DNA of 64,000 nt from Histomonas meleagridis 2922-C6/04-290x (GCA_020184695.1 JAANOX010000014.1:1-64000), one strand, 5' to 3'; counted from the stretch's first letter, positions 1 through 64,000 are shown. Numbers and translations: made by a program. The notes: generated from the letters alone by a model not told the origin.

Positions 1-317
1 GAATAGAGAATATAATGTTGAAAATTTATTGCGCTAATTCTTTGTTGAAAAAATTCCCAAATTGTTATTATGCAATAAATTGCTTATTAGAAAATGGTGT
101 GTTTTATGTTAATAATGATATGGAAAGAAACGCTTTAAAGAAGTTATTAAACGAATACGATGTGAATTGTGACATAAATTCGAAATATTTGGAATTGAAA
201 CAATTTGTCATTAATGGTAAAATTAATTATAATGAAATCGATTTATTTAACTGGTTATGTGTCTCAATGTTTAATGATAAAACGATAATTTCAAGTGCAA
301 TACAAGAAAAGTATTAA
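1..317 (+). CDS. 3' end of a hypothetical protein gene that starts upstream of the window
   Basis: The frame is open from base 3 (ata gag aat ata atg...) to TAA at 315-317; the composition looks coding; no recognisable motif. Confidence 0.55.
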   Translation, partial: IENIMLKIYCANSLLKKFPNCYYAINCLLENGVFYVNNDMERNALKKLLNEYDVNCDINSKYLELKQFVINGKINYNEIDLFNWLCVSMFNDKTIISSAIQEKY

Positions 318-444
318 AATTTTGTAAATTAATAATAAATTAGAATTTGGAAAATTAATAAAAATTTCTCTAAAAATATTTTTATTTAATATTTTATTAA
401 ACTATTAATTAACATATGTTATTGACTTAAAAATACAATAAATA

Positions 445-1705
445 TTAAATATTTAATTCATCATCGCTGATTGATATGTTTATGTTTTTGTGACTCATTA
501 TCAATATATAAATTATTGATATTATAACTATAGCAATCACTGCAGGAATACAGACGCCAATTACAGCAGCAACAGTAAAGTCCATTTCTTCATTTGTTGG
601 CAATGCTTCAACAAAAGTATTCGACTCTGTAAATGTATTTGTTTCTAATAATATATTCGGTTATATAAAAGTATTAATAAGTCGAAACGTTTCTGTATGT
701 GCAAATGTATTTGATTTCGTAAATGTTTCCGTACCCTCAAAGATAACCGGCTCCATGAAAGTATGAAACATATAGAATGTATCCGACTGGGTAAATGTGT
801 TCGAATTCGTAAATGCATTTGTTTTTGTAAGTAATCTGAATTTGTAATTGTATTTGTTTCTGTGAAAGAATTCGTTTCGATAAATGTGTTCGACTTCGTA
901 AATGTATTTGTTTCTGTAAGAGAATTCGAATGAGTGAATGTTAATGTTGGCATCACTTCGCATTTCTCTATGGTTTCTTTATGTATTACGAGTACTCCGC
1001 CGAAGTTGTCTCTTGCGTATTGATTGTAGACCATTACTGTAATCTTCAAATCATTATCGAACGCATTGATTGGAACTTCAGGTGATTCATATTGATAAAA
1101 ATACATGCACTAAATATTTATTGTTCTAGCAAATGCATAAACATCAATTTTCATTACTGTTTCAGGAATTATTACTGTTTTTAATGAATAACAGTTAGAG
1201 AACGTATGCATTTCAATTGTATTTATTCGTGGGATCTAAATTTTTTCTAATTTTTCACAATGTTCGAAAGCAGAGATTCCAATTTCATATATATTTTCAC
1301 TTAATGAAATTGATTTCATTCCCGTACAATATGAAAATCCAAATGCTCCAATTATTTCACAATCAGAAATTGTAATATTATTTGAACTGCTGGAATTTTT
1401 AAATGCTGAATTGTTTATTCTTTTGAGTGATGTGCAAAACTTTATAGATGTCAATTGTGTGCGTCATTCAAATGTAGAATCGCAAATAATTTCAACTGAA
1501 TTAAATCCAACGATTTTTATATTTGTCCAATTTGAAAATGATGAATTAGGAATCTGGAGTGCTGTTATATGAATATTTTTTGCATTTGAAGCTTCTCATT
1601 CAATGTTAAAATCATTAGAATCAAAAATAGTCAGATTTCCATCTATATATTCATATGATTTTATAAAATGATTAAAAATTATAGAGGAAAGAATGATAAA
1701 TATTG
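445..1705 (-). pseudogene. Decayed BspA-like (LRR_5/TpLRR) type I surface protein: LRRs, SNTFT hexapeptide stalk, TM helix, acidic tail
   Basis: One frame gives LRR_5-like text (IGISAFEHCEKLEKI, TFSNCYSLKTVIIPETV) with in-frame stops at 1596-98 TGA, 1464-66 TGA, 1236-38 TAG and 1110-12 TAG. There is a frameshift near 840 and a TAA at 661-63, followed by TM-like VAAVIGVCIPAVIAIVIISIIYILIM and a stop at 445-447. Confidence 0.75.
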
Positions 1706-2621
1706 TTTTATTTTTTGAGGGAGCTTTACTTCCATTATCAGTGAAACAAATGGAATAAATACTTAATTCGGAAAAGTAAAGTATATGTAAAATAAATTTT
1801 GCATAACTATTTAATTCTTTTTGTATTAAAAATTAGAATAGAATGTGTTAAATATTTTCTTCGTTAAAAAAACCAATTGTAAATACACTTTAATCTGGAT
1901 ATTATTGATATAGGTGATTTTATATGAAAAAAGTCGATGAAATTATTCTTGATATAGATAACAATGCAATTTTTTAATGTAGTGCTCAATAAATAATATA
2001 AATGGATGTGAAATAAATGAAGAAAAAATAAATTTCGATTCAAATATATTTCAAGTGTGATAAAAAATAGTTGAATACTATAGCAGGAATTTGAAAGTGT
2101 TGCTTTCGATATGTGAGAGGGCACACTAATATTCATAACTCTGTTCCGAATAGTTTTGAGCGATCTGTTCACTATGTTGTTTAGTTGAAAATTGGTGCGA
2201 TGCTTTTGACAAATTCGTTGTACTGTCAATTTTTTGTTATGCCGAAACGGAAATAGTGGCGAAATGAAAATAAAAAATTAATAATTCTTATGGAAAACTT
2301 ATAATTATACATTATTAATTCGATATACATCAAAACAAAATTATCAACAGAAAAATATTTCATATTTTAGTTAAAATTTTTAATACGTATTAAAATATTT
2401 TCATTTTTTATAACACACAAATATTGTGTATTCAGTATGAACGAATTCAAATTTGATAAGGCATCTTAAAGTCATAATTTCCAAATTTGTTTCAATTTGT
2501 CGCCATTTCTGCATTTTTTATTTTCGTGAACTCTGAGAAAACAATAAAATAACAAAAGTAAAGAATTGTTTATTGAGATAAACTTTTAATCAAGAAAAAA
2601 GGAATTAAAAGTATTAATTAT

Positions 2622-5600
2622 TTATTCATTTTCTAATGATGAATTCCACTTTTGTATATTCTTTTTATGAATGTAAAAAATCATTCCGACACTTGAGGAA
2701 ACCAATACAATAACTATTACTTTCATTACATTAATAGTATTTAATCTAATTTTAGAACTTTTATTTTTACATTTCATTTTTTCTTTATAAGTTTCTTTAT
2801 ATTTAATGATAATTAAAGAAGAATTTCCTTCATCTGAAATCATAGAAATATCGAATTTTGGGTAATCTGTAATACATTTTATATTGTCTAGTGAATAATC
2901 AACGACTTTATCATATTCTACTATTTCTCCATGCTGATAAAGATTAATAGGAATTGTAATTGTTCCATCCAATTCCATTTTTATATTTTCATATTTATAT
3001 CCTTCAATTGGCTCTTTAACTTTTAATGCACGAAGGAAATCAGTAGTGTTAACATACCATTTTTTTCGACTAAAAGGAATAGCTTCGGTATTACCATTTA
3101 TTGTTGTAATAAAAGAAGAAATTTTAATTCGATTTTTAATTTTTGTTGCTTTTATAATGAGTTGTGAAGCATTTTCTATAGCTATTGACAACTGAGTAAA
3201 ATCAAAATCATATCCAAGTAACTGAATATTGTTTTGTAAAGATAAATTTGGTATACAATTTCTTTCTCCTTCTGTTGTACATTTTCCTACATATTTATAA
3301 TCTTTTATATCATTATCTTTTATAAAAGTTTCATTATTAACATTAATTATTTGACTTTCATGATTACCTTTATGATAATCTTTAGTGTAGATATAATATT
3401 TATAAGATTTTGATGTGTTTTTAGAAGAAGCAATACCACCTCTAATGACCCAATCATAATTATTTTGATATTTAAAATAAGTATTCCAAATTTTTATATC
3501 AAAATTAACAGGTTGTATAAAAGCAATGAATGGAGTTCTTTTATCCATTTGAATACAACCTGCATGTATATATAAATCTGTATAACCAACAGAAGGTATT
3601 GTTGAAGAACAAAACGGATTTTTATTATCACTAATAGAAAAAATAGCTATTAATGTAGCATTAAAATTTAAATCATCATTATAATATCTTTTAAATGGGA
3701 TATTAATAGAATATAATTTTTGTGGCCAAATTTTACTATTTCTCATTGAAAATAATGTGTTTCCTTCCTTTAAAACTATAACATATTCGTCTTCATTAAT
3801 TAAATTTACACCTTCACTAAGTGGTTTTAATCCATGCATTTTAATAACACAAGCTAAATTAATTTTATCTTTAACAGATGGAAATAATTCTCCTAATTCA
3901 CAAAAGAATCTTAATGTGCCAAAGATTTCTGTTTTCTTCATTGTAAAATAAATTGTAATTTCATACCAATTATAAATATTACAACTTATTGAAGAAAAAA
4001 TCCGTGTAATAATAGCACTTGTATTTTGCGGTAAGTTTGAAATATCCATAATAATTGTTGGAGAATGTTTTTCAAATGTAATATCAAAAGAATAAGGAAT
4101 CATTTTATCTTTAATTAAACCTGAGAAATTATATGAAAAAGATTGAAGCGATATTTTCTTATTGATATACATTCTTGCTTTGAAAGTAATTGGTTTATTT
4201 TTGTACTTTATTTCAATTGTAACTACAACATTAATATTTTCATTATTTTTTACTTTGTTTTCTATATCAAAAATTGGATTAAAATCATCAAAATTATATC
4301 CAGGAAAGATATTTGTAAATGTTTTATTTTGTAATAACATACAATTTGAATTTACATTTTGACAAATTGTGCAATCTATTCTCGCAATATCTAATGTAAA
4401 ATTACCAACTTTGAAATTCTTAATTGAAATTTTATATGAATTTTTCCAAAAATATTCACTTTCATGTGTATCTTCTATTGTTGAAACTTCATCATCAAAT
4501 ATTTTTAATCCTTTTAATCCTGACGAATAAAACCCTCCTTCAAGATGCGTAATAATTCCATAATAATCATTATCAGATATATCTCCTTGATATGCAATAT
4601 AATTTATATTTAATGGCTTTTTAAATTCTTCTGATAAATTAACTTTAACAGCTTCTGAAATATGAGTATTAATACAAACGCCTGTTTTTAAGAAGGTTGA
4701 ACCATCATCTATACAATATTCTTTAATACCATTTGTTAATGGGAAACTTTTATATTCTTTAAGTTTGTCATTAATGAGTAAATCTTCTTCATATCCTTCA
4801 TATTTTAATTTACTATTTAAATTTCCATTTTTTATTACAAATAATTGATTTAATGTAATATTATCATAATTTGCTAGAGAAACAGGTGGTAATGCAAAAG
4901 TTTTTGTTGTAGAAATTCCATATTGTAAAAATTTTAAAAACATAAAAAAAGTTTCTTTTTTAAATGGTATATGCCTACAATCATAACATAGTTGAATTGA
5001 ATTTGGTTGAATAACATAAAGAGAATCACCAAATGAATTATAAAATTTCTTATCAATAGTACTTTGTGGATCGAAAATACAAAAATCATCAGGAGGTTTT
5101 GATGAAAAGATATTTATAGGAATTAAAAATTCTTTTTTCCAATTAATTAAACCAAATAAACCTATTTGACCAATGATTCCAAAATTAATAGTAAGACTTT
5201 GATTATATTTACCATAAAGATATGGAAATGTACAAAGAGTTGAATTAAAAGAAAAATCAAATGGAACTTCATATCTTGCAAATATACATGCAATTAATTT
5301 TCCTTCAGATGATATTTCTTCTGAGCCAATATCAACAGTTGCTTTAATTCCAATATCAATACATGGTGTAATTTTTAAATGTATATCTTTAATATTTTCT
5401 TTGCTAATTATATCTTTTTGTTGCTTCTTTACAATTTCGAATTCAGGATTAGTTTTTGAAATTTCAACATCATTATTTTTTGATGAGAATTTGAAATGAT
5501 ATTTTTGGGTTAACTTAACTTTAAAATCATATTTTAATAATTGACGAAGATTACATTCAACATCCATAAAATTTATTTCTACAAACCCACAAATACCAAG

Positions 5601-6449
5601 GTTAAAAGTAATTCCACACATTATAAATGATGGAACAATATAAATTGGAATTTCACTTGATAAAGTAAAATTTTTAGGACTTTTATTCGGCAGTAATGTA
5701 AATCCTAAACCTGCCATTGCACTTAAATCAAGATCTGCTTCAATATTAAAGCCAAAATCTTCCATTTTAAAATCAAATGAAGTAAAAAGTTGTGAATATG
5801 CTCCAGCTCTAATAGAAAACATTAAAAAGTTTTGTTCAATGGGTCCTAAATCAAATACATTTTCTCCTGTTTTAGGTTTATTCCAATAATAACGATAATA
5901 CAAATAAATTTTCGATTTCCCTGTTGTTTTATTTCGAGGTGTAAATCCTATTGTCCAGTCTATATTTTCATTTGATTCTTTTTCTTCTTTAGTAATATTT
6001 TTTTCATCTTTTTTATTTTTATTTAATGAAAATATATGTAGGTTTTTAAATACTTTAAACTTATCAAGTTTTTTAGTAGAAAACATTTGAATATTACCAT
6101 CCTCAGCAACTTTTTTAAGTTGATAAATATCTTTTGTATTAGGCTCAACAAATGATTCTGCTTGAACATCATTATTAGAGCGAACCTTTAATCGATTAGA
6201 TATAATTACAATAGTGTTAGTTTCATTATCAAAAGCATAACCTTTAATCCCTTTTGATGTTGGGCTCATTAAGTTTGTTGTTAGATAAAATTCTATTCCA
6301 TCTTGTGAATAATAACCCTTTTTATATATTGGCTCACGTTGGCTATTAAGAACTCGTGAATTCATTTGTTCTTTAGCCTTCCTTACAAGGTTTTGATATT
6401 CCTTTGGAATATAATTTAATATATATAACAAATAAAGAAAAATTAACAT
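2622..6449 (-). CDS. Large hypothetical type I membrane/surface protein (about 1275 aa)
   Basis: Long ORF. The likely start is ATG 6449 (MLIFLYLLYILN, signal-peptide-like), preceded by a TCATTT initiator. C-terminal hydrophobic stretch VIVIVLVSSSVGMIFYI, then a short basic tail. Confidence 0.8.
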   Translation of the reverse strand: MLIFLYLLYILNYIPKEYQNLVRKAKEQMNSRVLNSQREPIYKKGYYSQDGIEFYLTTNLMSPTSKGIKGYAFDNETNTIVIISNRLKVRSNNDVQAESFVEPNTKDIYQLKKVAEDGNIQMFSTKKLDKFKVFKNLHIFSLNKNKKDEKNITKEEKESNENIDWTIGFTPRNKTTGKSKIYLYYRYYWNKPKTGENVFDLGPIEQNFLMFSIRAGAYSQLFTSFDFKMEDFGFNIEADLDLSAMAGLGFTLLPNKSPKNFTLSSEIPIYIVPSFIMCGITFNLGICGFVEINFMDVECNLRQLLKYDFKVKLTQKYHFKFSSKNNDVEISKTNPEFEIVKKQQKDIISKENIKDIHLKITPCIDIGIKATVDIGSEEISSEGKLIACIFARYEVPFDFSFNSTLCTFPYLYGKYNQSLTINFGIIGQIGLFGLINWKKEFLIPINIFSSKPPDDFCIFDPQSTIDKKFYNSFGDSLYVIQPNSIQLCYDCRHIPFKKETFFMFLKFLQYGISTTKTFALPPVSLANYDNITLNQLFVIKNGNLNSKLKYEGYEEDLLINDKLKEYKSFPLTNGIKEYCIDDGSTFLKTGVCINTHISEAVKVNLSEEFKKPLNINYIAYQGDISDNDYYGIITHLEGGFYSSGLKGLKIFDDEVSTIEDTHESEYFWKNSYKISIKNFKVGNFTLDIARIDCTICQNVNSNCMLLQNKTFTNIFPGYNFDDFNPIFDIENKVKNNENINVVVTIEIKYKNKPITFKARMYINKKISLQSFSYNFSGLIKDKMIPYSFDITFEKHSPTIIMDISNLPQNTSAIITRIFSSISCNIYNWYEITIYFTMKKTEIFGTLRFFCELGELFPSVKDKINLACVIKMHGLKPLSEGVNLINEDEYVIVLKEGNTLFSMRNSKIWPQKLYSINIPFKRYYNDDLNFNATLIAIFSISDNKNPFCSSTIPSVGYTDLYIHAGCIQMDKRTPFIAFIQPVNFDIKIWNTYFKYQNNYDWVIRGGIASSKNTSKSYKYYIYTKDYHKGNHESQIINVNNETFIKDNDIKDYKYVGKCTTEGERNCIPNLSLQNNIQLLGYDFDFTQLSIAIENASQLIIKATKIKNRIKISSFITTINGNTEAIPFSRKKWYVNTTDFLRALKVKEPIEGYKYENIKMELDGTITIPINLYQHGEIVEYDKVVDYSLDNIKCITDYPKFDISMISDEGNSSLIIIKYKETYKEKMKCKNKSSKIRLNTINVMKVIVIVLVSSSVGMIFYIHKKNIQKWNSSLENE

Positions 6450-7437
6450 AATAAATAAATGATGAAATTTAGTTGCTAAATAATATTTATAGATTTTTCT
6501 GTTGAGTAATTCATTCACATTTTTTGAACCAAAAAAATTTCATTTAAAAGCATAGATATCAATTTCGGTTCATGAACAAAATCTTTTCTGATTCAAAATA
6601 TTGGAAAGAACATCAGATTTTTCTATAAAGTTGTGACACGACGTCAATGATTAGATCGATCGTAAAAATTCTTTTGTAATTTAATGTTTTTCTGAATATT
6701 CATGAAATAAATGCTCTTTAAACAATAACAAATAACTTGGGGACACAACATTTGCTCAATTTTGACGTGCTGTCTCTCTACTTCATTTTAAACAATAGAT
6801 ATGGATTTCTTGAAAATCATTTCAATATTTATTCATGATATTTTCTATATCATGAATTATGTCAAAAAAATTCATTAAATAAGCAAAACATTACTAATTT
6901 AACATAATAAATAATATATTAATGTTTAAAAAATATAATTAAAAAGATTATCATTATTTTTAAAAATACATTCATAATATGTTGAATAAATAATATTATT
7001 TTAAATTTTAATTCTTGTCCATAAAAAACAATAATTTTATATAAGAAAAGCATGAAATAATATACAGGAATCAAAATATGGAAATTTAACTTAAACCAGA
7101 CACTTACATTGTCACCCAAAATTCCAAAGATATGGCGAACCTACATTCAAAAAAAATGGCAATGCATTCATGACTACTAAAAAACTCCATCGTAATTACG
7201 AATAAAAGTGACTTTTTTACAATCTGAAGAGATAATGAAAATTAATGTTTCGTATGATTTTTGATGACCTTAAATGTTAATGTGACGGTAGAAGTATTAT
7301 TTTCATTTTTTATGAAACAATTTTTTTAAATCTTTTATTAAAATTAGAATTCACTTTGAAAGCTGGTTAAGGTGTTTATTGAGAATTAGAGAATTTTCAG
7401 TGTTTGTGGGCATGTTTGGAATCATGAATTGGAATAT

Positions 7438-7899
7438 TTATTTGTTTTTTATGAATTCAGGTGGAATATAACTTTTGACAAAAGATTTCATTGCTTCTTC
7501 GATTTCACCATACATACTAATAAAATCATGTAGATTACCATACCATGGATTACTAATATCATTTCTAGAAAATTTAACAATTTTGCTCTTGGAATTTTTT
7601 GGCTTTTTTGCACTTAAACGACTAAAGACATAGTCTTCAAGAGAAACAATTAGGTCAAATTTGTGAAAATCATCATCTGTAATTAACTTTGAAACATGAG
7701 AAGATATATCAAATCCATGTTGTAGACATACTTTTTGAGCATGTCTATGGGGATGTTGACCCAAATCATCTCTAGTTACTGCAGAACTATCAACAAATAC
7801 GTCATTTGTTACTAAAGTCCTAAGTAAACCTTCGCATGTCGGTGATCTAATGATGTTTCCTAAACAAACAAACATTACGGATAATTTCTTGTTTTCCAT
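7438..7899 (-). CDS. Low-molecular-weight protein tyrosine phosphatase family protein (variant motifs)
   Basis: P-loop VCLGNIIRSP (C-X5-R-S), DSSAV, HVSKLITDDDF, and C-terminal ISNPWYG equivalent to the DPYY loop. Confidence 0.9.
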   Translation of the reverse strand: MENKKLSVMFVCLGNIIRSPTCEGLLRTLVTNDVFVDSSAVTRDDLGQHPHRHAQKVCLQHGFDISSHVSKLITDDDFHKFDLIVSLEDYVFSRLSAKKPKNSKSKIVKFSRNDISNPWYGNLHDFISMYGEIEEAMKSFVKSYIPPEFIKNK

Positions 7900-7964
7900 T
7901 TTGGCTTAAATAAAACCAGATGTGTGCACGTTTATTTGGTACACCCCAAAAAATTCGTTAAAAG

Positions 7965-10900
7965 ATGAAAGAACCAACGGAAGCAGAACTTGAGCTTATT
8001 TATAAAAAATATCAAACAATTGTTGAAAACAAGCTCAGTTCTTCAACTTCTGTTAATTTGTTAAAATATATTAAATTTTTAAATTCAAATTCCATTAATA
8101 AATTTCGTGATTTCAGGGAAAATTTCTTAAATCAATTTATTAATCCATGTAAAATCCCAAAATCAATTTCAAAAACTGATGAAGTTTTATCATATTTTAA
8201 AGAAATCCCAGATATTAATTCCAAAAAATCATTTCAATTATTTTTTACAAAAGAAATTGGAAGATGCAAAAGAATTCGTAATAAAGTTCTTTCAAGATGT
8301 CAAGAAACCAATTTTCTTAATAATTCCAAATTTTATTCTAAATTTGATCATTCTATAACATCACATATTAACTCATGTGAAGAAGGGCTCAATCGCTTAA
8401 GTTCTTCTTCTGTTTTGCTTCGACTTAAAACATTTTTTCATCAACATCAAAGGAATGATTTCCTAACAAGAATTTTCAGAAGAATTAAACGTATACCGCT
8501 GACATCCATTCAAAAAGTTCATGAAACCGCATTTGAATTAATTCAGCAATCATTTAAATCTGATAATAATATTCCATATATAATATCAGATGAAAATGTA
8601 TTAGATCAAGAATTACTTAAATTATCAACCAAATTTTCTATTAATTTTGATACATCTACAAATAATGGGCAATATTTTCTATATAATTGTACGAAAGCAT
8701 TTAAAAACATTTCTAACAAAACCAATTTTTTTAATTTATCTGTAAAGGATTTAATCACAATCAATAAAAGCAATTATTCGATATTTGAACTTCTTCAACA
8801 CTCAATAAATTTGGACATAACTAAAGATTTAACATTAAATAAAATATTTACTAATTTAATCAACATGAACAAAGATGATGTTTTAAGTTATATTGATTTC
8901 AAAAACATATCAATAAGTAAATTACCAGAGTTTAAAGTAATTTCATTATATTTATTACGATTTTTACATATTAAATTATTAAATAATTTTATTTTATTAC
9001 AAATAAATTATATCGAAAATGTTCGATATTCATTAACACATATTAATAATAAACATCGAATTAAAAGATTAGAAACATATCCACAAATAAATGAAATTAT
9101 AGATAATGAAACTAATGAAACATTCTTATATAATTCGACAAAAATTATTTATGAACAAGTTATAGAACAATTAATATTAATTGGGTCATATTACATAAGG
9201 AAATATGAAGAAAATAACTTAACGAATAGTAATGAAATCGACAAAATAAAAATAATTGAAAAGTTATTAAAATATCAATTTTTATATTTAGAAACGAAAT
9301 GTAAATTAATAAATGTATTATATGAAATATGTGAACATAAAGATAATAACAAGAACAAAGAAATTATTGAAAATATTATAAACGAAAAACCAAATTTTAA
9401 TTTACCAATTTATAACTTCTTTGATTCACCATTTAAACTTTTAATAAAATTAATGAAACATAAATATAAAACAATTCAACTATTAATGAATTCACAAATA
9501 TTATATGAAAGAAATTTATCATTAACAAATGGAAATGAAATTCCTTTATTTGATTGTCCGTATAAAAATTTCCCAATTAATATATTCGAAGTTTATGAAT
9601 CATTAACGAAAATATTAAAAATATTTGAAATAACTTCAAATGTTTCATTAGGAATTTGTGCAATTTCAAATATAAAAGAATTTAAATATTATAATTATAT
9701 CGAATTAAGTATATACAAAGAAATAATTTCAATAAAATCAAATAACATTTTCGAATTTAATTATAATTTTAACTTTAAACTTTCGGATTCATTAAATTCG
9801 TTGTTTATTTCGAATTATTTTAATTTAATCAACGACTTAAATGAAGAAAATGATTTAAATAGAATTTTATCTGTCGAAAAGTTTTTGTTTTTATTAAATC
9901 ATTTAAAGAAATTAATATTCGAAACTGATTTATTACAAAAAATATATTTTGAGCAATGTGATTTCATAGGAATAACTGAGAAAAATTATAATTTTAAAGC
10001 ATTTAATCAAAATGAGAATATAAATGAATTAAATGAATTTGATGTTTTAGATTTTTCTTATTTAAAATTCGAAAATATAAAAATAAATTTTTGTGATATG
10101 AATTTCATTAAAGAAATTATAAGAAAAAATGATTTTTCTTTAATGAATAAATTAATACAAACACAAAAATTACAAAATATAATATTAGAAACATCGATAA
10201 ATTTTAATAATTTTTTTGTTTTGACAAATTTTTTTGTAAATTATTTTGAACTTACAAATGATTCAACAATATTTTTAACAAGTTATAATCAAATTCATGA
10301 TGAAAAATCATTAAAACATTATATCGCTAATAAAATATTTTATCAATCGAATACATTATATGAAGATAATCAAAAAATACAAAATAATAAAAATTTATAT
10401 TTTTTAAATATATTTAACATCGAATCGAAAACAAGAACAATATTAAGGATTCATTCTAAACAAAAGAATATTATTAATGATGAATTATATGAGTTATATC
10501 TTAATGAAATTTTTGAATCTTTTTTAACTTTTTTATATCGTTTTGAAATTTCTGTGATTTTTAATTTAGAAAGACAACAATTATTAAAGAATTCCTTAAT
10601 GAATATATATATTTTAGGTCCGAATTCGAATAATAATATAATAAATGAGAACGGTGAATTCGAATATTATTTTTATGTGCCAAATTGGATTGAGTGTTAT
10701 GAAATTGTATCCAAAAGTCCAATAACAAAACAATTAATAATATTAAAAAATCTTTTAAAGTTTGTGAAATCAAGATTTCATATATATAATATGATTCGAT
10801 TTGAGTTTTCTTTATCACAACGAATACAAACGATTTTTTTAGATTTATATAATGAGAATTTTCATTTTAATACTTCGAAATTCCAAATTTTGTTTTCTGA

Positions 10901-13097
10901 TTTAAATAATTTAAATAAAAATGATGTTGAAAATGTAATAAATTATATAAATGAAAAAGAAAAATTTTATTTTTATCGAATATTATATTCAATATTAAAT
11001 TGTCTTGAAACATTTTTTTTAACAAATAATATAATTGATCCATTATTTGATGAGAAACTTAAAAATTTATATAAACAAATTCATATGAAACATGAGAATA
11101 ATAAATATATAATAACTAATAAAAGATATATATTAAATTGGGAAACTAAATTTTTTTATGAATCAAATGAAAATGATCGAAATGAGTTATTAATACGAAT
11201 GAAAATGTTTGATTTATTAAATATAAATTTTTTACAATTATTAATATCACAAATACATTTAAAATTTGTATATTTTTTATTACTTGAAAATATGAATATA
11301 AAACAAATTAATGTTTTAAGTTCTATTTCATTAATAAATAATGAAATATATAAAAAACATTTAAATATTTTCGATAATGAAATAATAAAAAAAGTTAATA
11401 AAAGTTTAGTACCGAAAGATGAATCACCAACGAAATCAATGAAATTAATAAATGATCAAAAATTTAATCAAGTAACATATGATATACTTCATAATTCGAT
11501 TGATATATTATTAATTAATGCACAAATTAAATCTATAAAACAAAAAATTGATGAAATTAATAAATTAAATTTAGAAATTGAGAAATCAGAAAAAATTAAT
11601 TTTGAAAATAATATAATTAAAATAAATTCAAATTTTGTACCATTAAATAATTTAAATATTATAGTGCCTAATCAAATTAGTGACCAATTTAATCAAGAAA
11701 TGAATTATAATAAAATGATAATAATCGAAACAATTTCCAAAATTCTACAAAATAAAAATTTAAATAAACTTCAGAATGATTTCAAAAGTATTTCAAATTT
11801 GTTAACAAAATTTATAAACATTTCAATTTCTAAACAGAATTTTTCTTGGAAACAAAACATATATAAAATCAATTTTATGATAAATAAAAACAACGAAAAA
11901 ATTAATACCTTAGGTGTTATTGCGAATTACCATAAATTAAAACTTCAACAACAAAATGAATCAGAAATTATCTACAAACTGAACGATAGATTAATTCTGT
12001 CAAATTCTATTCGTTCAAAATTGAATATGATTAGAAGAAAACGTTTAAATAAAGAATTGAAAATTGAAAAGGCAATTAAAAATGAATTTGGGCAGTTAAT
12101 AAGCGATTTAAAAAATTCTATAAATTCATTTAAAAATTTGAAATGGAAATTCGAAACTAAGGAGAACGTTTATGAATTGATTCAAAATAAAATTAACGTA
12201 ACAAAAACTTTTATAAATCAAAATCCGAAAGAAATTGATACATTACTTAAATCTAATTTTAATATTAAATTAAACGGAACATTTTTTGAAGAAATATCAA
12301 AAAAGAATAATGAAATGTTAAAACAAATTTTATTGATTAGAATTTTTAATTTATTTTCGAAAGTTACAATAAAAAGAAAATATGAAAATGAAATGTCTGA
12401 AATGTATGAAGAAATAAAACAATTAAACTCTGAGTTATTAGAACAGAAAATAAATTTCAAAGAAATCGAAAACAAAAACAAAACAAAAAATTTAAATTTA
12501 TATTATAACTTAAGCGAATTACAAATAGAAATTAACAAATTAAATAAAAAATTGGAAGAAGAAAAAAATGAAAATATTAAATTAATTCATTGGAAAGCTG
12601 CACATTTAAAAGATACCGAAATTTTAAAAAATAAAATAAATGAATTAAAAGGTGTCGATGATATAAACATCGGCAATTTATTAATAAAACTCGATAGTGC
12701 ATATACAGAACTTCAAGAAATTAAAAAATATGAAAATGAAATTAACGAAATTTTGAATGACGATAACAATAAAACATTGAAAACTTGGGAGAAAACTCAA
12801 AAAGTCAAAAAAGTGACAGAAATGGAAAAATTAAAATTATTAAATATAACAAAAAATAATAATGAAACTCAACCAAATTTTGGTCTGATACAAAACTTAA
12901 AAACAGAGAATTTGAATTTAATTGAAGAAAATAAAAAAATTTTATCAAAAATTAATGAATTAGAATCATCAAGAAATAAAAAATCGGAAGCAATGAAAAT
13001 GTTAATGGAACAAACAATTAATCAAAAGCCACCTTCATTAAGACAAAGACAAATAAAACTTAATAAAATTGTCAAACCAAATTTTCATAAAAAATAA
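7965..13097 (+). CDS. Large coiled-coil protein, possibly CCDC162/DUF4549-like
   Basis: 1710-aa ORF with a C-terminal heptad region. The segment LETKCKLINVLYEICEH...IIENIINEKPNFNL resembles a CCDC162 block as I remember it. Head-to-head with the LMW-PTP gene, 65 bp apart. Confidence 0.75.
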   Translation: MKEPTEAELELIYKKYQTIVENKLSSSTSVNLLKYIKFLNSNSINKFRDFRENFLNQFINPCKIPKSISKTDEVLSYFKEIPDINSKKSFQLFFTKEIGRCKRIRNKVLSRCQETNFLNNSKFYSKFDHSITSHINSCEEGLNRLSSSSVLLRLKTFFHQHQRNDFLTRIFRRIKRIPLTSIQKVHETAFELIQQSFKSDNNIPYIISDENVLDQELLKLSTKFSINFDTSTNNGQYFLYNCTKAFKNISNKTNFFNLSVKDLITINKSNYSIFELLQHSINLDITKDLTLNKIFTNLINMNKDDVLSYIDFKNISISKLPEFKVISLYLLRFLHIKLLNNFILLQINYIENVRYSLTHINNKHRIKRLETYPQINEIIDNETNETFLYNSTKIIYEQVIEQLILIGSYYIRKYEENNLTNSNEIDKIKIIEKLLKYQFLYLETKCKLINVLYEICEHKDNNKNKEIIENIINEKPNFNLPIYNFFDSPFKLLIKLMKHKYKTIQLLMNSQILYERNLSLTNGNEIPLFDCPYKNFPINIFEVYESLTKILKIFEITSNVSLGICAISNIKEFKYYNYIELSIYKEIISIKSNNIFEFNYNFNFKLSDSLNSLFISNYFNLINDLNEENDLNRILSVEKFLFLLNHLKKLIFETDLLQKIYFEQCDFIGITEKNYNFKAFNQNENINELNEFDVLDFSYLKFENIKINFCDMNFIKEIIRKNDFSLMNKLIQTQKLQNIILETSINFNNFFVLTNFFVNYFELTNDSTIFLTSYNQIHDEKSLKHYIANKIFYQSNTLYEDNQKIQNNKNLYFLNIFNIESKTRTILRIHSKQKNIINDELYELYLNEIFESFLTFLYRFEISVIFNLERQQLLKNSLMNIYILGPNSNNNIINENGEFEYYFYVPNWIECYEIVSKSPITKQLIILKNLLKFVKSRFHIYNMIRFEFSLSQRIQTIFLDLYNENFHFNTSKFQILFSDLNNLNKNDVENVINYINEKEKFYFYRILYSILNCLETFFLTNNIIDPLFDEKLKNLYKQIHMKHENNKYIITNKRYILNWETKFFYESNENDRNELLIRMKMFDLLNINFLQLLISQIHLKFVYFLLLENMNIKQINVLSSISLINNEIYKKHLNIFDNEIIKKVNKSLVPKDESPTKSMKLINDQKFNQVTYDILHNSIDILLINAQIKSIKQKIDEINKLNLEIEKSEKINFENNIIKINSNFVPLNNLNIIVPNQISDQFNQEMNYNKMIIIETISKILQNKNLNKLQNDFKSISNLLTKFINISISKQNFSWKQNIYKINFMINKNNEKINTLGVIANYHKLKLQQQNESEIIYKLNDRLILSNSIRSKLNMIRRKRLNKELKIEKAIKNEFGQLISDLKNSINSFKNLKWKFETKENVYELIQNKINVTKTFINQNPKEIDTLLKSNFNIKLNGTFFEEISKKNNEMLKQILLIRIFNLFSKVTIKRKYENEMSEMYEEIKQLNSELLEQKINFKEIENKNKTKNLNLYYNLSELQIEINKLNKKLEEEKNENIKLIHWKAAHLKDTEILKNKINELKGVDDINIGNLLIKLDSAYTELQEIKKYENEINEILNDDNNKTLKTWEKTQKVKKVTEMEKLKLLNITKNNNETQPNFGLIQNLKTENLNLIEENKKILSKINELESSRNKKSEAMKMLMEQTINQKPPSLRQRQIKLNKIVKPNFHKK

Positions 13098-13334
13098 AAA
13101 AATGTTGTAAACATTGAAAAAGTCGCATCATTAAATAGAAATTTCTATCGGCATATTATGTCTTTTAAAACACAAAAAAACATTTTGTTTATATATTAAA
13201 TAATATCTTTTAAAAAAAAAATATTTTTTTAATTTTATGCTATTGTTTATATAATACTGATGAAATTGATAGACCGAATTTGTTCAATTAATTTCAAGTG
13301 TATTGCGTAACAATTGCCAGGAAAGAATATTTTA

Positions 13335-13859
13335 TCATTTCGCAGAATAAACAGTTGAAAAGTTTATGGAAGGGAGATTTCCTCGTCCAATAATATCAAA
13401 ACATTGTGGTGGAGCTTTGTCAGCGCCAAACAATGCTGGCGAAAATTCTCGCTGAAGTACTTGCTCTGGCTGCTGTTGTGGTCGTTGTTGAGTTTGTGGT
13501 TGTTGTATTTTTTGAGTATTTGAAACATTTTGTGTTTTGGCAGCTTTTGTAACCTTCGGTTTTGGTGGGTTTGTCCATTGATTTTGGCCATCTATATATT
13601 GTTGGTATAACTTGGCTTGTTGTTGACTTTGAATCATCTGCTCTTTACTATAAACTTGTGGGTGGATAAACTCTATATTTTGTCGCTGAGGGTATGGTTG
13701 TGGAATTGCTACCCATTGAATCATTTGTTGTTGATATGGAATATAATAGCCAACTTGATCATAAGGGATTAGTGTAGGATTGGCATTTCCAGCAACCAAT
13801 CCTTGCATTTGAGGTTGATTTACCATGTTAAAATTCATAACTTGGTTTCCCATGTTCAT
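13335..13859 (-). CDS. Gln/Pro-rich hypothetical protein, paralog A
   Basis: 174-aa ORF. It shares YDQVG.(Y/F)IPYQQQMIQWVAIPQP and REF.PALFGADK.PP.CFDIIGRGNLPSINFSTVYS.K with 27820..28356. Confidence 0.85.
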   Translation of the reverse strand: MNMGNQVMNFNMVNQPQMQGLVAGNANPTLIPYDQVGYYIPYQQQMIQWVAIPQPYPQRQNIEFIHPQVYSKEQMIQSQQQAKLYQQYIDGQNQWTNPPKPKVTKAAKTQNVSNTQKIQQPQTQQRPQQQPEQVLQREFSPALFGADKAPPQCFDIIGRGNLPSINFSTVYSAK

Positions 13860-14709
13860 GATTTGTTATGATGGCAAAAACTTTTTGTGAGCCAATATTC
13901 TGAACAGCACTGATCATTTTTCAAATATTTTCTATGATTATAGAAAATTCTGTAGTAATTGAGTGCTGGTTTTTGGTTTTGGTAAAAAACCGTTATTTTG
14001 ACCACTTTTTGCAAAGCGAGTCCGATAAAGTATCGTGCGTTTAAATTCAAATCATGTTTGGCCAATCGTATGAGATGATTCATGATAAAAATCATCTATA
14101 AAATTTAATTTTAATAACCCTTTATTATTTTAAAATAGAAAATTATTACTTTCAAAATATATATGTGTATTTTAATCATGGCCATTAATTGTTTCATCCT
14201 GATTTGAAGAAACATTATTTTAGGATAATTTTTCTTAACGAAAATTCCAAAGCCATTCTTTGCAGCAATTCGTTAAGCACATATTTCCTCATTGTTCAAA
14301 CACTTAATAACAATAGCGATTGTCGTCCTTTTTAGTTTAAACTTTCATATCAATTTCTACTAAAATACATCTCTTGTGTTTGCGTATGGTTTTCTAAGAA
14401 TTCTATCAGATAATTCTTTTCAGATCTGATAATTTATAATTTTTCGTGATAATGAGGAAATTTGTGAATGTAATAGACATATATTTCTTATGAATAGTTG
14501 ATGGAATATATGTCGTGCTTTTTGATTTTTTAATTTAAAAATAATGGTAAAGCTTGGAAATGACCGTTAAAAGGAATTCGACACTTTACTCAAGCACATT
14601 TTGAACGTAACCGTCACACTCCAAAAAGTTCACGCGAAATAAAGTGGTTTCTTTCTTAAATTTCAGTATACACAGATTTTCTTCTCACAAAACAAAAAAA
14701 ATGTGAATA

Positions 14710-14717
14710 AACCGTTA
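14710..14717 (+). promoter_or_regulatory. M3-like (Myb-recognition-like) core promoter motif AACCGTTA
   Basis: The same (A/G)ACSGTT motif lies about 15-50 nt upstream of several starts (27183-90, 19893-900, 42225-32, 50867-74, 57612-19); it matches the T. vaginalis motif 3 class. Confidence 0.55.
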
Positions 14718-14732
14718 ACTATCGGGCAGATA

Positions 14733-16052
14733 ATGAGCACGCAAGAGGGAGTCATCAAACAAGGCTATGCAGGCAAACTTGGTGGTATTTTCAAAACATT
14801 TAGAAAGCGGTGGTTTGTTCTCCAAGGAGAAGAACTTAAATATTACAAGAAACCAGGTCATCGAGTTGTTGGGTTCATTAACATCAAAGAAGCAGAAGAA
14901 TTAGGGATTGATCCTAAAAGCAAACATCAAAATGGTATATTTATACGCGAAATCAAACGAGTTCATAACATTCTTTATTCCACACCACAAGAAGCGCAAG
15001 AATGGTTAAAAGCATTAACAATAGTTAAACAAGGTGTTAAAAAAGCAGATGTTAAAATCACAGATTTTACTGTTCTTAAAGTTATTGGACGAGGAGCTTA
15101 TGGTAAAGTTCAATTAGTTCGACATAATGGTGATGGCCAAATATATGCGTTAAAATCATTATCGAAACGTCTTTTAGCACAATATGATCTTATTGGTCGT
15201 ACATTAACAGAAAGGAACACGTTAATTACAGCCAACCATCCATTCATCACGTCAGCGCGTTATTCATTTCAATCAGACACCAAATTATTTTTAGCGTTAG
15301 AATATGTTCCCGGTGGAGAACTCTTTGCGCGACTTCGCGAAGAACGAAAATTTCCAGAGCATCGTGTTAAACTTTATGTTGCTCAGTTAACACTTGCGAT
15401 TGGATATTTACATTCTATTGGTATTATCCATCGAGATCTTAAGCCAGAGAACATCTTAGTTGACAAAGATGGATATCTTAAGATTACAGATTTTGGTCTT
15501 GTTAAAGAGAAGATGAACGATAGTAATGCCAAGACGAGCACATTCTGCGGCACACCAGACTACATTGCGCCAGAGATGATTCTTTCCAAGCCATACAACA
15601 AGTCAGTTGACTGGTGGTCGATGGGTATTCTTACTTACGAAATGTTATATGGCTATCCTCCATTTTACAATTCGAACACCAATGCGATGTATCGTGCGAT
15701 ATTAAATGATCCATTGGAATTTCCGAAAGGCGGTACAACGTACGCGAAGGACTTCATCAGCCAACTTCTTAATCGAGACCCAGAGAAAAGACTTGGCTCA
15801 GGCCCGACAGAAGTCGAAGAGATCAAAATGCATCCGTTCTTTTCAGACGTTGACTGGAAACAACTTCTTCTGAAGGCGATTCCAATGGAGTGGAAACCAG
15901 ACTTGAGCAGCACAACAGACACGTCGCAGTTCGACAAGGAGTTCACAGAGGAACAGCCAGTTGTGTCGTATGAAAACCCAGACTTAATCAGCTCAGAAAC
16001 ACAGAAAATGTTGGAAGGATTCACAATGGAGAACACAAATGTTATTGACTAA
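14733..16052 (+). CDS. PH-domain AGC-family Ser/Thr kinase (Akt/PKB-like), intact copy
   Basis: N-terminal PH domain (KLGGIFKTFRKRWFVL...WLKAL), [35 protein letters not shown], and an AGC C-tail ending LEGFTM. The likely start is ATG 14733, shared with copy 2. Confidence 0.95.
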   Translation: MSTQEGVIKQGYAGKLGGIFKTFRKRWFVLQGEELKYYKKPGHRVVGFINIKEAEELGIDPKSKHQNGIFIREIKRVHNILYSTPQEAQEWLKALTIVKQGVKKADVKITDFTVLKVIGRGAYGKVQLVRHNGDGQIYALKSLSKRLLAQYDLIGRTLTERNTLITANHPFITSARYSFQSDTKLFLALEYVPGGELFARLREERKFPEHRVKLYVAQLTLAIGYLHSIGIIHRDLKPENILVDKDGYLKITDFGLVKEKMNDSNAKTSTFCGTPDYIAPEMILSKPYNKSVDWWSMGILTYEMLYGYPPFYNSNTNAMYRAILNDPLEFPKGGTTYAKDFISQLLNRDPEKRLGSGPTEVEEIKMHPFFSDVDWKQLLLKAIPMEWKPDLSSTTDTSQFDKEFTEEQPVVSYENPDLISSETQKMLEGFTMENTNVID

Positions 16053-16728
16053 GGCGAATTTATTTAAATTTGGCGAACATCCAAACGAAATAAATAAAAA
16101 AATAAACGGAACAAATAAACGAATTCTTTTGAGATAAACTAATAGAAAAATAACAAAAAGTGAAAAGTTTCCAACTTTGGACTTCCAAAACAGAATTAGC
16201 TTTAGTTTTAATGGGGTTCTCAATTTATTATAACATTTGCGATAAAGGAAAAACATTTTATTATACTTTTTAAAAAATAATTTGAGCATTTTTAATGTGA
16301 ATTATAAATGTTATATCATTAAATGAGTTTCTGAAAAAGCCAATATTTATCAACACTATTTAGTTTTATCAATTTTTAGTTATGTTAGACAAAAAAAAAT
16401 GATATACTTCTTGTAACAAATTAATTTGGATTTAAATTTAATTAAAGAGATATATATTTATGACTAAATTAAAATGGGACATATTTTATAGTCGCAAGAG
16501 CTTATGTGTTGATAAATATTTTTTCAGCTAGTCATGAAATTGTAATTTACCAGCACATTTTCATATTTTATTACCATGCCTTCAAATATTTATACCCAAC
16601 GATATTCCCCATCTTAAAGTTATTTAAACACATTCAAAGTTAAGATTTCCTATTTCTGGAATCATCAAATTGAGTCGTAGATTTTGATTTGAAACTTTTT
16701 CAGAAAGTTTTAATCCGGCCAGCAGAAA

Positions 16729-18084
16729 ATGACCAGCACAGACGAAGAAAGAATTCAAAAAATTCGAACCCAGATATTTGGCGAAAAGCCAGACCCTAAA
16801 ATGAAGTTTGCTGTGAAAGTTTGGAGAATTTTACAATATACATCAAATTCACCAGAAGATGTCGGAATTGTCGGTGCTTCTTGGTGTAAAGATGGTGTGC
16901 ACTTTATTGCGCACACACAAATACTTGCAAATTTTTTGGCATTAAAACCAAATTCAATCAATACAAATTTTCGAAAACATTACTTCAAAATTGAAGAAAG
17001 TAACTTCTACGAAATTATAGAAGAGTTCAAAGCCGTCCAACTTCCTGATACAAAAAATTGGAATAAGAGAGTAAATTGTCAATTTAATTTCACGAAAGAT
17101 TCAACAGAACAAGAGATTATGTCAATTCCAATCTGCAACAATATTCCAAAAATAGTAGAAATCAAACCAAAAAATAGTTTACTTCCACCAAATACATTAA
17201 CATTACTTTTTGATAATGATGACATGCAAAGAGATGTACAAAACTTATTTTCCAAGGTATACGGTATGTCTGAATCATGGAAAATTCAATTTCTTGTACG
17301 TGCCACAGATGAATGGCTTATTTTTTCTTCATCAAATCTTGAGGTTGATTTTAAGCAATTTATTCAAGCAGTCATTGAAAAGACGAGGGATTTTAAGCAA
17401 ACAATAAACTGGGAAGTTCTTGAACCAAATATTGTTGATCTATTACTTGGTAGTAATGGTTTATCTCAACGATCTGATAAGGTAACGTTCCTTGATTTCC
17501 TCTCTTTTGAGCTTCGTTTTGGTTTTCTTGATCAAATTGCAGCCAGCGTAAATGAGATATGTGATAAAAGTGACACTTCTGACGGTTTTAGTGAATTTGG
17601 TGACACTTTTCCGACATCTCAACTATCACAAAATTCATATTTCGATCAATATTTCTTTCAACAGTCCCAACATCCTTGCTTTGCGATATGGTTTTTCCCA
17701 TCTAACGATCAAAACATGTCAGTAAGTTATATGAAAGAAAAAAATCTTAATTGGTTGCTTCGAATGGCTTCAACGCATCCAAACTGTTTTACAATACAAG
17801 TTATGAAGCAAGACGAGATCGGAGATGAAGGACTTATTGCAACATATATAATGGTAGATCCATTAGCAGATGAAAATGAAAGATTACTCGCAGAAACATC
17901 ACAAGGAAGTTACACAAAAGCACGAAATTGGAAACAAATGATATCGGAATGCTTGAATTTGCAGTTCCCAGTGATGGCCGGACGACCATTGGAAAGAAAA
18001 AGCATGAAAAGAGTACCGGCAGACATTGTCGCAAACAACGAGGCAGAAAAGAAGAAGCCAGCGGTGTTCGATCTGGGATTTTAA
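16729..18084 (+). CDS. IBP39-family initiator-binding-domain (winged-helix) transcription factor with extended C-terminus
   Basis: N-terminal KFAVKVWRILQY...VGASWCKDG..F....ILANFLALKPNSINTNFRKHYF matches the IBD pattern (F..KL..LL...IGL.W...F...A..MG.K.N.LN.N.R...F). VTFLDFLSFELRFG resembles the IBP39 C-domain. Confidence 0.8.
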   Translation: MTSTDEERIQKIRTQIFGEKPDPKMKFAVKVWRILQYTSNSPEDVGIVGASWCKDGVHFIAHTQILANFLALKPNSINTNFRKHYFKIEESNFYEIIEEFKAVQLPDTKNWNKRVNCQFNFTKDSTEQEIMSIPICNNIPKIVEIKPKNSLLPPNTLTLLFDNDDMQRDVQNLFSKVYGMSESWKIQFLVRATDEWLIFSSSNLEVDFKQFIQAVIEKTRDFKQTINWEVLEPNIVDLLLGSNGLSQRSDKVTFLDFLSFELRFGFLDQIAASVNEICDKSDTSDGFSEFGDTFPTSQLSQNSYFDQYFFQQSQHPCFAIWFFPSNDQNMSVSYMKEKNLNWLLRMASTHPNCFTIQVMKQDEIGDEGLIATYIMVDPLADENERLLAETSQGSYTKARNWKQMISECLNLQFPVMAGRPLERKSMKRVPADIVANNEAEKKKPAVFDLGF

Positions 18085-18199
18085 AGATTATTTGGAAATA
18101 AATTGTGTTAAATAAAAAGAATCTTTGTAGTAATTATCGTAAGCATGATAAAATGGATGAGAAATGATTCATTATAAAATAAATTTTCATTATCAAAGA

Positions 18200-18460
18200 A
18201 ATAAATTGTCAATTTTCAAAAACATTATGATTTAGCAACTTCCAATTTGTAAAAGATAAAATTTTCTGCATTTTAGGCAGAAAATACTTTCTAGTGCAAG
18301 GATCATTATATATATATATATTCCAAGTAATTCTTAATAGTTGTATGAAAGTAGAAAGTCTTTAGTGAGGAAGACAGTTTTTCACTGCGTCTTTATTTAT
18401 CAAAATGCATTATGATATCAAGCATATGTTTAAATTGCTATCGAATAGCAAAATTCTTTC
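18200..18460 (-). repeat. Dispersed intergenic repeat copy A, probably a decayed BspA-LRR relic (partner 37925..38105)
   Basis: Shares AAATACTTTCTAGTGCAAGGATCATT exactly with copy B, plus colinear blocks over about 170-200 nt. The minus-strand translation gives LRR_5-like INKDAVKNC, SFTNW and VFEN*. Confidence 0.7.
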
Positions 18461-18953
18461 ATTTTTCAATATTTATCATTAAGAATTATATAAATAAACT
18501 TGTAAAAATATGAAAATCACACATCCAAAACCCTTTGAAATTTTTGATAAACAAGAAGTTTTGTCTAATAATTTTGAACGCTTGATGAGAACCATAAATT
18601 GGAACGATGATCCCGCAACGATTTTTCATTTATGAAATCAAGATCCTTGTTTAGATGCTGATGGAACTTCTAATATCTCTTCCTGAAATTACTTCGTGGA
18701 TATGTGCTGCATACGCGAACCGTTAAAAGTTTTAATTCTTCATTAATTTCATTACCTGAAATCAAATTTTCAAATCATGTTTTATATCCTGTGGTAATCT
18801 CTAACACGACTTTACGCGAAGATAATACTCCTTTTATAAAACACTTATTTTTGTGGTCGATTAACAATATCTCCACATTCAGGACTTAACCAAATTGATG
18901 AAAATTCCATTTGCAAATCATAAAAAAGAAGATTTTTATTAATAATTAATGAA

Positions 18954-19865
18954 TTAAGCGAAGTAACCAGGAATTTGTTCTTTTGGAATTACTCTTTGTG
19001 AATCAGGGACAGCTTCGAACACCTTAAATTCACACTCCAAGTTCTCGTCTACGTTCATAATCGATGCTTTGTTCCCAGATCGATACATATAATTTGGTGC
19101 TGACCAAACTGTAACAAGTTGTTTTCCGCCGAAGTGCCATTGATAGCCCTCCATAGCGAGTTGGTGCGCACGCGCAATCATTTTTAGACCATTGTTGTGG
19201 CAAAATTCTTGGGTAGGTCTAATTCCAAATAAATATCCGGCACCGCGCTGACTTGTTCCCCACCCTTGGATATCCTCGGGATCACTCCAGCAAATGTCAC
19301 AGATGGGTCCGCTGCTCGGAATTTCGGCACGACGCTCAAAAAGTGCAACTTGATCAACTAATTTAACAGCTGGGCTAAGTCCGCCATGAACACAATAAAG
19401 TTTGTTGTTAATAAGAGCTGCCATTGGCAATAAATCAAAAACTTCGTTACATAATTTCCATGGTCCCGCATGACCAAATCTTAATACTATTTCTTCATAA
19501 AAACCATATAAGGTATTAACTTGTCTACACTCATGGTTGCCACGAAGCATATAAAATCGGTCGGGATATTTGACTTTGTAAGCAAGAAGAAGTGCAAATG
19601 TTTCGATTGAATAATAACCACGATCAACATAATCTCCAAGGAATAAATATTTGGTGTTTGGAGGATCGCCACCTACTTCAAAGAGTCGGAAAACATCATA
19701 AAGTTGACCATGAACGTCACCACAAACAGTTATTGGTGCTGTTAAATTAAGTAAAGTTCCTTCTTGAAATAGGACATCTTGAGCGATTCTAAACAAGCAA
19801 ATTAACTCTCTTTCTTCAAAAGGTTTATGTGCTTTGATTGCTGCAATAAGTTTGTCCAAATCCAT
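18954..19865 (-). CDS. PPP-family Ser/Thr phosphatase catalytic subunit, PP4/PP6 (PP2A-like) type
   Basis: GDVHGQ, GDYVDRG, RGNHE, HGG, RAHQL and WSAPNY motifs; likely start ATG 19865. Confidence 0.95.
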   Translation of the reverse strand: MDLDKLIAAIKAHKPFEERELICLFRIAQDVLFQEGTLLNLTAPITVCGDVHGQLYDVFRLFEVGGDPPNTKYLFLGDYVDRGYYSIETFALLLAYKVKYPDRFYMLRGNHECRQVNTLYGFYEEIVLRFGHAGPWKLCNEVFDLLPMAALINNKLYCVHGGLSPAVKLVDQVALFERRAEIPSSGPICDICWSDPEDIQGWGTSQRGAGYLFGIRPTQEFCHNNGLKMIARAHQLAMEGYQWHFGGKQLVTVWSAPNYMYRSGNKASIMNVDENLECEFKVFEAVPDSQRVIPKEQIPGYFA

Positions 19866-20019
19866 TTTTAAAAGGTGAACAATAAACTCCAAAAACCGTT
19901 TTTAAGTTAACGTATATTGTATTTGTAAAGCATTGAAAATGTTTTGGAAAACGTTTAAAGAATTTTTTAGTTAATCACTTGGAAATCCTTCCAAAGTTTG
20001 TAAAAAAAAGCTTTTGAGT

Positions 20020-20601
20020 TCAGCAACAGCCTCCTTGGTTAGTATCATTCTGTGTTTGTTGAAGCTTTTGTGATGTTACAACAGGTTCGACATTTTTTGA
20101 TTGAACTAAATGAGATATAACAGAATTAAATAATTCATTCACGTTCTTTCCTGTTTTAGCCGATGTGAGGAAGAAGTCAAAGTTGTTAGCTTTGGCATAT
20201 TCTTCCATGGTTTCATTTGAAACAACTTTATTGTCCAAATCATCTTTGTTACCGACAATAACAACATAAATCGGCGTTTTAACAGTTGCATGGAAAGCTC
20301 CATACCATTTAGAAACTGCGTCTGCTGAATCTTGGTCAGTTTGGTCATATACAATAATTGCTGCGACAGCATCACGGTAATAAATTGGGCCTAAGCTCTT
20401 GTATCGTTCCATTCCTGCTGTATCCCAAATTTGAAGTTCAACTTCTTGACCTTCAAAGGTTGTACGATATGGAATATAACCTGCTCCAATTGTAGCCTGG
20501 TATTCTTCTTCAAAATGAGAGTATTGAATTAGATTTGTAAGTGATGTTTTCCCAACAGCAACAGATCCAATAATAACAACCTTAAACTCTAAGACAGGCA
20601 T
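20020..20601 (-). CDS. Rab-family small GTPase
   Basis: GSVAVGKTS, TIGA, WDTAGMERY, YYRDA, GNKDD, TSAK and a C-terminal CC prenylation motif; likely start ATG 20601. Confidence 0.95.
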   Translation of the reverse strand: MPVLEFKVVIIGSVAVGKTSLTNLIQYSHFEEEYQATIGAGYIPYRTTFEGQEVELQIWDTAGMERYKSLGPIYYRDAVAAIIVYDQTDQDSADAVSKWYGAFHATVKTPIYVVIVGNKDDLDNKVVSNETMEEYAKANNFDFFLTSAKTGKNVNELFNSVISHLVQSKNVEPVVTSQKLQQTQNDTNQGGCC

Positions 20602-21008
20602 CCAAATACAAAATAGCGGTTTCAAACAACTTTTTAAACGTGTCAGGTCAACCGTCTAAACAGGAATTTTCCCTCAAAAACGGAATAATCTGATTTAAAC
20701 TTCTTTGCAGCCACATTTGAGCTATCAAAATTTATTACTTCTATTCCGCATATGTACTAATTTTTCCCCCTCACATTTCTAACAAATTAACATGATCTGA
20801 TGATATAAAGGAAAATCAATATCTTCATTGCAAAAATATTTCTTTCCTAAATTTAAATAATTTTTGTCAACAAAAATTCATATAAAATAATTAAATAAAC
20901 TACGCTAAACATAAGATTAAAAAACGAATTTGATATCAGTAAAAAAATGATATTTAAAATTTTGAAACAAAAATTAATATTGAACAGCAATAAATTCTAA
21001 AATTATGT

Positions 21009-21407
21009 TTATTTATTCAAAGCTTTTCTTGCCGTTTCATAACACTTTCTTTCAAATAATTCTTGGTTTACAAAGGCACGTTGGTGTGTTGCTGTTCCGA
21101 TTAACCCCGCCTCGTCAAAAGCCTCTATTTCGAAAGAAAGACGATTTTGCTGAACATCAACAAGACGAGAAATTGCTGTAATATGAGCACCAATCGCAGA
21201 AGGCCTTTTATGTTTAAGTTCGAGTGCTACTCCTACTGTTATTTTTTCTTTTGAAAGATCTGATAATTCAATTGCATTGCAAGATGCTTCTTCCATCAAT
21301 GCAGCCATTATAGCGGTAGAAAGTACTTTTGCAACACCTGTTTTCATTGCAGGAGCTAAGTGCTCTGCTCCTACTACAAGGGATGCTTTTCCAACGGAAC
21401 CACTCAT
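21009..21407 (-). CDS. FlK-like hotdog-fold thioesterase (bacterial type)
   Basis: VLST...ALMEEA...TVG..LELKH.RPS..G...EAFDE...IGTATHQR matches the fluoroacetyl-CoA thioesterase family pattern, with the Thr/Glu/His triad positions occupied. Confidence 0.85.
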   Translation of the reverse strand: MSGSVGKASLVVGAEHLAPAMKTGVAKVLSTAIMAALMEEASCNAIELSDLSKEKITVGVALELKHKRPSAIGAHITAISRLVDVQQNRLSFEIEAFDEAGLIGTATHQRAFVNQELFERKCYETARKALNK

Positions 21408-21873
21408 TTTCTAAAGCCAAAAAAATTTATCAGAAAAAGTGTAAATTTAAATCTTTTTGAATAATTTATATAAATGGTGTCCCCATTCACAAGAACAACA
21501 CTAACGTCCTTTTTCAAGACATGACCAATTCAATAAACCGAAATAGGCTATTTAAAATTGTAAAACCACGATTTTACATTTTTTGAAAAAGTCGATAACA
21601 AGCAACCGATTACATGGAGAAAAAGTGAAAATATAGGAATGCCAATATAGGCCTTATTAAATTGAATTGAAATTTCTTTTTTTTTCTTATGTGATGAAAA
21701 TCATTTTTTCATGCAAACATTTTTCGAAATACTAAGGACTCACTAACCTTGTGCTAACGGTATTTACGAATGTATTAAATGAGAATGCAACAGCTGTTTG
21801 CTTTTCGTTTGGAAAAACGTTATGAATTCATACGTTTAAAAAGACGTTAAATGGCACTTTTTTCAATCAGTGT

Positions 21874-22662
21874 ATGAATAAAACACTTCAAATTGATATT
21901 CTTCGAAAAGAACATAATGCAGCAATTGATAACTTTGATTTTGATCGGGCAGAGCAAATAGAGCACCAAATAAAGCGTCTTAAAAATGAAATTACTCGAG
22001 AATTTCAAACTTCACATTTAAATAATACAAGTCTTCTTGCTGATGAACAAAAAGAAATAATCCAAGGAAAATCTGCTCATGATGACGCCAATATTATGAG
22101 AGAAAAAGTTCAAATACAAAATAAATATTCAGAAAGATTAAGAGAAATGCAAGAAAGGCATCTTCATCAACTAACAGATTTATCATTAGAACAGACGTTA
22201 GCATTAGAAAGAGAATTACAAAGGATCATACCCGAAGTTGAATCACTTTTAAATCAATCAAAAGCATTTGGAAAAAATCATCAATATACACAAGCCAAAT
22301 CTACATACCAAGAAGCCATGAGAATCAAGGAAAGGGTAAATGAACAGAGAAGAATCAATGTAAACGCACACTATCAAAGACAAAAACTTAAACTCAAACA
22401 AAAGCAAGAAAAAGAAATTCAAATTCTTCTAGGTAAGCAAGAAGCTGAACTTTCTGCTCTTTCTATGAAGCAAACAAAGAATAGAGAGATAATAAGTAAT
22501 CAAATGAAAGTTCAGGAATTTAAATCAACAAAGAGAAATCCAGAAAATTCATTTTACACACCATCAACAAAATCATTTTCTACATCTCGACGTTCGAGTT
22601 CTGTATCAAGGAACAGCAGAAGAACATCAAGAAATAATTTTTCTCAAAGCAGGCGTTTTTAA
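21874..22662 (+). CDS. Coiled-coil hypothetical protein with basic Ser/Arg tail
   Basis: 262-aa Q/E/K-rich ORF with heptad periodicity; TCAGT upstream of the ATG. Confidence 0.8.
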   Translation: MNKTLQIDILRKEHNAAIDNFDFDRAEQIEHQIKRLKNEITREFQTSHLNNTSLLADEQKEIIQGKSAHDDANIMREKVQIQNKYSERLREMQERHLHQLTDLSLEQTLALERELQRIIPEVESLLNQSKAFGKNHQYTQAKSTYQEAMRIKERVNEQRRINVNAHYQRQKLKLKQKQEKEIQILLGKQEAELSALSMKQTKNREIISNQMKVQEFKSTKRNPENSFYTPSTKSFSTSRRSSSVSRNSRRTSRNNFSQSRRF

Positions 22663-22823
22663 TAAAGTTTATTTTTATATATTAATTGATTTTAATTAAA
22701 ACTCTCTTATGTGTTCTAAAAATTAGAAGCTAAATATGAAAGCTAACCTTTGATTTGAGCGTTTAAAACATTTTTTTCCCTTACTGACACTTTTGTGTAA
22801 ACTCTTTTGGAATCATTCCTGCA

Positions 22824-23024
22824 ATGGATTCCATGAAAAATACAAATTTAGACATTAACCCTGATGAGGTCATTGAAAAAATTGCTGAGAAACTTGGTAG
22901 CGATGTTTTTCGAATAATTTTAGATGAAATTCAAATTGCTAATTCTACTGAAGCAACCAATCACCTTCCACAGACCGAATGCACTTTATCTGAAGTACGA
23001 GATAATACTAATGCATTTGAATAG
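22824..23024 (+). CDS. Small hypothetical acidic protein (66 aa)
   Basis: ATG-initiated ORF with an amphipathic helix (PDEVIEKIAEKLGSDVFRIILDEI); no homology recognised. Confidence 0.4.
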   Translation: MDSMKNTNLDINPDEVIEKIAEKLGSDVFRIILDEIQIANSTEATNHLPQTECTLSEVRDNTNAFE

Positions 23025-23164
23025 TTTAATATTGTTATGATAAACTCAATTATTTATTCACAAATGGCAATTCCTCATAATATTACACACTTATCTCAAT
23101 AAAATATTTAAATACTTCAAACATAAAAAACTTTATCATTTCAAAAAGAAATTATTGCTTTTAT

Positions 23165-23656
23165 TTAAGCAGCTGCTTTAACGGGTTTCTTTTCCTCGGC
23201 AAGAACGATTTGGACATTTGTAGGTGGTGATGCATAGCACTTAACACGTCCGTGTGCTTGGTGTATACGGCGATAACGGTACATTCTTGCGTAATTGCAT
23301 TGAACATGTGCAATAACCAAGTTATCAACGTTGATTTCTGGCTTCTGTGAAGCGCCTGCCAAAGCGTTCTTAATTAATTTGATGAATAACTTGGCTGATT
23401 TTTCTGGCCATCTGGATGATGGGCATCCCCATTCTTTTCCTTGTGCGTGGTGTGGGATACCTTCATTATAACGGAAGAATGGGACAGCACGCTTATGTTC
23501 GATAACAGCTTCAAGGTATGAGAGAGCTTTGCTAACCTTCATTCCTTTGATAGCTCGGCCTGTCTCAAACATTGGCTTGAAATGAACGCGTTCGGTGGGT
23601 GTGCAAGCCTTGAGAACTGGAACGCCTTTAGCTTGGTATGTATACTTGGTACCCAT
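23165..23656 (-). CDS. RPL17: 60S ribosomal protein L17 (uL22)
   Basis: RVHFKPMFETGRAIKGM, AVPFFRYN, RWPEKSA, HVQCN and HGRV..Y.SPP are uL22 motifs. Confidence 0.95.
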   Translation of the reverse strand: MGTKYTYQAKGVPVLKACTPTERVHFKPMFETGRAIKGMKVSKALSYLEAVIEHKRAVPFFRYNEGIPHHAQGKEWGCPSSRWPEKSAKLFIKLIKNALAGASQKPEINVDNLVIAHVQCNYARMYRYRRIHQAHGRVKCYASPPTNVQIVLAEEKKPVKAAA

Positions 23657-23661
23657 TAATT

Positions 23662-23671
23662 AAAGGAAAGG
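23662..23671 (-). promoter_or_regulatory. Tandem CCTTT (M5-like) core promoter motif of the ribosomal protein gene
   Basis: The minus strand reads CCTTTCCTTTaattaATG; motif 5 (CCTTT) replaces the Inr at T. vaginalis ribosomal protein genes. Confidence 0.65.
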
Positions 23672-23792
23672 CCAAAACCGATACAACCGGAAAGTGCAGC
23701 ACAGCCGTTTATATAAACGGGCTCTATTTAGAACATTTGGGGTGCCCCAATATACCCGACCAACTAAAGAAAAAGTGACATTATTTTCTCCA

Positions 23793-24497
23793 ATGTCTTC
23801 ATATTCCCGTTCAATTACCAGATTTAGCCCAGATGGACGTCTTTTTCAAATCGAACACGCTCACGCAGCAGTAAAACGCGGTACAACTGTTGTTGCAGCA
23901 CAATCAAACGATTTAATTGTTATTGCTGTCGAAAAGTCAACAGTTGCTAAATTACAAGATCCAGGAACATTTAGAAAAGTTATTGCCCTTGATGATCATA
24001 TTATGTGCGCATTTGCAGGTCTTCATGCAGATGCCAGAGTTCTTGTAGGGAAAGCACAAGTTGAATGTCAAAGTCATCGGTTAACATATGAAGACCCTAT
24101 TACTGTTGAAAGGGCTGCTCGTTACATTGCAACAATTCAACTTCGTTATACTCAATCTGGTGGTGTCAGACCATTTGGCGTTGCCACATTAGTATGCGGA
24201 TTTGATTCTACAAACCAACCACACATTTACGAAACGCTTCCTTCTGGTGGCTATACTGAATGGAAGGCGAGAACAATTGGAAGACATGATCAAACAGTAA
24301 TGGAATATCTTGAAAAGCATTACAAAGAAGACATGAGTGATGAGGACGCAATCAAGCTTGCAGTTGGATCCCTTCTTGAAGTTGTTGAGAATGGATCAAA
24401 GAATTTAGAAGTTGCAATAATGAAACGTGGCGGATCAATGACACTAATGGGAGAAAACGAATTAAGTGCATTGATTGAATCAATTAACAAAAAATAA
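23793..24497 (+). CDS. PSMA7: 20S proteasome subunit alpha type-7 (alpha4/PRE6)
   Basis: YSRSITRFSPDGRLFQIE.A..AVKRG, FAGLHADARVL, YTQSGGVRPFG; true start ATG 23793; head-to-head with RPL17. Confidence 0.93.
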   Translation: MSSYSRSITRFSPDGRLFQIEHAHAAVKRGTTVVAAQSNDLIVIAVEKSTVAKLQDPGTFRKVIALDDHIMCAFAGLHADARVLVGKAQVECQSHRLTYEDPITVERAARYIATIQLRYTQSGGVRPFGVATLVCGFDSTNQPHIYETLPSGGYTEWKARTIGRHDQTVMEYLEKHYKEDMSDEDAIKLAVGSLLEVVENGSKNLEVAIMKRGGSMTLMGENELSALIESINKK

Positions 24498-24764
24498 ATG
24501 ACCAGTAATTTTTGAAATAATTATACCTTTTTCGGTTCGTTTTGCCCAAAATAAAAATCAAAGTGGCCACTATATATACTAAAATGATGAGCAAAAATAT
24601 GGAAAAAATCTATCTCTTTTTCAATTCGTTTGGTTAAAACAGACAATTGCATCAGACGATTAAATAGCATTCATTTAGTGTGAACGATAACATCACTTTT
24701 TGTAAAATCTACGATCGATATCGATTGAAAAAGCTGACGTTATTTTTGTTCGTTAATTTGCCAA

Positions 24765-25055
24765 ATGAATCAACAACAAAACTATTACATACCCCCAATT
24801 TTTGGATACATTGCAACTCCATCTCAAGTTCAAAATACGGGAGAGGTTGTATATCTAGCAAATGGTGAACCAATTCTTATGCCTTTTTCAGCCCCATTAA
24901 ATTCAAAAGTATTGGTATTAAAGAAAACCAAAACAAATAGACCCAAAGAAACGCACAGCGGTGAATCTCTCGGTGATTCAATCGATAGTATTGAAAATAC
25001 TATTAATAGTTTCACACTTAAATTCACTGAAGCCTTCCGCCAACTTCTTAAATAA
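24765..25055 (+). CDS. Small hypothetical protein (96 aa)
   Basis: ATG-initiated ORF with protein-like composition and a C-terminal amphipathic helix. Confidence 0.5.
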   Translation: MNQQQNYYIPPIFGYIATPSQVQNTGEVVYLANGEPILMPFSAPLNSKVLVLKKTKTNRPKETHSGESLGDSIDSIENTINSFTLKFTEAFRQLLK

Positions 25056-25828
25056 CACCACACGAAATTTGTAAAAATTTAAAAAATTAATTTTATAAAA
25101 AAAACTGATTAAACATCTTTTCAAATGTTTTTTGTTATCATATGTTTTAGATGTTATTATTGAATTAAACCTAATCATGTTTAAGATCAAAAATGTTAAT
25201 ATGTTGCAAAACATCTTATTATAATTACAAATTTCGATTAAGATATAATTAATTTACAAAAAATTCAAAACCGTTTCCAATCGAAGGGTAAATACTTCCA
25301 GATAATATGCTTGCCAAAGAACTATTTTCCCAAGTGTAAAAAAAAATGATTTTTTAAGGAAATATTTCACTTTATTTAGATGAAAGTTTTGCTGCAACTC
25401 TTAGACACATCCAACTTTTGGACCATAATATTTTCTTACCATTATGATCAATTCAATGAATTCAACAATCAAAGCATCTAGCAGCTGTTGTTCCCATTAC
25501 AATTTATACCAAAAATCAAGAAATTTTCGAATCAATTTTAATTAAAAGTTTGGTCTGTAATAGAAGAACAAGCTCTAGATATTGAGAGATATATTAAAAA
25601 ACCAATCATACAAACATTTATATAGACATTTGTTTTCATAGCTAAAATTGTTACAATTAATATCATTTATTAATACAATATTAAAATTAGCAAATGAAAA
25701 TGAAGCACAAAAATATGAAACACTTTTAAAGTTAAAAGTCGATTTCGTAAATGGAATTAATTCCAATTTAACACTTGTCGATACTTTGAATTTGGTCCAG
25801 CAGAAGAAGTGTTTGTTCGGATAAATTT

Positions 25829-27190
<1,362 letters not shown>

Positions 27191-27819
27191 TCATCTTGTT
27201 ACTTTTCAGACATTTATGCAATAAGGTCACATTAAAATGGCCTGCCCTAGAATAGGACGTTTATTCTGTATATTTCAGAAAATTGAAATGAAAACCGTTT
27301 GTGATATTTTTGGATGGGTTGATTATAAAAATGAAATATGGAGTGCTTATACGCATAATGAGCGATATGCGATACTCAATATCCCACATGTAGTATCCGG
27401 AATAGTATTTCCTGCAAAAACAGATAATCACAGTCACTTCGTTTTAACATTTTCAATTATCTTCCGAATCACAGTAACGAAAACTTCTTTTCACTTATTG
27501 CCTACTTATATCATTTTAGGGGCGATATTTCGAAAAAATGAGCAAACAGAGAAAATAAACACTTCTGAGAGGACTATCATTTGTGAGAAACCGAAAAAAA
27601 TTGTGAGACTGTCATTTCAAATTTAATCAATCCACCCCCTGAAAAAGATTAGTCTGTTGTAAAATTTATTGAGAAAAATAAAAAAGTGACTCTAAAATGT
27701 TTTCGTCGTTCATCGAAAATTTGACAATGAAATTTTGTTTTAAAACCAGACACTGAAATTTGAGTTGTTGTATTCGTTGTATATTGTCAAATCAAGGTTA
27801 CAACGAATCAGAACATTTT

Positions 27820-28356
27820 ATGAACCAGGTTTTAAGTTTCAATGTTGTAAGTCAACCTCAACTTCAACAATTGGTAACCACGAATGGAAATCCCGCAATA
27901 ATTGCTTACGATCAGGTCGGTGGATATTTTATACCATACCAACAACAAATGATCCAATGGGTAGCGATACCACAACCCCAATATCCACAAATGCAAAGCG
28001 TTGAGTATGTTAATCCACAAATATATAGTCATGAACAAGTAATTCAGAATCCTCCTCAAGTCAAGATATATTCACAGTATGTGGACAACCAAAACCAATG
28101 GCAAAACCAATCAAAACCAAAAATAGTAAGACCACCTGAGGTACGAAAGGTTGTACATGGTCAAATCACAAAATCACAACAACAACCAATTGAACAACCA
28201 ACTCAACAACTACCTCACCCACCAGAACAAGCAATTCAACGTGAGTTTACACCTGCGTTGTTTGGAGCCGACAAAAATCCACCAAAATGTTTTGATATTA
28301 TCGGAAGAGGAAACCTCCCTTCCATTAACTTTTCAACAGTCTATTCTTCAAAGTAA
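27820..28356 (+). CDS. Gln/Pro-rich hypothetical protein, paralog B
   Basis: Paralog of 13335..13859 with the same two conserved blocks; likely start ATG 27820 (MNQVLSFN aligns with NQVMNFN). Confidence 0.85.
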   Translation: MNQVLSFNVVSQPQLQQLVTTNGNPAIIAYDQVGGYFIPYQQQMIQWVAIPQPQYPQMQSVEYVNPQIYSHEQVIQNPPQVKIYSQYVDNQNQWQNQSKPKIVRPPEVRKVVHGQITKSQQQPIEQPTQQLPHPPEQAIQREFTPALFGADKNPPKCFDIIGRGNLPSINFSTVYSSK

Positions 28357-28949
28357 CAAATAGCACACTCTTTGCATTATTATGGAGTTTCATACGATTA
28401 AAAAAATAAATAAAATATCATTAAGAAAATTGAAGTGGAATTTATTTGAAAAAGTAATTTTACAACAGTTCAATATTTCGGTTTTCCACGAAAGTTGAGA
28501 GGTTGTTTTTTATGTCGATTGAGTAAAAATCACAAAAGTTGGTATGAAATATTGCCGATAAATATTTATCACGAAAAGATTCAATGGTTGTTATTTGAAA
28601 TCATGGAAACAACCCACTAAAACTGTATTATCGCCATCTGTTGTATAGAGCAAAACTATTCACCTATCATTTGCAAATGCAATTGCTTTATGTTAACAAT
28701 TTTTTAGTCTTTAATCAAGGTTTAACTTTTACAAAACATATTTAAATCTTTTTAACACCAAAGGGTAAAATTCATAATGACTCAAAAATTGTGTGTTAAA
28801 TTCAGCTGCATTCAAACAAATGACATTTGGAACTTTTTATGTTAGCAAATTTATGGTCGATGAAGTTTTTGAAGATTTTCAACGCACAATAATAAATAAT
28901 ATTAAAATTTAAAACTATGAATAAACGCTATGTGTACTTTATTCAAACA

Positions 28950-30992
28950 TTACATCCATTGGTCATCTTCTTCTTTTGACATTTCTCCAATTGTTTGTAT
29001 CATTTGATGTTGTTGTTGTTTATCTAAATCGGAACTAAATGATTCACTGAATTCTTTATTAAGTTCCGAATATGAACTAACTTTTTTACTTATCCTAAAC
29101 AACCAAACGACAACACCAATAATGATTAAAACCAAAGCTATGGATCCGCATATAATACCGACAAGAGATGCACTATTTAAAACAGGTTCATCACTTATAT
29201 AATATAAAGATGGAAATACAAATGTGTAATAACCCGAATAAAAGCTAATGATTGTGGTCATGTGAATAACTGAATATTCATAAAATATTAAAGTGGAATC
29301 GGATAAATACTGTGTGAAAATTTGTGTAATTGAACTCACGTTCGATGAATAGATTGTGAGAATATACGAAAAACTCAGTGAGGCACCAAATGGAAATGAA
29401 GAAGTGAAAGAATTGGATGCTGTAAATGAATTCGAGCTCATGAATGTGTTCGATTCAGAAAATGTATTCGATTGCGAATATGTGTTTGATTCTGTGAACG
29501 TATTTGACTGTGTATATGAATTTGATTGCGAAAATGTGTTTGACTGTGAATATGTATTCGTAGAGAAATTAAGTTTTACTGTCTTGGTTTTTCCAATGTT
29601 ACCTTGTTTATCGATTGGAGCAACATGAAGATACTCTTGTTTAATTAGATCTTCTGTCGTAAATTTAATTGTATTGTCATATGTTTTATTTGTCAGTGAT
29701 TCTATATCGCATTTCTCATTTTGACTAAATGTGTATTTGTAGTAAGCGATTCCTTTGGTAACATTAACAACAGCATATGACTCACTTATGTTATAACCTG
29801 TACTATTGTATGCAACAACTTTAAATTTATATGGTGTGCCAACGTCATATCCTTCAATAATTACTGAATAATTGATTAAATCTATTTTTATGTTAATTTC
29901 TGGATTCGATAAATCCGGTAAATTAAGAAAATGATCTTCAAACTCGCTTTCATTCGTCCTTTGTTTAAGATAAAATATAGTGTTAGCAAGGACTTTCCGT
30001 TCAAAACATGTCGCATTGCAATCACTATGGCCTATTTGAATCATTGCAGTATTTCCATATGTAGTAAGATAGAAATTATCTTGTTCTGTTGCATCCACTT
30101 TTGGTTCATCATTGATTATATAATCATCAAACTCAAACCAAATATCGCCATTGGCTTTATGTTTTGATGTATGAGAGTAATAAATTGGTTGTACTTCTTC
30201 ACTCGTGAGATTCCAAGGATATTTTAAAAGTAGTCCTTGCTTGTGAACTTTTGTTTTGTTGGATTCAAGCTGAGTGAAAGTACCAGGATCAAAATTTTTG
30301 AGTGTAACATTGAACAAATCGCGAATTGCAACCATTCCTTGAGGTTTTTTGCTTTTTACGAAACCAGATGTAATTGAATCATGTCCAGCAATAAACCCAT
30401 ATCCCCTTTCAATGTATTTTCTAATCTTTTCCATTATATCAATAATTGGTGAAACACCACCACTGTAATCCCAAAATCCAAATACAGTGACATCAAAATT
30501 ATACAGCCATTCTTGATTGGAATTTAGCTCTTCAGTAAGTTCATCAATCGATATAAGTGTAACATTGATAATTTGATTTCTTTCATGGTCAATACCAAAA
30601 GCACTTGAGTTAATGCCTTCAATCAATCCGCCTTCCATCCAAACTTTTAAAGAAGCTGATTTAGGATACTCCCGTCCTGCACCAGATGCGAATTCCATTT
30701 CGGCTGTAGGGATATTTACATCTTCTTCTATTTCAAAGACAAATTTTTGATCATTTGATGGATAAATATTTAAAACTTTGATAGTAGTTCCCCATTTATG
30801 TGTGCTAATTGGCTCCCAGCTATCATTTTCTGTGTTCAAAAATATTTTATAATAATCAGTTTGATTTTTTTCTTGATCATTAATTGTCCAATTGAGGTGA
30901 ACTCCACCATTTCCATTTGCATATGTGGTATTGTAGTTTGCGTAAAGCGTCAGTTGTTTAGTAAATACCAAGAAATAGCAGAGAATAAACAT
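28950..30992 (-). CDS. Adhesin-like type I surface protein with a bacterial (DUF5057-like) ectodomain
   Basis: Signal peptide MFILCYFLVF; KVLNIYP, SLKVWMEGG, VFGFWD, GFIAGHD, TAMIQIGHS and ERKVLANTIFYL resemble Firmicute cell-surface proteins; SNT(F/Y) repeats; TM VGIICGSIALVLIIIGVVVWLF; acidic tail. Confidence 0.8.
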   Translation of the reverse strand: MFILCYFLVFTKQLTLYANYNTTYANGNGGVHLNWTINDQEKNQTDYYKIFLNTENDSWEPISTHKWGTTIKVLNIYPSNDQKFVFEIEEDVNIPTAEMEFASGAGREYPKSASLKVWMEGGLIEGINSSAFGIDHERNQIINVTLISIDELTEELNSNQEWLYNFDVTVFGFWDYSGGVSPIIDIMEKIRKYIERGYGFIAGHDSITSGFVKSKKPQGMVAIRDLFNVTLKNFDPGTFTQLESNKTKVHKQGLLLKYPWNLTSEEVQPIYYSHTSKHKANGDIWFEFDDYIINDEPKVDATEQDNFYLTTYGNTAMIQIGHSDCNATCFERKVLANTIFYLKQRTNESEFEDHFLNLPDLSNPEINIKIDLINYSVIIEGYDVGTPYKFKVVAYNSTGYNISESYAVVNVTKGIAYYKYTFSQNEKCDIESLTNKTYDNTIKFTTEDLIKQEYLHVAPIDKQGNIGKTKTVKLNFSTNTYSQSNTFSQSNSYTQSNTFTESNTYSQSNTFSESNTFMSSNSFTASNSFTSSFPFGASLSFSYILTIYSSNVSSITQIFTQYLSDSTLIFYEYSVIHMTTIISFYSGYYTFVFPSLYYISDEPVLNSASLVGIICGSIALVLIIIGVVVWLFRISKKVSSYSELNKEFSESFSSDLDKQQQHQMIQTIGEMSKEEDDQWM

Positions 30993-31307
30993 TTTTTCAA
31001 GTCGAGTCCGCCAGAAAATCTTTTGACCTGTCAGAACTGTTGCCCTTTGAAAAAGGCATTTTAAACAGCTGAAATTGTTTATATCATATTCAATTTATGC
31101 GATCTAAACATTGAAAAAGTTCATACAAAAATCATCTTCTTATGTTCCTTTTTTATTCCCAAAGAAACAGCCAGAAGTATATGAAGAACAACATATGCAT
31201 TAATTGACCCCAAATTTTTATTCTAAAATTAATATTTCTATACTTTCACAATTTGAAAATGCTGAGTCGCCATTTGATTAATTAAATGTGGAATTGTAAT
31301 ATTTTAA

Positions 31308-31502
31308 TCAAACGACATGGAGAAAAGCACCTGAACCAACTAAATACAAATTTATTTTAAAATTAACTCTTACTAATTCAGAACAAAAACCAAATGCAAA
31401 TGGGGAAATATGTGTAACACTATGCCCAAATATAATATTACATAACTTATAAGCCCTAATTGTTAAAATGCTTTCCTTTTTAACATAAGGTGAATTTTTC
31501 AA
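31308..31502 (-). pseudogene. Isolated BspA-like LRR fragment
   Basis: SVTHISPFAFGFCSELVRVNF...VGSGAF fits the LRR_5 consensus; no signal peptide or TM, and only about 1.5 repeats. Confidence 0.45.
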
Positions 31503-31518
31503 AAAGTCATTTTTTCAG

Positions 31519-32634
31519 ATGAATCTGATCAATATAAATTCAAATATCGATTTCACATTATTTGCTTTTCATTGCACATGTCATATGAATGATTTTTCAA
31601 CCCTTTTTCCTCATAATGTATCTTCAAAAGAACTTCTAGAGTCACACGCACTAAATGGACTTCTATCACACATTAGTTGTTACTCTGCTATTTGGAAGCA
31701 ATTCTTAATAATTTTCCCAAATAATTCCAATAAAATTCTCGAATCACATATATGGATCAAAACTCTTCAAGAACAGCGAGCCATCTTTTCTGAAAAATTA
31801 AGCAAAGCTCAACAAAATCCAGAAAATAAAGAAGAAATTATTCTCAATTTCGGACATTCTTTCCATCAAGTATCAGGTTCATTAAACTCTGTTATACTTA
31901 ATTCTATTATCAGTGTTTTAAGTCTTTTTATCAAAAAAAATTCAACCAAGGACTTTATCAATTCTATTTGCAGCATTACAACATGGATTTATTATTACTT
32001 TGAGCTTGAATCCATTAAAAATGATGGGACTCCCATGGGCATTCTTCTTGATAAAGAATATATTTTTGTTGATCTTGCAATATGTCTTGATAAATTTTTG
32101 GTTACTTTTTCATATCTTTTCCATGCACGCCCCCAAGACATTTACGGACAGATTCTTTTCATGGTCAATAAAGTTAATCCTATTTCCAAGAAACCTTCAC
32201 TTGAAAGTATTCCAACAATTTTGCAATTATACAAAAAATTATTCACCCAAGTAACTAAGCGTAATGAAGTTGCAGGTGTTATCAGCATTATATTTTCCCA
32301 GTATCCTGATATATCTATTCTTCATTACTTCTATTCTTGCATCTTCCTCTACAGCGGTAAGGACATGCCCGATGAAAACGCAAAAGTGCCAATGATATCT
32401 ATCGGCTGTCAGTATGGCAGAACCGTTACGGTCGGACGATCAGTTTCGCCTGAATTGGTAATGGCAGGACAACTCGATGAATTAATAAAATTGATTAAAG
32501 ATTGTGATTCGAAACATAATAGAGAAGTGGTAAAGAATCAACTGGAAGCAATGATTCAAATTGTAGATGGAAATATTTTTGTTGCAGATTTATTGCCTGT
32601 AAGTGTTGTCGATCGCGTAATTCAAGATGAGTAA
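31519..32634 (+). CDS. Degenerate TBC (Rab-GAP-like) domain protein
   Basis: SAIWKQFLIIFP...WIKTLQEQRAIF resembles the TBC1D5-type N-terminal motif; TCATTT initiator at 31507-12. Confidence 0.6.
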   Translation: MNLININSNIDFTLFAFHCTCHMNDFSTLFPHNVSSKELLESHALNGLLSHISCYSAIWKQFLIIFPNNSNKILESHIWIKTLQEQRAIFSEKLSKAQQNPENKEEIILNFGHSFHQVSGSLNSVILNSIISVLSLFIKKNSTKDFINSICSITTWIYYYFELESIKNDGTPMGILLDKEYIFVDLAICLDKFLVTFSYLFHARPQDIYGQILFMVNKVNPISKKPSLESIPTILQLYKKLFTQVTKRNEVAGVISIIFSQYPDISILHYFYSCIFLYSGKDMPDENAKVPMISIGCQYGRTVTVGRSVSPELVMAGQLDELIKLIKDCDSKHNREVVKNQLEAMIQIVDGNIFVADLLPVSVVDRVIQDE

Positions 32635-32800
32635 AATGTTCATGTTAAATTGAAATTTTTTGTGAATTTTTTTTGATCAAATTTGTTATCATATTTCAAT
32701 CACTAAATTTTACGAGGTTTTTGTTCTCGTTGTCGAATAGGTTTTCAGTTTTCTTGTGAGTAAATAATAATAAAAAATGATTTGCGAAAAGTTTATTGAA

Positions 32801-35620
32801 TCAATCCAAGTTTTCGATTGTTTGCATTATTGTCATTGGCTGTGTTTGATCAATTCCTTGGAAAATTTGGAAATTGTTACTCTTTAATATTTCTGCGATC
32901 TCTTCAAATGATGGTCTTTCACTTGGTTCCATATTTAGGCATCTTTCAACCAATGGTTCCACGAAACTGCCGATTCCCTGTGTGCTTGAAAGCTGTGTCT
33001 TTATTTGACCCATCAATTTTCCGTTCATTAAAATCTGCAAATTGAATTTTGGCATTATTGAACTTACAATGAAGTACACCAACATTCCGAATGAATACAC
33101 GTCAGCCTTTTCAGTCAAATCTTCTTGACTAAGTAATTCAGGAGAATTAAATAATAAGGAATTTGAACCCTTACCTAAAATGTCATCTTCATCATCGAAA
33201 TATTTATCGCCAATGCCAGCTATTCTCACGTCACCCTTTGAATCGATTAAAATATTTTCTGGCTTAAGCGAAAGGATCGGTCCGATTTTACGGTTAATAT
33301 ATTTCATCGTTCCCACAATTTCAGAGATAATCACAGCTTTTTGAGGCGCCGATAGCGATTCTGATTCAATTGCTTTCCGAAGGTTACTGTTAACGTACTC
33401 CATTACAGCCAATGTTTGACCGTTTTTAAGTTTGATGTCATAAATTGGCAAAATGTATGGGTGATTTCCAAGTTTTTCATAATCACTCTTAATTTTTTCA
33501 ATGGACTCGCTAGCGGTTGACTTGTTTCTGTAATGTTTCAATGCGAAAATATGGCCATCACTTGAAGAAACCTTGAAAACAGATGTCATAAAGCCAGTAC
33601 CAATTTGTTCCATTTCGTTCAATTGATCATCAACAGATACTTTCGGTATATCAACTTTTGGTAATTCGATTGTTGGAACATTTGTAGGAACTAAAGGTAT
33701 AACAGGAATAGTTGGAATCACAGGCAAAGTCGTGTTATTAAGTGGAGGTATGACAGGTATTGAGAAATTATGCGGTGGTGGTATTACAGGTAAATTGGAA
33801 CTAACAGGCTGAGGTATCACAGGCACTGAAGGTAATGGTATTGATGGCAATGGAATCACAGGTAAGGTTGAAGGTTCAGGCGGAGGTATTACTGGCAAAT
33901 TATTTGTCGTTGAAGGCTGAGGCAACGAATTTATCGGCGGCGGTATTGATGGCTGTGGCTGAGTTCTTGGTGGCGGCAAAGTATAAGAAGATTGTGGCGT
34001 AACAATTGGCTGTGAATTAGTTAATGGAAGTGTTGGCGCTACTGTTGGACCAGATTGCAATGGCGTTGGCGAAGTTTCTTGGAATTGCTCCATTAATGAT
34101 TTGATTGATTTCTCTTGTTTGGATGACCTTCTTCTCCTTTGAGATGAGAAAGATTGATCATCGCCAACACTTTGTGAAGAACGTGTTCCATGTCTTCTAT
34201 GTTTCTTATGACGTGTACTTTCTTGTTGTTCTTCAGTTTGAGATATCTCTGACATTTGTTGTTGTTGTTGATCTGGAATTTGTTGTGGGATTACTTGCTG
34301 CAAATTCGGTGATGGTGATTCCGATTGTGAGCTTGGGATTCCATTTGGTATTATTGGACTTGCATTTAATGACTTTGATGAGTTCGGAATACTATTATCA
34401 AGAATCGGACTAACAAGTGGCTGAGATTGAGGTGGAGAGTTATAAGATTGACGTCCAAATGTTTGTAATGGTGATGATGCTGGTGGTGACAATGATGATG
34501 ATGGTGAAAATGTAAAACTATTTGATCGATTAGATGATGCATCACTACCATTCCTTGTAGTTATTTGTTCTCGAGGAGCACCTGTACCATCGATTAATGA
34601 TTTATCATAAATAATGATATTAATCGAAGCTGGGGCACCATAAAATGATTTGGCCTCAAAGAATATACGGTTTTTGGTCATAAAGTCAACGATACGCAAA
34701 TTGAGACAATTACGGAAAAGTAAATGGGGCACATAAGTGACCCCCTCTGGGAACTCAATGTCGATGATGCTTGTGTCTCGAAATGCTTCAGATCCAATAT
34801 GATATAGTTTGGAATCTGGCTCAAAGATGATGGAAGTAAGGTCTTTGCAATAATAAAATGCATATGAGCCAATCTTAAGAACAGAGGCTGGAATGACAAT
34901 TGAGGTGATGCCAATGGCTTGAAATGCTGAATCTTCGATGACAGAAAGTTGGGAATATGGTGAGAATTTGAGTTCAGTAAGTTCACGCGAATTGAAAAAG
35001 GCTGCATAACAAATATCAGCAGTTGTATTTGGAATCTCTATCGATTTTATAGATGTGGAACTAAGAGATTTACGGCCAATATGACGAAGAACTGTGCCAA
35101 AATCAAAAGTAAAAGATTCAATTTTCTTGCAGTTTTCAAATGCACAATCACAAATTTCTTGAACAATACGTGGGACAACAACATTAGTAATATTACGAAC
35201 AGCTAAAAATAAGAGAGTGCTGTCAGCTGAAAAAAGCATTCCATTTGAAAAAGAGAAATTGGTGCAACCAGGTGCAAGTTGTATGTCATTAAGTTGGTCA
35301 ATGTTTGAGGACCAACCAGGTTCAAGCACTTGAAGACTAGGAGGAATGGTTAAAGATTTGATATGTGATTGTGAAAAACAATCTTTACAAAACTTTCGAA
35401 CACAAGAGCCTTCTTCAAAAGAGAGTGAGTTTATGTTTACCCTGCTGAATGCTTTGCGACCAATTTCAGTTACAAAAAATTGTTTTCCTTCATGTTGAAT
35501 AACTTTTGGAACAATAATGTCACCTTTGTTGTTTGCTTGCGGAGATCTAATGAGAACAGCTTCCCCATTGTTGTGTAAGGAGTATGTAAGGGGATCAATA
35601 GTTACGATTTCGAATGACAT
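32801..35620 (-). CDS. BspA-like LRR + Pro/Ser-rich linker + C-terminal pseudokinase domain
   Basis: About 10 LRR_5 repeats (IGSYAFYYCKDLTSI, IEDSAFQAIGITSI); a Pro-rich linker; a kinase fold with GTGFMTSV, ALK, LKPENIL, SPE, DVYSFG and ERPSF. No signal peptide or TM. Likely start ATG 35620. Confidence 0.88.
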   Translation of the reverse strand: MSFEIVTIDPLTYSLHNNGEAVLIRSPQANNKGDIIVPKVIQHEGKQFFVTEIGRKAFSRVNINSLSFEEGSCVRKFCKDCFSQSHIKSLTIPPSLQVLEPGWSSNIDQLNDIQLAPGCTNFSFSNGMLFSADSTLLFLAVRNITNVVVPRIVQEICDCAFENCKKIESFTFDFGTVLRHIGRKSLSSTSIKSIEIPNTTADICYAAFFNSRELTELKFSPYSQLSVIEDSAFQAIGITSIVIPASVLKIGSYAFYYCKDLTSIIFEPDSKLYHIGSEAFRDTSIIDIEFPEGVTYVPHLLFRNCLNLRIVDFMTKNRIFFEAKSFYGAPASINIIIYDKSLIDGTGAPREQITTRNGSDASSNRSNSFTFSPSSSLSPPASSPLQTFGRQSYNSPPQSQPLVSPILDNSIPNSSKSLNASPIIPNGIPSSQSESPSPNLQQVIPQQIPDQQQQQMSEISQTEEQQESTRHKKHRRHGTRSSQSVGDDQSFSSQRRRRSSKQEKSIKSLMEQFQETSPTPLQSGPTVAPTLPLTNSQPIVTPQSSYTLPPPRTQPQPSIPPPINSLPQPSTTNNLPVIPPPEPSTLPVIPLPSIPLPSVPVIPQPVSSNLPVIPPPHNFSIPVIPPLNNTTLPVIPTIPVIPLVPTNVPTIELPKVDIPKVSVDDQLNEMEQIGTGFMTSVFKVSSSDGHIFALKHYRNKSTASESIEKIKSDYEKLGNHPYILPIYDIKLKNGQTLAVMEYVNSNLRKAIESESLSAPQKAVIISEIVGTMKYINRKIGPILSLKPENILIDSKGDVRIAGIGDKYFDDEDDILGKGSNSLLFNSPELLSQEDLTEKADVYSFGMLVYFIVSSIMPKFNLQILMNGKLMGQIKTQLSSTQGIGSFVEPLVERCLNMEPSERPSFEEIAEILKSNNFQIFQGIDQTQPMTIMQTIENLD

Positions 35621-35885
35621 TAAACGCAATTTATTTTAAATCATTGAAAAAGTTCAAAATAAACTATATAAAATCGCCATTGTTCGCATTATTATCGTTG
35701 TGCAATTGTCATAACTGTTGGGGTGCTCCGTAATACATAACGATAATGAATTATACGTTTACGTCTTTGAACGAGAAAAACGTTTATTTTGCCATTTTCT
35801 TTGAAGTTAACGGTTAATGGAGGCGCCTCCATTTTTGCCAAAAAATAAACTACAGAAAAATTGAATACCTTTAACATTAAAGCAG

Positions 35886-36308
35886 ATGTCCTCGTTTGCT
35901 GAAAGAAGAGCACTTCTTGCTCGTACTTTTCAAACGCCTGGACCACCACCACCAAGTACTGGAGGAGGACCTCCTCCAGTACCTGTATTTGTGCCTGGAA
36001 TGCCAATGCCAGGATCAAATGATGAAGATGAAGGCGATACTAGAAGACCACCACCAAAACCAGTGGTTCCTACATATACTTTTCCTGAAGTATCAGGATC
36101 TCCATCACAATTTAAAAAATCAAAGAAAGAATATCCATCAAAAGCAAAAACAGGAACAGAAGGATGTAATGACTTCCATTCATATGTTATGGAAAATTCT
36201 CCTTCTTCTTCTACAAAAGCAGAAAAATCATCAAAAAGTGATTCTGGAGGAAGTGCTCCGCCTCCTCCGCCCCCACCTCCACCAACACTTCAGAATTATC
36301 GCGATTAA
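35886..36308 (+). CDS. Small polyproline-rich protein
   Basis: 140-aa ORF with PPPP tracts and an N-terminal SFAERRALL helix; a possible actin/SH3 adaptor (unverified). Confidence 0.7.
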   Translation: MSSFAERRALLARTFQTPGPPPPSTGGGPPPVPVFVPGMPMPGSNDEDEGDTRRPPPKPVVPTYTFPEVSGSPSQFKKSKKEYPSKAKTGTEGCNDFHSYVMENSPSSSTKAEKSSKSDSGGSAPPPPPPPPPTLQNYRD

Positions 36309-36641
36309 TAAATACTACCATTTGATAAAATTTCGTTAAACATTTGAATTATATATAATTTCGAATAAACATCTTATCAATAAGTTCCTCATTTTTTTAT
36401 GGAGATTATTCAAGAATCAGTTGATTTAAAATCTTTTATTTTTTTTTCGAAATGTCCGCAAAGGTTGGTTAAAGCAACAGAAAAGAATTGTGTGAATACG
36501 ATTAAATCAGTCACAATTCTATTTACGTTTATAGAAAATAATTGAGTATACTCTCAAACAAAAAATGTCACGTATGATTTTGGAACTATTTTTTTTCAGT
36601 GAATTTTCGAAAATTATTGCCAACCTTCACTTCACTTATAA

Positions 36642-37781
36642 ATGTTTTTCTATTTTGCATTCCTTCAAATTGGTCAAAGTGTGAGTGCTAAAGCCATCGC
36701 TTATAACTCTGCACCTAATACAATTGAAGAACTGAAGCAACAATTTCAATTAAGTATCGATTTTGAAACGGATTCATATGGAAAATCTCTTCTTGAAGAT
36801 TTATCTGATGCCTTAAATAGTATAGAAAGTTCTGAAAAGACAGTTGAAGTTCGAATCAAACTTGCTGATGAAGTTGGAAGTGCCGACATTGGAATTATCT
36901 TAGTTCCTGATAAAACAGAATTTCAGGTTGACATTACAAATCTCAAAGACAAGGTTATCTTATTTACATGTAGCGGTCCTTCAAGCGCGATTTATTTATT
37001 TTCGGATGTTACAGATATGAAAAATTCTGGTAATATTTTTTTTACTGATTTACCACTTGTGACTATAAACGTTTCTGTTGATACAATTGCAACTCAAGGT
37101 CGTGTTGAAACTACAGGATATCCCATTCTTAATCCTCGTAATCTTGTTACAAGTGAAACTGATGTTTTACGTAATGGTAATATTTGGGAAGGTACAAATA
37201 AGATATATGCTTATGAAAGAGATGTACGATCAGTCGTAATTGTCGATAATGGATGTTACTTGAATGCTGATCCTAATACTTATATAGAAAATGTTACTTC
37301 ACATCTGATTGGACCTGAACAATTGGTTGAATCGGAACTTCTCGTAAGAACAGGAGCAATAGCATAAAAAAATCATGAAGTCAATTTATACATTGATAAT
37401 GTACAATCATTATTCTTTTCCAACATATTCGACAAATATCTGGAAACAATGTATTATTATACTATGGACAAAACCAAATTAAAAAAAATTAAAATAGTAT
37501 CAGAAGGTGAATTTGAAGACTCAAGCGTCGTATTAAAGATATATGCTAACCATAGAATAAGAGATTTAATCGATATATCAGATTTACCATCTGGAATCAC
37601 AGCGTCGGTTGAAGGACATGAAATATTTGGATTTGCAAATGAAGGAAGTGGATTATCAACAGCAATAATTGTGGTGATCGTAGTTGTAGTGATAGTTGTT
37701 GTGGCTGGCGCGTGCGTTGGAGGGTTCTTCTTGTACCGTCATTTGAAGAAAAATAAAAAGTCGTCGTCTTCCTCAGCATGA
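36642..37781 (+). pseudogene. Type I surface protein interrupted by a single in-frame TAA (37365-37367)
   Basis: ORFs 36642..37367 and 37449..37781 are in the same frame, and the 27 intervening codons are open. There is a signal peptide at the start, a TM (AIIVVIVVVVIVVVAGACVGGFFLY) near the end, and tandem TCACTT initiators at 36627-37. Confidence 0.75.
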
Positions 37782-37924
37782 AGAGAAGAAATTTACTAAA
37801 AACCAATTTTTTAAATTTACAAATATTTGGATGCATATATATATACATTCGTGAACCTTTTTTATAGAATGAAAAAGTATATTGCAACGCATTTTTGAAG
37901 AATATTTCATTTTTAATAACTTAC

Positions 37925-38105
37925 AATTCGATGCAATTATAAAAGTAAAAATTTCTGCATTTTATACAGCAAATACTTTCTAGTGCAAGGATCATTGTAT
38001 ATTTTTCCCAAGCAATTAGTAGTTGTATAAAAGTATACAGTTTTTCAGGGTGTTTTTATTTATTAATCGATATGCAGTATGTTTAAAACTATCGAATAAC
38101 AATTT
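37925..38105 (-). repeat. Dispersed intergenic repeat copy B, probably a decayed BspA-LRR relic (partner 18200..18460)
   Basis: Colinear homology to copy A; the minus-strand translation gives INKNTLKNCIL and FYNCIEL. Confidence 0.7.
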
Positions 38106-38154
38106 ATCATAGAGAATATATGTAATTCTTAGTAGTAATATGTAAAGTTTGTTA

Positions 38155-40593
38155 TCAATTGCCAACTTGGCCAAGATGATATATTGTAATTGATTCTTCA
38201 TTAATAATTCCATTACATGTAACATGTTTTTTATTATTTGGTAATAAAACAAAACTTGAATCAGAAAATTTTAAAACATTTTCACTTTCCAAATGTACAA
38301 AGAAAGAAGGTTTATCTGTTTCGAGAACAATTTTTGTTTCGTTTTTATTAATATCATTTTCAACATTCATTTTTATATTTGCATTTAATATATTACAATT
38401 TTTATATGAAGTCACAAAATGAAAATTATTAATTTCTTCATTATTAACTAAAATTGAGACATAAAAGAAACCCAAATTACGTTTATACTCAAATTCGTCG
38501 ACATTTAATTGCCAAATTATATTAATATTATCCGATTCACAATTAAATTTAATATTATTCCATTCATTTATTATAACCCCCTCAAAATTAATCCATTTTA
38601 TCATAGCTAAACCTTCAATTTCATTATATTTATCATTCACAACTATACATTTTAAAACATTTTCATCTTTATCCTCATAAAAAGTAACTAAAATCGGATT
38701 ATAAAACCTTTTCACATGATATTGTAATTGTTTCCATCTTCCGCAATACTCAATACTTGACCATGACGAAGTTGGCCAACAATCATTTAATTGCCAATAT
38801 AACATTCCGCGATTAATTGGCTTTAAAGTTCTCCAAAATTCGCAGCCCATTTTAATCGCAATTGATTGTTGAACTTGACTTAAATAAAGACAATGTTCGA
38901 AAGTTTTCGGCTCCTTAAAATAATGATTAAACATGTTTTTGATCAATTTATTTCCGGATTTATTTTTTTGATGATTTTCGAAACCTTTTGACTCAATATC
39001 AAATTGATCTTTAGTTAAAAACATGAATAAAGTAGGAAAAGATGGATAACTTTGATATCCAAACTCAGAACAAAAACGTGGTTTAACATCATAAAATGAT
39101 TCAAAAGGTTTTCCGCCATGCCAAACTTCCCAATAATGAATATCGCCTTTGTTTTGTGAAAACCATTTTCCTTCGTAATCAAATGTTCCGTCGGAAGGTG
39201 ACGAAGGCCAAAACAAACGATTTTTATCATATTTTTCAACATTTTCCTTAAGGAATTGATTAAAAACTTTATATTGTTCACGTAACCATTTTTTATAACT
39301 TTCGGTAAAATTAAACCAATTAATTGCTAAAAAATTTTCGTTGTCACCACACCAAATCACTATTGATGAATGATGTTTGTTTCGTATAAGTTGACACTTA
39401 AGTTCTTTCTTAACTTCACGTAAAAATTCTTTTGTAGTTGGATATTGTGCACATGAAAACATTAAATCTTGCCAAACTAAAACACCAAATTCATCACATA
39501 TATCATATAGAAAATCGGGATAATATCCGCCGCCCCAAACACGAATCATATTCATGTTCGAATGAACGACGTCTTCAATTAATGAATAACATTTATCATA
39601 TGTAATTCGCGATGGAATTGAATCAGGCGGAATGAAATTTGCGCCTTTAACATTAACTATTTTATTATTAAGCTCAAATTCAAATGTGGTTCCATAATGA
39701 TCTTCATTACGATTAACTTTAAGTTTACGTATTCCAATCTTTTTGGTGATGATTTGATCTTCAATAGAAACAGAAAATTCATAAAGTTTTCGATTGCCGA
39801 TTTCATAAATGTTCCACAATTCGAATTCGTTTGGAGTTATTTCGAAGGATTCGATGAATTTCATTGGATCAATTGGTTTGATAATTTTTTCATGAGTAAC
39901 GCCATTAAAGTTAAAAATAAGCGATGTGTCTTCATTGGATTTATGATAGCATTGAAGATGCGCTTCTATTTTAATGCGAGGAAATTCATCTTCCCAAAAT
40001 TGTTCTGCTGATATATCAACAAGATAATAATGTCTTATTGGTATGAGCTTGATGGGTTTGTAAATGCCACATGGAATAAGACATGGTCCCCAATCCCAAC
40101 CTGATTGAAATTGTGGTTTACGAATTAAATTCATGTTGGGTACTTTGTTGTTCCCTTTACTATATGGATACACGTCAGGAAGAAGTCGTTCTGCACGATT
40201 ATTTGCTTCTTTTGTGGGATCATGAAAGATAATTTTGATTTTGTTTTGTCCTTCAATAAGATATGGCTTGATGTCTAAATGATAAAATTCAAAGCAGTTG
40301 TTTGTCTTCTTAATGAAAATATCATTAATATAAAATGATGCGAAAGTATCAACCATTTCTAAAGATAAAATCATAGAATTATGTGAAAGGTTTGGAATTT
40401 CGAATGTCCTTTGTATTTCCCATTCTACTTGATGAACCCATTGAGTTTCATTTTCATTTGATCCAAAATAAGGATCTGGAATTAATTTTGCATCTAACAA
40501 TGCGGTATGAACATCTCCAGGAACTTGCATTTGTATTTGACTTAAATTTTTTTCAGTGCAAGAAAGAAGCCAAGTTCCATTTAATGTTTGCAT
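38155..40593 (-). CDS. Beta-mannosidase, glycoside hydrolase family 2 (bacterial type)
   Basis: VPGDVHTALL, IRKPQFQSGWDWGP, KGANFIP, MIRVWGGG, VWQDLMFSC, WCGDNE (acid/base), RFCSEFG (nucleophile), YWQLNDCWP. Confidence 0.95.
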   Translation of the reverse strand: MQTLNGTWLLSCTEKNLSQIQMQVPGDVHTALLDAKLIPDPYFGSNENETQWVHQVEWEIQRTFEIPNLSHNSMILSLEMVDTFASFYINDIFIKKTNNCFEFYHLDIKPYLIEGQNKIKIIFHDPTKEANNRAERLLPDVYPYSKGNNKVPNMNLIRKPQFQSGWDWGPCLIPCGIYKPIKLIPIRHYYLVDISAEQFWEDEFPRIKIEAHLQCYHKSNEDTSLIFNFNGVTHEKIIKPIDPMKFIESFEITPNEFELWNIYEIGNRKLYEFSVSIEDQIITKKIGIRKLKVNRNEDHYGTTFEFELNNKIVNVKGANFIPPDSIPSRITYDKCYSLIEDVVHSNMNMIRVWGGGYYPDFLYDICDEFGVLVWQDLMFSCAQYPTTKEFLREVKKELKCQLIRNKHHSSIVIWCGDNENFLAINWFNFTESYKKWLREQYKVFNQFLKENVEKYDKNRLFWPSSPSDGTFDYEGKWFSQNKGDIHYWEVWHGGKPFESFYDVKPRFCSEFGYQSYPSFPTLFMFLTKDQFDIESKGFENHQKNKSGNKLIKNMFNHYFKEPKTFEHCLYLSQVQQSIAIKMGCEFWRTLKPINRGMLYWQLNDCWPTSSWSSIEYCGRWKQLQYHVKRFYNPILVTFYEDKDENVLKCIVVNDKYNEIEGLAMIKWINFEGVIINEWNNIKFNCESDNINIIWQLNVDEFEYKRNLGFFYVSILVNNEEINNFHFVTSYKNCNILNANIKMNVENDINKNETKIVLETDKPSFFVHLESENVLKFSDSSFVLLPNNKKHVTCNGIINEESITIYHLGQVGN

Positions 40594-40798
40594 TTAACCA
40601 AAATAAAAAATAAACAAATTTATCGTCAAACAATAACTTTACTTAGATAAAATAATGATTAACTGCAGCTTTAAATGTTTCATTGGATTTCAAGTAGTAA
40701 AAAATAATTTGATAATTAAAAATCTCAAAATAGTTTAACTACAAAAAGATCAGCAATGTATAGTCTATTATTCTATTTTATTTAACAATTAAATTTTC

Positions 40799-41518
40799 TT
40801 AATCCGCTTTTTGCATATCTTCGACAAGGAAGAGTGGAAGGCAACAAAATGGGTCATCAAAGAACGACAAAACATCAATGGACTCCGAGTTAGCCATCAT
40901 TTGCTTTTGTGGGTATAAAGGAACAGCTTGTGGGAGATCAACAATAGTTTCCTCAATACATGGTGATGAGAAAGTATATGACTTAGAATGAGGTATTTCT
41001 TCAGTAACTAATGGATTTGGTGTTACTGGTGAGTAATTCTTAATATGCCATTCTCTGGCAAAGTTTTGGTCCGACTCAAAGAGAGGAATATACTTGCAGA
41101 GCTCACTTAAAGGTCGAGCTGATGTCATGAAACCTATTTTCTTTAAAGATCGATTCAAATCAGAATTCGAAATTTTGAGTAATGAACAAAGTTGTCTGTT
41201 ATTTACCGCAATACCGGATGGTATCCAAAAGATACCGCAAGCGATAGCTCTTCTCCATTCATTTTCACCTCCGGTTTGGATGAAATTTTTGATTTCGGAA
41301 ATTTTCTCCGAAAATGTCTGTTTGCTTTCTCTGATCCTTCTCTTGAGCTCGTCGAACAAGTACTCTTCCTCGCCAATAAGTCTGATTTGATTGTTCCTGG
41401 CAAAGCCGATCTGATCTTCCATCTGTTTTATGGAAAGTGAAAAACGGTTTTGAAATTGATGATTATTTATCACCGAATTGAAAACGTTATATTGTTTTTG
41501 TGTTGGAAAATTTTTCAT
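40799..41518 (-). CDS. Parabasalid IBD-related winged-helix DNA-binding protein
   Basis: TFSEKISEIKNFI...WRRAIACGIFWIPSGIAVNNRQL..LLKIS.S.LNRSLKKIGF matches the expanded trichomonad IBD subfamily; C-terminal FFDDPF. Confidence 0.7.
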   Translation of the reverse strand: MKNFPTQKQYNVFNSVINNHQFQNRFSLSIKQMEDQIGFARNNQIRLIGEEEYLFDELKRRIRESKQTFSEKISEIKNFIQTGGENEWRRAIACGIFWIPSGIAVNNRQLCSLLKISNSDLNRSLKKIGFMTSARPLSELCKYIPLFESDQNFAREWHIKNYSPVTPNPLVTEEIPHSKSYTFSSPCIEETIVDLPQAVPLYPQKQMMANSESIDVLSFFDDPFCCLPLFLVEDMQKAD

Positions 41519-42224
41519 CAGCCTGATTTTAATTCAAAAAGTTTGGTTTGGCGGTTGAAGATTTTCCGCTGGAAATAACGGTTTATAACGAGGCAACGAT
41601 TTCACAAATCCTTATCAGATAAAAGAAATCGAAATATGAAACAATAACGCTAAAAAACATGCGAAATGTATTGTTAACAAAGTTTTCTTATTTTGTTTTT
41701 GCTATGTGATTAATATTTGTAAAATGCTATCTCAATTTCAACTAATTAGATTGGTTGTTTAATTCTTTTTCACAGTAAAAAGAAATAACTGTTTTAAAAT
41801 ATTTCATTTTGCATTAAAAAAAATTTAATTTTCAAAATAATTTTATTTTTTCCTTTACCTTTTGATTGAATAATAACTTTTGCATTCTGATAGGTAGCAT
41901 CCCACTAATTTTTTAAGGAATATTACCAAATTTATCAAATTTTTTATTCAGAATAATTTCAAGATTTTACATTAATTTTAACCAAAATTTGTTGCTTATA
42001 TTGCATAAGCTATAGCTTTCATAATATGACGAGTTAAATGAAGGGATTTAAGAAATAAATTCCAAATCAATTGTTTTGTAATCTCAATTTTTTTTCAAAT
42101 GATGTTTAACAACTAGTTAATATTTGCTTTTTTATTTTAAAATGATTATTGTTTTTTAATAGTCACAGCCAGAATTTTTCTTATTTTCACCGTAGTCAAA
42201 CAACCGTCAAAACAAGATAGTTTT

Positions 42225-42248
42225 AACCGTTTTTCATTTTCTTCATTT
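42225..42248 (+). promoter_or_regulatory. M3-like AACCGTTT plus tandem TCATTT initiators
   Basis: AACCGTTTTTCATTTTCTTCATTT lies directly before ATG 42249. Confidence 0.6.
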
Positions 42249-44135
42249 ATGACAAAATTAACATTTATTTTCGGAACCTATCCGACATCCAAAAGCAATC
42301 CTAATAATGAAATGGCGATATCAAATCTATTTGGATCAGATCCAACGATAATGCAAGCGTCAGCAAAAACAAAATCTTCTCTTCCAGAAGATTCAGCGTT
42401 TCCTGTTTATCTTGCAGCACTTAACGAACATATTAATGAACCTCTTCAGGTTCAATGGATTAGTCCATTTCATAATGCACATGTTTTAAATCTTTCGTCA
42501 GTGAAAGATGAAATGCTTCACACACTTTGGAACTTCATGGCATTTCTTCACTGGCAAATTGTAGAGCAGGATTGTACTGTCAAAGAAGGAATGCAAAACA
42601 TCAAATATCTCTTATCTGATATTACCGCTCTTCATGAAAGTTTTGGAAAAGTTATTTCAAATCATAACCATCCTGTTTTCACACCACAACTATACGCATT
42701 CATGACATGTTATCATCATTACATTTGTTCTCTTTTCTTATTCCATGCATTACAAGATGCCAAAAAGCCAAGTCTTCAAATATGCAAAGCAGCTAACAGA
42801 TGTTTAATCGAACTTACCCAATGCAACGCAACACTTAACAGTCTTCAAGATGAAGCTCGTGTTTATTTCTCACCAATCATATCCGGATTAATCAAATACT
42901 TCAATGGATTTATTTGCTTAAATATGGGTAAAAGCTCAATAGATAAGTGCGATTATCGCAATGGACTTGGCTATTATCAAAAAGGAGTACGATTCTTCGA
43001 AGGTAATATTGAATTGTCAAATTTTGCAACATCAGTCAATACTTCAGTATCAATGATGAAGAACGCCATAAACTCGACATTTGCGTCCGCTCAACATGAA
43101 AATAAGACGATTTGGTTTGTTGCAACAATCCCAGATCCACCAGATTATCCAGTCGCTTACAAGCTTGACATGACCAACTTCACTCCAACGCCATGTCTTC
43201 AAATCGAAAATGGCTTCAAAGAAGATATGCAAGCTCTTGAACAATCATTATTAATGCAAGATGTCGAAATTCCTGGATTAGGCCCACCCACAAAGCCACC
43301 AACATCATCTGACCCACCTAATTCATCTGGTCCTCCATCATTTGGTGGAAATAATTCAAGTGGTGCACCACCTAAATTTAATCCCACCTCTTCAAATAAT
43401 TCATCAGATGGAGGAATTCCAATCTTTAACCCGACAGCAAGTATGCCACCTTCTAGCGGTGGCGCGGCTCCAAAATTCAATCCAACCAACGGGGGTGCCC
43501 CTGTTTTCACACCGTCTGGGGGTGCCCCAAAGTTCACCGGTAACAGTCAACCGCCGACTTTTTCACCTAACAATTCACAACCGTCAGAACCGAAACCGTG
43601 GACACCGCCATCGTCATCAAACAGTAACCAAAGCGGCGGCCCACCAGTTTGGACGCCACCAAGAAGCAACAGTAACCAAAGCCCACCAGTTTGGACACCG
43701 CCTGGTAATAATAATCAGCAAAATAATGCACCAGTTTGGAAACCTCCATCTCAACAAGGAGCACCACAAAACAACTCAGGCTCGTGGAGACCTCTCGGGA
43801 CATCACAGCCAATCCAGCAGCCAAACTTTTCAGCACAACAGAATCAATTTCCAAATTGGAATGAAGTCCTTCAACTCAAAAATAACATAACAGCTCGATT
43901 CCAATCGCTCAGGCAAAGATTCCCGAACGTTGCGCAGGTCTTAAACGCATACGAACAGCAATTCCAGCAAGCATCAAGTAATGATAGCATCATATCAAGT
44001 ACCATCCAAAACTTCCTCAACGGACAAAATATATCAAAGCAACAGGTCGACGGAATGATAGGACAGGCATCGAACTTCTACAACCAGCTGAAGAGTCGAC
44101 TTGATCAAATCGAATTTCAATTTGGTGGACGATAA
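42249..44135 (+). CDS. BRO1-domain protein with Pro-rich repeat region and small C-terminal helical domain
   Basis: LWNFMAFLHWQ..EQ...KEG, DAKKPSLQICKAA and HENKTIW..TIP align with Bro1 landmarks (LFN.GAL.SQ, KKPSLIAKLA, KDNDFIY...P); about 12 PP.(F/W).P repeats follow. Confidence 0.7.
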   Translation: MTKLTFIFGTYPTSKSNPNNEMAISNLFGSDPTIMQASAKTKSSLPEDSAFPVYLAALNEHINEPLQVQWISPFHNAHVLNLSSVKDEMLHTLWNFMAFLHWQIVEQDCTVKEGMQNIKYLLSDITALHESFGKVISNHNHPVFTPQLYAFMTCYHHYICSLFLFHALQDAKKPSLQICKAANRCLIELTQCNATLNSLQDEARVYFSPIISGLIKYFNGFICLNMGKSSIDKCDYRNGLGYYQKGVRFFEGNIELSNFATSVNTSVSMMKNAINSTFASAQHENKTIWFVATIPDPPDYPVAYKLDMTNFTPTPCLQIENGFKEDMQALEQSLLMQDVEIPGLGPPTKPPTSSDPPNSSGPPSFGGNNSSGAPPKFNPTSSNNSSDGGIPIFNPTASMPPSSGGAAPKFNPTNGGAPVFTPSGGAPKFTGNSQPPTFSPNNSQPSEPKPWTPPSSSNSNQSGGPPVWTPPRSNSNQSPPVWTPPGNNNQQNNAPVWKPPSQQGAPQNNSGSWRPLGTSQPIQQPNFSAQQNQFPNWNEVLQLKNNITARFQSLRQRFPNVAQVLNAYEQQFQQASSNDSIISSTIQNFLNGQNISKQQVDGMIGQASNFYNQLKSRLDQIEFQFGGR

Positions 44136-44299
44136 AGTGTCCGAATGATTTCGTAAATAAAACTCAAAAAACGCTAATTATACTTTGAATTATCTAAAAG
44201 ATCATATCAATAATCATTTTTTTCTTTAATTAAAAAAATTTGGTGAAGAACATTAACAAAAAACAGAAATTCCTTAAACATTTAACTTTGGACTGACCG

Positions 44300-45454
44300 C
44301 TTTTTGTTATTTTTGAAATATAAAGAAACCACCGATGGATACAACTACAATCACTGCTATAATTCAATCTGATAAACCATTCACTATGTCATCTTCATAT
44401 GTATTTTCATCGCCAAAAGAGAAATGGTTATCATTACTTGAAACAACATTCGTTGAAATATCAGCAGTTATTGTTTATGTAGCGTTGGCTCAACATTAGT
44501 TGTTTCGATAATACATGTTTCAATTGGTTCTTCATTTAAAAGTCCGAATATTTTAAACATTTGGATACAAGTGTTAATTCTATTGATAATATTTATTATT
44601 AGCATAATTATGAAGTCTAACTTCAGAACCTCTAAAAAACCTTATGTTACAAAATTAATGTTTTCAACTTTAAACCCAATAAATTTATAATACATTAAAT
44701 CCATATAAGCACTAAATATATTGGGATAATACAGTGATGTTGGATTGTCTATGTAAACATAAATTAGTTGTGATTGAACTTCGATATTAATGTTTGCTTC
44801 CTTTATATCCACAGGTAAACATATACGAACAACTCTTTTTCGTTGTTAAATTATCATTGAAATAAACACCAAGTTCTTGAAATGTCCTATCACAAACATA
44901 TTCTGAAAACAATAATATGCTTGTTGAAGATCTAGAATAATTTTCATTTGAGTTAACATATTGATCTTCATAATCAGTAATATAATATTCCGTTTGTGAA
45001 AATATTTTTTCTCCTGCAATGTTAGTGTCAATGTTTACAAGTACTTCTAGCGTAATGTTAAAAATGTTGAGGGGTACTTGTGTAAAAATACGCAGACACA
45101 GTGTACATTGTTGTTATCTGAATATAATTTTGCATAAGTTATATTTCAAGATGAATTAAGTTGTCTTGTAAACAAGAAAATCTTGTATGTAAGAACTGTG
45201 ATAAAACTCAATAGGTTTTTCAACTATGTTTTTGTAAGGAATACCTATAATTACAACTTGTGCATCGCCAATATCATTAAAAGATTAATTCTTCCATTAA
45301 CTGTTTTTTCTATTGTTTTACTACCTGAAATAAGAGAACTAAAATATGAATCAGTTATATTTTTTTTAAGAACCATCAATTGGATCTTCTCTAATTCATT
45401 AAAATATTTAATAAGAAAGGACAGTGGCAATATTGCCCTTATAAATTTTTTCAA
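44300..45454 (-). pseudogene. Heavily decayed type I membrane protein gene
   Basis: Signal-like MKKFIRAILPLSFLIK at 45454 and several broken frames. The 3' end reads NGLSD*IIAVIVVVSIGGFFIFQK* (stops at 44364-66 and 44307-09), similar to the TM of 37449..37781. It is uncertain that the 5' and 3' pieces belong to one gene. Confidence 0.45.
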
Positions 45455-45568
45455 ATTTTGAATAACATTTTATTATAAATTGGACAATATGGAATAAAAA
45501 ACGTAAAGTAATCAAAAAATCTAATCAACCGTTTATTACATTCAAACAAAACAGTTTTTTATGACATG

Positions 45569-48500
45569 TCACTTTTCACTCATTAGTTTTTTTGTTTCTT
45601 CAACAATTTCATTACTTTTCTCGCAATCACAATCAAATCGTGCCAATTGTAGTGCAGTTTTCATATCCCCACCTTTAGCTAATATAGTAATTGCTGTACT
45701 ATGAGCTTTACATTTGATCTCAAATTTATCTGCAGCACACATCACAACACTTCGTAATTGTTCTTCTTCATCTTTACCACGCTTTTGCTCGGCAAGTTTA
45801 ACCACAAATTTAGCCACTCCAACGAAATATGGAAAGAATCGATTTGAACTTTCAAGGAAATGTATTGAAACAATTGGCAAAAATTCACTCATGTAAACAT
45901 TTCTACAAAGATAAACGCACCATTCGAATATGATTTTGGATATACCATAACAGTCGCAAGTAATAATATCATTTTCGATCCATGTCGTAATCAGATTTAA
46001 TGCATACATCTCTTTAGATGACTCATGTGATGTAATAGCTTCTTGTAACTTAAGGTAAATAGACATTAGAAGCGGAGAACCAGGAGATGTTTTAAGATAA
46101 TTTGAAAATGCGATAATTGTCGAAAGATTTTCTGACTTAAGGGAATACGCTATTTCATAAATAGGTGTTAGACAATGGCACATCAAAGGGAATGCGGCAT
46201 CTGATGGAAGAGGCATCCATTTTGAAAAGTGACTTAAGGCGTAAAGTTGACACTTTTTGACATCGGTGTACGTTAACATTATACAAATTGGGGCACCGCA
46301 AACCTCCGGAATTGAGAATATGTTCAAATATTGTATGAGCTTTCTGAAAATTGAATGATAATTTTCTCGAATTAGAATTTGCTTTTTATCAGAATATGTA
46401 GTCATAAAACGAGAAAATATCCTCATTCCACAAACAAAGAAAGAAGGATAAGATGATTCAAAGAATGGTATAAATAATTTCGGTGTATTTTTATCATTAA
46501 ATGTATTTGATTTATCACAAATAATAAGAATTTGATAAAGTGGATATAATTCTGGTGATATTATACTTCCTGAATTATTAATAATTGTTTTAGCCAACTT
46601 TAAAATTTTTTGATTAATACTTTTAGTTGAAATTAAATAAAGACATATAGAAGAACGATACGGCATATCAACGATCATTTTACTCTCAATTAACTGTACG
46701 ATAGTGTTAACGGTCTCTCCGTCTATTTCTTTGATTCGTGATAATAAAGAATTTAATACCATTAAGCAAAATCGAAGTTTGTTTTTATTTTGTATGGTTT
46801 GTAATAAGTTTATAATAGTTTTAGTATAATTTTTTTGATGAAAAGCAATATAAAGGAAACTTTTTGCTAAATTATATAAATGTGCTTTTGAAATTTTAGG
46901 TAATGAATTTAAATGATCTAAATATTTATCAGGGAAAGTAGAAATCAATGATATCATTAAATCAGTTGGAATTGTTTCATAATTTTTAGAATATTTTTCA
47001 TAAAAATTATTTAATTCAGGTGATTCACTTTTTCGTAAATAATTCAAAATTATTGATGCAAATTTTATCGGAAATTTCACATCAGTCAAATTAACCAAAA
47101 TTTTCTTCTCTTGCGCATACCGAAGTAATATTGATATCGATATGGGATCATTTTTCTTAATATAATACTTTAATATTTCAAGAATTTGTTTTTCATTAAA
47201 TTCAAATTTCTTAAATCTCAATTGAGTAATAATCATTGGACTATAAATTGGATATTCTTTAGCTAAATCATCTTTATCATAGTTCGTCAGCAAATATTTT
47301 TTGTTTTCGAAAGTTAATTCTTCATATTTAATTTCATCAATTTCTTCTTTAATTTCATTTGAAGCCTTAAATGCATTAAATGTTTCTAATTGTTCTTTCG
47401 TAGCATTTTCAGGATGTTCAATGATATAATCGATAAATTCGATTAAAGAATTTTTAATTTTTTTTGATTCGTCGAAGTCTTTTGAGTACTTTACGTACAA
47501 GTGACACAGAATATTTACAAATTCATAATCTTGAATCATACATAAAAGAGAAACAGCTGCTTTAATTCCATCTTTAATTTCATATGAAATGAATTTCTTA
47601 TAATATTTTTCCATTAACTTTAAACCCTCTATTGGGAATAATTTCATCAAATGTTTTGCTAATAAAATTGTAAATTTCCCTTCGATTCCAGTTGTAGGAA
47701 GTTTTAATATAAATTTTAATGCGTTATAAGCAGGAGAAAGAAATATATTATAATGTAAAGAATTCTCTGATATTACGTCTAGATTTTTAGATTTTATATC
47801 AATTTTTATCATCTCTTTAATGATTTGTATTTGTTCTTCTGGTAAATTTATATTCCATGAAGTAAAACCTGAGACTTCTTGTATAGACACAATTAATATT
47901 AATAAAGCTGATGAGAATAACACTTGTAAAGGTTTAACATCGAAGTTTGTATAATCGAAATTACTTAAGAATAAAAAGACTTCCGAAAGTATATTAATGT
48001 TCTTCTTATAAAACGAATAATATTCGATTAATAAATATATTAAATATGTTAAATGTGTACATTTGTAAGTTGTAAATGAATGAATTAAATATGATAATGT
48101 GTTTAAGATTTTAATTAAATTGTTTTCATCATAAAAATCAATTCGTTTACAAAGTTCTAATGTAATCATTTCATATGTTGAAGATGTAATATATAATGTA
48201 AATAATTCTTTGACTTTCTCTGTGATTCGTTCGTTCTTGAATAAAAGCATTTCGATAAAGATGTTTAAGGTTCGTTTTAGCCCAAAAAATTGTATTATTA
48301 TATCTTTCGGTATTGATTTGATAACTGTAATGGTATCGATTGCTTGGAACCAATTATCTTTGTTAATGTTGTTTAAGATTTTGTTGATCACGTTGTATAA
48401 CTTTTCATGATTTACATGTGAATATAATATATGAAAACTTTTGGCAATGCCTTGTAGCGATGCGGATGAAGAATCTGAGAATTCTTTGGTGATGTTATCA

Positions 48501-49585
48501 GACAAAATGTCTAAAACTTGTTCACTTTTACTTGGATCATGTAAAATGTATTTTGACAATGATTTGATTTTAGCAGATTTGGTTAAAACTCCATCGGATT
48601 CATTAGGAATACATAACTCAAATGGGCATTTTAATAAATAAAATGATGGACGTGTTAAATATTTCGGATCATTTAGCGTTATTGTTTCTTCTTCGTTTTT
48701 AGTTTTGAGCGTAAGTTTGAACGTATCGTTTTCGGTTTGCGCCATTGAAATCGAGAAGTTTTTCGATTCAATCGACAAAATTTGAAAGGCGCTGTCAATT
48801 TCAGTGAAATTTGATGCGGGGTTTGATAGGATAACAAGGGAAGCCTTGGCAATGGATGTCAAATCAAGCTCATCCATTTCGAATTCAATGGATGAAAATA
48901 CAAAGGCAATTAATGGTAGGTATGCTTTGTAATTGTTCTTTAATTCTACATATGAAAAGACTTCTTTCATTAATTTGATCTTATCATGATTAATAATAGT
49001 AGAAACAACTTTGAGAATGTTGCGATTTGTTGAGCTTCCTGTTGTTTCTAAAAATGATTGAAGTAATGATTGATACCATTCAAATCCAAGATTTCCTAAA
49101 TTAGAAATTATGGATGATAAATGTTCAGAAAACACAGGGTCTGCTATTTTGAAGTGATGGAAAACAGGAGTTGAATTAAGAAAACTTTCTAAATAAGGAT
49201 ATGCAATATGATTTGAGACAAATGCAAATGACGCAGCTATGATAGCCGAGCTTTTTAGGTCAATAGTTGTATTCATTGAAATATCTGAGAATGTTTCTTT
49301 AATTAATGTTGGATAATATGGAGTTATTTTTAGAAGAAAAGAACCAGTTGATCTATATGAAGCAATACGAACATTACTTGCTTGATGTGAGGCAGCAAAG
49401 AGAAGGAATTCCCAAATGATTTTTAATGTTTTTTCTTTTTGATCATCTGCTAATGAATCAATAAAAACCGAATTCACCTTATTTTGAATATCAACTAGTA
49501 GGCGCATAATTTCATTTGGTTGCGCTTCTTCGCCTTTAAGTTGAAGCTGAAGCTCTTCTATTAAGCTCACTTCCATCATCTGCAA
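45569..49585 (-). CDS. Large alpha-helical (HEAT/ARM-like) hypothetical protein
   Basis: 1338-aa Leu/Ile-rich ORF; N-terminal HQASNVRIASYRSTGSFLL is HEAT-like. Confidence 0.8.
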   Translation of the reverse strand: MQMMEVSLIEELQLQLKGEEAQPNEIMRLLVDIQNKVNSVFIDSLADDQKEKTLKIIWEFLLFAASHQASNVRIASYRSTGSFLLKITPYYPTLIKETFSDISMNTTIDLKSSAIIAASFAFVSNHIAYPYLESFLNSTPVFHHFKIADPVFSEHLSSIISNLGNLGFEWYQSLLQSFLETTGSSTNRNILKVVSTIINHDKIKLMKEVFSYVELKNNYKAYLPLIAFVFSSIEFEMDELDLTSIAKASLVILSNPASNFTEIDSAFQILSIESKNFSISMAQTENDTFKLTLKTKNEEETITLNDPKYLTRPSFYLLKCPFELCIPNESDGVLTKSAKIKSLSKYILHDPSKSEQVLDILSDNITKEFSDSSSASLQGIAKSFHILYSHVNHEKLYNVINKILNNINKDNWFQAIDTITVIKSIPKDIIIQFFGLKRTLNIFIEMLLFKNERITEKVKELFTLYITSSTYEMITLELCKRIDFYDENNLIKILNTLSYLIHSFTTYKCTHLTYLIYLLIEYYSFYKKNINILSEVFLFLSNFDYTNFDVKPLQVLFSSALLILIVSIQEVSGFTSWNINLPEEQIQIIKEMIKIDIKSKNLDVISENSLHYNIFLSPAYNALKFILKLPTTGIEGKFTILLAKHLMKLFPIEGLKLMEKYYKKFISYEIKDGIKAAVSLLCMIQDYEFVNILCHLYVKYSKDFDESKKIKNSLIEFIDYIIEHPENATKEQLETFNAFKASNEIKEEIDEIKYEELTFENKKYLLTNYDKDDLAKEYPIYSPMIITQLRFKKFEFNEKQILEILKYYIKKNDPISISILLRYAQEKKILVNLTDVKFPIKFASIILNYLRKSESPELNNFYEKYSKNYETIPTDLMISLISTFPDKYLDHLNSLPKISKAHLYNLAKSFLYIAFHQKNYTKTIINLLQTIQNKNKLRFCLMVLNSLLSRIKEIDGETVNTIVQLIESKMIVDMPYRSSICLYLISTKSINQKILKLAKTIINNSGSIISPELYPLYQILIICDKSNTFNDKNTPKLFIPFFESSYPSFFVCGMRIFSRFMTTYSDKKQILIRENYHSIFRKLIQYLNIFSIPEVCGAPICIMLTYTDVKKCQLYALSHFSKWMPLPSDAAFPLMCHCLTPIYEIAYSLKSENLSTIIAFSNYLKTSPGSPLLMSIYLKLQEAITSHESSKEMYALNLITTWIENDIITCDCYGISKIIFEWCVYLCRNVYMSEFLPIVSIHFLESSNRFFPYFVGVAKFVVKLAEQKRGKDEEEQLRSVVMCAADKFEIKCKAHSTAITILAKGGDMKTALQLARFDCDCEKSNEIVEETKKLMSEK

Positions 49586-49680
49586 TTCAGTACTTTATAA
49601 AGAGGTTATTGTAACCATTTTACATCACATTTCCGTAAACAAAATTTGATTTCAAATTCGATTTGTATTTTAGTGTTTAT

Positions 49681-50844
49681 TCAATTATAGCAAGAAAGTA
49701 CATTGTCCGGCTTATGTACAATCTTTTCATACGCCTTTTCGAAATCTTTTGGTAAAATTACATATCTGTTTCTTCGAACTGCATGCATTCCAGCTTCCAT
49801 ACAAATTGATGCTATATCCGCACCACTAATCTTATCAGGCCTTGATACATAATCTTCCAAATCTACATCCGGACTTAAATTCATCTTATTAGTTAATACT
49901 CCGAAAATTAATCTTTTCTGTCTTCTGTCCGGAAGAGGGAATTCTATCTTTCTATCAAGTCTGCCGGGTCTTAACAATGCAGGATCTAATGTATCAGCTC
50001 TATTTGTAGCCATAATGACTTTAACGTTGGTCGTCTGATCAAATCCATCCATTTGTGCTAACAATTCCATTAATATCCTTTGGATTTCTCTATCACTTCC
50101 ATGCTCAGCGTCAAAACGTTTTTGGGCGATTGAATCAATTTCATCAATAAATATGATGGAAGGTGCATGTTCACGTGCTAATCGAAATGTATCACGTACC
50201 ATTCTTGGACCTTCTCCTAAGTATTTTTGGACAAATTCACTACCAGCTACTGCAATAAATGCAGCAGATGTATGATGTGCAACTGCCTTGGCTAACATTG
50301 TCTTGCCTGTGCCTGGTGGACCGTATAGAAGTACTCCTCGTGGTGGATCAATACCAATTTGTGTATATAAATCTAAATGTGTAAGTGGTAATTCGACTGC
50401 TTCACGAATTTCTTGTTTTTGCATATCAAGGCCACCGATGTCTGCGTATGTAACATCGGGTTTCTCTTCGATAATTTGTACTGCTGTTGTTCCTTCGGGT
50501 GGTAAAACATCGACAATAGAATGCGCAACACGATGAAGCGCAACACTTGTGTTTGGCTTCAGAAGGCGACGGTCGATGGTTTTCATGACTCTGACAAGTT
50601 CATTTGAATCAATTAATGCATAATTTGGATCAACCATTTCGGAAAAGTTACCAACTTTAAGAGGAACGGATTGAATGCATGTGACTTCGTCTTGTGCTCG
50701 AATTAGTTCACGTCGAAGATATCGGATTTCATCTTTGATGTATTCTTCTTTGATGTTAAGTAGCTCGATTTCGTCTTCGAGCTCTTTCATGCGGTTGTAT
50801 TGTTTGATGGACTCTTCTTGTTCGGATTTTGCTTCTGTGCTCAT
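49681..50844 (-). CDS. PSMC4: 26S proteasome AAA-ATPase subunit RPT3 (6B)
   Basis: [56 protein letters not shown], and a C-terminal HbYX-like CYN. Confidence 0.95.
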
Positions 50845-51197
50845 TTATGATCAAATGATATTGTCATAACCGTTTTATAGTTGGTCAAACAAAAAAAAAT
50901 TGGAAATTTACATCAATACAATAAAAATTGCATTTGTTCGAATTATATAATGTATTAGAATTAATACTTATGCTAGTTGTTGCCAAAAGAAAATGAAATA
51001 GTTATAATGTATAATTTATCTCATTGAGTGATTGTTTACATGAACAATCTCAAAAAGAAAACTCTGAATCATTAAATAAGACAAATTATTTTTTTTCTAT
51101 TTTAAGTAATTTTTTTTTAAATATTTCTGACTAAAAACAATGGGAATAAGTAATAAACAAAGCAAAATCGACAAATAAATGTTTTACACTAAATAGC

Positions 51198-54065
51198 TCA
51201 CGAATTCTTTACCCTATGAACAAGCACAGCTATCATGAAAGCAATAAACGCTGCTCCAATTACAGCGCACACTGCAATTCCTGCGTACACGCCTGGGTTT
51301 CTCCACACGACGACATCGCCATATTCGAACACGGTGAACTTCACTCTTGGGTTTGCATCTGTACTCATTTCTAATTCATATTCCACCGTTATATTATTAG
51401 TTCCTTTCTTTAAGCTCAATTCTTTATTTGGTGCATTAAATTGTATATCACCGCTTTTTCTATTTCCGAAGTATCTACAATCGGAAACATTCGTAAACTC
51501 CAAATATTCACCGCTACTTAAGCTCATGTTATAAAATTCAATTTGTTTACCATTGACTTCGACTTTAGCGTTCTTTAAATATGTTGTAACAATTGGCAAA
51601 GCCTTTATTGGAGAAATGTACACAGTACAACTTGAATTCGCCGGAACATTATTCATGTATATATTCATTGTTCCAATATGTTTAAAATCGGATCCAATTA
51701 TATATACATTTCGATTTAAAGACGCCGATTTATAAGGCCATTCGAAGTCATCGAATCGTTCTGCATCTCTTTCGATTAAAGGAATTTCAATATATTTCCA
51801 ACCAACGAAATCGATAACGACATAATATTCGTTTGATGATGATGAATATGTTGTCGGAGAAGTTGGCTGAAGATTTAATACTTCTCCTTTACCATCGCCG
51901 TATATCCAACAACAAATTCCGCGCTTCGATATATCGACAATTGTACCCAAAGATTTCGACATTTTGATCCAAGCGCCTTCAGTTACATAATTGTTATTAG
52001 TTGCAACTATTTTAAGACTTGTTGATGATTCTTTAACAATAGTTTTTTCTATTGTTACTTTTGCTGTTACATTCGTTTTTGTTTCGATAGAGAACTCTGT
52101 TGATGAAGTACACGATGCTAATAAAATCGAAGACGTGTTACTGTACGGAGTAACAGAAAAAAGGGGCTGAATACGGAATCTTAAGTTTTGCTTCGAATAA
52201 GGATTTTCGATAATAGAAAATGATTTTTTCTTTTGCGTGAGTATTTTTGAAGGATATTTAGCTCTATAAATATTCCAAATTCCATCGTCAATACTTCCTT
52301 CGATGTGAAACTCTTCTTTTGGTTTTTTGAGGATTTCTTTTTCTTCATTTGTTAATATTTTCCTTCTTCGTAATGTTTCCCATTTCTTAAATGTCTCCAT
52401 AAGGTCATCTTGTTTACCATTTGTTTTAGTTGTTGGCGATAACCCTTGGAAAGATGCTGAATAATCATTAGCTGTTGTCTTACAACACATATATTCGAAC
52501 TCATCTATTAATTGGGAATAACATCCATCGGATTGTCCATTTAATGACCACCAGCCCATTTGTGATGGCAATAAATATATTTTGTTCTTGTCATTATATC
52601 GAATGTGTTCGTCGACAAAGTTTTTATAGCCCCAATAAGGTCGATCGAGTGCTCCAACGCGACTATGGAATGTCCATGATGATGAATCCCATGAACTCGC
52701 TTCGATACTTCCATGTGTATTTTGGGCATAAAACATTGCTCTCCGCATTTCTCGTGTTCCTAATGATGTGTTCGGCATCCCTTCAATGCCATCATGATAA
52801 ATATAATCAAATCCTAAATTGTATAAGTTCCCAATGTTTTGCGCTATTTCAGTTACAAGTGTCGAACCTAATTCAGGTTGAAATGTGTTATAACGAACAT
52901 GTAAATGTGCTAATTGCTCTGATATTGTATGTGATGACGCTGTAGTACCAAATGCGCCACGAACACAATTACTAAATCCATAAGGAGATTGTGTTAGTAA
53001 TCCGCCATATTGAATGAGTTCATTCCCAATTCGAATGACATTTCCTTTACCGCTATATGTAAAAACAGTATCAAAAGTCTTTTCGGGTGCTGTCGTTGTA
53101 TATATTGTCGTGTCGGTACTAGAAATTGATTTAGAAAGTTTATACACATAATCTTTGGCCAAACGTGAATCAGGTATAGGCGTAAGATATGAATCTCTTT
53201 GATCAATAGCTCCAGAAAGTGTATGCAATCCTACAAGTAAACCTGCCGCATGAATTTTATCGATAACAGCTTTAACTCCTGCTGTGCCGTTTGGGAATAA
53301 TGATTTACTTGGCTCATAATGTCCAAGTGTTTGATATGCGGCTGAAAAATGTATCATTCCAATCCCATATTTTAAGGTCATGTTAATCCATTGATCAACA
53401 TTAGCTTCACTAACACTTGCAAATACATATGATTCTGATGCTCGTGAAGAATCAAGTGCAAAGGGACCGCCATGTGGTGATGTGGGAAATCCTTCAGAAA
53501 TTACCATCTGCTGAAGTAAACTTCTGAAAATGGGGGCTTTGCCAACGGTTACAACACATTTTGGCTCGTCTCTGAGTTCGCCATTTAAAAATGCCCAATT
53601 AATATATGATGTAACTGAAGCTACAGTGGTAGGTGTACCATTTAATGTGTGTAAACCAATACCATAATCATTATTCATATGAACACCTGATGAGGAACTC
53701 GAAGTCCCATTTGGAAAAGATGTGACAAAATATGGAAACAAAAAACGTGTATCTGAAGTAACAGAGGTCTTGAGAATCTCAAAGCAAAAATGAGTGCTTT
53801 TGGCTGAAACTTTAAATATGATGTAATTGTCTGAAGTTGACGCATTGATTTGCACATTATCTGAAGTGACAGAAACTACTTGCGCTGCTTTTGTAGGAAC
53901 AGTTTTGAGATATGCCATGGCACCAGAACCATATACAAAATTTGTTTCTAAATCTAAGATTCTATGTTTCCCAGAACTGTTAAAATCAATTCTGGCGTAA
54001 GAATTTGTAAGTGATGCAATAACTTCATCGCAATTCATGAGATAGAGATAACAAAGAAAAAACAT
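51198..54065 (-). CDS. Membrane-anchored bacterial-type glycoside-hydrolase-like protein of unknown family
   Basis: Signal peptide. FPNG..GVKAVIDKIHAAGLLVGLH and FDYIYHDG are typical of TIM-barrel glycosidases. WIYGDGKGEVL...IDFVGWKYIEIP is CBM-like. C-terminal TM AGIAVCAVIGAAFIAFMIAVLV. Confidence 0.75.
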   Translation of the reverse strand: MFFLCYLYLMNCDEVIASLTNSYARIDFNSSGKHRILDLETNFVYGSGAMAYLKTVPTKAAQVVSVTSDNVQINASTSDNYIIFKVSAKSTHFCFEILKTSVTSDTRFLFPYFVTSFPNGTSSSSSGVHMNNDYGIGLHTLNGTPTTVASVTSYINWAFLNGELRDEPKCVVTVGKAPIFRSLLQQMVISEGFPTSPHGGPFALDSSRASESYVFASVSEANVDQWINMTLKYGIGMIHFSAAYQTLGHYEPSKSLFPNGTAGVKAVIDKIHAAGLLVGLHTLSGAIDQRDSYLTPIPDSRLAKDYVYKLSKSISSTDTTIYTTTAPEKTFDTVFTYSGKGNVIRIGNELIQYGGLLTQSPYGFSNCVRGAFGTTASSHTISEQLAHLHVRYNTFQPELGSTLVTEIAQNIGNLYNLGFDYIYHDGIEGMPNTSLGTREMRRAMFYAQNTHGSIEASSWDSSSWTFHSRVGALDRPYWGYKNFVDEHIRYNDKNKIYLLPSQMGWWSLNGQSDGCYSQLIDEFEYMCCKTTANDYSASFQGLSPTTKTNGKQDDLMETFKKWETLRRRKILTNEEKEILKKPKEEFHIEGSIDDGIWNIYRAKYPSKILTQKKKSFSIIENPYSKQNLRFRIQPLFSVTPYSNTSSILLASCTSSTEFSIETKTNVTAKVTIEKTIVKESSTSLKIVATNNNYVTEGAWIKMSKSLGTIVDISKRGICCWIYGDGKGEVLNLQPTSPTTYSSSSNEYYVVIDFVGWKYIEIPLIERDAERFDDFEWPYKSASLNRNVYIIGSDFKHIGTMNIYMNNVPANSSCTVYISPIKALPIVTTYLKNAKVEVNGKQIEFYNMSLSSGEYLEFTNVSDCRYFGNRKSGDIQFNAPNKELSLKKGTNNITVEYELEMSTDANPRVKFTVFEYGDVVVWRNPGVYAGIAVCAVIGAAFIAFMIAVLVHRVKNS

Positions 54066-54684
54066 TTCGAAAAGATGCCTCCAAAGTCAGCTGTAATGAA
54101 ACTTTTTGAATAACACGCAACTTTTTCAAATGTCGATTTTAACCCTTGTCGGTTGGGCTGCCTCACAAAATTTTGTACGATAGAACGTTAATTTTTACAT
54201 TGGCAAAGCTTTGCTGTAACGTGATATATTGAGTTTTATTCCATCTCATTATTTAACACTTAATAACATTTGATAGGAATCAAAAAATAATTTTTTAATC
54301 TCCATTATTATAATTCAATTGTCATTCAATCATTTATAAAGTCAAATTTTCATGATAAATTTGTTTTAACAAATCATTATAGAATCATTATTAAATGTAT
54401 AAGTTTATAATTAAATTAATGTTAATTTTTTACTCGAGCTCATTTGTTGTGATTTTATCATATTTTAATTGAATTGGAATTTTTTCGTTTCCTTGTTCAA
54501 CACAAAAGTACTTTAGTTGGCGCGTTCTTTAACTTGAATATGGATCACAAATATAAAATGAAAGAAAGCATTTTTATTTATAAATAAAAGATGGTCAAAT
54601 GATGTCAATAATTTTTATTTGATATTTGAATAGTTCTGAAAACGTTTACTCTTAAACAGACTTGTGATATGAAATGAATTTTAC

Positions 54685-55674
54685 ATGAAAAATGGACCTC
54701 CTCCCCAGCAAAATATTGGTGGAATGCAACAAAATTTCCAGCCAAATGGAGGGTATCAAGGTCAAGGGAGCAACGGCCAACCTTTGCCAAATGGACAGCA
54801 ACAACAACAACAGCAACCCCAAATATCACTTTCTGCTTTAGGCATTAATGGAATTCAACAATTACCTAACATTCTCAAAGCAAATATCGCTTTATTAAAT
54901 GCCATGAAAAACCAAAATCAAATGCGAACAATGCCCCAAGGGGCACCCCCACATCAGCAAGTTGCAAGACCTACTCTTCCTGGAGGAATTGGAATTCCGC
55001 AGCCACGCCATCCTCCACCTCCCCCGAAAGAACCAAAACCTGCTCCTCCTAAAGCTGATGTTGTAATTCGTTCTCTTCCACTTGAACACCATATACAGCA
55101 ATGCTGTCTCAACAGATCATTTATCGACAGACGTGTTCAAGTCGAAAAAATGTTTTCGGACAAATTCCAAGTATCTTTTCATTTTACAGATAATGCAATA
55201 ATGCTTCTTGCCACTGCCCTCAAAGCACGCATGATGTACGTTGTTAAAGAATGCGTTTGGTACTGTAAGTTAAGACGTCAACAAACATTTCCTCCCGAAA
55301 GATTGATTATAGATGTTCCAAGAGCTCGATTTTCGTTATTAGAAGCAGAACGAGAAATCGTTGCAAATAAGGAATTAATAATTAAAGAGCAAAAAGCGAA
55401 TCCAGATGTAACTCTTGATCGTTTAAAAAATGAGGCTCTACAAAGTATTACATCACAAACGCCTATAAAACAAAGAGAAATGATTCCACAGACCACAAAC
55501 GAGGCTGATGATGATGCTCCTCAAAACTTTTCTAGAATCAATGAGCTATCGATGCCCATCAATCAACCGGAGACCGTTACACAAGAGGACGTTAACGCGT
55601 TTATTGAAAACGATATGTTTCTATCGGCTTCGCAGTATCGGAGGAGCTTCGCGATGCAAAACTTTAAAATTTAA
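54685..55674 (+). CDS. TFIID subunit TAF4-like histone-fold protein with Q/P-rich N-terminus
   Basis: FTDNAIMLLATALKARMMYVVKEC (histone fold), RLKNEALQSI and VTQEDVNAFIEND resemble TAF4 elements. Confidence 0.55.
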   Translation: MKNGPPPQQNIGGMQQNFQPNGGYQGQGSNGQPLPNGQQQQQQQPQISLSALGINGIQQLPNILKANIALLNAMKNQNQMRTMPQGAPPHQQVARPTLPGGIGIPQPRHPPPPPKEPKPAPPKADVVIRSLPLEHHIQQCCLNRSFIDRRVQVEKMFSDKFQVSFHFTDNAIMLLATALKARMMYVVKECVWYCKLRRQQTFPPERLIIDVPRARFSLLEAEREIVANKELIIKEQKANPDVTLDRLKNEALQSITSQTPIKQREMIPQTTNEADDDAPQNFSRINELSMPINQPETVTQEDVNAFIENDMFLSASQYRRSFAMQNFKI

Positions 55675-55982
55675 TAAATAAACTGTACGTCTAAAATCCA
55701 TGGAATTTGGTGTGTTTCTTCTAACTATAGGTTGTTTATGTTCGAAACTCAAAAAAAATAATACATTTCTTTATATTGATAACTTAAAATCTGTTAATTT
55801 TGGTGAAAATTTGTATAAAATTGGAGATGCAGCTTCTCTTGGATGTGTTATTTTTTTATTTTTTTTATTTTTTATTTTTTTATTTCTCGGCATCCTAATG
55901 ACCAAATATCTGTTTTAAAATCATATGATAAAAAATGAATGATTTCTGGTGAGAAATATAATGGAATACCTACACAACTTTG

Positions 55983-56360
55983 TCATTTTTGAAGGAGAGT
56001 TTCAAGAACTCTAACATTATCAAAATCACATATTTTAATATGATCATTCTTATCATGTAAAATGTTTTCTGGTTTTAAATCTCGATGAATGATTTTATTT
56101 TCATGAAGAAATTGAATCCCTGTTAATATTTGATGAAAATAATGAATAACTTGTGATTCTGAAAAATTACAGCCTTCTAAGTATTCCATAGCAACACAAA
56201 TGTTTTTCTCTGTTTCAAAAACTTCATGGATTTTGACAATGTTTGGATGTCCTATTCATCCAAAAGTTTCATAATGTTTCTTAATTTCTTCTCGCTCTTC
56301 TGAAAATTCAAATAGTATTTGTATTTTTTAAGTGCATATTTTTCTTTTGTATTAACTTCT
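55983..56360 (-). pseudogene. Truncated, frameshifted Ser/Thr kinase (CAMK-like) relic
   Basis: KEKYALK, then after a shift [34 protein letters not shown] and KICDFD; it stops shortly after subdomain VII. Confidence 0.7.
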
Positions 56361-56665
56361 TCTACTAGGCTAACTTTCTCATATGACCCGTATCCAAGAA
56401 ATCGTATTTTATATTATATTTTCCATAATTAAAAATAAAAAGAAACATGTTAACTTGTATCAAACTTTTTGTAAATAGGCAAAAATATTTTGAAAAGTTT
56501 ACATGTTCAAAAAATTGTTTACAAATAATATAACTACATTTATAAATGGCTAAGACCCCATTTTTCTTGTTTTTTTGTAATTTATAAATAATTTTGTACA
56601 CATACATGGCATAAATGTCAATCAAAAAGTGTTATAGTTTATTTTGGAGAAAATATGATTCAAAC

Positions 56666-56709
56666 AGTTCGAACTTAAGTTCTTTTCCCTTTGAACATCA
56701 AAGGGAAAA
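56666..56709. other. Cluster of palindromes and a 12-bp hairpin
   Basis: AGTTCGAACT (56666-75), GAACTTAAGTTC (56671-82) and TTTTCCCTTTGA-ACA-TCAAAGGGAAAA (56683-56709). Confidence 0.6.
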
Positions 56710-56794
56710 ATAAAAGCGAGTTTTACATTGCGTCAAATAGTAATTAATTTAATTAAAAAATAAATCGTTTATTAGTAAAACGAACCTGCTTTTT

Positions 56795-57001
56795 TTATAC
56801 AATAATGCTATCTGAAAGCAGCACTTCTTGTATATCGTCGTATTGAGGTTCTTGCTCTAAATTACTTTCACAATAATTTAGATTCATTGGACGAGAAGGA
56901 CGGTTGAGTGAGCGACCCAATATTGCTGGGTCCTCTGCAAAAAGAGCATCATTTGACTTGTAGATTGGTGCATCAAAGATATTACAACAGGACTGCGGCA
57001 T
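56795..57001 (-). CDS. Small hypothetical protein (68 aa)
   Basis: ATG 57001; the ORF is GC-richer than its flanks; no homology recognised. Confidence 0.45.
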   Translation of the reverse strand: MPQSCCNIFDAPIYKSNDALFAEDPAILGRSLNRPSRPMNLNYCESNLEQEPQYDDIQEVLLSDSIIV

Positions 57002-57660
57002 ATTGGATCGCAAAAAAAAAACAAATGCGATCAAAATCAAATTGAAATTTGATACAAACCGAAATACTCACAGAAATACATAACCGATTATTTGTATCGT
57101 CATGGTTTGAAAAATTTTTTTACAAAAAAGAATGAATAGTTTACAAAAGGGTAAATAATGGTAAATTTAACTAAAAAAAAATACAAAAACATTATTTAAC
57201 GAATTTAATTTGTTAACAAATTGTAACAGTATAACCAAATAGTTATCTCATTATCAATTACTTTATGTCTGAAATGAGTCTTTATAACATTGATCAATTA
57301 TATTTCTTGAATATTGGTAATATTTTCAATTTGAGCACATCCATAGCTTTATAGACAGAACAATACCTTGGGAAAATTATTTTGTTGATCATTTTATAGA
57401 TCATGTGAATTAAAAATTAATGAATTTTTTTGCTCAAAATTTAATTTAATCTGAGACTTGATTCGGAGTTTAGATTCCAAATATTGCGACACCATTTTCT
57501 GTTCAAAGCTGTAAAATATCATCGTTCCGTTTTCAAAAGAAAATTGACAAATATTCTGAATGTATCGTTCTATCGTTATTTCCAATTTTTGGAACGCACG
57601 TTTAAAAGAGCGACCGTTATGAAATAAATGACTTTTTTTAATTAACGTTTTCCATATTTG

Positions 57661-58362
57661 ATGGCTGTTTTAAAAAAACTCGCACTTTCGATATATTCCT
57701 CACTCCTTCCTCATCAAGAAGGGATTAAAAGAATACAGTCGCTTGTGCTTTGGCATAAGCCTGTTTTTTCAGTAATTCAATTGCTAATTATCGAATTATT
57801 ATTTTTCATAATTTATAAACTTCCATTCTCAAAGATTTGCAACATCATCTTAACGATTGGTAGCATTGTTTTGTTCCATTGCGTTTATACTGCTTTTCCT
57901 TCATTTCTCAATAAAATATTTTCTTTCCAAATTGAGGAAAGACCACCTGAAGATCCTCGAAGAATACGTTCCGTCAAAGAAGTTTCTGCTTATCTTTGTA
58001 CATGTATTTCATATGGAACAAAACTTTTGGAACTTGCTTTCTCATCAGTTACTGATTCCAGCCTTTTCTCCGTTATTTACGTCATCTTTATATTAGTTGT
58101 TTTCTTTATTTTCACATTCTTTATTGGAGATTTTTGTGTTTTGTGGATCGTATTTCATCTGATTTTTGTTCTTCCGGGAATTGTCCTTTTGCCACCAGTA
58201 CAAAATTGGCTGAATGATCCAGAGCTCAACCAATCTAAGAAAGCGATGAACAAAAAGCCAAAATCAGATGAAAATGAGAAAGATGAAGAAGAGTCAAGCG
58301 ACACAAGCTCAAGCGAAAACGGAAACGAAGGAGAAAACGAAGATGAAAAGGAAAATAAATAA
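57661..58362 (+). CDS. Reticulon-homology-domain ER membrane protein with acidic tail
   Basis: IQSLVLWHKP followed by two long hydrophobic hairpin segments, then an acidic low-complexity C-terminus. Confidence 0.6.
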   Translation: MAVLKKLALSIYSSLLPHQEGIKRIQSLVLWHKPVFSVIQLLIIELLFFIIYKLPFSKICNIILTIGSIVLFHCVYTAFPSFLNKIFSFQIEERPPEDPRRIRSVKEVSAYLCTCISYGTKLLELAFSSVTDSSLFSVIYVIFILVVFFIFTFFIGDFCVLWIVFHLIFVLPGIVLLPPVQNWLNDPELNQSKKAMNKKPKSDENEKDEEESSDTSSSENGNEGENEDEKENK

Positions 58363-58628
58363 ACCGAAAGTGTTAAAGCATTCTTCATAATGACTTCAAA
58401 TTTCGTTAATTTTTATTGAAAATTGTGTAATTCAAATCAGAAAAACACGAAAATGTTTCCAAACATCGAAAAGCCGAAAAAATAAAATATGAAATATTTC
58501 AAATATGAAATTAAATAATTCGTTTACAGTTCGGAGCATTTGTATTCAAAATTAAAAATTATATATGAAGTTATACTTAAAGTGAAAAAGCATTAAAAAT
58601 TCACATGAAAATTATTTTACAAACACAA

Positions 58629-61600
58629 TTAGATGCGCGCGGAGGGAAGGAAATCCTTGCGATTACAATCCAAAAATTCCTCAAACCTATAAAACTGCAG
58701 TTCAGGCGAATCGTATTCATCGTCCAGTATATTAAAGCGGCCAAACAAATCATTTATCGGATTTGATTCTGTTCGTGTGTGCGTATCCGTTTTCCCGATT
58801 CCTCGTAAAACAATTCCAATAAATTGATGTTCAATATCTCCATCAAACGTCGGTAAAACTTGGACAATTTGATTAATTATATTTTCATCAAATTCATTTC
58901 TTTGAAATCGAATTTTAATAGATAAAAGATATGCATATAAAAGTTGAAGTGACACTTTTGTGTCATTTCCGAAGTTTACACATGTTTCATCTGACAAGTC
59001 AGTCATTTCCAAAAAAGTGTCAATCAAATCTATATCTTCCAAATTTGACTGTGGGTCTGTTCGTAAATAAATAAACGTCTTATCGTTCGAACAAAGCTCG
59101 TCAAACTGCGTTTGAAGTAATTTTATGTCAAAAGTGATTTTATCGTTCCAAACGGTTTTATCGTCAATTGTCGTTCGAAATAAAATTGTAGAAAAAATTA
59201 AAGGCATTAAATCCTTTACATTAATATTATCATTACTATTCTTTGTTAATTTTAATAAGATATGTTTTTTAATTCCAGATAAATCAAGTTTTGAAACAAA
59301 TGAAATTGTATCCAAAACCGCCAAAAATTTATTTAATTCAATTAGATTCAATTTTTCTGTGCAAATAACCGAATAAAATAAATCATTCAAATTGAATTCA
59401 GAAGGTTCGTTCAGATTTTCATAAATAATTAAAATCCAATATTGCCAAAATGGAACACTTTTAATCAAATCTTTTGCATCGGCTTCATTACTAATATATT
59501 CTAATAACCAATTTGAAAGGTTTGGAGCATTTTCCATTGATATTGTTGTCAAATATGCGATAAGAGGTAACATTTCTATGTAACGGTTTAACCGTATCAT
59601 TTGAATACAATTTGTTATAAACATTGGCACTGAATTCTTTTCAATTTTTATTGTTTCAATTATATCAAAAACTAAATTTGACAGAATGTAATTCTCTGAA
59701 TTCAAGTTTTGAATGAATTTCAATATTCTTAACGAAATTCGTTGTAATTCGAAATTACTATTTTTCATTAAGTCGATGAAAGGTTTATAATAATCGAATT
59801 CCTTCAGTGCCTTTACGAGCTTCTTATCGTTGAATATTAACTTATCTTCGATGAAAGAGAAAATTGCGATCAATAATGCGTTTGCTGAAATTCCATTAAT
59901 TATTTCGTTGATCACTTGTATCAACGACTTATAAATTGCTTTTGTATGTAGCATATTAATTATCTCGGCTAAGAAACCCCAAACTGAAATAATTATTTTA
60001 TCGGATTCTGGTTTATCATATTTTAATTTGGATAAAGCGACGCAAAAAACATTTAAATAATTATTTTGTTTGAAGAATTTTATTATTATTTCGTTGTTCC
60101 GATGAAATATTGTCGACAATATATTCGTTGCATAAAAAGAAGCAATTTCGAACTTATGTTTAAACCAAATTTTGGGATTTAACCATAAATCACTTATCAT
60201 TGTTTCGATGAACGTAATTGAATCATAAGAAGAATCAATTAATGTGTTTAATATTAATAAAATGTTTGTGTTCATAAACTCGTTTTTAATCTCTTTTATT
60301 GTCTTGATTAATAATTTACTTCCTTCGATTTCTTCGAAATGTTTTATTAATTGTTTTCCTTTTAATATGTTTTGAAATATTCGAAATAATTGTAAAAGTA
60401 AATTTTGGTCTTCAACAAACGAAAAAATGCCCAAAAAAATGGAAAACAAATTCGTGTCTTTAAAGAGGATATTAAAAGTTTTATTATAATGAATTCCAAT
60501 TCCTGAAAAAGGAATCGAATTTTTTATATCATTTTTAATCAAAGTAATTTTCTCATTTTCTTTAATGTTAATATTTAATCCGATTAATATTTTATTATTA
60601 TCTTTTATATATGTATCACTTAAATATAAATTCTTATTACCGAATGTAATTATGGAAAAATTATTAATCAAAATATTACTTTGAAAGTTTATCATTTTTT
60701 TACTTTCATTTAATTGTATTGAGTTTTTAGTAAACCTCAAAATTATATGATAAAAAGTATTAAACTCGAATTTAACATGATTAAAATTAAATGATTCTAG
60801 TGAATTCCCAACTTTTATACTTAAGATATTATCAGTAACATATATTATTATACTAGAATTTTGATTAGAAAACAAATGAAGTAAAGTCGTAATTTTTTCA
60901 CTAGAATTTATATAAAATGTTGTTTCAAATTGCCAATTCTCAGGTAATATTAATGGCGATTCACTTAATGATACATGAATTACATCCTTTAAACAGATAA
61001 ATGAAGATGGCTCTTTTTCATTTTGGATTGATAATTCTTCGAAGTCATATAATATCCAACTTAATTCATTATAATTATCTTTAAATATATTGAATACATA
61101 TTCTAATGATTTATCATTGATTCCTTTGTGAACAAATTCTTTGATAAAACATTTTATGTCTTCTTTCGAATTCTCTAAGTAACGTTTAATTATTATTGGT
61201 AATATATTTCCGGTAATACATTTATAAGTGTTTAAAAAATTATTGTTCATTAACGATCGAAGATATACATAAGTTTTTATTTCTTTTTCTGTGTTTTGTG
61301 TGATATATATTAATGTCTTTAATATATATTGATTATTTATTATTTTAACTTCACCAAATTTTGATGGCTTATCAAACATTATCGTTGTTAATAAATCTAA
61401 ATCTGTAATTTCTTTCGATATATTTGTTAATAAATTAGAATTTATTTTATCAATGTTCTCTTCTGTTTTTAATAAATTCGTTGATTGTAAAAATTTAATT
61501 GTAATAATAAATGATTCTTTAGTCTTAATAATAATTGGCGTTTTAATTACACTGTCAAAAAACTCATTCAAAGGTATTGAAATATTTGATAACTCATCAT

Positions 61601-63599
61601 TGAAAATTTGAATGAATTCATAACAGAAAAGTGGCGAATTTGAATCCAAAATAAAATCGTAAAGTTTTGAAATGTATTTTATAACAAAATCATTTTTTGG
61701 GTTTTTTAAACAACTGATAAAAGTTTTAAAAATTGAATTTCGATATTTATCATTTAATGTTAATTGTAACATAAAATTAAATAATTTTTCATATGAGAAA
61801 ATTGATAAAGGGTCCGACATATATAAATATAAAAACAATTCGAATAAATTTGTTGATAATTCACTATTAGGAAATATATTTATAATATAAATTAAAGGCG
61901 TAAAAAATGTATAAATTTCATTATTAACTTCGAACAAATCGAATTTTAACAAATCGACGTACTTATTATAATTCAAAATAATCGAATGGAACAAAGGCAA
62001 TAAATTTAATAATAAATAATATAATTGTAAATCACGTTTTTTTTCGATTAAATTAAATGCATTTTTGACAAAACCTTTCAAAGTTAACATAATAACTTCT
62101 TCACCATTTTTATACATATTTAAAGCGAAATTCGAAATTAATTGTATCAATTTAAACTGATGTTCTTTAGTTACGTTATCATTTAATATTTCATTTGGTA
62201 TTGTGAATATTAAAGGATGAAACAATAAATGAAAATGATCATCAATTAAAATCGAATATTTTATTATATTCTTTATACACATAAACAAATCAATAATAAA
62301 ATATAAAAATGTATATATCGATTCTGGCTTTGTTAACTTCGATAATATTTTTAATGTTTCTTGACATGATAAACTTTCATTTACTGTTGATTTAGTTGCT
62401 ATAGTTTTTATTAATTTGAAATGTTCCGCTAATAACTTTAATTCTTTTTGTTGGAAGATGGATGAAATATCTTCAACTTGTTGAATAACAGAAAATGAAT
62501 TTTTTAATGTTTCCATTTCTTTAAATTGTATTATGTCATTAGTTTCGTTTGGTAATGGATAATTAATTGATGTGATTTCAGGTATTATTAAATTAGAAAT
62601 CGGAAAGTTTTCTGTCGTCCATTGGACAAATGTTAATGAAGCTTGCGTATATAATGGATCATCAGATGTTGAAGACTTCATTAATATTGTCGAACATGAT
62701 AAATATAAATTAAACATTTGTTCCTTTTGAAGAATTATTTCAGGTTTGTTTATCGACGAAAAAAATAAATAACAAATTTCACATAAATTTAATTTTTGTT
62801 CGTATAAAAGTGTTTCGCAATTCTTTGTTTCATATTCAAGAAATTGTATCATTTGTGGTATAAAGCAAAGCTTAAAATGTGTTACAATATAATTAAAGAT
62901 CGTAATGTAATATGAAAAAATTAAAGAGTTTTGAGTTGAATTAATTTCTTTCGTTAAATAGTCAAATGTTATGTCTAAAAAAACTTGGATTAAATGACTT
63001 AGTGGATGATTTTGGAGATTAAACAATGCGTCAACACGTTCTATTATTGGATTTAATATTGTTCCAATGATTACTAAAAAATCTGAAATCATCTTATTTG
63101 ATTTGGTGGTAAAAAATTTGAAGAAAAAAGGAAAGTAATTCCATAAAACTTGTGGAAATCGACTATCCTCCCACTCTAAATTGATGGCTTTGTCTAGTTC
63201 TTTGGAGAATTTATATGATATCATAATAAGAATTCGCATGATTACAATCTCAAGAAATTCTTTGATCGATGTTTCACTTGATTTCGGTACATAATCTGAC
63301 GCAAAACGTACAAGTTCAAGTTGTTGTATATCGATATTTTTATTAAGATTATACATTTTCCCAATGATTTTTATTTTCTTGGATTCTTCTTTGACGTTTT
63401 GAAGCTTCTTTTTTAAATCAGATAAATGAACACGATATAGTGAAACAGATTTAAATAATGAAAAAATTAATATATTCGAATTTTTCGCAAGCTTATCAAT
63501 GTCACTTTGGGAAAGCGGAAGTTGGCGAGTAAGGTAATCTGCATAAACATTAAAGACTGATCGAGAGGAGGCTGAATTTTGGGTATTTGCTTGTTTCAT
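58629..63599 (-). CDS. Large helical-repeat protein with a central beta-rich (ConA/LamG-like) segment, resembling BEACH-protein N-termini
   Basis: 1656-aa ORF from ATG 63599; the central WQFETTFYI...LLHL...FEFNTFYHIIL segment is beta-rich; no BEACH/WD40 motifs seen. Confidence 0.75.
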   Translation of the reverse strand: MKQANTQNSASSRSVFNVYADYLTRQLPLSQSDIDKLAKNSNILIFSLFKSVSLYRVHLSDLKKKLQNVKEESKKIKIIGKMYNLNKNIDIQQLELVRFASDYVPKSSETSIKEFLEIVIMRILIMISYKFSKELDKAINLEWEDSRFPQVLWNYFPFFFKFFTTKSNKMISDFLVIIGTILNPIIERVDALFNLQNHPLSHLIQVFLDITFDYLTKEINSTQNSLIFSYYITIFNYIVTHFKLCFIPQMIQFLEYETKNCETLLYEQKLNLCEICYLFFSSINKPEIILQKEQMFNLYLSCSTILMKSSTSDDPLYTQASLTFVQWTTENFPISNLIIPEITSINYPLPNETNDIIQFKEMETLKNSFSVIQQVEDISSIFQQKELKLLAEHFKLIKTIATKSTVNESLSCQETLKILSKLTKPESIYTFLYFIIDLFMCIKNIIKYSILIDDHFHLLFHPLIFTIPNEILNDNVTKEHQFKLIQLISNFALNMYKNGEEVIMLTLKGFVKNAFNLIEKKRDLQLYYLLLNLLPLFHSIILNYNKYVDLLKFDLFEVNNEIYTFFTPLIYIINIFPNSELSTNLFELFLYLYMSDPLSIFSYEKLFNFMLQLTLNDKYRNSIFKTFISCLKNPKNDFVIKYISKLYDFILDSNSPLFCYEFIQIFNDELSNISIPLNEFFDSVIKTPIIIKTKESFIITIKFLQSTNLLKTEENIDKINSNLLTNISKEITDLDLLTTIMFDKPSKFGEVKIINNQYILKTLIYITQNTEKEIKTYVYLRSLMNNNFLNTYKCITGNILPIIIKRYLENSKEDIKCFIKEFVHKGINDKSLEYVFNIFKDNYNELSWILYDFEELSIQNEKEPSSFICLKDVIHVSLSESPLILPENWQFETTFYINSSEKITTLLHLFSNQNSSIIIYVTDNILSIKVGNSLESFNFNHVKFEFNTFYHIILRFTKNSIQLNESKKMINFQSNILINNFSIITFGNKNLYLSDTYIKDNNKILIGLNINIKENEKITLIKNDIKNSIPFSGIGIHYNKTFNILFKDTNLFSIFLGIFSFVEDQNLLLQLFRIFQNILKGKQLIKHFEEIEGSKLLIKTIKEIKNEFMNTNILLILNTLIDSSYDSITFIETMISDLWLNPKIWFKHKFEIASFYATNILSTIFHRNNEIIIKFFKQNNYLNVFCVALSKLKYDKPESDKIIISVWGFLAEIINMLHTKAIYKSLIQVINEIINGISANALLIAIFSFIEDKLIFNDKKLVKALKEFDYYKPFIDLMKNSNFELQRISLRILKFIQNLNSENYILSNLVFDIIETIKIEKNSVPMFITNCIQMIRLNRYIEMLPLIAYLTTISMENAPNLSNWLLEYISNEADAKDLIKSVPFWQYWILIIYENLNEPSEFNLNDLFYSVICTEKLNLIELNKFLAVLDTISFVSKLDLSGIKKHILLKLTKNSNDNINVKDLMPLIFSTILFRTTIDDKTVWNDKITFDIKLLQTQFDELCSNDKTFIYLRTDPQSNLEDIDLIDTFLEMTDLSDETCVNFGNDTKVSLQLLYAYLLSIKIRFQRNEFDENIINQIVQVLPTFDGDIEHQFIGIVLRGIGKTDTHTRTESNPINDLFGRFNILDDEYDSPELQFYRFEEFLDCNRKDFLPSARI

Positions 63600-63889
63600 C
63601 AATCTTTGTAAGTTAACGGGTTCTAACCGTCAGATCTGATCGAAATCAAGTAAACCAATCAAATTTATTTTCGGTTATAAGCTGAAGACCGTTAAATTTG
63701 TCAGAATTTTTCTATCGTGCGTCAAAAAGTTTTTCGTCTCTATGAATACCCATTTGAAGGAAAATTTGTGTATAAAACACAGAAGAAATTTAATTTTAAA
63801 TTAAGAAGAATTCTTCTTAAAATTTACATCAAAACAATTATTGAATTCATTTACGTTTATTTAAAAATTTATTCTTTTTTATTTTTAGT

Positions 63890-64000
63890 TCAATGTATTA
63901 ACAATTGATCTTCATCATGCCTAATTACATTATTAAATTCATCATCAATATGTATTGTTTGCTTTTCGTTGTCTGATGAAGACTCAGAAAGGATTTCAGT
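63890..64000 (-). CDS. Acidic C-terminal tail of a gene entering from beyond the window
   Basis: Open frame TEILSESSSDNEKQTIHIDDEF...QLLIH* ending in TGA at 63890-92; typical cytoplasmic tail of parabasalid surface proteins. Confidence 0.5.
   Translation of the reverse strand, partial: TEILSESSSDNEKQTIHIDDEFNNVIRHDEDQLLIH

Follow-up and report, generated by a model that had tools for sequence, protein, structure and literature searches.

The window analysed here is a stretch of 64,000 nucleotides from Histomonas meleagridis 2922-C6/04-290x (GCA_020184695.1 JAANOX010000014.1:1-64000); the source genome comprises 43.1 Mb in 281 contigs, and the G+C content of the window is about 17-39%. Positions 16729-18084 (+) hold a complete, uninterrupted single-exon open reading frame of 451 amino acids plus stop codon, a paralog of the IBP39 family of transcription factors. 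Full-length homologues are 45% and 29% identical to its product, and the homologues align from residue 1 (alignment A1). An earlier sequence-only reading of this DNA had named the frame, quoted several motifs from it, and singled out an arginine, R345; translation reproduced all of these at the correct bases. The segment at 17476-17523 encodes DKVTFLDFLSFELRFG, and 17752-17772 encodes WLLRMAS, which makes 17761-17763 (+) the codon of R345. The stretch WFFPS...FTIQV corresponds to residues 321-358.

Transcript evidence came from four runs of 7-30 million letters that contain this stretch and whose classification as RNA is a guess only. Between positions 15000 and 20000, the RNA-like contigs cover the gene bodies and leave the intergenic DNA at a depth of 0-3. 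A single contig spans 16745-18133 in run X2 and 16737-18162 in run X3; the contig from run X5 stops at 18133, with an A-rich tail beyond. We annotated 18085-18133 (+) as the 3' untranslated region, with a poly(A) addition site near 18133, where the contigs of two runs end. The pattern fits a polyadenylated mRNA that ends 49 bases past the stop codon. The contigs start 8-16 bases inside the frame, which we attribute to end loss in assembly.

The neighbouring genes are also covered by RNA-like contigs. Upstream, a frame at 14703-16108 (449 amino acids) resembles a PH domain plus an AGC-type kinase; contigs of three runs diverge at 16108, all into the same unlike letters, which fits a second, near-identical kinase copy elsewhere. 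Downstream, a frame at 18954-19892 (-; 312 amino acids) carries the PPP-family Ser/Thr phosphatase motifs GDVHGQ, GDYVDRG, and RGNHE. That the factor gene has a kinase gene on one side and a phosphatase gene on the other is probably a coincidence.

The N-terminus of the 451-amino-acid protein is an initiator-binding domain (IBD), a winged helix at residues 8-114 (16750-17070, +), which a linker connects to a C domain of two parts. This domain had been proposed before, and Pfam model PF10416 recovers it with an E-value of 1.2e-14 and 54.8 bits (cut-off 25). The stretch N-x-I-N-T-N-F-R, residues 75-82, falls in invariant columns of alignment A1. When the single sequence was used as phmmer query against the PDB, only the IBD was matched, by structures 1PP7 and 1PP8 (E 0.019); these are the IBD structures of Trichomonas vaginalis IBP39, whose C-domain structures are 1Q87, 1Q88, and 1Q89. 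At least 108 IBD matches were found genome-wide, most of them in frames of 200-370 amino acids that have no clear SH2 module. A second IBD in the window lies at 41030-41350 (-; E 2.8e-27), inside an open frame of 244 amino acids.

A word-based search returned four full-length relatives with 29-45% identity; two further paralogs occur in the same genome, on contigs C218 and C37. The profile of the region following the IBD (alignment A2), run against 1.84 billion representatives, retrieved 130 clusters at E<=0.001, 40 of which reached E<=1e-30. The profile was then divided in three (IBD, helical, and SH2-like); 81 of the 131 retrieved proteins contained all three modules, and 71 of these 81 are at least 380 amino acids long. 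All named relatives are from parabasalids, namely TVAG_428240 of T. vaginalis G3, TRFO_20635, TRFO_32686, and TRFO_24436 of Tritrichomonas foetus, and members from Tritrichomonas musculus. None of the 30 family clusters that were looked up is annotated as containing SH2; they are named "hypothetical protein" or "Initiator binding domain-containing protein". A survey of IBD paralogs carrying the module had been proposed in the sequence-only reading. In this genome the SH2-like profile matched nine places, and six of these (on contigs C14, C37, C216, C80, C7, and C218) are intact frames of 437-476 amino acids with both the SH2-like part and the IBD. The remaining three are IBD-plus-SH2-like loci with short frames or in-frame TAA/TGA codons (C280:221382-222356, C11:652725-653749, and C32:216464-217458), probably decaying paralogs or assembly frameshifts.

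The SH2 domain occupies residues about 318-416 (17680-17976, +) and consists of βA with the residues WF, αA, βB with R345, βC, βD, two short strands, and αB. An SH2 pattern after an EF-like part had been noticed from the sequence, and both the family profile and structure prediction with fold search bear it out. As a single sequence, residues 321-364 matched Pfam SH2 (PF00017) with 12.4 bits and an E-value of 0.17, below the cut-off of 21; 6 of the 87 family members reached this model individually at E<=0.01 (best 7.1e-8). A profile of seven close homologues had 55 PDB matches at E<=10, all SH2-containing and led by SHP2 (E 3.5e-6). The profile of 98 SH2-like segments (A4) matched 122 distinct PDB sequences at E<=0.01, and the best 60 of the 122 are all SH2-containing proteins; SHP2 gave the best E-value, 7.7e-12, and RasGAP gave 1.6e-9. 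Against single domains, the E-values were 4.5e-6 for the SH2 of CSK, 6.3e-6 for that of PLC-gamma1, and about 2e-5 for the N-SH2 of SHP2. The family consensus W-F-x-P...A...L...W-x-V-R-p-S-x-x-P-N-x-F-T-L aligns to βA, αA, βB, and βC of SH2.

An AlphaFold2 model of residues 147-451, calculated from an 87-sequence alignment without templates, had a mean pLDDT of 87.7 and a pTM of 0.85, with one poor connector (model residues 140-165). The predicted structure has the central antiparallel sheet flanked by αA and αB that defines an SH2 fold; the sequence-only reading had named the lack of such a fold as its refutation, and the prediction goes against that outcome. In a Foldseek search against the PDB, the model matched the IBP39 C domain (1Q87/1Q88/1Q89, E 1.4e-5 to 1.7e-4) and dozens of Cbl tyrosine-kinase-binding (TKB) structures, with E-values from 1.6e-4 (2Y1N) up to about 1e-2; the matches listed in the whole-model PDB searches are only the IBP39 C domain, Cbl TKB, and SH2-containing proteins. 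The resemblance to SH2 and EF-hand domains could in principle be due to chance, with matching motifs in a fold that is specific to the lineage and unrelated to SH2, an explanation that can point to the single-sequence Pfam score below the cut-off and to the helical domain, which has no sequence-level match. The calibrated profile E-values, with SH2 proteins only among the matches listed, and the independent structure-based searches leave this explanation a negligible probability, and for the SH2 part we regard it as refuted by the A4 profile search and the whole-model fold search. Judged by homology, the C-terminal part of the protein includes a genuine SH2 domain, chance being excluded.

Residues about 154-277 (17188-17559, +) form an EF-hand-like helical domain of two helix-loop-helix units with a short strand in each loop. 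When residues 147-285 were modelled alone, the pLDDT was 91.4, and the three-residue loop strands were at E59-61 and E105-107; the predicted topology is that of an EF-hand pair. The segment DKVTFLDFLSFELRFG (17476-17523) provides the second loop strand (VTF) and the exiting helix. Its likeness to the Cbl EF-hand, remarked on earlier, was found at the level of the fold only, through structure prediction and fold search. The helical half alone, searched against 48,161 chains, matched the Cbl EF-hand first and IBP39 next, and the remaining matches listed were mostly EF-hand proteins (sorcin, AtCBL2, ALG-2, KChIP, centrin, S100 proteins, troponin C, and calmodulin). A helical-domain profile built from 83 sequences gave nothing significant among PDB sequences (best E 0.13, to unrelated proteins); the EF-hand likeness is therefore one of structure. 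Inspection of the two loops (residues about 202-207 and 246-257) revealed no D-x-D-x-D...E calcium-ligand pattern, and calcium binding by this domain is thus unlikely. The connector between the EF-like domain and the SH2, residues about 280-316 (17566-17676, +), is of low complexity and probably disordered (pLDDT 48-62 in model blocks 141-170); its length varies within the family, and it falls in gapped, variable columns of alignment A1.

In the model, the EF-hand pair lies directly before the SH2 domain in a TKB-type orientation and packs against it approximately as in the Cbl TKB domain. Cbl is the best non-parabasalid structural match of the C domain (its TKB structures include 2CBL, 3OB1, and 6XAR); the alignments begin at Cbl residues 159-180 and leave the Cbl four-helix bundle unmatched. 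The 451-amino-acid protein differs from Cbl further in lacking a RING or E3 part and, on inspection of its EF loops, any acidic calcium-ligand pattern, and in having extra strands after βD in the SH2; the sequence identity is about 13%, and the EF part has no sequence-level link to Cbl. The best sequence match of the SH2 profiles is SHP2, whose N-SH2 likewise opens with W-F-x-P, an uncommon start, and has the R-P-S / P-x-x-F-T-L pattern in its βB-βC hairpin. The HMMER alignments show this similarity only over the first 50-60 domain residues, and the protein context is unrelated, SHP2 being a phosphatase. Spt6 has tandem SH2 domains (3PSJ/3PSK, 6GME), whereas the protein described here has a single SH2 joined to a DNA-binding domain; Spt6 was not among the sequence-profile matches listed, which SHP2, RasGAP, CSK, and PLC-gamma led.

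We mapped the positions of the phosphate pocket by the SHP2 and Src register and took family counts from alignments A3 (n = 87) and A4 (n = 98). In the HMMER alignments, R345 falls on R32 of the SHP2 N-SH2, the phosphate-binding βB5 arginine; the sequence-only reading had placed a retained βB5 arginine at about this residue. Across the family, βB5 is Arg in 47 and Lys in 10 of the 87 sequences in A3, and Arg in 53 and Lys in 6 of the 98 in A4, that is, Arg in about 54% of the members and a non-basic residue in about a third. The family tree implies at least 10 changes of state at this position. With Arg in little more than half of the members and this many changes, phosphate binding is not a family-wide constraint. 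At the auxiliary positions, the 451-amino-acid paralog has Q328, A347, Y373, and M375 instead of the canonical αA2 Arg, βB7 Ser, βD4 His, and βD6 Lys, so that at least three of the four are non-canonical. The corresponding family counts in A3 are 25 of 87 (29%) with Lys or Arg at αA2; 71 of 87 (82%) with Ser at βB7; His 37 (43%), Tyr 16, and Arg 11 of 87 at βD4; and 30 of 87 with Arg or Lys at βD6. T355 in βC has the residue found in 51 of 87 members, and S348 and T349 lie in the BC loop, where Ser and Thr are common. Only R345 and the BC-loop Ser/Thr survive of the canonical pocket in this paralog. Two relatives have more canonical pockets: this genome's paralog on contig C37, with R, S, H, and K, and TVAG_428240, with R, S, and H.

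In the raw counts, a basic βD6 went together with the βB5 Arg (Fisher p 6e-4), and a basic residue in the BC loop with its loss (p 1.3e-5). These associations did not hold up in a phylogenetic check: the family tree contains only four supported independent pairs, and we dropped co-variation of pocket residues as evidence. From the residues present, phosphate binding appears plausible for a subset of the family. For the 451-amino-acid paralog it is uncertain, and a dependence on phosphate is less certain here than in paralogs with complete pockets, such as the C37 copy and TVAG_428240.

The architecture had originally been likened to that of STAT. Its components (the IBD, the EF-hand-like domain, the SH2 with its βB5 Arg, and the Cbl likeness) held up in the profiles and the predicted structure; the STAT-like reading proved weak. 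Such a reading would imply a switch in which a kinase phosphorylates a tyrosine, and reciprocal SH2-phosphotyrosine dimerisation controls nuclear entry or DNA binding. The protein does resemble STAT in being a DNA-binding protein with the domains in STAT order, the DNA-binding domain being followed by an EF-like helical domain and then the SH2, and STAT clusters of the Atlas align with the model over 167 residues (TM 0.39-0.40 by query, rmsd 4.5-4.6). The STAT matches found, to these Atlas clusters and to Dictyostelium STAT, are all weaker ones. However, the DNA-binding domain is a winged helix; before the C domain, Pfam detected only the IBD and no STAT DNA-binding domain, and coiled coil, N-domain, and conserved C-terminal tail tyrosine are missing, with no Tyr at all after residue 395. 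We did not retain STAT as the closest fold: none is among the best 50 matches listed of either whole-model PDB search. In phosphotyrosine-binding SH2 domains, αA2, βD4, and βD6 clamp the phenol ring; these positions are Q, Y, and M in this protein. A six-frame scan of the assembly for classical tyrosine phosphatases (PF00102) returned none at E<=1e-5; although this does not prove their absence, it argues against a metazoan-style phosphotyrosine circuit. Given the weak STAT matches and the lack of a conserved tail tyrosine, we consider a STAT-like switch very improbable.

IBP39 is a textbook example of a lineage-specific core-promoter factor. The Pfam model of its C domain (PF11422) scored 19.7 bits against the 451-amino-acid protein, below the cut-off of 25. 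Genome-wide, this model had 19 matches at E<=0.01, 12 of which cover most of the model (11 in open frames of 329-400 amino acids, the twelfth interrupted by two TGA codons); the remaining seven lie in short frames and match just the last 40-odd model positions. An hhalign comparison of alignment A3 with A6, built from four IBP39-type C domains encoded in this genome, gave a probability of 95.5% and an E-value of 1.3e-8, with 165 aligned columns running through both halves. Because the match extends across both halves at this E-value, we treat the IBP39 C domain and the EF-like plus SH2-like module as one homologous unit. The module is no alternative to the IBP39 C domain; the two are the same module. 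In the A3/A6 alignment, the IBP39-type proteins have no αA segment and have Phe at the position of the βB5 Arg. By this comparison, the crystallised IBP39 C domain is a degenerate form without αA and βB5 Arg, and the SH2-bearing subfamily is better preserved. Compared to IBP39, the 451-amino-acid protein is about 100 residues longer, with a disordered insert between the halves, and has a full SH2, including αA and the W-x-V-R-x-S strand, as well as a conserved tail motif. A paper from 2022 describes IBP39 as having no homology to other transcription factors (PMC8871863). In the literature covered, we found no paper linking IBP39 or IBD proteins to SH2 or Cbl; the likeness may already have been recognised in the 2003 structure paper or in a structure classification. 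The IBD family and the IBP39 C-domain structure were already known; what is added here is an SH2 domain in a new architecture and a reinterpretation of that C domain.

IBP39 is reported to bind the C-terminal domain (CTD) of RNA polymerase II (PMC8871863, PMC2734056). The Rpb1 gene of this genome, a frame of 1736 amino acids on contig C69 (locus L008:178-957, -), ends in about 21 perfect YSPTSPS heptads. In a whole-genome scan with Pfam SH2, the sole match was C211:46155-46781 (-), with 25.3 bits; it belongs to an open frame of 1377 amino acids that is presumably Spt6 (SH2_2, E 9.5e-43). Spt6 is known to dock on phosphorylated Rpb1 (PMC5599234). On account of the CTD binding of IBP39, the YSPTSPS heptads, the docking of Spt6 on Rpb1, and the scan that returned no classical tyrosine phosphatase, RNA polymerase II is the likeliest partner of the C domain. 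We think it probable that the gene encodes an expressed IBP39-family factor that combines an IBD with a Cbl-like EF-SH2 unit homologous to the IBP39 C domain, and that this factor docks on polymerase II, where R345 may enable phosphate recognition. The IBD would bind an initiator-like promoter element, and the EF-SH2 unit would be the protein-docking end, the likeliest target being the CTD or the linker that precedes it; with R345 and the Ser/Thr of its BC loop, the SH2 would be able to recognise a phosphorylated residue. Classical phosphotyrosine signalling appears less likely than a reading of phospho-Ser/Thr/Tyr on the polymerase in the manner of Spt6. A complex prediction that paired the C region with a 170-residue piece of Rpb1, comprising linker and first heptads, scored 0.00; it had no controls, phosphorylation was outside the model, and it is no evidence either way. 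The Rpb1 heptads are preceded by degenerate SP-rich repeats. The CTD of T. vaginalis has been described as non-canonical (PMC2734056), and a canonical CTD in a parabasalid Rpb1 may merit attention.

Docking can also be independent of phosphate, since IBP39-type relatives, reported to bind the CTD, have Phe at βB5. Under this explanation, the domain is a true SH2 homologue whose ligand is an unmodified polymerase II segment, or else TBP or some other factor, R345 being a relic or structural. The missing αA of the IBP39-type C domains, the three of four non-canonical auxiliary residues in the 451-amino-acid paralog, the third of the family with a non-basic βB5, and the genome scan that returned no classical tyrosine phosphatase all agree with it. 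The close orthologues P0002 and P0003, however, retain R345, and Arg is the majority residue at βB5 among sequences that share only about 20-25% identity. The βB7 Ser is likewise kept in most of the family, and the nearest sequence relatives are phosphate-binding SH2 domains. We give phosphate-independent docking a substantial chance, though one short of even.

If the SH2 domains with intact pockets read phosphorylated Rpb1, promoter recognition would be tied to the polymerase's phosphorylation state. Placing the IBP39 C domain in the SH2 superfamily suggests a concrete mechanism for docking on polymerase II, through the SH2 peptide groove and possibly dependent on phosphate. The family adds a group of SH2 proteins in a deep-branching eukaryote, missed by the whole-genome Pfam SH2 scan, which detected only Spt6. 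The canonical form with Arg persists in a family found in several parabasalids, among them tractable proteins for experiments (TVAG_428240 of T. vaginalis and TRFO_20635 of Tritrichomonas foetus).

A Cbl-like EF-SH2 in parabasalids also bears on the time of origin of the EF-hand plus SH2 unit common to Cbl and STAT. As a tentative and somewhat doubtful extension, this unit may be ancient and present in Metamonada, and parabasalids may have fused it to the IBD; where the pocket is intact, the SH2 would recognise Rpb1 phosphorylated in the CTD heptads or the linker, and IBP39 would be a derived form that lost its dependence on phosphate. If so, these proteins would constitute a second, independent class of SH2-bearing transcription factors.

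The C-terminal tail of the 451-amino-acid protein carries a conserved motif of the type R/H-V-x-A-D/E-x-V at residues about 427-436 (18007-18036, +; columns 520-535 of alignment A1). It is modelled with a pLDDT of about 92 (model block 281-290) and includes a short helix at 285-289; at this pLDDT, the motif is predicted to be docked on the folded part. It could serve as a pseudo-ligand of the SH2 groove.
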